This document shows positions 1 to 64,000 of a DNA stretch of 64,000 bases, piece after piece; the stretch's first letter is position 1; every line of letters begins with the position of its first letter. A model generated the notes under the pieces. The model was given only the letters and a program-made list of their open reading frames with translations, was not told where the DNA came from and made no database searches. Source of the DNA: Botryllus schlosseri (Eukaryota); NCBI GenBank assembly GCA_051294905.1, contig CM119378.1, positions 14,260,001-14,324,000 of the forward strand, read 5' to 3'. A program made the translations under genes and the position numbers.

Positions 1-254
1 ACGTGGATTGCAAAGTATTCAATGAAATTATATAGTTTGAATCTGACCAGGCATAGGCCACCAATTCTGTCATTGGCAAACATTTGAATACTCGAATCAT
101 TGCGCCCTGTCCCAGGCCTCCGCGAATACAGGCTAATATTTGCGAATGAACGATGTAATCAAGGCATCCGCCAATATAAGCTAATATTTGTGAACGTACG
201 ATCTACGTACTGTACATTGCGAGAGTCTCGACGTATATCTGAAGTGGGCGCGCA

Positions 255-750
255 TTTGAGTTGAGTTTGCGTTTATTGTTAACAATTTATCATTTCAATA
301 CACTACAAAATTGCGATACCATGAAAAGATATAGGAGGATGTCGAAACGACATGGAGTAGTATTTGAAATCAGACACCCACCAGGGCCTATAGGCGATGT
401 AAAGATGAGGCCTGTACACTAAAGGAAGAGTTAGCCAAGATATCATAAAAGGGCAAGCGATAAAACTGAGGAGGCAATTGTAGGAAGGGGGGTCGATATG
501 GATCGTGGTCCGATAATCTCGAGCACCGACTAGTACTTATTCAGTAGAATCTGCTTGTATTTCGACGCTAATGTGGAAAATGAACAGTTTGGACATGCTC
601 ATCGACTGTCAAATATCCGTCGAAATGCTGTTCCACATTTTCGCTTCGGTATACTTGATAGAGCGGTGTTTTTTGTAGTTCTTGCCAAAGATATGACTGT
701 TGAACGACGAGGACGTGCCCGTTTTGTAACTGTGCGCTTTTGATTCCGAG
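255..750 (-). mobile_element. 5'-truncated L2/CR1-type LINE 3' end (ORF2 C-terminal relic, 3'UTR, AATAAA + short-repeat tail), copy A
   Basis: Minus strand reads SESKAHSYKTGTSSSFNSHIFGKNYKKHRSIKYTEAKMWNSISTDI*, resembling the HxYxTR...SIKYxGxxxWNxL C-terminus of L2/CR1 ORF2. The tail reads TTTGAGTTGAGTTTGCGTTTATT on + (minus-strand AATAAA plus repeat). The UTR is homologous to 751-930, 19373-19465 and 20803-21810. Confidence 0.75.
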
Positions 751-1860
751 GTATCAGTATCAGTTTATTGATAGTTTTATCATTTCACAGCACCACAAGA
801 TTGCGATAGAATGGAAAGATAGGAATGGGGAGAAACAACTTGGAGTAGTCTTGGAAATCGGATACCAACATCGGGCCTAGCCGATGTAAATAAGAGGCAT
901 GCACGTGTACACTACACTGGAAGGAATTAAATAGCGTTGCGGTGGTCAGAGTAGCTTAGGCCCATTTTTAAAATTTTGAGATCCACTTTTCAAATTTGTA
1001 TAGACAAAGTCAAATTTTTGTAAAAAATTTTAAATGTCATCGGCCATTAGTTGGTCATGTTTATGTTTGAAACACTGTTTGAAAGTTGACCAGGGCCGAA
1101 TAAAAATGAAAACTTTTCGTAAGGTTAATTTTCTCAGAATGTGCAACATGGACATCGAGACACCTTAATTCCACAGCGACGATAAAGGGTAATATATAAC
1201 TATCAGTGACGAAAATGAATGACGCATGTGTCGATTGGCGATATATTTGATCGAGGTCCTGTAATCTTGAGGATCGACTAGTAGCCTAGCCTAATAATTC
1301 AGTAGAAATTGCTTGTATTGCGATTTTGAATGTGGACAACTGGACATGCTCGACGACTGTCGGATAGCCGGCGAGATACTGTTTCACATTACAGGTCCGA
1401 CATATGAGCCTACTTGATAGAGCAATCCGTTTTCTTGTATTCCATCCTGATCATATGGTAGTTGTTCTTCGAGGACACGCGTGTGCCTTACTTGTGCGCT
1501 TTTGATTCCGAGGTGAAGTAGTCGTTGAAATATGTGGAACAGTGACCCCAATGAACTAATAAATAAACTTGGCGAATTCTAGCTTCCGCACATATTCTAT
1601 GTCGAGAACACCAAATCTTGTGAGCAACGATTTATCCGTTGCACATCCAGGTCCCATTGCGGCCTTGGCAATGATATGGAGAATCCGATGTTGTAGTTTT
1701 TGAAGTGGGTGAAGAAGTCATTTAATTTCTCAGATGGTCGCAATGGAACTGATGCATACACTTGGAAATATATAGTTTCTTCATAAGTATTGGGCTGAGG
1801 ACACCGAACCTTTGATCAGCGACTTTTTATTAAAGATTCAGTGAAATTAGACATTGGTCA
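751..1860 (-). mobile_element. 5'-truncated L2/CR1-type LINE 3' end, copy B, interrupted by a MITE
   Basis: The tail GTATCAGTATCAGTTTATT is at 751-769. Minus strand 1860-1300 translates, with stops and frameshifts, as LQKLQHRILHII...TDKSLLTRFGVLDIEYVRKLEFAKFIY*...FNDYFTSESKAH...FKSQYKQFLLNY. The left boundary is clear; the 5' truncation point is approximate. Confidence 0.75.
934..1182. mobile_element. TA-flanked MITE (diverged copy of the 56923-57179 family) inserted in LINE copy B
   Basis: The right end GAAAACTTTTCGTAAGGTTAATTTTCTCAGAATGTG...TTAATTCCACAGCGACGA matches 57110-57179. TA lies at 932-933 and 1183-1184, and LINE UTR homology resumes after 1184. Confidence 0.6.
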
Positions 1861-1969
1861 ATAGTCATCTATGATTTTGATATTCGTATTCTTTTTCAGT
1901 TTTATTATATGAGTATGCTACCCCGTCACTGCCGAGACCAAACTACCGTACTGACAGGCGTGGACGTTA

Positions 1970-4690
1970 TTGATATTGGTTGGATCGGATAGTCTAAAAC
2001 AGTATTGTATGGATGATTTTGGTTCTAAGAGACCATCTACCGGATGCTTGATGTACGAAGCGTTTCACGAATGCATGAACGGAAACAACTGCAAGTTATC
2101 GCACAACATTTCGACTTGTAACGTACGTGTAGCAGAGGCTACCGTAATTACAAAGATTGAGGATGCATCCAGGATTGTCACCTTCCAAATGAATAACGTT
2201 ACAAGCCAGTCTTACGACAAATTCTATGTTTCAAATGGACGTTGGTTCAACTCCGGCGCTGCACCGGGAGATTCCGTCGAACTACAAATTTCAGAAAAGG
2301 TGAATCGCGAGACTGACTGTTGCTTTGCGAGAATTTCGAAAATACTCAAACTAGGAACAAAAACGTCGACTGTTAGTCGCGGAAGCTTTCATCCAGATAA
2401 CGAGGATTGCTGGGACTTCCACACTTACAGTGACTGCCGGTTTAACATCCGGTGTAGAAGATCGCACAATATAAGTCGCAGCGAGCAATCTTTTCATGTG
2501 GCAAAGATTTGTTCCGTCACAGAATCGCGTTATGGGGGTTCTGAAGTGGAGGTGCTTAATACGGCGGGCGAAAACAAAACATATTTCATGCCGTATTGCG
2601 AATATCGGTACTTGAAAAAAGCCACAGAAGGAAACTTGGTTATTATGCAGGAATCATCCGCTATACACCGAAGAGCCCGTACGAACTATGGGAAAATATG
2701 TGCAATTCTTCACGAAAGTCAGGGCATTGACGAAACTTTCATCCCCCTCGAAGAGGATTTGAGATATGGCTTCACTTTCGTGGACAAATCTCGTCATCTG
2801 AGGAAAAATGTTCTTGCGTTTTCAACGGATTCTTGCGCGAATCATCAGGATTGTAAACGCATCGGGGTTCACATTACAGCGACCGCCATTGGAAATCATT
2901 GCAGAAAATTGGACAGGAACTTCGTACCATTTTATAAGAGAAATCCACGAAGTCAGCCGAGTGGATTTACGGCCGATTCCATCCAGTTAGCTGTCTCTGT
3001 GTATTCTCATACTTCTTCTGATCACATCGAGCAACCCGTCCTCACTGCATTGTTTATTGATTCAGAACGATGCCTAGATTCCGATGACCAGAATATGTGT
3101 AGAGAGTATATGGAGGATATGTGGAAACTATTCGCGAAAGATTCTTTTGTAGATGACGTTTCTTCCACTGTTGCTGGCTTATTATTAGTGAACTCTCTTG
3201 GTAGTTGGAGACTAAAAATGATAGCACGAAATTCCCTCGATTTCTTCAATCAACAGATAACACTGTATTTGCGGTCAAAGGTGAGAAAATTCGTGGCAGC
3301 AAAACAGGCCCGTCCCACATTTGGCATACCAAATGGGGAAATAATGATACCGGATGAAATAATCGACAATGTAGACCTAGCTTGGAACTCCCCTGACTCT
3401 ACAGTCGACGAAAGAGAAGATGCTCTTGCACATCTGCTTGGTTCAGCGAAGCGGACAGATAAAGAATTCTGGAGAGAATACGAAGATTGGTACACATTTG
3501 CTGCGACATCCTGCAACGACTTGACAGATAGTCATATTGTAGTAACAACATCTCCGATCGGCCAGACCTCAGATTATGTAAATCAACAGATATTATTGGC
3601 AATTATGATATCGCCATCGGTTTCTTTGTACTCAGAAAATGAAATAATAGGAGTCATTGTACGAAGATACGAAACACCAATTATTCAGAAAGCCGTGTTA
3701 AGGCAGATATGGAAAGACTACGTACATCTTCAATTAATCGGCGTTCATGGTCGTTCGCGGGGCGAAAGAGTCATGCTAGTCAGAGAACTTTTCGTTTGTG
3801 AAGCCTTGGAGAGTCCCCCATTGAGATATAGCTCTGAAGAATTTCAGGATTGTGGTAGAAAATCTTTGCGCAGCTTGTCGTTTATGATGCAAAATCACAC
3901 ATGCGAGGAATATTGTAACACGAAGCTTGCGGTTCTGCAGGGAGAGAAACTTACTGCATTAGCAGGTACTGTAAAGAAACACGGAATCGATAGCTCCAAA
4001 ACAGCCGATAGCATTCGCGAAATTGTTGCTGCTAAGACCATTGACGACACGCCTTACAAGTGGATAGAAGGCGGCGGCGGTATCAAAGTGACCCTTAGGC
4101 GTGGGACCGAACTGCAACTTCAACTGGCAATCAAATCAGAATCTGACGAAGTTGAGCGTGACACATACTTACGACTTCTGAGAATTGGAAAAGACTGTCA
4201 TGTATGCTTGGCTCATCTCAACGAACCCGGTAGAGCCTTTCTATTAAGTAGTAGAAGAGATGTTAAAGATACCCTTTCCCCAGATCTTGCTGCTAAAATT
4301 GGTAACAATATCAGACAAACACGCGCGACAACGGTCATTTTCAAGAAGAAAAGAATAATCTGGAATGATTGTTACTTTTCAGGAGGTAGATTCGTCTTTG
4401 CTGACAGTGATGTCAAGCGATCCAACCTGTTGTGCATACGAAGAGAAATATTGTCAAGCAATGAGTCGGAGATATCGTTCGTTTGGGTTTGTCACGCTGT
4501 TGTATCGAAGGTGTCGGATGGCGAAGTCACATTCTTGGTTTGCAGTCTGCATCAGGAGCAAATTCCAGGCATTATTTTCAAGGACGATACTGAGTTTATT
4601 GTCGAAGTCATCGATGTCGACTATGTAAACGCAGACCAATGCAGTACCGAACATCAAAGTAGTGAGAATGAGATGTGTTCAAATTCATGA
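1970..4690 (+). CDS. HELZ2-related protein lacking helicase domains: 2x CCCH zinc finger, OB-like segments, degenerate RNB domain, HELZ2 pre-helicase linker
   Basis: 906-codon open frame; first in-frame ATG at 2009, in-frame TGA at 1952 followed by a possible CAG acceptor at 1955-1957. C-x8-C-x5-C-x3-H motifs at 2045-2104 and 2408-2467. Colinear matches to HELZ2 as recalled: RIGVHIT~EVAVHIT, QLAVSVY~RLAISLF, FFNQQITLYL~QFNRLVAEFL, TTSPIGQTSDYVNQQILLAI~ATSPIRRYLDVVLQRQILLAL, CLAHLNEPGRAF~CLEHVERPGDCF, LLCIRRE~YLCIRLE, FVWVCHA~YTWVAHG, FIVEVI~FTVELL. Confidence 0.8.
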   Translation: MILVGSDSLKQYCMDDFGSKRPSTGCLMYEAFHECMNGNNCKLSHNISTCNVRVAEATVITKIEDASRIVTFQMNNVTSQSYDKFYVSNGRWFNSGAAPGDSVELQISEKVNRETDCCFARISKILKLGTKTSTVSRGSFHPDNEDCWDFHTYSDCRFNIRCRRSHNISRSEQSFHVAKICSVTESRYGGSEVEVLNTAGENKTYFMPYCEYRYLKKATEGNLVIMQESSAIHRRARTNYGKICAILHESQGIDETFIPLEEDLRYGFTFVDKSRHLRKNVLAFSTDSCANHQDCKRIGVHITATAIGNHCRKLDRNFVPFYKRNPRSQPSGFTADSIQLAVSVYSHTSSDHIEQPVLTALFIDSERCLDSDDQNMCREYMEDMWKLFAKDSFVDDVSSTVAGLLLVNSLGSWRLKMIARNSLDFFNQQITLYLRSKVRKFVAAKQARPTFGIPNGEIMIPDEIIDNVDLAWNSPDSTVDEREDALAHLLGSAKRTDKEFWREYEDWYTFAATSCNDLTDSHIVVTTSPIGQTSDYVNQQILLAIMISPSVSLYSENEIIGVIVRRYETPIIQKAVLRQIWKDYVHLQLIGVHGRSRGERVMLVRELFVCEALESPPLRYSSEEFQDCGRKSLRSLSFMMQNHTCEEYCNTKLAVLQGEKLTALAGTVKKHGIDSSKTADSIREIVAAKTIDDTPYKWIEGGGGIKVTLRRGTELQLQLAIKSESDEVERDTYLRLLRIGKDCHVCLAHLNEPGRAFLLSSRRDVKDTLSPDLAAKIGNNIRQTRATTVIFKKKRIIWNDCYFSGGRFVFADSDVKRSNLLCIRREILSSNESEISFVWVCHAVVSKVSDGEVTFLVCSLHQEQIPGIIFKDDTEFIVEVIDVDYVNADQCSTEHQSSENEMCSNS

Positions 4691-5061
4691 TTTATTGAAC
4701 GAAACTGAAAATTCGGTAGGTCGTCATTGATGGATAGGAGAATAGCGTTACGCGCTTTCAGATTAGAATTTGGAGCATGTAAAAGATTCCATTATCATGC
4801 GAACTTGATTTCACCAACACAAATTGCCAACGTTTAATTAGCATTGTTATGTGATAGTTGGGCAACTGCGCATGTGTGCTGTCCACCAGGTGCCGATTTG
4901 TGTTCATTGGTCCAAGTATGTCATTTTTCGAACCTAATGTGTAATGCGAATAGCGAAGTTGCGACGGCCAACATGCAGTGCGGAGAAAACTTCTTCGCTT
5001 GTTGATGTAGCTGTTATATATTCTTCTATCCGCACATTCAATATATTTGATGCGTATATTG

Positions 5062-5428
5062 TAGGCTTACCATGTTTTGGAAATCTAAAAAGAGGACACT
5101 TTTTCAGAAATTTGCAACTTGCAAAACCGGAGTAGAATTCTCAAAAACCGGTGAATTTTTCCCACTTTGTGATCGGTCGACTAAAAAAAAGGTCATCTTT
5201 ACGCTCAGAGCTAAAATCACCGTTTTTCACTCCGAAATACCCGCCGGAGCTTCACTTCTGTGCTAATTTGCGGCATATCACTCGCACTTTGCTCTAAATC
5301 TGACCTGAATTTTCAAAAAAGAGGACAAAATCTCAAAAAAGAGGACAAAAGGGCGTCCTCCGAGGACACTTTCAAAAAAGTCAAAAAAGAGGACAAATCC
5401 TCTTAAAAGAGGACGTATGGTAAGCCTA
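5062..5428. mobile_element. MITE, TAGG(C/G)TTACCAT-TIR family with repeated AAAAGAGGACA subterminal motifs
   Basis: TIR TAGGCTTACCAT / ATGGTAAGCCTA. Homologous along its length to 22585-22968. No adjacent 8-bp TSD (see findings). Confidence 0.8.
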
Positions 5429-5469
5429 CATTCAATATATTTTTAAATCGTTATCAGCAATTCTAATTA

Positions 5470-5953
5470 TAAGTCACTAAGGCTCCGAGTCACAAGTCAA
5501 TCTCACTTGTAAAGTTTTGACTCGAGTCAAGTCGAGTCATTTTCAATTCAGCACCGAGTAAAGTCCGAGTCCTAAGTCAACAGGAAGAGGGTCGAGTTCG
5601 AGTCATGCTATTATGACTCGAGTTCAGGTCATTGTGTTGTGTTGATTTTCTGATGACTCGAGTCATTTTCTCAAAATGCGGAAATTACTCGACTCGACTC
5701 GCCGAGTCAATCTGTGTATTGACTCGACTTGGACTCGAGTGATGGCGCATGACTCTAACGAAGTCATATGACTCGAGACTCAGACGGCCAAGACAAACAT
5801 TTCATAGTAATTTCGGAGGATAGTAAAATATAACCACACTATTGGAATTTCGTTCATCATTGGTACTGGTACTTGAAAATGCAGGGTTGTAATGACTTAG
5901 TTCGAGTCATCCTGCGATCAGAAAATCATGACTCGAGTGATTATACAGCCCTG
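5470..5953. mobile_element. Composite of GACTCGAGTC-rich MITE fragments (CAGGGTTGTAA family), including a 72-bp mini-element at 5882-5953
   Basis: 5476-5640 is the reverse complement of ~53880-54030 and 5710-5880 matches ~53560-53720. 5882-5953 has ends CAGGGTTGTAA / TATACAGCCCTG. Confidence 0.65.
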
Positions 5954-6779
5954 CACATTATCCGCAGAGATGTTTTCTGACACGATATCACAGAGATGAT
6001 ACCGATTGAATATTATGCCATTAGTGTGAAACAATTTGGCCCGCGGTGTAAGATCCCTGCCCAAATCCGAAAATCCTAATATATTGGAACTGCCATATGC
6101 AGATCCATCATCGACGTAGATCGTGTATGCGGTAGTTCGAAGCAGGTTTTTGCCGATGACAATTTACTTACATAACAGCAGTAATCGAGTTATCATTTTT
6201 AAAATTGTTTAACTTCCTATCTTTCATCGTATCGCAGTCTTGCGGTGTATTGAAATTAAATTTTTAGCAATAAATTGAACTGTAGAGCAACCATAACTAT
6301 TTCATGGGCTTATGCGTATCTCATAGCGAATCATCAGTACCGAATACCAATCACTTTTCCACCCAACCCAACTACTACACTGCTGCAGGCATGAAATCCT
6401 GAAGAATTTTGCTGACGGCATGGCCGATGAACAAACAGAACACAGATATGCCTGCAGAATCTGAAATCCGTGAACACGCCAGAGGAGCAAGTGGCACTAA
6501 CACACGCATCCAACGGTAAACAACCTCGAAAGGAGCCGTTATAATAAATTATACCCGTTGTAAATCTATCTTGGGCGAACGTTTCTCGAACTGCGAAACA
6601 TATTTTGACGTCAGAGATGACGGTGACGGCCTACCAGACATTGCGCCGGACCCCACAACGGACACATACCCTAGCTCTGCACGAGCAGCTTCACCAAAAC
6701 ACAAAAACACAGACAACAGATTGCACAAAAAGGAATCAAGTTTCATTGCAACGGAAAAGATCACACCCGCAAAATAACG

Positions 6780-20142
<13,363 letters not shown>

Positions 20143-20178
20143 CTGATCATCGAAAGAAAAATACACAGGGTATTAGTA
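20143..20178 (-). promoter_or_regulatory. Splice acceptor (branch point + pyrimidine tract + CAG) immediately 5' of the POLR3B start codon
   Basis: Minus strand reads TACTAAT-ACCCTGTGTATTTTTCTTTCGATGAT-CAG|ATG GAT AGA. Confidence 0.65.
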
Positions 20179-20802
20179 AATAGAAGCATCAGTTCAGTTC
20201 TGGTGTTGACATAATATAAGGATGAGACAGCTGCTACTGTAAGGTCGCATCTACGGCGTCAATCACTCCACGAATTCTCAATACTACGGCCCCAAATCGA
20301 TGCATGTGAGATCGTGAGTAAAATCGTTTTCACTTCACATACACGTTCAGTCAGAAATCAAAATAAATGTGACTGGTTACGCTTGGTTGCGCATGCAACC
20401 CGGATAAATCTTTGTAGTTCGGAAAGCGCAATGGCGATGCCGCTATTGTCTATTCACGGATGTTACAATTTTCAAACACACAAAATCCCTTGCGCAGAAT
20501 ATTTCATGGAACATGAATCACGTTATCAATGTACTTATTTTCGAATATGTTTTGTTGTATTTTTGGGGCTTATTCGCTCTTTTATAGCGGACAAAGGTGG
20601 GAGCTTCATTGACTAACTTCATCGAGTCACATCGACTCTTTCCTTTCTTTTCATCGCATTGCGATTATTGTGATTCAGTTCAGTCTCTGTCCTTCCAAAT
20701 TGAACAACTTATTCACTACAATGTCACCGCGCATAAGGCACACATCCTTGTCATCGAAATACCAAATTAGTGCGAATAAAAGAAAATTCAACTCCGATCA
20801 AG

Positions 20803-21810
20803 GTCAGTATCAGTTTATTAGTATTTTCATCATTTCAAAACACCACACTGCGATACAATGAAAAGATAGGAAGTTGTCGAAACGACTTCGAGTGGTCTTT
20901 GAGATCAGACACCCACCTTGGCCTAGCCCAGGGCCGGCCAACCCGCGGCCCGCGGGCCACATGTGGCCCGCGAGAAGGTTTTGAGTGGCCCGCGAGGTAA
21001 TTTCCGAAATTAGTAATATAATACAAAATGGATTGCACAGATTGTGAACTTGAAAGGCCAATCAAAAATTTGATTAGTCTTGCCGCAACACTTGAGATGT
21101 GATGACCAAAATATCAGTTCCGACGCATTGGCAACTCCATGAGCCAGTCACATTTTGGTAGATCTTCGTACACTACAATATAGCAGAATAATTGAAATAG
21201 ATTTATCAAAAGTCAAAATTTTCTTCACGTTTTGCGCAACATGTTGTCACTCGATTTCTTGCTTTAAATATTGTTTTACCCCTTTGTGAAAATGAAAGAA
21301 CGCCTAATGCATCAGATTTAGTCTGTTATATTCGCGATTACGAGACAAAGTGTCGTTCAACATATGCGACCTTGCGTTGGCGCTAGCAGAAAGACCGTCG
21401 ACGATGAAACCTAGGCACAAAATGATTGATGCATGTTGGTCGAAGCTTTCGATATCGATATGTCCAGGCGACGAATAGTCCAGTCCTTGCAAACTGCGCC
21501 CAGCGATATACAGCAGGCCCGCAATATAGTCAAATGCCAATATTATTGACCTATGAAGTTCGAAAAATTTTCGCGCTTCGCGCGGCTATTGGCCCGCGTA
21601 ATGATTCGTCAATCGAATGTGGCCCTTTGGCCAAAAAGGTTGGCCAGCCCTGGCCTAGGCGAAGTAGAGAAGAGGCATGCACAATTGCACATTCACACAC
21701 TGAATGAAAAGTAAAGCAGAGAATATAAAGGGCAAGCGACAAAATGAGGTGGCATGTGGCGGAAGGCGAGATCGATGTTAGGTCGTGGTCCGATAATCCT
21801 GAACGTCGCC
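20803..21810 (-). mobile_element. LINE 3'UTR fragment split by a Charlie-like MITE
   Basis: 20803-20928 and 21653-21810 are colinear with the UTR of copies A and B (GACACCCACC..GCCTAGCC | GAAG..AAGAGGCATGCAC..AAAGGGCAAGCGA..GATCGTGGTCCGATAATC). Confidence 0.75.
20929..21652. mobile_element. hAT (Charlie-like) non-autonomous element with GGCCCGC subterminal repeats
   Basis: TIR CAGGGCCGGCCAACC / GGTTGGCCAGCCCTG (14/15). TSD GCCTAGCC / GCCTAGGC (7/8). An empty site is seen in the paralogous LINE copy at ~873-900. Confidence 0.88.
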
Positions 21811-22052
21811 GAGTTCCAATCGTGGAACAAGACATACCAAACGCTATATTAGGGCATGTTTCAATTAACTGGGACGTAGTTTTGCTGAATTATGGTCAGA
21901 AAGTCCTCGAACCGGTCAAGTCCACCTTGATATTCAATTTTAGTCATTTTTAGTGAATCCATTCTAGCCTGCGTTGGAGATAGCTGGAATATGACTTGGC
22001 ATAACGAACTTGTGTGCATTTACATGACTCTTCAATCTTCATTGCATATACG

Positions 22053-22584
22053 CAGAACCGTATCTGACGCACCCTACCCCCCCCCCCCCCCCAATTGCGG
22101 AGGGGTCGAGCTCGAACGGGCTCAAAATTATTTCTTGAATGAACATAAATGATACAGTATTTTTATGAAAATTTATGCAACAATATTCAAGATTTTTACG
22201 CGCTTGGCGCGACTTAATGTTGCCAGATATATTGATTAATGGGTACCTTTCCCAAAGAAAAAGTACGCATGACTTATAGAAATCGGCAATTCGGCGTCGG
22301 CCATAACCGCGCCATGACGCACCAAGGCACATGAAGTTTTAAAGTCATATGTAACATACGACTCCGAGAAGTGGGCCAGAACGATCGGCAGCGAGAAAAC
22401 CTTATTGGTCGAAAAGTACTGCCCTTGTGGCTGGTGTTGACCGAAAACTTCGATGTATATACAATACATACATGTTTAATTGTCCATAGGATCTTAAATG
22501 ACTAACGTCGAATGTTCCTGTCCTGGCAATCTGAAACCCACAAGACAAACGACATCCCACAGAGAAAAATTATTTACCAGTGAA
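22053..22584. mobile_element. Partial copy (one end) of the CAG..CCGTAAC hAT family, inverted relative to 24370-24864
   Basis: The reverse complement of ~24370-24864 aligns along its length (e.g. TGTTCCTGTCCTGGCAATCTGA, CGAGCTCGAA, AGAACGATCGGCAG). No second terminus was found. Confidence 0.7.
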
Positions 22585-22968
22585 TAGGGTTACCATATTT
22601 TGGGAATCTGAAAAGAGGACACTTTTCAAAATTTTCAGACTTACAATACTGGAGAAAAATCCTGTATCGTAAATTTCTCCCGACTTTGTGTTCGGTTGAC
22701 TAAAAAAAAGAAAAGGGGTCATCTTCCCGGCTCAAGTCCCGAAATTCCGACTTTCTAGGAGATTTTCCGTTGGATGACCAAAAAAAGGTCCCGAAAAACC
22801 CGTCGGACCGTTACTAGGCCTCTGATTTCTTATATCTCAGTCCAATTTCCACGTACGTTTAATCACAATTCTAAAAAAAAGAGGACAAATTCTCAAAAAA
22901 TCGAACATTTAGGCGTCCTCCGAGGACACTTTCAAAAAAATCACAAAAGAGGACATACGGTAACCGTA
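22585..22968. mobile_element. MITE, TAGG(C/G)TTACCAT family (copy 2)
   Basis: TIR TAGGGTTACCATA / TACGGTAACCGTA. TSD CCAGTGAA / CGAGTGAA (7/8). Repeated AAAAGAGGACA motifs as in 5062-5428. Confidence 0.82.
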
Positions 22969-23174
22969 CGAGTGAAAGAGCCGACGGCTCACCGCTTCCT
23001 TGTCGCCAGCGATGAGCATCAAGATTGGATTAATGTATTATAATAAATGTTGTGGTATTCAAATCGAATATGCATTATAATTCAGATACTTGCAGGTTCG
23101 TTTCGGATATTTTCGAATAGTTGAACTCGCGGTGACCAACAGCTCGATTACTAAACACGGACATTGGATAGGAC

Positions 23175-24864
23175 CAGGGCCGTAACAGCACTTCGTCAGC
23201 TCCCCCAAAAACGTTGGTCTTGGGCCCCCCATACGGTGATAACCCGAACTTCTGGGGGGCTTCGCCTCCCAGACCCCCATTTCGCAATCCGATATTTGCC
23301 GCTACTTGTCATCTACATTGAGTGTCCGTTTAGTGAGTCGGATATTCCCGCCTGGACGCGCGAAGCGCGAAAAATTTATATAATTCATGATTGAGCCGGG
23401 CAATATTATCGGGCGTAAACCCGTTGGCAGGAATATAACAGCACTTCGTCAGTCCCCCAAAAATTGGGTCTTTGGCTCCGGTAGGGTGATAACCCGTCCC
23501 CTCCCCATCACGTTGTTCGCTTTTGTCACGAAATTAGTCGTACTGTCTAGTGAGCCAGCGCGAAAATTTTCGATAATTCATGATTAGGGCTGGGCAAAAT
23601 CGAGTACCTGAGTGATTCGATTCTGAATCACGTAATATGCTTCGAGTCGAGTCAGTAATCGAGTATCACCCATTATGACGCCATGACATAATATAATACG
23701 TCAAAGTTCAAATATCTAAATCTCATGTCACCACAAATAATTTAATGCCTGTTATCCGTCTCATAAATGATACTTTGGTATTTTTTTAGACCATACGGAT
23801 TTCATTTCACTTGGTGATGATGTTGTGGGATAATCATGACTTCGAAAATGTGCTACATCCAGTAACCTTCGTAGCTTTGTAGCCTACCACATGTTTCGTA
23901 TGCTACGATACAGCCAATCAATGTTCCAAGGCTTCTACAGTGAAAATGAGTATCGAAACTATGATTCTCGTTGATAAATTAACATTCAGTGGCGAGAAGA
24001 GTACAATTTCAGTACTCAAAAAAACCGTTCTTTACTACTCGACTCGAATCATTAAAATTAATACTCGATTCTGATTCGAGTAGGCCTACTCGAATCATTG
24101 TGCCCAGCCCTATTCATGATAAAAGCGGTCAATAAGATCTGGAATTGCATATATATTGTTATCAATTTCTTGTCCTCTCTGCTCACGTTATCAGATTTAC
24201 CGGAAACTGTAGGGCCCGTAAATAATAATTAAGCATCTTCGGGCGGGCGGACCCGTTGGTATGACTTCGTTACATGATGTGACGTGACCTCCCGTCTGCT
24301 ATATCAAAAAATATAGAATAGCCCAAACGTACTAAATTGAAAGACGCAGACGATTTCAAATTGATATTTCTTCACTGGCATATAATTTTTCCCTGCGGCG
24401 TGGTATTCGTCTTCTGAGGGTCAGATTGCCAAGACAGGAACATTTGGCGCCAGTCATTTAGGACTGACTGACAATTAAACCTATATGTATTTTGTATTTA
24501 TAACGAAGTTTTCGGACAGCGTAAGGGCGGTCCTTTTCGGCCAAAGTTTTCGCACTGCCGATCGTTCTGGCACACTTCCCGGAGTCGCATATAATATGTT
24601 CTAAATCGTTATATGTCTTGGTGCGGTAATGGCCAACGTCGATATGCCTATTTCTATAAATCTTGCGTGCTTTTTTCTTGGAGGAAGAGTAGGCTACAAA
24701 TATTGAAGATGTTTGGCAGCTTGACATCGCGCTCAGCGCGAAAAAATTGCATTAATTTTAAAAAAATGCTCTTTAATTTATGCTAATTCACGAAATAATT
24801 TTGGGCCCCCTTCGAGCTCGGCCCCCCGAATTGGGGGGTTTGGAGTGCGGCAGTTACGGTGCTG
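23175..24864. mobile_element. Non-autonomous hAT element (CAGGGCCGTAAC / GTTACGGTGCTG) carrying a nested MITE and an internal duplication of its left end
   Basis: Perfect 8-bp TSD GATAGGAC at 23167-23174 and 24865-24872. TAACAGCACTTCGTCAG..CCCCCAAAA..GGTGATAACCCG occurs twice (~23183 and ~23435). Confidence 0.8.
23585..24112. mobile_element. hAT-type MITE, TAGGGCTGGGC family (copy 2)
   Basis: TIR TAGGGCTGGGC / GCCCAGCCCTA. Perfect TSD TTCATGAT at 23577-23584 and 24113-24120. Confidence 0.92.
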
Positions 24865-25587
24865 GATAGGACTGGTAGTTGTCCAAGGTTGTTCTGTCAA
24901 GGTTCCAACAATTATAAATCAGCTGACCCTAACCATAGCCTCAGTAAAGACCATGCCCAAACTGTATATCTCAGCTCAGCTGCATCCTTCAACAGAGTAA
25001 CTAAATACGGAATTTTCGGATTCTTGGACGAGATTCCTTGGATTCGGGCGGATTTTTCCTCAGATACTCAAGCTGTCGGACGGATTCGGATTCTCAGAAA
25101 TCATCATCCGATCATCACCGCTTCCCGCGCAACACGCCAACCCTATCTCCCGCCCGCACACGACAACAATCAACAAAACCATAATAGATCGATTCCACAT
25201 ATCTTAACGACGCGACGTTCCAGTCGCCGCGTACTTTCGGCATCAATCACAGACAAAACAATTCACAGTGTAAAGCAAAAAAACGACAGTCACAATCCGA
25301 GTTTGGATACCAAATCCGACAGAGCGAGCAGCAGAGAGAATAGAGCCACAAAAATACTATAATCGACAGTGGCGAAGGAGACTAGAGAGGGCAGGAGGCC
25401 GTTACCAGAACGCCATCCAACCCCGAGCGGTTTCCGATACCAAATCAAAAGGAGACAAGCGTGCAAGTAATTTAAAAACAGCAGTGTGTAAAATCGATTC
25501 GCAATGTATCCGAGATTGTCCGCGTAAAAACTTGTCATCAGCTTTTGCGCGCCCGGTAAGCGCTGACAGGAGACCAGACTGCCTTTC

Positions 25588-28500
25588 TTACATCACGAAA
25601 TATTTGTAGATTTCCGTGACGTAACGCATCACTCTCTGCCAGTCGGGTCTGTCGTTGTTCGTCATTTCGTCCACGCTGAGGCTGGGCTCGATACCGACGC
25701 TTTCTGCGGCCGCGAACGCGAGCCTGAAATTCTTCGCCTGTAAAAAACAGCAGATTTAGCTTTCAAGCAGATGTGTAAACAGTGACTAACGTAAGGATAA
25801 GACCTACACCGACGCTGTGTTTTGATCGAGGTGGTCAGTAACTTCTACATTTCAAAGTATTATAGTTGGTTTTGCGTACTACAGTAAGTATACTTACTAT
25901 GATTCGTTTGCAGACTACTTCACCCCTACTTAGCAGTTTCTCGGCATAAAATAAAGTAGATTTTTGATCAGTTTCCATCGTCATTTTTAGCGAAAGCGTG
26001 TAAGAATCGCGAGATAAAAGCCCCCGTATCACGATAATGGATTGTGACTTTGAAGATTGCACCTATTTGTAGCGTTGTAAGTCAATTTGCTTTGGTCCCG
26101 AAGATGTACCCGCAATTACGAAATAGTCGCCGCCGATTAACTGCTTTTAAGACAACAGGATACCGCGACCAAATCTTCTTTATGAAATTACTAGGGTTCT
26201 TTTCACATTTACAAGTCCACTGTAATTAGTTTTGACATGCCACGTAAATAGCTACTTCGAATTGCGCTTAAGCAGAAGTAATAAAATTTCTACCGAGGTA
26301 CAAGTGAAGTATTGTAGAGGGTGACATCTAACTTACCTGTAACATGTTTCTCGTTTTCATATCCCCCGCGGACGCAAGCTGCTGCTGCAACGTCTCGTAG
26401 GGTATGTGGGCGGGAAGGTGGGAATGTACCAGCGCGCAAAACGCCAACCCGTCGTTCCAGCTGCTGCTAAAGTTCGTGATGTCGATACCGGAATATCCCT
26501 GTTGAAAATGAAGGAGCGTTAGAGGCGTTACACTCAACAAAAAGCGAAGCCCGCGATCAGCGTACCTTCGTCTTTTCCTGGCACCATTTCAGCAGCGCGT
26601 TTCTCTTCGAGCCGCCGTACTTTCGCGCCAGCGTCGCCAGAGAATCGCCGCCGGCCACGCGCCGTCTGATTGGCGGGTTCGCCGTCACGGTCGAGTGCGC
26701 GGGACTGCTACGCCCGTCCGTAACGGATGCGGCGACGGACGGCGTCGGAGAGGACGGAGCGTTGGCGGGCGACAAACGGTCCAGTCGTAATTCTGAAACA
26801 GAGACGGATAATGTGGTCAGCGTTGGCACTAGGCTGCTACTTGCAGAATTAGAATTCATTTTAATTCTAATGATTCAAATCGAATAGTGAGATATAATTT
26901 CGAAGTCCTCGGCTTACCGGTTAAAGGCTTTCTCGCGTCGAGACTCTGTTTCCTGGAATCGGGGCTGGAAGTTCTCTTCATCAACAAGGACGAAAGTTGA
27001 CTGAGATCGGCGGCTGGGCAAAGAAGAAGCCAAATTTAAATTCTAATTCACTGAAATCCAAGATCAAACAAAACTTACAGCTGTTAGCTCTCTTATTCTC
27101 TGGCGTGCCAGGCTTGCTAGACAGCTTGCTGACCGAAGGGTCAACTGCGTGTGGCATTATACTCGACATCGACTGATGCCGCTGCATGGGGGCTACTTCC
27201 GCCATGACAGGGCTGCTGGTCCCCGTGCCCGGGTTTGACTTCTGTCCGGAGCCTTGCGTTTTCTTGCCGGGGCTGAATTTTGGTGATGTAGGAAACGGGT
27301 TGGACTGGTCGGACATGGCCGGTTTCTTCATGCGGGGCTCCGGAGTTGTGGGTGAACCGGGGCTGCCAGGCGGCGATGTCTTCTGGACCTGTTCGGTGAC
27401 CTGATTGTCGAAGGACTTGATCAACGTCTGGACTCCGGGCGAGTGTTGGTCTCCGTACCGTCTTGAGACGCCCCAGCTCTGAAAAGATGACCAACTTTAG
27501 TATCACTGTGTCGAAACACGATTCAACAATTCTAAGTGGGGTATGCTGTTGAAAGTTTATGGGACAAACGAATTTTGATAACAGTCAGACAGTAAATACT
27601 CGCCGTGACGCAGCAAAATACGAACGACTATCAATCGATTATTCAATTTTTGCTACATTTAATTTTTTCAATTTTTATGGGGGCAAAAAGCTAGCGCCCG
27701 CAAGCATGTACAATGTACGAATCAAAACTGAGCACTCACTTCGCGCAAGGCTGCAAGTTCGTTCTCGACACATCTCTGCCTCTGATCCGTGTTCGGGAAG
27801 GCGATCGACGACGTGGTCTTCCTGCGCCTGCGGAGCTGTTCGTTTTCGACTTGCAGTTTGGTGATTCGCTCGTCGAGTATCTGATTGTCTTCGCGCAAAC
27901 GCGCGACCTCTGCCTGGGTCTCTGCGAAGGAAAACGCGGGTGTTATACAATGCTAAAGACCGGTCGAGGCCGAGACTTTGAAAAACGAAGTGCTTCAACT
28001 CTGCGGTCACAAAGATTTTGCCCATCTTGCACTACTCACTACTTTTCCCCTTGAAACTACCTAGCTCTCATATTCTGGATTTCGTAATTAAAAACGCGAG
28101 AGATACCGCCCCCACCCTGCACCGCACCAAGTAAGCATATATATCCAAAGAAAGCACCCATTTAGTCCCAGTCATTCTGTGTTATTCTGCATCTTGCAGT
28201 TTCGAAAGCGACCTACTTTTCATAATTACTTACTTGGGGCACTTTTCAGTACTTCTATTTTCTACTTCCACTTGTAATCAAGTAAAAATGTATTACGTTT
28301 GTAAAATGTATTGTATGTAATGTAAGTGAACAAACTCTGACTACTTTTAACTACAGGATGCTCACCTGCTTTCATGTCGTTCGCGATCATGACCGCCATC
28401 TGCAAGTCGGCCTGAAACTGTTTCCATTCCTCCGACTGGCTCTTTTTTTCTTTCTGCAGCTGATGGATCTCTTTGCCCAGCCTGAACTTCTCCTCTTTGA

Positions 28501-31500
28501 GAGTGGAAATCTGGCTCTGGAGCTTGCTGATCATGTGGTTGTCGTGCTTCTTGACGGCCATGTTCTGCTCGACGGCGTCCTCCATCAAGAAGATGGTCTC
28601 TTTCGCGTTTTCCAGGTCCAGGTTTCGGTTGCGGATCTCGTCCTGCAGGTGGTCGATGAGCTCCGACAGTTCGGACAGCTGCCTTTTAGTCTGCACACAA
28701 ATATAAGAACATTTCTCAATATTAATGACATCATGATCGCTGGTCGTTAAAACAACTGATTTGGAACGCATTAGCACACCGTCGACCAGATCAACGTCAA
28801 AATGTTTGTCAATAGTGATTACGTAATTAACGGCGCTCGATAGTAACATCGACTTGGAAGCGCTAGGAAAAATTTAAACACATTTAAGTGCTAAGCTTAA
28901 AGGTAGAGGCGGTCAGAATCGAGGTACCACTCCTTCAGAATACACGGTACTTCAACTTGAAAACAATTACTAGTTTGACAACCTCATGTGTTTAACCTAA
29001 CATATCCAAATGTATTTTTCCTAAACACAATTTGAAAGACATCAGTAGCACGCCGCAGATCGGACCAACGCGCGTTCGCCTTGTCCAAAAGTCGCGGATT
29101 TGAGACTTGAGAGGACGGCATCTCGCACTAATTCATGATATCGCGCCTTAAATTAGTAAATCCGGCAAACAGTCTTCCGCAGTACACCGGCCGATTTCAC
29201 ACTGTTTGTCAGGCGCGAAAATCTGGCTAGAGGATAGAGCGGGTTATATCACGCACCTTGGCAGCAGCGGCTTCCAGCTCTTCTTCAAGCCCGGCCACTC
29301 TGTCGTCCAACCTCTCGTTTTCGTCCTTCAACTGCCGCGTTTCCGCCTCGGCTAAAAGGAATTTCTCTTCCACATCCTGCAAGAAAAGATATCGCTAAGT
29401 AACCACCATGAAACTTGTAAAATCACGATGACCGCCGTCTTGCGACCAAAAACGTGCGGACCACTTACGTGTTTCTCTTTGCGCATTTGCTCCATCAGGC
29501 TCACGACTTCGTCCGTCGATTGCGCGTCGCCCGTCGCCATGGCGGCCTGTTTCTTTAAAAGTTCCGCCACCTTTTCCCGTTCTTGACGCAGTGATTCTTC
29601 GAGACGCTGCACGGTGACGCCGCTAACACGTTCGCTGGTACTCTCCCGGAGCTCCTGAGATAGATAGACGGGTATTGAATCATGGATAACGACCACGGTG
29701 GTCAGAAAAGACTTGGTGCTAACCATGGTCACTTACATAACCTCTGCTACGTACAAATAAGAACGACGAAAATTTTGACCACCTGTGCCACTACCTACGA
29801 ATGATAACAATTCGGGTACTGTGACGACACCGAAATGATAACGCACGCGGAAAGAAAGTCAAGATATAGTCGCGTTCGAGAAGCTCAGCAAAAACAATGA
29901 CATAAACTAATCTACCAGTCGACCACGAATCGCAAACTTGCTCAACGCGGCTAAGCAACGATTACGGCCACACTTCTAGGCTTTTCTCCCGGAACACAGC
30001 GGCTAGAAAATTAGATTTAAAACCTCCGAAAAGCAACAGCAAAGAATGTCTAAATCAAATCACGCGTTCCGGGGCCGTTCTCAACAAGGCTCGCGCACTT
30101 CACCGAGCTTACAGCGCAGACAATACTTTCGACGCGCCATTAAAACAACTCACGACACATGTACCGTAAAACACAAAATTTTAGGAGTAAGAATTAGCGT
30201 GCTAACAGACAACGCAAGCATGTCAATACAATTATGTTATCGTCTTCGAACAAAAAATCACGCCTAGCCAAGTAACCGCACACCGCAACACACTTAAAGG
30301 CATTAACAGACGGAATGTCGCATTTACCTGAACGGTTTTGTCGAGTCTGGTGCGTTCCGCTACCAAGGAAGCCATTTCTCTCTCCAGCTTCCTGTTTTGA
30401 TCTTCCAGCGTGGCTGCAATCGAATTAACTTCTTTTACTTTAGCCTCCATCGCCCGCAATCGACTGCTGCTCTCTTCCTGAAGGTCTAAACCACACAATG
30501 CGTGTGAAATTGCGAATTCAAAACAGACAACTCACTGTCAGCCACAGTTAAAATGTTATTTCGCTTACCGAGTAAATGTTCTCTCTCGTCCAAAAGTTGC
30601 AGATATTGCTGCTCCACGGAGGACTTGTCTGGCCCATCGCGAACTCTATCGTTGAGCAGTACCTAAAAGAAACCTTATTATTAACAACAGACGACGCAAA
30701 ACAGCGCACCTATGCAGCGTTCGTACCTAGCAATTAAAGATAATGATACTTAACATTACAAAAAGTACACAAAGCATAATTGTTACATTATCTCAACCGC
30801 AATACCTCCAAGTCTCGCAAGGTCGGTGCTACGCGGCTATTCGGTCGCAAGGTACCCATCGCAGACGTTTGGCTCAACATAACTCAAACAGATCATTACA
30901 AGCACAGCGGTTAAATAGCGGGTTACTCTGTAAAATTGCAAACGATACATATACACCTTTTTATCAAATCGCTAACAACGCTTCTGCGGCAGTGTCATCA
31001 CTTATATTATCAGCGCACTCATTTAGCTTCGCAGCACGAACATAATCTTCAACGCGCGGGCTTAATCGATCGGTTTCTTTTCGATTTGCAAACCGCGCTA
31101 GTCGTTACAAATGCCGCTTAGCTAGCGCTACAAACATTACGACTTCATCACTAGAATGACAGTGTATCTAACGGCGCGAATGTTTCCTTTATGATCAAAT
31201 ACAATAAACACATATTGACTAATAGCGCAGGCCATACAGTATACATTAGCGGCGAACTCGCGGAATAACATGGGTATTGATACAAACCTATATCAAATGG
31301 CGGAATAACTTATTCGGTATTGATACAAACATGTATCAAAGGCAGAATACTCGTATACCACGCGTAATACAAGTGATCAAAATCGGATAACCTTTCAACC
31401 TAGCATGGGATCAATGACCCCGGCGCTATGTTAAACATAACTTCATCTCTTTCTCTCTCAATTAAGGCGGGGCTTATTTGCTCGGAATTGCGAGCAAGAT

Positions 31501-34257
31501 ACGAAACACAGTGACGTACGTTCAATACCAACTTGACAGAGGACGTGTTAAATCATCCCGAATATTTCGCAAATGGAATGCGGACAAGACGTTACAGTGT
31601 CTTAAACACTATTTTTAGAATATACACCACAACCACAACCCGTAAACTACACAGTACACACCTTACGCGACCCATGCCCGAGATCCCCTACACTACAACA
31701 TAAATATTCGATAAATCCAAGACCACATATACAGCACTAACTTTTCGATGCCTATGAATCCGTATTAAGTTCACGTAATCACGATCCCCGCCTACGCGGT
31801 TCTAAAAACTCTTGCATACACCACACTTGCAATGGAACTACGCTTTCATATCTTGAACATATCACCGTGATATGACAGAATGAATAAACATCCTACGCGC
31901 AATGATGCCACTTCCTACAAACCGATAAAAAGCACAATCATCTGAACGCCGCGCAATAGAAAGTCACAAATTACCTACAAGCTAATTCCTATACAGATAA
32001 CGAGAGACTTCTAGAAATATTGTCTAATTACATCGGAATTGGACCAAAACAAACTCGAAAGACCTTTCGCTAATAACGCAGTATTAAAGCAAAGAGAGTT
32101 ACTAATTTTGACAGCCCTAAGTAAGAGAGTAACTAATTTCGAACGCCCTAAGTACCCTAAGCCCAGTGCGTCTGACGGAATCATAATCTACATATGACAG
32201 GGATTATTTAACCGTCACGAGTTCCAACCGATTAGCACGCACTATGGCGTTTAAAAGGTGAACCGGCCTATATATAACTCCCGTCAAAAGCGCACATTTG
32301 CATGGATCGTGATATAACCAAGCAATACAGGTAATCAAGGTGCTTGCAGCCGGTCATTTACTGCGCGACAGTAGCGAAGACTAAGCGCACGAATTCTATA
32401 AAGCCGACAGGTAATCAAACCTATTATCTCCGCATACGAGAAATGATGCATTAACAATGGCCAGGATATGGACGCGCGTTTCCACGATGCATTGACAATG
32501 ACCGGGAAGAACATTAACCCCATTTCGGCTATATATGGTTAGGTTATCATCAAAAGATAAGCCAGGACGTGGCGATAAAATGCGTCAAGCGCGCAGACAA
32601 GCGGCCAAAATCACTGCGTTACGCGGTATCGCTACAATGTAACATTCGCTTCCTAGAAAATCAGATAAGGGCCGGTGAGGTGAAGCGACATACCCGCAAG
32701 TGCTGCACTTCGGACTCTTTCTGCTCGAATCGCTTCTCGGTGTCGCACAGCTTCTGCATGAGATACTGTTTCTCCTGCTTCAGCCTCGAGTTGTCCGTAG
32801 TCAGCTCGGGTACCGATTTTTGTAAATCCGCCAATTCCTAGTCGAAAGAAAAAAATCGATAGATCACGATTTTCAAATTGGCTAAGAAGTTATATTAGTT
32901 CGAAACCATCAACGCTTTCTGTACGCGGATATAGCCGACGCGGTACTTCATTACTGCCCAGTGCCCACCACTGTTGCTGTGATTGCATTAATATAAACAT
33001 GCAATGGAAAGCCAAAACATCTGTAAATACGAATACTACACCGACGGGCAAAAAGACTACCTCGCGCCGGCCCATCAATCTTACAACGCAGACCAGGACA
33101 CCGCGCGGATACACCAGCGTAAACAGACACTTCCAAAACCAGCAATCCGCCACGTCGCGGCCAAACAAACCATCACGCTACCTGCACGGTGGCCTCTAAT
33201 TCCTCATTGGTGCTGATCTGGCTCTCTTCCATCCTGTGGATTTTTTCAGTGAGGCAAACCACTGCGGCCGCGGAATTCTCCCCGTCGTCGGAAGCCACGA
33301 GCCTGTCGTCGGTTCTGCAGAGGCGAAAAGACATGGGTTGCTTGCTGAGCAGCGGTCGGGCGATTGCGGCGTTACGAACCTCAAGTTGCCGGCGTCCAGT
33401 AGGTTTTCTGCGGAGCCGGAATGGGAGGTGCCGCGCGAGACCGGGTACGCGCCGGATGACGCCAGGTCCTCGAGGGACGAACCAAGCGCGTCGCCTTCGT
33501 GGGACGAGACATCGGTGTCACCACCTGGGTTGAAAGATACAACCATTGGATTACTACACGAAAAAATGTAACGCTGTATTACGCAAACTATAATGATGTT
33601 GTGTTGAACGCTAAACTGCGTAACTGGACGGGAATCGGACACATGCGGCACTTAAGCATGTGGGTTAGGAGTGTATTTAGGGTTACGGTTTGGGTAAGAG
33701 GTAATTTTAGGGTTTGGGTCGTTTCGGGATAAAGTAATATGCTCGAGTGTCGCACGGATTTCAAAGATGCGAGTCAGACCGTTATTTAACCAACTTCTCT
33801 TCAGCGACTCACTATAAAGTCATCTCGAGTGTTTATCATTGCAAAATTTTCCGAAATAGGTGCAATTTTCGAAATGAATTCTACCACCATGATACACGGG
33901 CTATTGGTCCGAGTGTTTTGACAAAATCAAACGTGAAGTGATGCCAACACAACATAAAACTACTTTCCAAGTCACGAAATTGAAAGTGTAAGAAGAAGTG
34001 AGTAGTTTCGCCTTAAAATGTTCCTACGTTACTGACAAGTGACCACCCCTTCTCGCTTCAAGCCCTATAAAATCGCCCAGTTCCGTTTTCGCCTCATTTA
34101 CAATATTTTCCTGCTTTTGCATAGATATCTTGAAAAAACACAAACCTTGCAAGTGTTTTCCGCCGCGCAGCAGCAGTAACGATTTCTCAGTGTCGGTTTT
34201 CTGTCGCATGGAAAGCATCATGGCGTCGAGCTGTTCCTTCAACTTCACGTTCTCATC
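25588..34257 (-). CDS. SPECC1L: Cytospin-A/SPECC1-like coiled-coil protein with C-terminal calponin-homology domain; 5'-incomplete model, 15 exons, 877 aa
   Basis: Exons (minus): 34257-34146, 33524-33380, 33314-33182, 32837-32694, 30662-30569, 30485-30328, 29654-29469, 29376-29257, 28690-28366, 27921-27740, 27478-27079, 27013-26918, 26792-26566, 26498-26337, 25737-25588 (TAA). All introns are GT-AG and phase-consistent; the total is 2634 bp. Matches to vertebrate SPECC1/SPECC1L as recalled: [115 protein letters not shown]. Single-copy pro-orthologue status is assumed, not shown. Confidence 0.93.
33640..33730. repeat. Degenerate TTAGGG-like tract beside a CATGCGGCA-TT-AGCA motif; related inverted copy at ~52245-52335
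   Basis: Here: CATGCGGCACTTAAGCATGTGGGTTAGG..TTTAGGGTTACGGTTTGGG..TTTAGGGTTTGGG. At 52245-52335: AACCAACCCTAAATCCAACCCTA..CTCAATTGCCGCATG. Confidence 0.5.
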
Positions 34258-34692
34258 CTGAACAAATGAACGCAAAGGGTCAAGAACACCGCCAGGCGCG
34301 TAAAACTACAAGATCGAGTTTAGATATCCCCGTACAAGAGCTATCGAGTGCGAAGTTGACCCGGGCTGACAATGCTTAGGTGTTAAGCCCTATCCCGGGC
34401 GGCCTATCACGATTTTCTATTTACGGCCTTGTCCCCGAGTCCTTAAATGAAATAAAGTGGAAAATACCACTTCAACGGTCAACAACTACGCACAATAGCA
34501 CAAAATCGATCAAGTACAGTTATTCATATCGCGCTTTTGTCCGCCTCCCGCAAAGACAGATCGGCATTCATAAACCGTAAAGCCGCACAAGATAGAAATC
34601 TTACGCAAACTCAACCCGAATACATAACGCGGTCGGTCGCGACGTACGTGTATGCTGTTCACACTGCGGTATATCCCCAGCATCGTCCTTAC

Positions 34693-34767
34693 CTTTGTAT
34701 AGCTAATATCCGCGCCGTTTTTAGACTTTGTCACAGAGCTGGGTCCGACTGACAGGACCTGCTTCAT
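34693..34767 (-). other. Candidate upstream or first coding exon of the SPECC1L-like gene (MKQVLSVGPSSVTKSKNGADISYTK)
   Basis: 25 codons from ATG to a strong phase-0 donor AAG|GTAAGG, compatible with the phase-0 acceptor at 34257. No homology support. Confidence 0.35.
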
Positions 34768-34841
34768 GGTAGATAATATCGACAACTTCGCGACGTACTC
34801 GAAACGTATCTTATGTTTCAAGTGAGCGGCAAATTACCTAC

Positions 34842-34893
34842 ACTGTTCACTTCGATTCCTATTATCTACTGTTCACTTCGATTCCTATTATCT
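34842..34893. repeat. Perfect 26-bp tandem duplication
   Basis: ACTGTTCACTTCGATTCCTATTATCT x2. Confidence 0.9.
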
Positions 34894-37800
34894 ATGTAGA
34901 TTTAACAAGCTGCAAAATAGCAAGAAACACTTGTGATATACTCCACGCTGCCTTGAAAGCTGTTACTCTGGAACCAATCTCATCTTATGTACCCAGTACG
35001 GCACATAACGGCGTAACAGCATCTATTGGTGTGATCGCATTTCCTTAATGCTACTATCTGACCTGTTTCACCGGTCAGGCGGTCACTAAAGAGGGCATCA
35101 TTCGATAGGAATTCCGTGAGCAGCACACCGGCCACTTCTCCTAACTTAACTCTCCAGAGAAAGCATAATTCAATATTCGCTATCGCAAACATAAAATACT
35201 TGAGAACCGTGTCATTTCGCAATGTAGCAAATCCGATGGGCGACGCTATCTTTTCCAAGCGACCCTACCGTAACGGCATGCGCACGCCCAACAAACTCTA
35301 TTTCCTTGTTATTGATAGACCATTTTTTCGATATTCACGAAAAATATGATGTAATCCAACAAATTCAAGGTTGCGCAAACAATAACCTTATTCATAGCGA
35401 ACCGGCGTAAACCGGATTAAATTCAGTCGCTATTTTAGATTGTGACATCGGATCTACGCCAACAGCCCGGCCGGACTAAGAGCCGTTACTTCCCGCGGCC
35501 AAATAGAAAACACCGTATCGGATAGATTTATGAATAAATGCCCACCAGCGCCCAGTTTACAGACGCAAATACGATGTTTTGTAAATAAATACATAGTTAA
35601 CACATCTCCAAACGCAGTTTCTAAACACAGTTACAAGGTTGACTACATGGAATCGTGGACGCAGTTACACATACGCCGAAGGACAAGCTAATCTCGTTAA
35701 TTCTGCGAACAGCAACAACTACCCAATAAAGTTACGCAGTTAAATTTCCCCGGTCAAATGCACTATCACTAAACAGTGCATTTTGCTAGACAGACTACAA
35801 GAAATCATGGAAGCGCAGTTACACATATACCAAACGACAGCCTATCAGCTAATCCCGATATTATCAATTCTGCAGCTGGATAAGTTGTGTACTATCACTA
35901 ATCAGAGCACCTACCTACAGCGCCCTAAGCGCGAGAGTGATCTGCCGTATTGAACCAATCCAAACAATATATACCCGGATAAACACCGACTTCAATATAT
36001 GCCATCGCCATCGCGGATTATTGTATTTACATTGTTGTGCCGGAAACGTATCGCCAATGACCCGCGTAATAAGCGAGCGCTACAATCCTGCAACGCGATT
36101 TGAACAGAATTCACATGGCACCAGCGAGTTCATACATCTCGAAAAGCTCGCGGGGTATGGATGTCTAGTCTAGCGTATGTTTTCCCTGCCAAAGTAAGTT
36201 GGAAATCGGCAATAAGCGTCAGTACAACCGGTGTCACAGCTTCCACTAACGTATCTCGGTGTAATTAAGGGATAATTATAATTATCACAGTTTCAAATTC
36301 ATGATCTCCGTACCAAAATGCGGAAAAATACAGATGCACAAAAGCACAGCAGAGCATTCATCACGATGTAGAGTCAAAATCGCCAGCTACGATACTACGC
36401 AGTACAGAGTGACACCAGCTCATCATATAAAGAAATTCCGACAGCTGCATTAATCCGATGCATCGACGGAGCCTTAGTATTCCCCTTTATAACATACCGA
36501 TGGACAAAGAAACCGCAGCCTACGCAGCGCCGCTGTCATATCCCCAGGGATCAGCCATTCATTCACAAGAGCGTATAGCGAAATGGGGCTAAACAGCCGG
36601 ATATCCTTCGCAGAAAGTAACCGCGCACAATGGCCGCGTAAATTATACTTGCTGGCAATATCCCGACGGCCTGTCGGGAATTACCGGCGTTCGACCGCAC
36701 ATTAGAAGCATAAAAGAACCAGAAATATAGAAATTCAGCGATGCATCAGAGCAAGATTATACAAATATGGGTTCCAGCCGTTCGCACCGCGGGTAATCAT
36801 ATGTTCCGACCCCACAACACAAATCTAAACATTAAATTCCACGTCGGCCGCGGTCTTACGTCCGACACTGTCAATGACGTAGCGAATCCATCTTCGACTA
36901 AGAAGTTTACGAGAAAAATCCACTAACTTCACGTGCGCCTAACTCGAGGAAACGGGATTTTCTACTGAGCCTGGATTACGATCGCTAATAACAGGAACAG
37001 CTTCACATTTCGGTGTTTGCTTACACTGGAAATGCGCTAAATCCAATTGCTTTTCGGTCGGCAGTGACATTAAGTAATATTGCGTTTTCTAGCGCTACTG
37101 TATATCGCTCGGGTCAAGACTGCTTACGTAAAAACCGAGATGACGTAAACTCTGGCATTTACAAGGCCAGTCGGGAGTACGCGCCACAGGTGGCAAGCCC
37201 TTTCACAGTATTGACGAGAATGGACTGTAAGTTCAGAGTAATCTGCAGACTGCAGTGCTGACACACAGGAAGCGTAGCGTTGCATAACCTGCAGAATTAA
37301 TCTACTCTTCATTCAAATACCGTTACGCAACTTTTGATGAGTAGCGCATTAATACCTGCTCTGAGTAAGCCCGTGGAGTATTGAATCAACACTAATGTTA
37401 GCAATATTCTCAAACTCTGGTCCGAATCAGTGTATTTCGTAGCAAAACTTAACCTCGCATTTACGAGAGATAAAATTACTGTCAACAGCCCGCGTAATCT
37501 CGAGGCGACTAAAATCGCGTGGTCGATATCCAACAATAGGTTACGCTACGGCTCAACGCTCTCGCAAGAGAAAAAAAGGATTTCTTACACGCGATCTAGA
37601 ACATGGGTAACGATTTATTTTTAGTTGCAAACTTTGAAGCACAGCAACATTCACAAAATCACGTACGCGCAGCTACAAAACACGACGATTAGCTTGTAAC
37701 AGACGCTGCTAGCATCAAAGCGTATATAGGCTCGGCATTGCTTATTACAGCCCACATCTAAAAGGAACGAGCCGCGCCTTATTCGTAACGAGGCAAATCA

Positions 37801-40800
37801 CCACGCCACACAAAAGCCACGGAGAAATACCAAGAAACTGCATATTGCTTCGAAGCACAAATGGGACGGGGCTATACTAGATATACAAAATTGCACGGTT
37901 AAATACAGCACAAGAGCGTAACCCCAAACCGTAAAGCCTTTACCTATTATCATGCTACTTGCAAATATACGCAGATCGCGACATAGCAGAATTTCTAAAC
38001 ACAGAAACCTCACAGCAATAAGTATTAAGTATAAAGAAAATCTTTACCATAACTGTGCGTCACCCTATAACACAGGCATATGCGGCAATGAACTACACAT
38101 CCCAAGTCCTGCGTATTTATAGCAGCCAAAAAAAAACTACGGTATCGCAGCAACCATACATACGCTTCAATGAAATCAAAACACGTACGTCAACAGACAT
38201 TCGCCAAAACACAAGTCAAACTAATAGTAATATGTACGAAAGATAATCTCGCTTCTACGTACGATTTAACGATATTAACCTGTTTACCATTCGACTGTGC
38301 GCGACACTGTCTGCAAACTTATCCTCCGCTGTTGCATATATACCTCGCTCTCTCAATAATTAGAACGAATTCGGCTCCAGCTACTTTACTGTGTAATTAC
38401 GCGCCGCCATCGTATCGTACAAATGCGCAGAACTAATCCAGGCAAGAGACGAAGACACGTCTTAGTAGCGAGCTATATACCTTCGAGGCAACGTAAACGG
38501 GAGAAAATCAATAAACTTGGCGACAAGACACGACAGAGTGGAGTTGCACGACGGTCGCCACATATTTATAACGCCTTCATCTTGCGGATTGGCGAAGCCA
38601 CTATGATACCTAAGATAGGTATTACGCGTGATATTACGCTTGCAGTTCTTCAATAGGGCGAGTGACCGTACGCTCGGGGTCATGGAGAGTACTTTGACGC
38701 AAGGGGCTGTGAAAGCGTCACGACCGCGTAACGTACGTCCGAGAAATTCTGTAGCCGCGACCCTCGACAATGGTCGCCCATATATGCGCAGTGCGCACCT
38801 TTACAAGGACTTATCGTCCTAACTTGACCGAATTTACGACGACCGTGCTCGTTTCTTGACCTCGATTTGCTATCCGCAAAACCGGTTTAATGTTACGGTT
38901 TGCGCTTCACAGTGTGCGAGACTCGTATATGCTTATAAGCGCGTGCGGATAACTCGGGCGTTTTCGTGTGCCGACAATATCTCGAATTACCGGCATATAT
39001 TGCAGATATAGTAAGTAACGAAGAACAATATGTTTTAGACTAGTTCCACTTTTACAGAACAGTTTTTGAGACCAAACTACATTTTACACGAATTCTGGAA
39101 AATACAAAGTAATTTGGAGTGAAATTGCCATGACAACTGGGCGAAATAGCCCCCTTCCCCCGGATCCATGGGACTTGATATATTATCGAACAATTCACTT
39201 GACTAGTCATTTTGCGTTGATCGCTAATATGAAGTTGCAAATTCAAAAAGTATGCGACTCCTGGACCGAATCTACTCTTTTGGAACTACTTGGGGTGAGT
39301 AATTTGCATACCCTTATAGTTTTCTTCCACTTGAAATAGTTTTGGCATGTATTCTACTTATAATTTATCAGAACACCTCAGGTATATTGCTCCCAATAAA
39401 ACTGACCATTTGACGTTGGGCACCAAACCCCGATTCACTTCAAAGCACATATAGTCAGCCACGGAACAAATAAAAAAGGCCTATGAAGCAAGGGCCGAGA
39501 TACGATGGAAGAAATAGGTACCCAATCGCCAGCTTGTCGGGCGACCGTGACAAAACGCTATGGAATTTAAGTTGCTTACTAGCCAACAATGTGTTGACCC
39601 GTCGGCGTGTACTGTACTGTGTACGTACACGTGTACACCGATATTTCCCCAATTAGCACCAGCTAAATCAATCGTTCGCAGTGACTCATTGCTAATTGCT
39701 ATCAAAATGATTACACAGACCGACCCCCGTACGAATTTTGAAAATGCGACACACGGCGAATTCAAAATGATAGCAACTTTTCATGTTTGAGGATTAGGCT
39801 ATGACATGCATGCCCTTAACATTGTTTGTAGTTTGTACCATACGCACTGGTAGGTTATCCATCATCTGGCATATATATCGCAATTCAGCCCACCAAAGGT
39901 TAAAACCTGGAATGTGTAATCCCGATGATTGATACAAGAATGATGCGATCGCTAATTACAATTGCTGCTTACAAAAATGCGTGGGTTAACGTCAAAATCT
40001 CGTATTCCACAGCATCCAGACCAGATCACATGCGTTGGCTTTTGAGCGTGTCGTAAGCGTGTAGCGCGACTTTAACATTTCCATAAATGGCACTAGCGTT
40101 TGCAACGCGGGCCTATCTTCCCCACAGGCGGCCATAATCGTTTCGTCAGTCGTATTTAAGAGGCAAACGACGCTTCGGGAAACGCGCTGAAAAGCCTCAA
40201 TGTTCGCGCCACCGAATTTTGATTAATCGCCACTTAATCCGGTACAAAGTGCCACACACTGCGAAGCAATTAAGGCCACAGGCTTAAAATTTGAAATCAG
40301 TATCTTTTGAGTCAATCGAGTTGATTAACACGATACTGAAGAATTATACGCACAATCCGTTAGGCTACTTATTCGATACAAACCTCTGTAGGTTATTCGA
40401 GGCAACACATAAACGTCCTATTGACTATTTTCAACTAGCAAACGAGAACCGCACTATGCCGCAATAATGTTCACAATCCAAAAAGAGTGGAATGACGAAA
40501 TTTATAAACCTAAAGCCAAAACGAACTAATACATGAAATCAGCCTGCGTCACCCTGGATACGCCAAACAAGACACGAGCTGAGATAAACATGCTTAGGAT
40601 TAAATGCTGCAATAAACATAGGCGGCGTGATGGGGGCGTAGCAATACAGCACTGAAACCTCCCTACATGCGTAATTGCGTATGAACAATACATTGAACAT
40701 CTCCACCTTCACTGCTACACCACTATTATGACGTCACCACTGAAAATCTTGGTTACGCACTTCGTGCCAGTAGAATGTGTAGTTTGGCGTTGTAATACTA

Positions 40801-41329
40801 GGAAAAAGACGGCAGAAAAACCTGCAGGACGAGGACAGTTTCTCCCACGCTGATCAGGGGAAGCATGCCAAGGTCGTAAACGGATTTATCCGGATTTGCA
40901 CCTCAATAACCGGCCGCATCGAAACTCCCATGGATTACACGAGAATGATCGCTCATCTCAATTACTATAGGGTGGGGATTACAGGCTTTCAAACAGTCGT
41001 GTTTGTTTATTGAATTTCTCGTGTAGGCTGTACTCAAAACCGCGTCTCTTGAATACAAAGTAAGCGGCCTTGAATAAGACCACTTCGGGAGATCAGTATT
41101 AAACCGAATATCGATTTTGTATGGCGATGCAAAACATATCTGGCGTGTATCATATGAACGTGCGTGTATGAAGCGGAAACCGTCTGCATCGATGTTACGG
41201 GATTTTTGGCGAATCCACAAAATAGGCGTAAAGCCACAGGCCAATATTTGTTATGTGATATGTCTACGTCCATCGGGACTCGGGAGGGTTAAAAGAATAC
41301 AGGATTGTCGCAGATTAGATCCGCTAAAG

Positions 41330-43696
41330 CAGTGCTTTTCAACCTGTGTGACGGTTCGCACTTGTGCGAATGAAAAAAATTGCAGTGCGAATGACGAAGG
41401 TGGTGCGAATAGTGCGAATGGAAATCGCGAATAATAATTGTTCATTTTTTTGACCTGGAAAAATTCAAGGGCAGTGTAACTTTTGTTGTTGCGACGCAAT
41501 TGTAAAAACTTGTTTTACTTACGACCCACCACTAATCGTAGCTCTCAAAAGCCATAGTGAATTAATATGTTCGCATTATAATTATTACGTAACGAAAAGT
41601 CTGGTTTGTTAGCTTGTGTAGTGGCAGACATACAGTATATCAGCCAGTCCGAGCCTGCGACAGGCTGAAAAAATGACGTCAAATTGAATTCCTGCTTTCT
41701 TTCGCTAAGCAATCTTTCATAATAACTGTTCGATTAGTGCGAGGCACGAGGATAGTAGTAAATACTAGGAATGGTGTGAACGTGAGGTTCTCGTTCGCGT
41801 TCTATTTGTGAACTTCGGAAATTTAGAGGTTCACGTTCACCAACGAACCTTGATAGGTTCTGCACTGTGAACCTTTTTTCATATATTACAATTTTCACTT
41901 CAATAAAACATCTTTGGTTGAAATTAATTGTATTTCAACTGCGGGCAACTATATGCATGGCGGTGGTAACATACAAAAAATCAACACTAAACGAGCATCC
42001 ACCTTGACAATCCCAAATATTTTACTTGCTTTGTTACAAAAGTTTGCTCGAATATTTAGTGACTCTGTGCTGTGAGCTTGACCCGCAATCACACAACATC
42101 ACAAGCGAAATACTCTACCTGTAGGCAGTCAGCGAATGATGCTTATTCAACCTATCAATGAAGTTGATATCGTTGTCTGATGGACAAAAATATAGCTGGC
42201 GTACTGGGGCAATCTTGATTTCATATATTTATTGTATCATAAAAACCAAATCCATGCGATTGGGTTGTTGGCTACTTCTGTATAACTTGTTATTGGGGTA
42301 ACATCGGTAACAAGTGAAGTAACCCGTTTACACTTTGCTCGATATCAAAGTAGCAATACTCCGCCGAATACATTGTATGTAATATTAGTTGAATTTATTG
42401 CAAAAAATCCTGCGGTCGTTTTTACAAATCTAAGGTCCCGGTGTTGGGTACTGAAGCCAATAAGCGAGACACGCATAAAATATGGCTTCATCATAATACG
42501 ATTTGTCCGACTGGTAAACATGGTCGAAGACCGTTGGGATGAACTAGTATAGGGACTAGGGATGTACAACGAGCAGGTTCAGGTCTATGAGACTCATTCA
42601 TTGCGAGGCCAACCTCTTCTGCGTCGGGGCACATGACGACGTAAAGTTCTGGCCAACAAACCGCTGATATAAATGCGGTGCCAAAACATGAGTGTCGACA
42701 AAACCTTGGCCAAAAATTACCGATGCTGGATGGCCAAACCATTCGATATGGAAATGCTCCGCTGTCGGTACGGAATAGTCCCGTTTTTGCAATCTGAGTA
42801 GAATGCAGTAGTACAACTGCGACACGCGAAGGAATTTAATTCACCCTAATATGAGATTGCGTCCGTCAGACATATTTTGTAGAGCTGTGTTGGATAGAAT
42901 TGTGGTGTGCGCGTTCTGTATGTCATACATGTCCGAAAAATCGTAGCATATACCACTGTAATATTAAAAATGAATTCCTTCTCATGGGTGAGGCTCGGGT
43001 CGCGAGATGTCAAAAAACTCAGATTTTGGTGGTAGTCTAAAAAGCTGCTTTAACGTTATTAAACTGAATTCTCAAGTTAGATTGTGTTAAAGAGCAGAAC
43101 ACACAGAATCGTGAGTCTATTTGCTCTTCCCACATTACTCGCGAGTCGGAAAATGGGAAATCAAAAAAAAGTTGAAGCAGCTTATCATAAGATATCGAGC
43201 TCTAATGTGCCTGCTCTCTTTGGACCTTATTTTCGAAAACACAAGGCAAAAGCCTCAACAAAAAAGTGGGTTTCTCACCGTTTCGACATACTGGAGCCTC
43301 CTAGAACTTTTTGTCAGCTCTCAAAATCGATTTCTTGCAGCAAGCATTTTTCACTCGTGAAAAAATACGTTGTATTTTGGATAGGAGTGCAGAACAGATT
43401 TTAGGACCTGGCCATCCAAGCACTAATAGACGTTCTTGTACAAAACCCAACAACTTGTTTGACCGAGAAGGGTTTTAGTGAAATTGTTGAAATCAAAACT
43501 AGCGAGAATAGAAACCTTTTTAATGAGAAACTTGATAGCTTAAGATACATATAGTATCAAATTTGTTGCAAATCTGAACAACTAATGGGTGTATTTTCAT
43601 CTTCTTTTTGTATAACAATTTTCGGTTAGTTTGTGCGAATGAAATTTATTTTAGAAAAAAAGTGCGAACGAAGCTCAAAAAGGTTGAAAAGCACTG
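41330..43696 (+). mobile_element. Internally deleted hAT-Charlie-like DNA transposon (2367 bp)
   Basis: Perfect 16-bp TIR CAGTGCTTTTCAACCT / AGGTTGAAAAGCACTG. Perfect TSD CGCTAAAG at 41322-41329 and 43697-43704. GTGCGAA subterminal repeats at both ends; transposase C-terminal relic inside. Confidence 0.92.
43260..43560 (+). pseudogene. Degenerate hAT C-terminal dimerisation domain (Charlie/ZBED5-SCAND3 type)
   Basis: KKWVSHRF...FWIGVQNRF*DLAIQALIDVLVQNPTTCLTEKGFSEIVEIKTSENRN matches the recalled pattern FW...YPxLA..AL..L..FPTTYLCExGFSxL..IKTKxRN. Confidence 0.75.
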
Positions 43697-45806
43697 CGCT
43701 AAAGGTTTACAATTTACATTTATGTAGTATCTCACCCACTGATTTCCACAATGCGCGACTTATACTTGCGGCATTTTTACATATTGTAACGAGCGCGATT
43801 AGTGGCGCTTGCACTCGCGCTCGCGTAGCAATAAACTGCAAACTCGAAGCCAGCGTAGCGAAAGACGACACTGTGACGACACAAGCAATACCGGTTTGGT
43901 TGTCATTCGATTACAGATAACCCACAGATAAAGTCTGACACAGCATCAACGAAGTGAAAGTCTATATTTGTGCGTGTCAGGGCTGGATTTACGATGCACC
44001 ACGATTTTCAGATCAGTATGTAATGTTCATGGTCGTTGAACCATAGATTTCCAAGTAGGACAGAGAAGACATACGATGCAAATCATTTGCTACGATCAGG
44101 AAAGGGCATCGGAAAAACAAAATTTAATCCCACGGAGGGCCGTGAGCGATCAGACACACCGCTTTCACACCCCAAAATATAACAAACAGGCTCATAACGG
44201 GCTTACGAAATTGGCCGTAATGAGCGGAACATATCTCATGCGAAGGCGCACCTCGGAAATAGCCTCTATAATTCAGATTTTGAACGTTGCATACAACGAT
44301 ATAGTTTTGTCGGTATATGCCGACATGGAAATCACCAGTTTTACAACCCCCGAGAGAAAACCTATCGTATATCAAGCGCTATTGTATTGCAAGACAAAAT
44401 TTTGCGATCCGAGAGAGATTGTGTCGATTAGAACAAGCAAGATATCGCGTCCGCAACATTTCTCAGGTCGACCCAAATGATCAAATCCTACCCGCAAAAG
44501 CGACTGTTGATGTACACAGCGCAGAGTGAACTTACTGTCGACCCCGGACACAAAAACGCTAACAACAAAGTCGAAAATACGCGAGGACACTGCAATCAAA
44601 CAACCTGATTCCTCGAATACATCGAAATGTGTACAACAGTGCGATCCCAAATAAAATCAAGGCTACCATGGCGACCAGGGGTGGCTAAAGCAGCCATCGT
44701 TAGTACTCAAGATGATGTAGAACTGTAGAAGTAAATTAGTAAATTTCCACTGAAAAGAAGTAGCCATTTCCAAGTAAGCATGAAAGTAAGGATTCTAGGC
44801 CTGGGTTAAAGCGGTTCAAAATCATAACCACTCGAGTAAGTGGTGCAAGTAAGCAACACCTTCTTGTGTACTTCAAAATATTGTAAGTGGACCCGTTACT
44901 AACCACCTCTGGCGACGACATAATAATGAGCATATCCGAATCGTGCAGTGAATATACCGAAAAAACACATAACGAAGGCACGAAAAGTGGCTTTGAAATT
45001 CGGCGCCATAAATCGTGAGAGCCGCATTTCGGCAGCACTCCAAATTTAGGACATCCGGTATAATTCCTTACGCGCTTCGCTACCGAATACGACACGAAAA
45101 GGTAGCAAGATAAACACGACTTAACGCGAGTCAAAACCAATTTCACCACGTTCAAATAACGTCGCGCGATTTCCGACCGAAATAACGGTGTTTATATTTA
45201 GATCGGTTCAGATTGTAATCTAAAACGATACCAAATCGATGGCGAGTCCATCAGCTGACACAACAAAGCGTCTTTTTCTAGCCGGCCGCGCTAAATGGTC
45301 ACAGTCCAGGCCGTCTTAATGCCAGGATTCGCGCACGCCGAATGATCACGACATTCAAGATCATTGCTAAGCGTTGACTTACAGACTGCTTTTCATAGGC
45401 GTCTGTCACGTATTTTTGCAAGCATGCTGTCTGTAATACGACAGACTTTTGATCGGGCTGTAAAATAAGCGATGAGTTTGGAAGTCGCCAGAGTTGGTCA
45501 GTTAGTGCTAAAGTAGATTTTGCTTATTTGCATTAATTACTCAAATGGTTATATATTTAGAAGACTTCCGATTTTACTGGAAAAGTTTTCTGGTAAAAAC
45601 TACTTGTTACACTTTTGATTTTGAAAAATATCAAGTAGTTTTGGGATAAGTTTGCGTCACTTGAAGCTACGTCAAAGTAACCATCACAGCAACTGCCGAA
45701 TACATTTTTGCAATTTACAATTCTAAAATTAGCCATCTACGATTAACTGCTGAAACGAGGCAATTCCTCGATCAAATCTACTCTTCCAGATTACTTGAGT
45801 GCTTTT

Positions 45807-45941
45807 AAGAGGTGGTCAGTAACGGAGTACTTCTATTTGGAAGTAGTATTACTATGTTTTCGTAATCGCTACTCGGGGTCTACGATATCGTAGGCCCAGC
45901 GCTACTTGTACTAGCAACAGCGACTGCATTGACCACCTCTA
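45807..45941. mobile_element. Short AGAGGTGGTCA-family MITE with both ends present
   Basis: AGAGGTGGTCA / TGACCACCTCT inverted ends. No TSD retained. Confidence 0.6.
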
Positions 45942-48900
45942 AAATTCACGCGGTCAAGCACCAGCTTCTGTTATCTTAAAGCAAATTTTTCGCGGTAAAA
46001 ATCATACGCAGAGGGATATGCGCGTTACATGCGCGATAAGATATTGTTTGCGTCACGGCGCACCTGCAGGGCGAAAAGTTATCACTAGCGTTAACGAGTT
46101 GAGCCCTCGCGTATGCGTTGTGACGCGGCCGACAACTCAATCAAATTCCCCCACCTAGCAACACTGCGGTAAATATTGTTGCGGAATGCAAGGCGTCATC
46201 CCAAATGATTATCCCATAATGCACAGCGTAAAGGCGTTTCGCATTTCGACGAGCAAAGCGTGTTCGCGTTTCATAAACAGCAATACGGGGTAGGAAAAAA
46301 TCATAAAATATCGGCCGATATTTAAAACAAACGGAAGACACGTACTTTTTGAGCGATGACGGTGCAAAAGGTCAAGTTGCGCGCATATCCGATGATGAAT
46401 ATGACAAATTGCGATGTGTTTTCGCCTTCCTTAAGACCTTACGTAACACGTAATTCTGGTCGGAAAACTTAATTTTGACGACTTCTGTGGCCGTAACAAT
46501 TTGTTACCACCGAATATCGCCATCAGTATCAGATATGATACTAAACAACGTATACGAAATATCGAACTTTCAGAGCAAGTTCGTCGCCCAGTCATATCGC
46601 ACCTTTCCACAGCACGGTAGCATTATCGCCTATTTCACGGAAATACTATTTACCCACGCCGAGCTCAAAGGGGCCGTCTATCGCTGATGAGCTGTTATCC
46701 ACCGCGTTCGGTCGCCAGAGCAAACCGAGCAGCCGCTAAAGCAAGCAAGAGCGCAACACTAAAAGCCGACACCGCAAACACTGCCAACAAACCAAAGACA
46801 CAATCGAAGATAGCGTGTTTGGCTTCCGAGCTAATAGGACGTGACCTTTGTCGCACTGCGTATGAAGGAGATATCTGAATCTAATTAGTCGGTGGATGAT
46901 TACAAGTGGCTCAGAGATGACTTATCATGACTCGCGATGCAGCCCGTCGGTGCGAGATGGGTTGTCCGTAAACAACATCTGTCGCGGGGGCAGTTTGAAT
47001 CATGCTGACCAGGCCTGACAGCCGCATAGCTTTTCACTGACCAGTTGGTAACCTAAGAATTTTTATCAAATAGCCAGTACAATTTGAAAAAAAAGTCATT
47101 TTAGAACACCCCTAACGTACAATCCGTGACACGGGACTACAGCCTACAGAACCTATATCACGGGGTTCTTCAGACAATTTCACTCGCATGTAAAGTCATC
47201 ACATAACTACTTTCAACTTTTCAAAATGCTAAGTGAAAAAAGTAAGTAGCTTTTCCAAAAAATTGATCAAGTGGTGCAAGTCGGCAACGCAGCGACATGT
47301 GGGTATTACAACATTGAAGACTGATGCATAAGACACCCATTCGTTTATCAACAAGTAAACGATGATAGCATGGATGGAAATTTAAAAACGACGTGACAGC
47401 ATGGAATACATAGCGTCGTATCGAGCACAGATGACGCAAAATTTTTTTCAAGTATTCCATTCCACGTCAACAAATGTAAATATTACTCCAATATTGGTAT
47501 GAAACTAGTCTTCGCCGTGAAGATAACGTCCGTCCAAGTCGCAGGATCGGCAGGTATAGTAAATATAGCCTTAGTGACGTCAAAATGGTGACACAAAAAT
47601 GAGTGAAGCGGAAAGCCTGCAGAATTCAAGGCCGATACGGCGTACCTTCCCACGGTACAATCAATCACATTCCATGTCACGACCTCGACGCATCAACTAC
47701 CCACTACATCACAGTCGCTAGTTAACTGCGCAAAGTGACCACCTATTATCAAGGGCTGACCTATTACCCGATATCGTAACACGGTAACATCGTAAACAGA
47801 CGACGAACCTTCAACCTGTCAGAAATGCAACCCGCACAACGCTACAAGTAGCCGCTTCGCGCTTAACTTTACTTGAACCGCTGCGACTCTGATTAAGAGA
47901 TAATTCGGTTTCAGTACGCAACGCGCAACAGGATTACATACGCCAACACCCATACGCGGGCATCTCAACGACAAAGTGTACACACGGGACATGTTCCGCA
48001 ATTGAAAGCGAAATATCACTAAAAGGTCTCTTCCTGGATAGTTTGTTATCCGTAATCCGACGGCTAAATGTGGCAGAACGATCGTACTTCCGACAAACAA
48101 GATAATTTTGCGCATAGTCCGCTAATGAGTTCGGATTATTGCTACTGAAAGTTCAGTAGTCGTAGCTCTTTGTTAGCAGTAAATAATTTTAGAAAATATA
48201 AACAGAAATTGAAGCCTCCATTTAATTAGACAAGATCGTTCTTGACTGATAAACACTTCAGGCGCCGTAGTGACGTCATAATATGGCTACGAAGTCACTT
48301 CATGACATCATGTTCCAAAACGAAATTTCAAGGACCTTAATCTTGCACAATTTAGATAATAATTTTGGTCTTGGTCGTGATAACACTCGACGTTACAGTC
48401 ACGCCGAAGTATGCGACCAGTGTTTTGGGTGAATGTTTTTCCGAGATACATGTCTATTGTCTAGCCAGAAGTGATATCACGGGAAAATGAACACGAAAGC
48501 ATACTTTCACGCGAAATAAATGATAGATAAAATCGAAAGCTACACTGCCCTTTCACATAGAATCGTGTAGAGTTCCTCTACACTCCTACGCAAACACGGT
48601 CACCTTCAACGTACCCTGCAATTAAAAGCTTAGTCATAGCATATCACGGGTGTCTATTGACTCCATGCCTCAACGCGTTCAATTAAAAATAAGTGTTACA
48701 TTTCGTCAGCTGACGTATAAACTCCACACTTGTGCCGACCGTACGGGTCGCGTTTCTATGAAAGTAAACACGATTACACGCTATAGGGGCGATACGCGAA
48801 TCCAAATAGGCAATACAGGTCCGATCACTGTGCCGCTGACCACGTCAACACGCAAAAGCGTGCGATTTCCCACGATTGCAGAGATCAATGGGCGACTACT

Positions 48901-50542
48901 CGGGCGGTATCAAGGCAGCGGCGTATCGTATTGCGGCATCAGATAGCTGGATATGGAGCGAGGCGATATACGGATTCTCACAGAAGTTTCGGTGTAGTTG
49001 GGAGGTTGTAAATAGGATCGGGTATAAGTCGGATACGCAAGGCCTTGGAAATTGAGCCTTCAGTATACCAAACGGTGCCAAAGTCTATATAACACCCGTA
49101 ACCTTACTTGAACCCACCACACAAAACGTGCATTGTTCATTATCGCCAGGGTTGAAAATTGCGCAGAGCGGACACTGGACAGTGGAACTTATCAATGGCA
49201 ATCGTTGTGACAATAAGTAATCTTGCGTCATCAATTTAACTCAATTCTTTCGTAATTCAACTCGACAATGCCGGTCTGACGCGGAACAAAAAAGCCCATT
49301 GCTAACGCGCGACAATACTCGGCTTTTCACGAGCGCGTATTTACCGGGAAAACAGCAACCGTCACCAGATACGATATCTCGGCTCCAAACCGAAACCGAA
49401 GTGGTTTCCAGATTTCTTAGAGCCACACAATCTAACCAAGAAGTTCACAGGCTTATCGTTTTATGTAATTTCCACGACCTAGCTAATAAGTTTGCAGAAC
49501 TTACATTTTATAACTAAGAACGAACCTTGAAAGCAAAATTATGAAATCAAGTTATACTCGAATTTTGCTCAAAAACAAAATGTTACGTTTGAGATTTAAA
49601 ACCATCAGAAAACGAACATAGATACGATTTCTCGATAAACATCCATACTGATGAGACAAATTTGAGAAAACGCATATTGCTTTGTTTTCAAAATATGGAA
49701 ACAATTGATTTCTACGATATTCGTACGGTACCGACAAGTGATAGCGATACAGCGTTACGCATCCACGTCAAAATATTTGAACAATGTTTTTAAAATTAGG
49801 ATTATCTCGAATGCTGTGCTTAGAAACCAGTACCTTAAACGCGAAATCAATAACGATCCACCCAAACTAGTGCCTTGCGATCATGGCGATAACAATAACA
49901 AAACAGTCATGAGATGTTTGTGAAAATCCTTCAAAACAATCCACCGAAAATTCACTGGAACTGGACGCTACACACAGTAATAATTCCTCGCAATCGTTGA
50001 TTCCATCTCGATTTTATCAAAACATCAATCATAAAATAACAAACACGCGAACACGTAACAACGACACAAAAGTAGAACAATAACAATCCGGCGTTATTGG
50101 ATTCGACCGCAAGAAACCGTTACCAAACATAATAATTCACGGTCACAAACCCTGAGTACGCGTAACCGCGACACACGCCGACACGGCAACGGTTGATGCC
50201 GACACATAAACATAACGCGCGCGCGAATACTTTTGCATGGGCCTTGTTTTCAATGCGATTACCCACAAAAGGTCAGCGGAGTGCGTTCATTTAGCGGAAT
50301 TAACAAAATCGGACTTCGCGCCATTTGAAATCACGCGTCGGGAATTTTGTCGATAGCGCAATCGAGAGGATTGGGGGAATTCCTGAGTTATTACAGATGA
50401 TTTGAAGTTATATTGCTTTCTTAGCAATTGATTTTCAGGTTGTACGCATTCCAGGTTTGAATTAGTATTTCTCTTTCCGGGAGTATAAACGGATCGAGCT
50501 TCTATCTAGCATCGTACATGGGCTTGAGTCAGACATGGTCAG

Positions 50543-51126
50543 TAGAGTTGTCCAAAAATAACTTTTTCACGGATTCTGGGGATTCAATGATTAGGTTGTT
50601 ATGTTGCCCACAAAAACGCTGCACACGAAATTTGTCTGAATTTCGACCAGTACAAACCGCAGCGGAGCAAATTGAAATTTTTAATTTAAAAAAATTAGAA
50701 TTAATTTTTTCTTCAAATTTCACAGTCCATGAAATTGTCCAGTTGTCTGTGAAAACGATGCAAAAGAAATTTGACGCAATTCCAACCAGCAGAAGCGAAG
50801 TCATTCGAGTTTCTCATCAATAATTCTGGGATTACCCACCATTCAATACTATTTTAGCAAATCCAAATCTTTCAACTGCAATCATTTCGCTTCTACCTGT
50901 TGCAAGTGCGTCAAAATTGTTATGCAACTCAACAATTCCATGGGGTTGACAGTAGAATTTGAAAAAGGATTCAATTTTTTTATTAAATTTAAAAGTTTTA
51001 ACTGGCTCTGCTCCGGCCTGTAATGGTTGGAATTGAGCCAAATTTGGTGTGCAGCGTTTTTGTAGGCCATCTAACAATCAGTGAATCCCCGGAATCCGGG
51101 AAAAAAGTTATTTTTGCACAACCCTA
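50543..51126. mobile_element. Fold-back hAT-type MITE (nearly fully palindromic, ~280-bp arms)
   Basis: Ends TAGAGTTGTCCAAAAATAACTTTTT / AAAAAGTTATTTTTGCACAACCCTA. Inner mirror blocks, e.g. AAAAACGCTGCACAC / GTGTGCAGCGTTTTT. TSD ATGGTCAG / CTGGTCAG (7/8). Confidence 0.85.
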
Positions 51127-53340
51127 CTGGTCAGCTATGCAGTTTTGTCTGCTACCGCCACTGAAGTAGTTACGAGTTTGGATTACTTAGACTTCTACAG
51201 TTTTTTTTTCAATCTAAACCTCTTGCTTCTAACTTTTTTGATTCTGCAAAGGAGAAAGTAATATATCGATAGATTTGCATGGCATTTGCGTTATAATCGA
51301 TTTGTGCCGAGTCGCCAAGTTGATCTTGCAAATTTTGTAACTGGATCTGGCGATTGACTGTCAAAAAGTGGGCGACCCTTCATCCAAATCTATCTCTTAC
51401 AACTACTTGAGTAATTCTCGGCACTACGCTTTTCCATCCCCAGTCGAAGTAATTTTAGCTTCCTTTGAAAATCAGTGCATTTTACACGGGAATGAGTATA
51501 AATTACGTTAATACATTACTTTTACCTTTACTTGATCAATAACATTTACTATTTTGACCACCTCAGGGCTTGACACGGATGCTATTCAAGAGCCGGGTTT
51601 CGGGTGGATTCAAGTCAATTACACTTGTCTCGGATTTTAGCTCGAATCAAGTTAAAATCGAGTAGAGTTTACTTCATATATCGCGTTAAAACTTTTTTTT
51701 CTCGATATTGCACTACTTCGAAAAAGCAAGTCTCCACGAAGCCCCGTTTATGTCGGCCGTGCCAAGATTAGCCGCAAAGGAAAATTTTGCAGTGAATACC
51801 CGCACGTTGACAGAGTCGTAATTGAGCGATGATTAGACTCGCACCTGCGCGCCTCAGATCACGTCGATTCGCAACCACACGACGTGACGTAGGCGCGATT
51901 ACGACGCGAGGAGAAAGCGCGCATTTCCCGAAATCGCGGATTACCCATTACCGGTTGGCTAGCAAAACAATCGCGCCCGGGCGAACTGTTGGCAGAAACG
52001 TTTCCGCGAGTGCAAACGGGTTTCCGTGCCCGTCACCTGGCGTTGACTAGAAAAGGGTATTCAAAGCCCGGATACCAAGTGACAGCGGGCCGTAACCAAT
52101 TCACTTCCTGCTGTTAATCAATAAGGGAGTTGATCAAGCTAGATTACTTCATACCGAATCCAATTCTGGATTTTGTAATGAGCATATGGTCAGTAACGTA
52201 GCAGTTCTACTTTTTCGGAGTACTCAAGTAGGATTTGTAACCACAAAACCAACCCTAAATCCAACCCTACAGTGAGATTTAATGCGCATGCTCATTGCTC
52301 AATTGCCGCATGCTCAATTGCTCATTGTTCAATGTTCATACACCCACGAACCACATTGGCCACCTCTGCTGTTGCGAGAGAACCGTTATACACCCTGTCC
52401 CTGTAGCAACTGTGTACTCTCGGAAGGCCGATTTTCATCGCAGAGTATTGATCTACATATATTGACCCCCTTAGCGCATAGCCCGGCCGAAAATTCGAAG
52501 GGCAAACTATTTCTACAATGTTGCGCCATAACAGGCGCACCGCGATTTAATCAGTCATCTCAAATCATCATGTCCGAAAACCAACATAGCGTCCCGTCTA
52601 CACCTGTTCCTGTGTATAACGGGTAAACAGGAACAACCGATGCAATAGGCGATATACTTCCCAATAGATCCGGTAAGTGTATATCATCACCCAACACCTC
52701 GACCATGAAGTTCAATAGGTTAAGAAACAGATCGTGCCTCAACATTGCGCGCGTGCCTGCTGCAACATGCGAACCTATCGCCCTCCGTTCCCAGGCACTC
52801 AAACAAGAACCCAGCAGGCCTTTCAACGCTTTAATAAGATTCGAAATCGGGCGGCTGACACAAATGGGTCGAGCAAACGGATTTACAAACAAAAAGGCCA
52901 GGCCGTGAGTTTCATACGGTATTCGATTACTGAACGCAAGAAAACCAAACCAAAACCATCCCGGCAACCGCGAAGCTGTCAAAACACCAACGCGTACGCC
53001 ATCAATTATAATAATCGTTATAGGGATCAGCACACTCGAAACCTACAAATGACATCTCATCGCTGCCAGCGTATATCTACACCGCGCACGGAACAACACC
53101 TGTCCGACTCTCAACTCGATATCGCGATCATTGAACCTTGAATTGTTTTGATTAATGTTGACATCTCAGCGTCACACTATCGGAGAAGACGCAGGCCATA
53201 CCGAGGCTCACTCACACGGGGTTAAACCCCTTCTGACACCGCGAAGGTTAAGTAAGCGATGTGGGAACCGATTTGTGCAGTGAGGTTGGAGTCACAAGGT
53301 GATGGAGTTCGATGTAGGCGGCAGAGGTGGTCATGGTCAA

Positions 53341-54290
53341 TATGGCCGGACAAAATCGAGAACCGGAGTCATTCGATACTGAATCGACTATCACTTATTC
53401 AAATATATACCTTCAACGCGACCACAAAAATACTACATTGGCATTATTTCGACCACGTTTGCTTCATTTCACTTTGTGACAATGCTGTGGGTCGATAGAT
53501 ATGTCATTTCTAGTAACGTGCGTATCTTTGTACCAGGGTTGTAATGGTAAAACGACTCGACTTGGGTGAATTTTTGTATTGAATCGACTTGTAATAGAGT
53601 CATTGCGCATGACTCGAACCAAGTCATGTGACTTCGAGACTAGGACGGCCAAGACAGACATTTCATTCTAGCTTCGAAGGATAGTAAAGTCACCACATTA
53701 TTGGCATTCGTGTATCAGTCCTGGTACTTGGAAAATATGGCCAAAAATTGTTAGGACTGATCAAAATTACGATATTGTGAATGAGAGACATTACATACCA
53801 CTAGAGCAGAGTTGAAAAAAGTGGATCGAACCGGATTGAACTGAAAACTGAACAGTGAAAAGAATGACTTGGACTCGGACTCGAGTCAAAACACTATGAC
53901 TCGGACTCGACCCTCTGCTTGCTGACTTGGACCAGGACTTGACTCGGTGGGGAATTGAGAATGAATCGACATGATTCGTGACAAAACTATCAAAAAGTGA
54001 GATTGACTTGGACTCGGAACCTTAGGACCTTTGGTTACAACCCTGTGTACTGTTTGTTTTGAATACTGCTCACGTCCAGTCGAGGTTTCAAGGCTGCCAC
54101 AGTGAAAAATACTATCGAAACCATAATTTTCGTCGATAAATTAACACTTACTGGCAAGGAGTGTATAATTTCAGTGCTCGAACTCATACCTCTTTACTCG
54201 AATCATTAGAACGACTTCTCGAGTACCCAACTGAGTAACCAACTCGAGTAACCAACTGTTCAAGTACCCGAATCATTGTGCTCAGCCCTA
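53341..54290. mobile_element. Older TAGGGCTGGGC-family MITE (copy 3), interrupted at 53534-54045
   Basis: The left end TATGGCCGGACAAAATCGAG and the right end GAATCATTGTGCTCAGCCCTA match copies 1 and 2. The interior is colinear on both sides of the insertion. Confidence 0.7.
53534..54045. mobile_element. GACTCGAGTC-rich MITE with CAGGGTTGTAA termini and apparent 5-bp TSD (hAT5-like)
   Basis: Perfect 11-bp TIR CAGGGTTGTAA / TTACAACCCTG. TGTAC flanks both sides (53529-53533, 54046-54050). Another right end is at ~55199-55209. Confidence 0.75.
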
Positions 54291-56922
54291 GTGGTCCGTA
54301 ACCAAGTATTTCTACACTATCGGAGTACTCAAGGTTTGTTAGAGTACCAACGATGCCTGCTATGAGCGCCTCTGGCCGGCAGTTTCGAATGGGGATTACG
54401 TCGGGCGTCAGATATTCAAACCATCCGTCACGTTTACAGGATTCAGGTATAGGCCAGAGGCTTAATACTAATTAGCTGGCTTGTGACGCAAACGCGTTTT
54501 ATTCTGCATAACGGAACGGAATGCGCAAACAGGATCAAACGCGAAACGGCAACGCGGCCTTTTTTTAGTCAGCATTTACCTTCACTGATCCAGTGGGTAC
54601 TAACAATTAAAAACGCAAATGGAGAGCCTGAATGAGAATTTGCAAAGTCGTTTAGCCGCCTTGCGATAATGATAGAGCCTTCTCATAATATTATCTGCAA
54701 ACTCAAGTGCGGCTGACAATAGATTTAGAAAGGCGGAGAAACAATATCGACTAGCGATGGAATAATTACACATCACATGAAGTTCATCGTGAATTCTAGA
54801 ACATCTCTTGACGACATACGACCATGACGATTAATTTTAGATCGCATTTAGCACACGTGTACAATACATACTTGAGTGTTTTGAACCCGTATATATCCGA
54901 GACAGAGAATAGTGTGTAAACCTCCGAGTCCAAGTCAGGCAGCAACGGGTCGAGTCCAAGCCATAGTGTTAAGACTCAAGTACGAGTCCAAGTCATAGTA
55001 TCTACTGTTCAGCATAGAGTTAGGTCAGTAAAAGTCCTCAGTGATATCGATGGCCTCAAATTCATACTATTTTCATTTTTCTCACTCTAAACATGTATAT
55101 TCAACAGATAAAAGACACTTTCCGGGTCCATATTTCAATTATCGGCCCTGATGTACGAGACTTGGATAAGTAACATAGAATGTGTCGACGGCCGAGTTAT
55201 TACAACCCTGGTTTCTATACTGAAATAGAAGTATTTCCTTCTACTCATTCACAAGTGAAAGTAGCAATTTCAAAGACATCGCAACAATAATTCAAGTAGA
55301 AGTAGAAAACGAAGATCCTAAAAGTACTCCAGTCCAGCAAGTAGTTTCAGAATGTAGATTTCGTCGAGTGGTCGTATAGTTAATCGGAGCTGGCCATTCT
55401 CGAAATTGCAGGCTGCATCTCCGCGATCAACGCAAAATGACCAATGACACCACCAGCAAATGGGTACGATTTTTGAAAATATAGTCACTTATCGTGACAC
55501 ATGGGCTCTTTCGGTCAGTTTTCAAGGCAATGTCACTCAGTAAAGCGATACAAACTACTTTCAACTCCACAAAATCCAAGCAGGACAAGGTGGCGTTCAG
55601 AAAATATAATCCTTTCATCAGAATACTCTCCACAAAATTACGAATAGAATTAATCTACAACGATTGCGTGACAGCCTCACGCTCGCTACTGCGCGAATTC
55701 CGTGGGACAGGCGCTACGCTCCGTTTTGTGAAAGGGCCAATCCGAGTGAGAGTAACATTGTTTGGATATCAAATAAATCGCGAAGTGTTGCGTTACATCG
55801 CGTAACAATCACGAAAACAGCTGTGCAACATTGTCGGCACAATGAGGGAAGCCAGGAGTCGACCACTCCTTCGACGAGTTCATCGGCTCCAGAAATATGG
55901 AATCTCGATATGGAATTATGGGTAATCGGTATTCGGATACCCGTGTCTTGGTCTTCCCAATTACAATACGTGAGATACGCGAGGCAAAAAACTGTGAGAA
56001 CATAACGCGAATTGATGAAATTTGAAAGGATATCGATTTCACAGGTCGGGTAAAGTCCGCTGGTTACGCGGGATACCATTGAGCATAATACGGCGTATTT
56101 GGGCAGGACCTATCGACCTTGTCCTGTCCCGAGGCTTCACCAATGATTCGCACAATACTGTTCTGGGGCGGTACCCTTGAGCAATCTCAACAACAGCATT
56201 ACCGCTGAGCGCGACCAGAAGAATTGATGCTTTCGCCCCGCGGCCGGCAGCACTACAATCGTACAATTGGCACATATATCAAGTCAATGGTTCTCAGGCG
56301 GTCGGCCAAATACGTAGCGATTTTGTATCTCAATTGCAAAATTCCAAAAGTTTGACGACTGTCCAATGTACATTAACTGTAGCAAAGGGACATAAAATTT
56401 TGAATTTGAATTCATGGTGTAGCTGGGACTCGGCGTACGTCTGAACGCTGCAAGTGTTGTACCCAAACTGTTTAAATGCAGACTGCAACTCGTTTGAGAT
56501 CTGTTACATAGGAAAGCTAAAAATACTTCCCGAACAAATTTCATTAACTTTCAACATCACAATTTAACGACAGTTTGCAGTACAACAGAGCCTAGCAAAC
56601 AGAAAAGCTGTAAAGACGTGTAACATCAAAAAGGCAGTAAATTTATCATTAAACCAAAGTTTCCAACATTTGCTTTCGAGTTGCGTACATTTATTATATG
56701 CATTATACTTTTGGGTGAGTTTTTATTTTTGTAGATTGACCGGACCGCAAAATTTGTGTTGAAATTTGTAGCGGGGCCCGAGCTATACAGGTTGAGTAAC
56801 ATTGCAATTAATCTCACGAGGATTGCCGCATTAGTAGGTGGACCATAATGTGATCTAAAAGCAACACTAGATATGCCTCCGTGTAGTCGCATACATCGGT
56901 AGACAATAGAACGGAGAGCATA

Positions 56923-57179
56923 TCGTCGCAGTGGAATCAAAGTGACTTATGTCCAGTTTTCAAATGTTGAAGCTTCATTTTCAAAACTTGAAAAAAATCA
57001 AGTTTTTGAAACATTTTCAATCTTTTTTGGCTATTTCTTGGCTATGGTTATGCTCGTTTCATTAATTCAAAGCTAATCAGGGCCAATATATGGCTGAAAG
57101 AAGATGAAAACTTTACGTAAAGTCAATTTTCTCAAAATGTGTAAAATGGACGTAAGTCACTTTGATTCCACTGCGACGA
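56923..57179. mobile_element. TA-flanked MITE (Tc1/mariner-type signature) with ~33-bp TIR
   Basis: TCGTCGCAGTGGAATCAAAGTGACTTATGTCCA / TGGACGTAAGTCACTTTGATTCCACTGCGACGA, one mismatch. TA on both sides. Confidence 0.85.
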
Positions 57180-60100
57180 TATGCAAAATTCTACACAAGA
57201 CAGTCCCCGATCGGCGGACGCTGCGGTTTTAGCCTATTCCAGGCGGCACTTGAAAATCTAACCCCCGGCCAGGAAGTGTGCCTCTCTGGGGCTGAAACAC
57301 GAGCGGTTTGGTCTGCTGAAACAAAGCCAGTTTCAAGTGGTTACACCGCTCGGCAAGCTGCAACAATGCGCATTCGTGTCATTTATTACCGGAGTCTGCA
57401 CGACGCAACGAAATCACGTGACCTGTCTTGCAAACGGCCACACGCGTACGAAAAACCGAACCATCTCGTTTCGCGGCGGTTAACTCGATTTGCGTAAGCG
57501 CCGCACTTATTTCGTAGATTAATAAAACCCAATTAAAAATCTCGACGCAGGAGGCCGGCTATATAACCGTAAATAGCGCATCGCTTCAAAACCGTCACGA
57601 TCACATTATTGGTTGCGGTCCATGGCGGCGGTAATTGTTCGGCGGTCGAGTCTTCTTATTTGTACAAATTTCCAGTTAAATACGAGGAACGCGATCGGTA
57701 TGCTGCGACGGTTGCTAGCCATCGGATTTAGGCGAGATATTAAATTAATAGACGAGTGATACGGAGCGTAAAATAGAACCATGAACAAAACCGATACCAA
57801 TCATGTGGAAGGATTTTGGGTTTCGGCCGCGAATACATTTTAAAATTATTAATAGAATACCCAACTCTTCACATGTTTTCCTTCCCATTTTTGAATATCT
57901 ATTTTAGTCGATCAACTGCAGGAAATTAGGATATCCATCGATTAGTTGTAGATTCGTATGTGACTACAGTAAACTCACACAGCAAAACAATTTCCATTAC
58001 ATCGCCTGCACGGCGAGTACTTGCAATTGGCGTGAAAATCCCTGAATATCTAGCAATATCAGGGATGCACTCAGTATTTGAGTCTACCGGTAGTCACAAG
58101 CTTATATCATGTTAGCATGGGTCGTAACTAAAACGAAAATTGGTACTGCGTAGTAAGTACGACAATTTGTCAGCTATAAAGTTGTGGAATGGTTATGCCG
58201 TGCTGTTATGTAATGGGAAAGTGCCGTCACGCTTTCATGATGAAGCCTCATGTCATCGTTATTATGGTTAATTGGTTATATATTGTCTTAAAACATGTGT
58301 TAGGCTTGAACAAAGTAAAAATGAATGAATTGTTATCAATCGTGATTATTTTTACCATGTAACCGTAATCGATAGCATGGACACACTGGTCGCACCATGC
58401 CTAGTTCTAAGTCTAACATCAGTAACCTACGATCCAGGCAATCCAACAATGGACCAAAATAACAGAACCTGAATGAACGATCACCACGCACCATGCTTGC
58501 CTTAGAAATGTAAACCGGCCCTTGCCAGACAACACCAAATAACGCAAGTCCTAAATCAAGCGCTCGACTCGACAGAATATCTATAAATCACACGAAACCG
58601 CCACACTAACACGCACACTCTCAATACATTCCGTGGCCGCATCATTAATCCTGTCACCGGCAGACGCAATTACCGGCCGAAGGTGTGTCTAATGCTATTA
58701 ACATTAGTTTACGGCCGATAGAAGCAATCGAAATGGCCGAAGTCACGCATCGCGGCAGTAAAACCGCCCTGACAAAACATTCACCAACACCGCCCTATCA
58801 CGGTTCTGCATACTGCCTCGGCTAAATTACATTTACCGCCAGCGTTTGGGCTGGGCAAAACCGGGCACCCAGACCCAGACCGCGCTAGTAATTAGTATGC
58901 CGCGGCGAAATCAAAGTATACCAATGCCAGCGTAATGTGATGCTGAAATTGGAGAGGAGGCCACGATTCAAAGCGACAATACAAACTGTCGCGAGTGAGC
59001 CACGAAGGGAACAATGTGACAGCGTCACGCACGCGCGAGGTACCGCTCGCAGAAGCAAGACAACAGAAGCTCGGATATACATAATTTGTTAAGCACAAAG
59101 CCTCAATCCTTATCGTATTTACGGGAGCTGACTGAGTCGATATATTGAAATCCAAACCTGGTCCGGAATTTGTCGGAATTTTGCAATTCGCATGCTATTC
59201 AGAATCTCAGTGATGTCACAATCGAAATTACTAAAATTAATTTGCAATTTCGTATGGAAATGCATAATGATTACACTCAATCCCTGTCACAATCAAAATC
59301 CAGTGTATCGAAGATTGTGATTGTGAATCCAATAGATCCAAACCCAAACCAAAATCTAAAAAAATAATCCCACGATTTTTTAAAATACAGATCCAAATCC
59401 ACACTCATCTCGGTTTCTATACCGGCGTGCCCAGCAGATAAAAGACACAGGTACCGTAATCAAAATAGTCCCGGTAGGCTTGCTACTCAAGTATAAGTAT
59501 AAGCAACAACGCAAATGTCTACCAGGTACAAGTAGATGTAACGAATCCTAAAAGTAACTATTCTAGGCCTACTCTTTCCTAAAAAAATCTAAGTCTGTTG
59601 AGTAGTAGTTTAGAGTCTAGATTTTAGAATCATAACCACTCAAGAAAGTACTGCAAGTGAGCGTAACCTAACTTGGCTACTGAACTATCCATACGACTTC
59701 CAGAATGAAAAAAAAAAACTATCGACAACCACACATCAACGCAGCAGCGTCATCCCCCAGACAACGTCACAAATTGAGAAGCACGCGAATATTGCTTCGC
59801 GGTGAGTTGCAGATGATATCATTTTACGAAAACCCAGCTCACCACCCCTAACCGCAACTTTGTAGGTCGGCACGAGTCGTAGAAACGACAAATATCCGCG
59901 GAATGCGGACTGGTCAACGTCATCTGGGATTAAGATATTATGATCAACACCACCCGCCATATACGGAAGTAATCTTCCGACCCCGTAACAATGGCGAAAT
60001 AGCGCCGAGTCATCATATATTTCAAGACGCGCGAAATCCCACAAATAACATTTAGGTAACCTAATACGCGGCGAATGCCAGGATTCTAAATCCCGCGTCA

Positions 60101-60242
60101 TAATGACATGGTTATTTCACCTCGTATGAATTTAATATCGAAAGTTTAAGAACTAGGAAAGCGGCAATATACAACCAGTCACGTGACCGTGACTTGCAAC
60201 AACATCAGCATGTCCCGATATCGCGAGGACTTCCGACACACC

Positions 60243-60470
60243 AGTGTAAGTTTATAAGAGTTACAAATTTTTCAAAAGTGGTAACAATATCGATTAGACT
60301 CTTGAAACATGTACTAAACGAACTAATTTCAAACAGCTTTATGTTGACGCGTGTAAGTTTATAAGAGTAATATATCATTCTAAGATGGAAAGAAAATTGA
60401 TCAGTTTCTTGGAACATGTTTGAAACCCATACAAAAATGAACAACTTTCAAACAAGTTTATGTTGACGCG
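60243..60470. repeat. Degenerate ~110-bp tandem duplication
   Basis: GTGTAAGTTTATAAGAGT...TTTCAAACA..TTTATGTTGACGCG occurs twice in succession. Confidence 0.7.
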
Positions 60471-63400
60471 AATCTCGCTGTAAACAAACAAACGGCATGT
60501 CCAAATGCACGCGCACACTTCGGACAATGCGTTCATTATTTCATCATTTCATAAGCGATAACACGGCATAACACAAAACCGCGCCGATAGAACAATATTG
60601 TATTGTTTCGCTTCGCATTCGGGGTGACGAGATAGCGGCGGAAAACGCAGTCAACACAAAATGTCGCAGCGAATAAGGAAGATCGGCATGGCATTCAGTG
60701 CGGGCATCAGACGAGCCATCTGATTACTCAAAAACAACTGCCTTGCGGTTGAACATAAATTAAAACAGCGATACGGCGTATGCATGTTTGTGTGTACATG
60801 TGCTGTACAATGCACATGGGTTGCATATGTCAACGACCTCGACAGCATAACATGATGGCCTGAAAATGACCTTGACTTTTTGGTATATGATGCGACTTGG
60901 CCACTTTCGGTAAGACTCTCAAGTAATCGGGACAAACAAGCGGACATATCATCCGAGTGCATCGTAAAAACACTACCTGGACAACTTATAACGCAAGGCA
61001 TGATCGACAAATGACATGAATGGTTATTTCTCAACATTACAATATATTACGATTTCAGCCATCGCAGACCGAAACCACCTTCTCACACAACCTACTTGAG
61101 TACTCCGAGTTCGTTACTGACCACCACCGTGTCCGAGCCGAGTCGCGTATTTTGAATCTGTATTTTCGACAGGTCAATTCTTACCAGGTCCCGTATCATC
61201 GCAGTCGGACGGGGTTCTGACACGTGTATGACGTCATATTCATCACGTCCCCAACTCGTTGATCATTGCTAATTTTCGAAGTCAGCTGTATGCTATTTTT
61301 TGGGAATACTGCTGACTGTTTTTTTAAAGAAATCGTAATTAGAACACGGTCCGCCTAGGTGTCGAATTACCGCAGTTATCGAATCAGGGCCGGGTTCGGG
61401 GAATGCGCTTCGAACAAGTTATATCCCGCATCCATACGGCAGGCCGTTTCGTTTTCCGCTACGCAACCAAGAGAATGTAACCGATATAGCCAATAAGTTC
61501 GATGGAAACCCTCCACTTGAGCGCATCCTTATCGAAGGTTAAGTGGGATGAAAATACGATGCAACGCAGCTCAAGTACACGCGCTAATTCGTCGATTCGC
61601 GTAACATGTAGTACGGAACTCCGGCTTACATTTCTCCCTAAGAACACAAAGTCCAAAACAAGCCCGTTTCGCAATGCCTTAAGAGGCCACCAGGCACGCA
61701 CGACCTCATAATTTTCGCGAAACAAGCCTAATGAAACTTGATAGCACGTAACGGAACGTAGATTCAAGTAGCTAAAACAGCCAAAACAGGCCAACGCTGG
61801 CCTCGTCAAGTGTAATAACATAATCGGAAAGCATTACAAATTGAAGCAGTGTTCCAAAAACAGCGTCGCACAATGCACACATACCGCGGTGAATATTATA
61901 TCTGATAAGGACGAAACATAATACTAATGGCAGGTATAGAAATACCTTCACAGTTATGGTGCGTATCTTCGGCCCATTATCGACCGTATTCGCAAATCAA
62001 ATCGCAACGCAAAATAGCGGAAACGCCGTAAAATTGTCATTGCGGCAGAGGCGACAATGTCGCACCCTTTATCAGAAATCTCGTGCGTAATAACGAGGAG
62101 GTATATTGCGAGACAAACAATGGTAATAAGTAGTGCGAACGCTATAATAGATTTTTGGCAATAAACTGATATTTTCTGCCCTTATGAAAACGTGACATAT
62201 TTCAAGTACAGCTTATAATTAGTGATGGTAATTTGAAAAATACATTCCATATCAACTTGATATCTTCACAATAACACCAGTACAGGAGAAAAAAGAAGAG
62301 CCTACGTTGGATGGTAGGTGGAAAAACACAACTTTCATAAATAAGTGAACCCCCGTGGCCTTCATATATCAGTCCCGAACTGAAAACAGTGAATAATTTC
62401 TACACATCAATCGAAAGCACCACATTGCCATAGTCAGATTGACAGATCAGTACACTGTAGTTTTATAACATACAGTTGTACTGTACATTCAACATGGGCT
62501 TGCATGGACCCCTTAAAACTAGTCCACGGCCCCAGGTTAATAATCCCGGCCTTGAAAGTTTAAACAGCGGGACAGCATGATGTCAACGAAGCAATGCTTT
62601 GGCTTATCGGGAGCTCCCGTGGCAGTAGCCTCAAATCAGCCTCCATAATTACCGAGTCTGTGCTGGCCTGACAGACCTTCGCATAATGGTTCATAGCGAT
62701 GGAGCGATAGAATCCAAAGGTTACAGTAGCAACAACTTGCGATGCATAGGGCAAGGGATGCAAGACATCAATGATGATCTGCGACCACGGTAGAGGATGT
62801 GATGACGTCATAATCATGGCCGATACCGATATTTTCACGAAGGCAGATATGGGCGCCGATATATATTTTGGGCTATTGTAATAAGCGTAGCGCGATTCGG
62901 AATTTCATAATAGCCAGAAAATTGCTGCGACCGATACCGCGAAGCGTTCCCACATCAAAAGAAGCCGCGAAATCTCCACAACCAATAAGAATGCAAAGCC
63001 GAGCAGAGCAGCGCAGTATCATAACGCTTCATCATACTTTGTTAAGGCATTTCGACGAAAACACACGACCTATCTTGATCATTATTGCTTCGATAATAAA
63101 CAGACCGCGAAAATAAAGCGCGGTGCTGGTACCTGTGTTACGGCGTCTCGTAAAGTACAACCACAACCATCTTCAATGTCTGTGGTATCGTGAATGATTT
63201 AAAGACGACCAGAATAGACGGGCGCAAAGCCCTGGCACGAAGGAAAACACGTTCGCGTGTATGAAAAAACCTGGTGATAAAAACCAGAGCCGACATACCT
63301 CACGTTCTAATATGGGAGACAATGACCCTGTATAGTTCGGTACTGCTGCCTCATAGCTTGGTATAATATGAACACTGAACAGTGAACACACAAAGACTGT

Positions 63401-64000
63401 AACGTAACACTGTAAACGAAAATCTTGTATCTTGCCGATTTTCACTCTAGCGTAGGGTGTAAATCAGGTCAACGGCACAGCCAAGTACCAAATTGTGCTT
63501 CCACGTCCTTACAATGTGAAAATGAGTGATATGCACATATTCTTATGGGGATATATCCAAGGGGTGTAATGGATTACGTTTTTAAGCACCACCCCAAGAA
63601 ATCCCGAAAAGGCGGTGCCCGTAAACAGGCCGCACTAAAGCCCTAGGATATATCTCCATAAGGGTTGGTGTATTAGATCCGTTTTAAGTCCATCGGAACG
63701 GGTACGAAAGTACAATTTGGGACCGAAAAGTGCTGTTTACGGGATTTATACCCCACTCCACGTTATAGTGGAAATCTTATGAATACACCTATCTTCTACC
63801 CGTGTGCTTGCCCGCGCGCATATGAAGTGGCACGAAATTCATTCTATGAATATTGCATACAGTGAGGCACAAAAATGCCTCGGTTAATGACATCGCTTCA
63901 AGTGTTGAGCCTACTTGGGCTTCAATGTTGATGACCATTACAAGATTACAAAGCATGTAACAATAGACAAATAACCATCATACATGATCAAAACTTTATA

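Follow-up and report, generated by a model that had tools for sequence, protein, structure and literature searches.

A transcribed single-exon gene of Botryllus schlosseri probably encodes a HELZ2-derived, helicase-less RNB pseudonuclease that would bind RNA

HELZ2, a nuclease-helicase induced by interferon, has cellular targets that are as yet ill defined. In this active enzyme of about 2650–2900 aa, two UPF1-like SF1 helicases flank an RNB module, which is of the CSD-CSD-RNB-S1-like type, is followed by a further C-terminal beta domain, and is combined with CCCH fingers. Among the fungal pseudonucleases of the RNase II family, the Ssd1 type descends from Dis3L2, has a blocked channel, and binds RNA on the surface of its CSDs. 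RNB pseudonucleases acting as RNA binders have been described (PMC8934651, PMC8097288), and in the N-terminal part of HELZ2 fingers of the C2H2-like and CCCH types alternate in an array (PMC10516660). We analyzed a stretch of 64,000 nucleotides of the Botryllus schlosseri genome (contig CM119378.1), hereafter the window, in which a first-pass annotation made from the letters alone had noticed a relative of HELZ2 devoid of helicase and nuclease activity. On the basis of structural models, we consider it likely that an intact, transcribed gene in the window encodes a HELZ2-derived, helicase-less RNB pseudonuclease that binds RNA.

The window protein shares with HELZ2 the central CSD-CSD-RNB-S1-like module, the further C-terminal beta domain, and the combination of CCCH fingers with an RNB domain, and its best match was a zebrafish-type HELZ2 (E 9e-20). 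It differs from HELZ2 in its size of 893 aa, in having neither of the two helicases, in the loss of the third and fourth Asp and of the motif IV Arg, and in its fingers: there is no C2H2 finger, and each of the two CCCH fingers stands directly before a CSD. With Ssd1 and the other Dis3L2-derived pseudonucleases of fungi it shares the CSD1-CSD2-RNB-S1 fold order, a lost active-site signature, and selection; Ssd1, a precedent for an RNA-binding, non-enzymatic role, was among the top structural matches (7am1, E 1e-10, Z 14.5). In contrast to Ssd1, the window protein has CCCH fingers and an extra C-terminal domain, and the loss would have occurred independently, in animals, in a HELZ2-like rather than a Dis3L2 lineage. 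RNase II, RNase R, DIS3, and DIS3L2 have the same domain order, the same RNB core fold (Z 14–16), and collinear motifs I, II, and IV, whereas the window protein lacks a Pfam RNB match and any PIN or exosome-binding region, has zinc fingers inserted and a C-terminal domain added, and has its Asp pair and Arg replaced. Two short HELZ2-like RNB proteins from invertebrate proteomes, known from automatic annotations alone, were compared as AlphaFold DB models: UniProt A0A2G8LDF5 ('Putative helicase with zinc finger domain 2', 1111 aa) and K1R9G7 ('RNB domain-containing protein', 686 aa). Since the RNB module fills nearly their whole length (query 40–869, match 48–1105), there is no room in them for a helicase.

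The intact 906-codon open reading frame described in the first-pass annotation was confirmed at window positions 1970–4690 of the plus strand. It was about 4.6 times as long as any other frame in the 64-kb window, the runner-up encoding 195 aa, and the chance expectation for such a frame at the base composition of the window was about 2e-20. A TGA at about 1952–1954 precedes the opening of the frame. Because the N-terminus lies 3–20 residues ahead of finger 1 in all full-length relatives, ATG 2009 is most likely the true start codon, which gives a single-exon coding sequence of 893 codons and a stop at 2009–4690 and a predicted product of 893 aa. Contigs assembled from RNA libraries of two runs tiled 1938–5100 collinearly with no joint within the frame, and this unspliced minimum transcribed span on the plus strand includes a short 5' UTR, the coding sequence, and the start of the 3' UTR. 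The depth of RNA reads was zero at 1591–1787 and at 6319–6712, which indicated that the contigs represent RNA and not DNA carry-over. Further RNA contigs ended at 6243–6292, with an AATAAA at about 6268, and the 3' UTR may continue to about 6292 through high-copy repeats, which lie at 4940–5924 between the gene and its downstream neighbor and reached read depths in the thousands. Expression in these steady-state RNA runs was low, with a contig depth of 5–20 and almost nothing in two bulk RNA-seq runs of 2026. The proposal that the frame is under selection was borne out by the paralogues, which gave dN/dS values of 0.16–0.29 in non-saturated pairs with six intact frames; the 18 variants listed within the species were divided evenly between synonymous (9) and nonsynonymous (9) changes. 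Purifying selection acts on this transcribed gene of one exon.

The 893-aa protein had the domain order CCCH, CSD1, CCCH, CSD2, RNB, S1-like, and C-terminal beta domain, all encoded on the plus strand. The two fingers of the C-x8-C-x5-C-x3-H type were exactly as originally described, with finger 1 (C13-x8-C22-x5-C28-x3-H32) at 2045–2104 and finger 2 (C134-x8-C143-x5-C149-x3-H153) at 2408–2467, and their Cys and His ligands were invariant in an alignment of the four closest sequences. The Pfam scores of the window protein were under the cut-offs for finger 1 (zf-CCCH_DUS3L, E 0.013, 15.9 of 30) and finger 2 (zf-CCCH, E 0.5, 10.7 of 20.5), and family members gave stronger matches, down to E 4e-7 for finger 1 and E 1.5e-5 for finger 2. 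The OB-like segment noted earlier between the fingers also appeared in the model, in which OB/CSD folds flanked the RNB domain in Foldseek and VIA-align comparisons. OB fold 1 (residues 37–116; 2117–2356), a beta barrel in the model, is the predicted equivalent of CSD1 of RNase II and RNase R: segment hhalign against RNase R CSD1 gave P 0.0024, VIA-align found OB-fold matches at Z 7–8.6, and both Foldseek and VIA-align alignments to RNase II began at query 37–40 and target 17–18. OB fold 2 (residues 157–243; 2477–2737) is the predicted CSD2 equivalent, with P 1.1e-4 in segment hhalign against RNase R CSD2 (178–217), Pfam CSD2 matches in two family members (E 0.009 and 0.22), and a VIA-align match to the RecO OB fold at Z 8.2. 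The RNB-fold domain, placed by VIA-align and Foldseek and catalytically degenerate, extends over residues of about 245–556 (2741–3676). It is followed by an S1-like OB fold (residues 557–728; 3677–4192), through which the alignments to the S1 domains of RNase II, RNase R, and Dis3L2 continued as far as query 720–730, and which matched the IF5A OB fold at Z 7.4 by VIA-align; an insert at 596–680, in part helical and of low conservation, interrupts this fold. The C-terminal beta domain (residues 770–870; 4317–4618) contains the motifs W-x-D-x-Y-F-S-G-G, LCIRKEI, VW-x-C-H-A-V-V, and F-x-V-E-V and showed a pairwise identity of 0.46. It is common to HELZ2 proteins and absent from other RNB proteins; matches to HELZ2-type AlphaFold DB models reached query 867–869, and language-model features gave only weak S1/CSD-like leads (score 0.77).

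The first-pass annotation had expected profile searches to return an RNB match, but the window protein gave none, and the family alignment and a structural model were needed. There was no match to Pfam PF00773 (RNB) at the gathering score, and HMMER of the window protein against 1.84 billion proteins returned no RNB match. Searches with the window protein or a four-sequence profile against Pfam, PDB (phmmer and profile), and NCBIfam produced weak CCCH matches only. The best family member, P0013, scored 22.3 bits against PF00773, under the cut-off of 29.3, with a weak collinear signal between its residues 31–71 and positions 8–44 of the Pfam model (E 9e-5). When hhalign was run over the whole length against E. 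coli RNase R, RNase II, and a gammaproteobacterial RNase R/II alignment of 82 sequences, no significant match resulted (Prob 1–9%); the segment comparisons alone were informative, together with the greedy alignment path to RNase R, which went through motifs I, II, and IV consecutively. The 82-sequence profile was poor, the scan of genome contigs having yielded only gammaproteobacterial sequences of 57–100% identity. Language-model features of the whole protein indicated RNB at a score of only 0.70, and those of the relative P0007 nothing specific.

An AlphaFold model computed from an alignment of 21 family sequences (Neff about 3.4) had a pLDDT of 71.4 and a pTM of 0.61; an earlier model on 4 sequences had been useless (pLDDT 31). 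In Foldseek comparison with the PDB, the top 42 matches were all of the RNB family (E 1e-11 to 3e-4), and VIA-align gave Z 13.8–16 for 36 RNB entries, the next match, an unrelated one, having Z 8.6. The RNB core superposed at Z 15–16 with an rmsd of 4.1–4.7 Å over 258–278 residues (VIA-align), and query 37–725 aligned with RNase II 17–644 in the order CSD1-CSD2-RNB-S1. Global TM-scores were low (0.17–0.28), which probably reflects differing domain orientations. These comparisons showed that the RNB fold is retained in the predicted structure, with the flanking OB folds that had been anticipated for such a model. Among AlphaFold DB clusters the best matches were HELZ2 proteins (E 8.9e-20, 1.9e-18, and 2.1e-18), in keeping with the collinearity with the central region of HELZ2 that had been claimed from the sequence; the match spanned query 8–869 and HELZ2 1097–2109. 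Other RNB proteins followed at E 1.8e-11 or weaker, 7–8 orders of magnitude behind, and their matches ended at about 725–740, so that HELZ2-type matches alone took in the C-terminal domain as far as the FIVEVI block. As modeled, the window protein would correspond to the exoribonuclease module from the center of HELZ2, on its own. The family escapes standard profile annotation, and its recognition requires comparison at the level of the fold.

In RNB enzymes the third Asp of motif I is a Mg ligand, indispensable to RNase II, and the Arg of the TSPIRRY sequence in motif IV clamps the scissile phosphate. The window protein has a degenerate motif I (FTFVDKSRHLRKNVLAFS) at 2771–2824 of the plus strand, placed by the family alignment, and the hhalign path to RNase R D272–A282 agreed with this register. 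The second Asp is K266, the third V268, and the fourth L269; the position of the first Asp is ambiguous by one residue, being V258 or D259, and loop residues 261–265 were modeled at low confidence. Active RNB enzymes have the four-Asp consensus D-x5-D-x-DD-A, from which the window sequence, reading ...VDKSRHLRKNVLA, departs, and in the family alignment the short-form members read D-x7-DD-A/V. The equivalent of motif II (CKRIGVHITA; 2852–2881, plus strand) is conserved in all members, forms a beta strand in the model, and was aligned with the 'WRLWVAIADV' strand of RNase R. The degenerate motif IV (TSPIGQTSDYVNQQ) at 3548–3589 of the plus strand, aligned by hhalign to RNase R 558–578 (P 0.0063), reads TSPIGQ with Gly518 in place of the essential Arg, which is kept in the short forms and in P0003. 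The loss of the DD pair and of RRY was thus found as first reported, with the Asp pair and the motif IV Arg replaced and shorter relatives keeping them. At the positions of the third and fourth Asp, no two of the seven long forms had the same pair of residues, all the pairs being non-acidic, and the motif I loop varied in length, a pattern that, judged from the alignment, is that of a site freed from catalytic constraint. In human HELZ2, the substitutions D1601N (third Asp), S1920L, and R1923L abolish activity, and the second Asp is naturally Asn in an enzyme that is still active (PMC10516660). As aligned, the residues needed for catalysis in characterized relatives are replaced, and we infer that the window protein no longer cuts RNA.

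HMMER searches among 1.84 billion protein representatives identified 17 relatives, of which one was from a named tunicate, Styela clava (P0009), and had no annotated function. All seven long forms had two fingers each and had lost the Asp pair, as had P0008 and P0012 among the short forms, which are of about 700 aa, and fragments. D...DD and TSP-x-R were kept in three short forms or fragments, namely P0007, P0009, and P0013 (a metagenomic fragment), which may still be nucleases. The distribution of intact and lost sites suggests that activity was lost after duplication. The six full-length long-form relatives came from three other sequencing samples; one contig had two complete long-form copies in tandem, and at least four full copies were present in one organism. 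A word-indexed search returned nothing with a 15-sequence alignment and only the query itself with the Styela protein, and no relative turned up when metagenomes were scanned with the family alignment. By its sequence matches, the window gene is a member of a small family, as yet without a name, from marine animals. No account of HELZ2 paralogues without a helicase, and no paper citing the source runs, came up in the literature searches.

The absence of a helicase domain, the end of the protein right after the FIVEVI block, and a convergent POLR3B gene about 2 kb downstream, all proposed from the sequence, were upheld. No Walker-A-type motif was present in six frames of the whole window, no helicase Pfam match was found in the window protein, the RNA contigs were unspliced, and all six full-length long-form relatives (864–893 aa) stopped at the same C-terminal block. 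The locus is bounded downstream, 2 kb away, by the last coding exon of POLR3B (RPC2) at 6780–7094 of the minus strand, which matched residues 1031–1133 of the human RPC2 C-terminus (E 6e-53). It is very improbable that the frame is part of a larger gene with helicase exons beyond the stretch examined, such as ahead of window position 1. The window holds only 2 kb upstream of the frame, and an AG at 1956–1957 could be a splice or trans-splice acceptor, but an in-frame stop lies at about 1952–1954, an RNA contig is collinear from 1938 across this AG, and the six relatives from other samples begin before finger 1 and end at the same block; the two complete tandem copies on one contig, the lack of a Walker A motif, and the position of POLR3B argue likewise against it. 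We give hardly any credence to a functionless retrocopy or decaying duplicate whose frame survived by chance or youth. The gene is indeed intronless, weakly expressed, situated among repeats, and without its catalytic residues, yet 893 intact codons would have a chance expectation of about 1e-20, the compared copies are all intact at 35–62% identity with the low dN/dS given above, conservation is spread across all domains, and the gene is transcribed. Transposon cargo was rejected as an origin, as terminal inverted repeats did not flank the gene and the window held a single copy of it; a viral origin was rejected too, the best viral RNB models (E 4e-10) being far weaker than HELZ2.

The two other explanations concern activity and descent. 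A 3'-5' exoribonuclease still active through a non-canonical active site would be consistent with the activity of human HELZ2 despite Asn at the second conserved Asp, with D259 adjoining the first-Asp position, and with an RNB core no less conserved than the other parts of the protein (identity 0.37–0.44 among long forms). We regard this as quite improbable, since the third Asp, essential in both RNase II and HELZ2, has given way to Val here, with Leu at the fourth position and Gly for the motif IV Arg, and the long forms differ among themselves at the acidic pair and in loop length. It is unlikely, too, that the protein is an RNB pseudonuclease of other descent, from an old DIS3L2-like or independent lineage that gained CCCH fingers, its HELZ2 match reflecting shared extra OB folds. 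Such an origin would agree with the nearly equal ranking of Dis3L2, RNase II, and Ssd1 in the PDB and with language-model features indicating bacterial RNase R families in general; moreover, the HELZ2-specific link came from one Foldseek run against predicted structures at just 11–13% identity, a comparison of structure models rather than of sequences. On the other hand, HELZ2-type models led all other RNB clusters by the 7–8 orders of magnitude noted above, they alone covered query residues 730–869, and HELZ2 too joins CCCH fingers to an RNB module (PMC10516660).

In the preferred explanation, a pseudonuclease derived from HELZ2, the protein would be the central nuclease module of HELZ2 without either UPF1-like helicase, the RNB fold being kept and catalysis lost. 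The two CCCH fingers, together with three to four OB folds, would hold single-stranded RNA either in the former substrate channel or, as in yeast Ssd1, on an outer surface, and the bound RNAs might be sequestered, marked, or regulated. A role in antiviral or transposon defence may be proposed only by analogy with HELZ2, and it is speculation that the protein acts as a decoy or adaptor, or as a dominant-negative partner of full-length HELZ2. More broadly, the family might represent an unrecognized animal branch of HELZ2-derived pseudonucleases, freed from helicases, devoid of catalysis, and arranged in tandem arrays, that serve as fast-evolving RNA sensors, decoys, or guards in defence against viruses or transposons, perhaps in opposition to full-length HELZ2-type enzymes or in concert with them; we hold this view to be rather doubtful. 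Within the literature searched, the proteins would form an RNB pseudonuclease branch in animals parallel to fungal Ssd1, and would be a second, independent case of a nuclease turned RNA binder. A selectively maintained nuclease module that has lost its catalytic residues and has a CCCH finger before each CSD would isolate the RNA-recognition part of HELZ2, and would offer a compact system for asking which RNAs the HELZ2 module recognizes, with short forms whose catalytic sites look intact available for comparison.

The frame at 1970–4690 (+) ran uninterrupted for 906 codons, as the first-pass annotation had claimed, directly preceded by an in-frame TGA at approximately 1952–1954. The second-longest ORF of the 64-kb window was 195 aa, and the chance expectation for a 906-codon frame at the window base composition was approximately 2e-20. 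Because all full-length relatives start 3–20 residues ahead of finger 1, the true start is most likely ATG 2009, which would give an 893-aa protein; residues are numbered from this ATG. Both C-x8-C-x5-C-x3-H fingers described in that annotation were present with exact spacing, and the motif strings that it quoted were found at 2771 (FTFVDKSRHLRKNVLAFS) and 3548 (TSPIGQTSDYVNQQ). The convergent downstream neighbor was POLR3B, as proposed, with its last exon (6780–7094, minus strand) matching human RPC2 residues 1031–1133 (E 6e-53). Contigs of two older RNA libraries tiled 1938–5100 collinearly with no joint within the ORF, at a low depth of 5–20, and the zero RNA depth of the flanks at 1591–1787 and 6319–6712 argued against DNA carry-over. 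The locus is a genuine gene, transcribed and with a single exon; almost no reads fell on it in two deep RNA-seq runs of 2026, indicating that its expression is low or restricted.

Repeats were found on both sides of the gene. A multi-copy transcribed repeat lay just upstream (1197–1590), and a 46-nt direct repeat (83%) occurred at 286–331 and 776–821 with a spacing of 490 nt. RNA and contig depth ran to thousands across the high-copy repeats at 4940–5924, between the gene stop and POLR3B, where loose ends and internal joints were numerous, and the palindrome GACTCGAGTC was abundant in 5490–5930. Since additional RNA contigs ended at approximately 6292, past an AATAAA at approximately 6268, the repeats at 4940–5924 may lie within a long 3' UTR of the gene.

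The profile hit to RNB or HELZ2 that the first-pass annotation expected was not obtained with the window protein: Pfam gave sub-threshold CCCH matches only, PDB phmmer and profile searches returned CCCH fingers and nothing further, NCBIfam gave no match, and whole-length hhalign against E. coli RNase R, RNase II, and an 82-sequence RNase R/II alignment was not significant. A metagenomic short-form fragment (P0013) aligned with positions 8–44, at the beginning of the Pfam RNB profile (E 9e-5), with 22.3 bits against a cut-off of 29.3; immediately ahead of this match, two members hit Pfam CSD2. By segment-wise hhalign, the best match of OB segment 1 was RNase R CSD1 (P 0.0024), OB segment 2 matched CSD2 (P 1.1e-4), the motif I segment had its best match at D272–A282 (P 0.22), and the motif IV segment matched 558–578 (P 0.0063). 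When a permissive alignment was seeded at CSD2, its path crossed motif I, motif II, the EExMILAN helix, and motif IV successively. These weak signals were all collinear with the RNase II plan, apart from the invariant LAVSVYSHT (window 2987–3013, residues 327–335), which by position should correspond to the RNB 'SVY...PMLP' block and showed an out-of-order likeness to RNase R motif IV 'LALQSYAHFTSP' (hhalign P 0.0088) that may be due to chance.

Decisive evidence for the RNB identity of the protein came from comparison of its predicted structure. AlphaFold gave a pLDDT of 31 with four sequences, and of 71.4 (pTM 0.61) with 21 family sequences. The top 42 Foldseek matches in PDB were all of the RNB family (Dis3L2, RNase II, Ssd1, Rrp44, RNase R, and Dss1; E 1e-11 to 3e-4), and VIA-align gave Z 13.8–16 for 36 RNB entries, the next being Z 8.6, with the RNB core superposed at 4.1–4.7 Å over 258–278 residues; the RNB fold proposed at first pass was thus upheld. 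By Foldseek against Swiss-Prot models, query 37–725 matched 18–644 of RNase II/R, the whole CSD1-CSD2-RNB-S1 unit; the best viral model in a Foldseek search had E 4e-10. Global TM-scores were low (0.17–0.28), which we attributed to differing domain orientations in the models.

In a Foldseek search of the AlphaFold DB clusters, three HELZ2-type models led far ahead of other RNB proteins, bearing out the proposed HELZ2 relationship: '3'-5' exoribonuclease HELZ2' (2656 aa, E 8.9e-20, query 8–869 to 1097–2109), 'Putative helicase with zinc finger domain 2' (1111 aa, E 1.9e-18), and an annelid protein (E 2.1e-18). The remaining RNB proteins, with E from 1.8e-11, ended at approximately query 725–740, and the C-terminal beta domain is therefore one that the protein shares specifically with HELZ2. 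The architecture comprised CCCH finger 1 (residues 13–32), an OB fold, CSD1 (37–116), CCCH finger 2 (134–153), a second OB fold, CSD2 (157–243), the RNB domain (about 245–556), an S1-like OB fold with a variable insert (557–728), and the HELZ2-type C-terminal beta domain (770–870). The protein contained no helicase domain, and no Walker-A-type motif occurred in any frame of the 64-kb window, in line with the first-pass remark that none follows the gene; the protein corresponds to the central module of HELZ2 alone, and a CCCH finger precedes each of its cold-shock domains. An SHNIS motif closed both fingers (2084–2113 and 2447–2476), each followed by an OB fold, which suggests either duplication of a finger-plus-OB unit or two separate insertions of a finger; only the second unit was present in the short-form relatives.

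Three relatives of 874–893 aa, with 39–42% identity across 95% of the length, emerged when 5.8 billion proteins were searched through a word index. Profile HMMER against 1.84 billion representatives retrieved only 17 proteins; each belonged to the family, whole or as a fragment, and no canonical RNB protein was among them. Members came from public sequencing runs (four Logan assemblies), one marine metagenome eukaryote, and the tunicate Styela clava (XP_077969013.1, 'uncharacterized protein LOC144422904'), 'uncharacterized protein' being the sole database name for any member. Long forms had 864–893 aa and two fingers, with conservation spread over the full protein and peaking (0.44–0.54) in finger 1, the S1-like fold, the C-terminal domain, and the motif IV region; short forms (689–719 aa) began at the second finger. 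The 8.9-kb contig L008 (1–8925) carried two complete intronless paralogues in tandem (853–3498, 881 aa; 5856–8450, 864 aa). The contig broke off within an apparent partial third copy ('SRGVELLLQVS...'). With P0002 and P0003 also in this sample (SRR23343704), at least four paralogues were present, indicating that the family was amplified in that organism. All six DNA-level copies compared were intact, dN/dS was 0.16–0.29 between paralogues with non-saturated dS, and pN was far below pS in every pair, which agreed with the selection claimed earlier. Among 18 listed coding variants between the reference and the RNA contigs, a small and partial sample, nine were synonymous and nine nonsynonymous (pN/pS roughly 0.3).

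Motif I of the short forms read D-x7-DD(A/V)xSIE in the family alignment (AIDQLDTEKRDDVLSIE, TLDCEGTRRHDDASSIE, and TLDPIETMRCDDAFSIE) and their motif IV read TSP-x-R, fitting the RNB signatures except for a basic residue at the second Asp. A short-form gene on L006 (1–13206; ENA ERZ25068762 ctg141698_3x_c) and L007 kept the D...DD signature and was split by gene calling into three parts of 90 aa (containing a CCCH finger), 380 aa, and 236 aa, with an in-frame stop at 4061–4063 and a frame change near 5173–5206 that probably reflect tiny introns; its whole 7–8 kb unit was duplicated in tandem at 95–100% identity. The DD position was non-acidic in all seven long forms (VL in the window protein, VT, FR, II, SF, CI, and LT), among which the motif I loop varied in length, and the pair was also lost in the shorter member P0008 (GY) and fragment P0012 (IG). 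In the window protein, the second, third, and fourth Asp were K266, V268, and L269, the first was ambiguous (V258 or D259), and the motif IV Arg was G518, so that the DD pair and RRY were gone as first reported. Human HELZ2 naturally carries Asn at the second Asp position and is an active enzyme, and its activity was abolished by any one of the substitutions D1601N (third Asp), S1920L, and R1923L (PMC10516660). Since residues essential in human HELZ2 are replaced, loss of nuclease activity is strongly suggested.

This pattern of replacement also makes residual catalysis unlikely. Four observations contradicted a larger gene with helicase exons beyond the frame: a stop lies in frame ahead of it, an RNA contig runs across the putative splice acceptor, the relatives are uniform in length, and POLR3B converges on the gene from downstream. 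A dead retrocopy was contradicted by the intact frames and the low dN/dS. An origin within the RNB family other than from HELZ2 appears improbable.

The analysis established the fold, architecture, residue replacements, transcription, and selection. Beyond these, we infer that the protein would use its CCCH fingers and OB folds to bind single-stranded RNA but leave it uncut, and that such binding would be its selected function. Ssd1 and its fungal relatives are Dis3L2-derived pseudonucleases that hold mRNA on the outer CSD surface, the old channel being blocked (PMC8934651, PMC8097288). They offer a precedent for such non-cutting binding. RNB pseudonucleases and HELZ2 were already known, and short HELZ2-like RNB models were present, unremarked, in UniProt; a HELZ2-type family that is helicase-less, CCCH-interleaved, and catalytically degenerate was not described in the literature searched. 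HELZ2 is interferon-induced, with anti-LINE-1 and antiviral reports, and by analogy this suggests that the window protein may have a role in defence.
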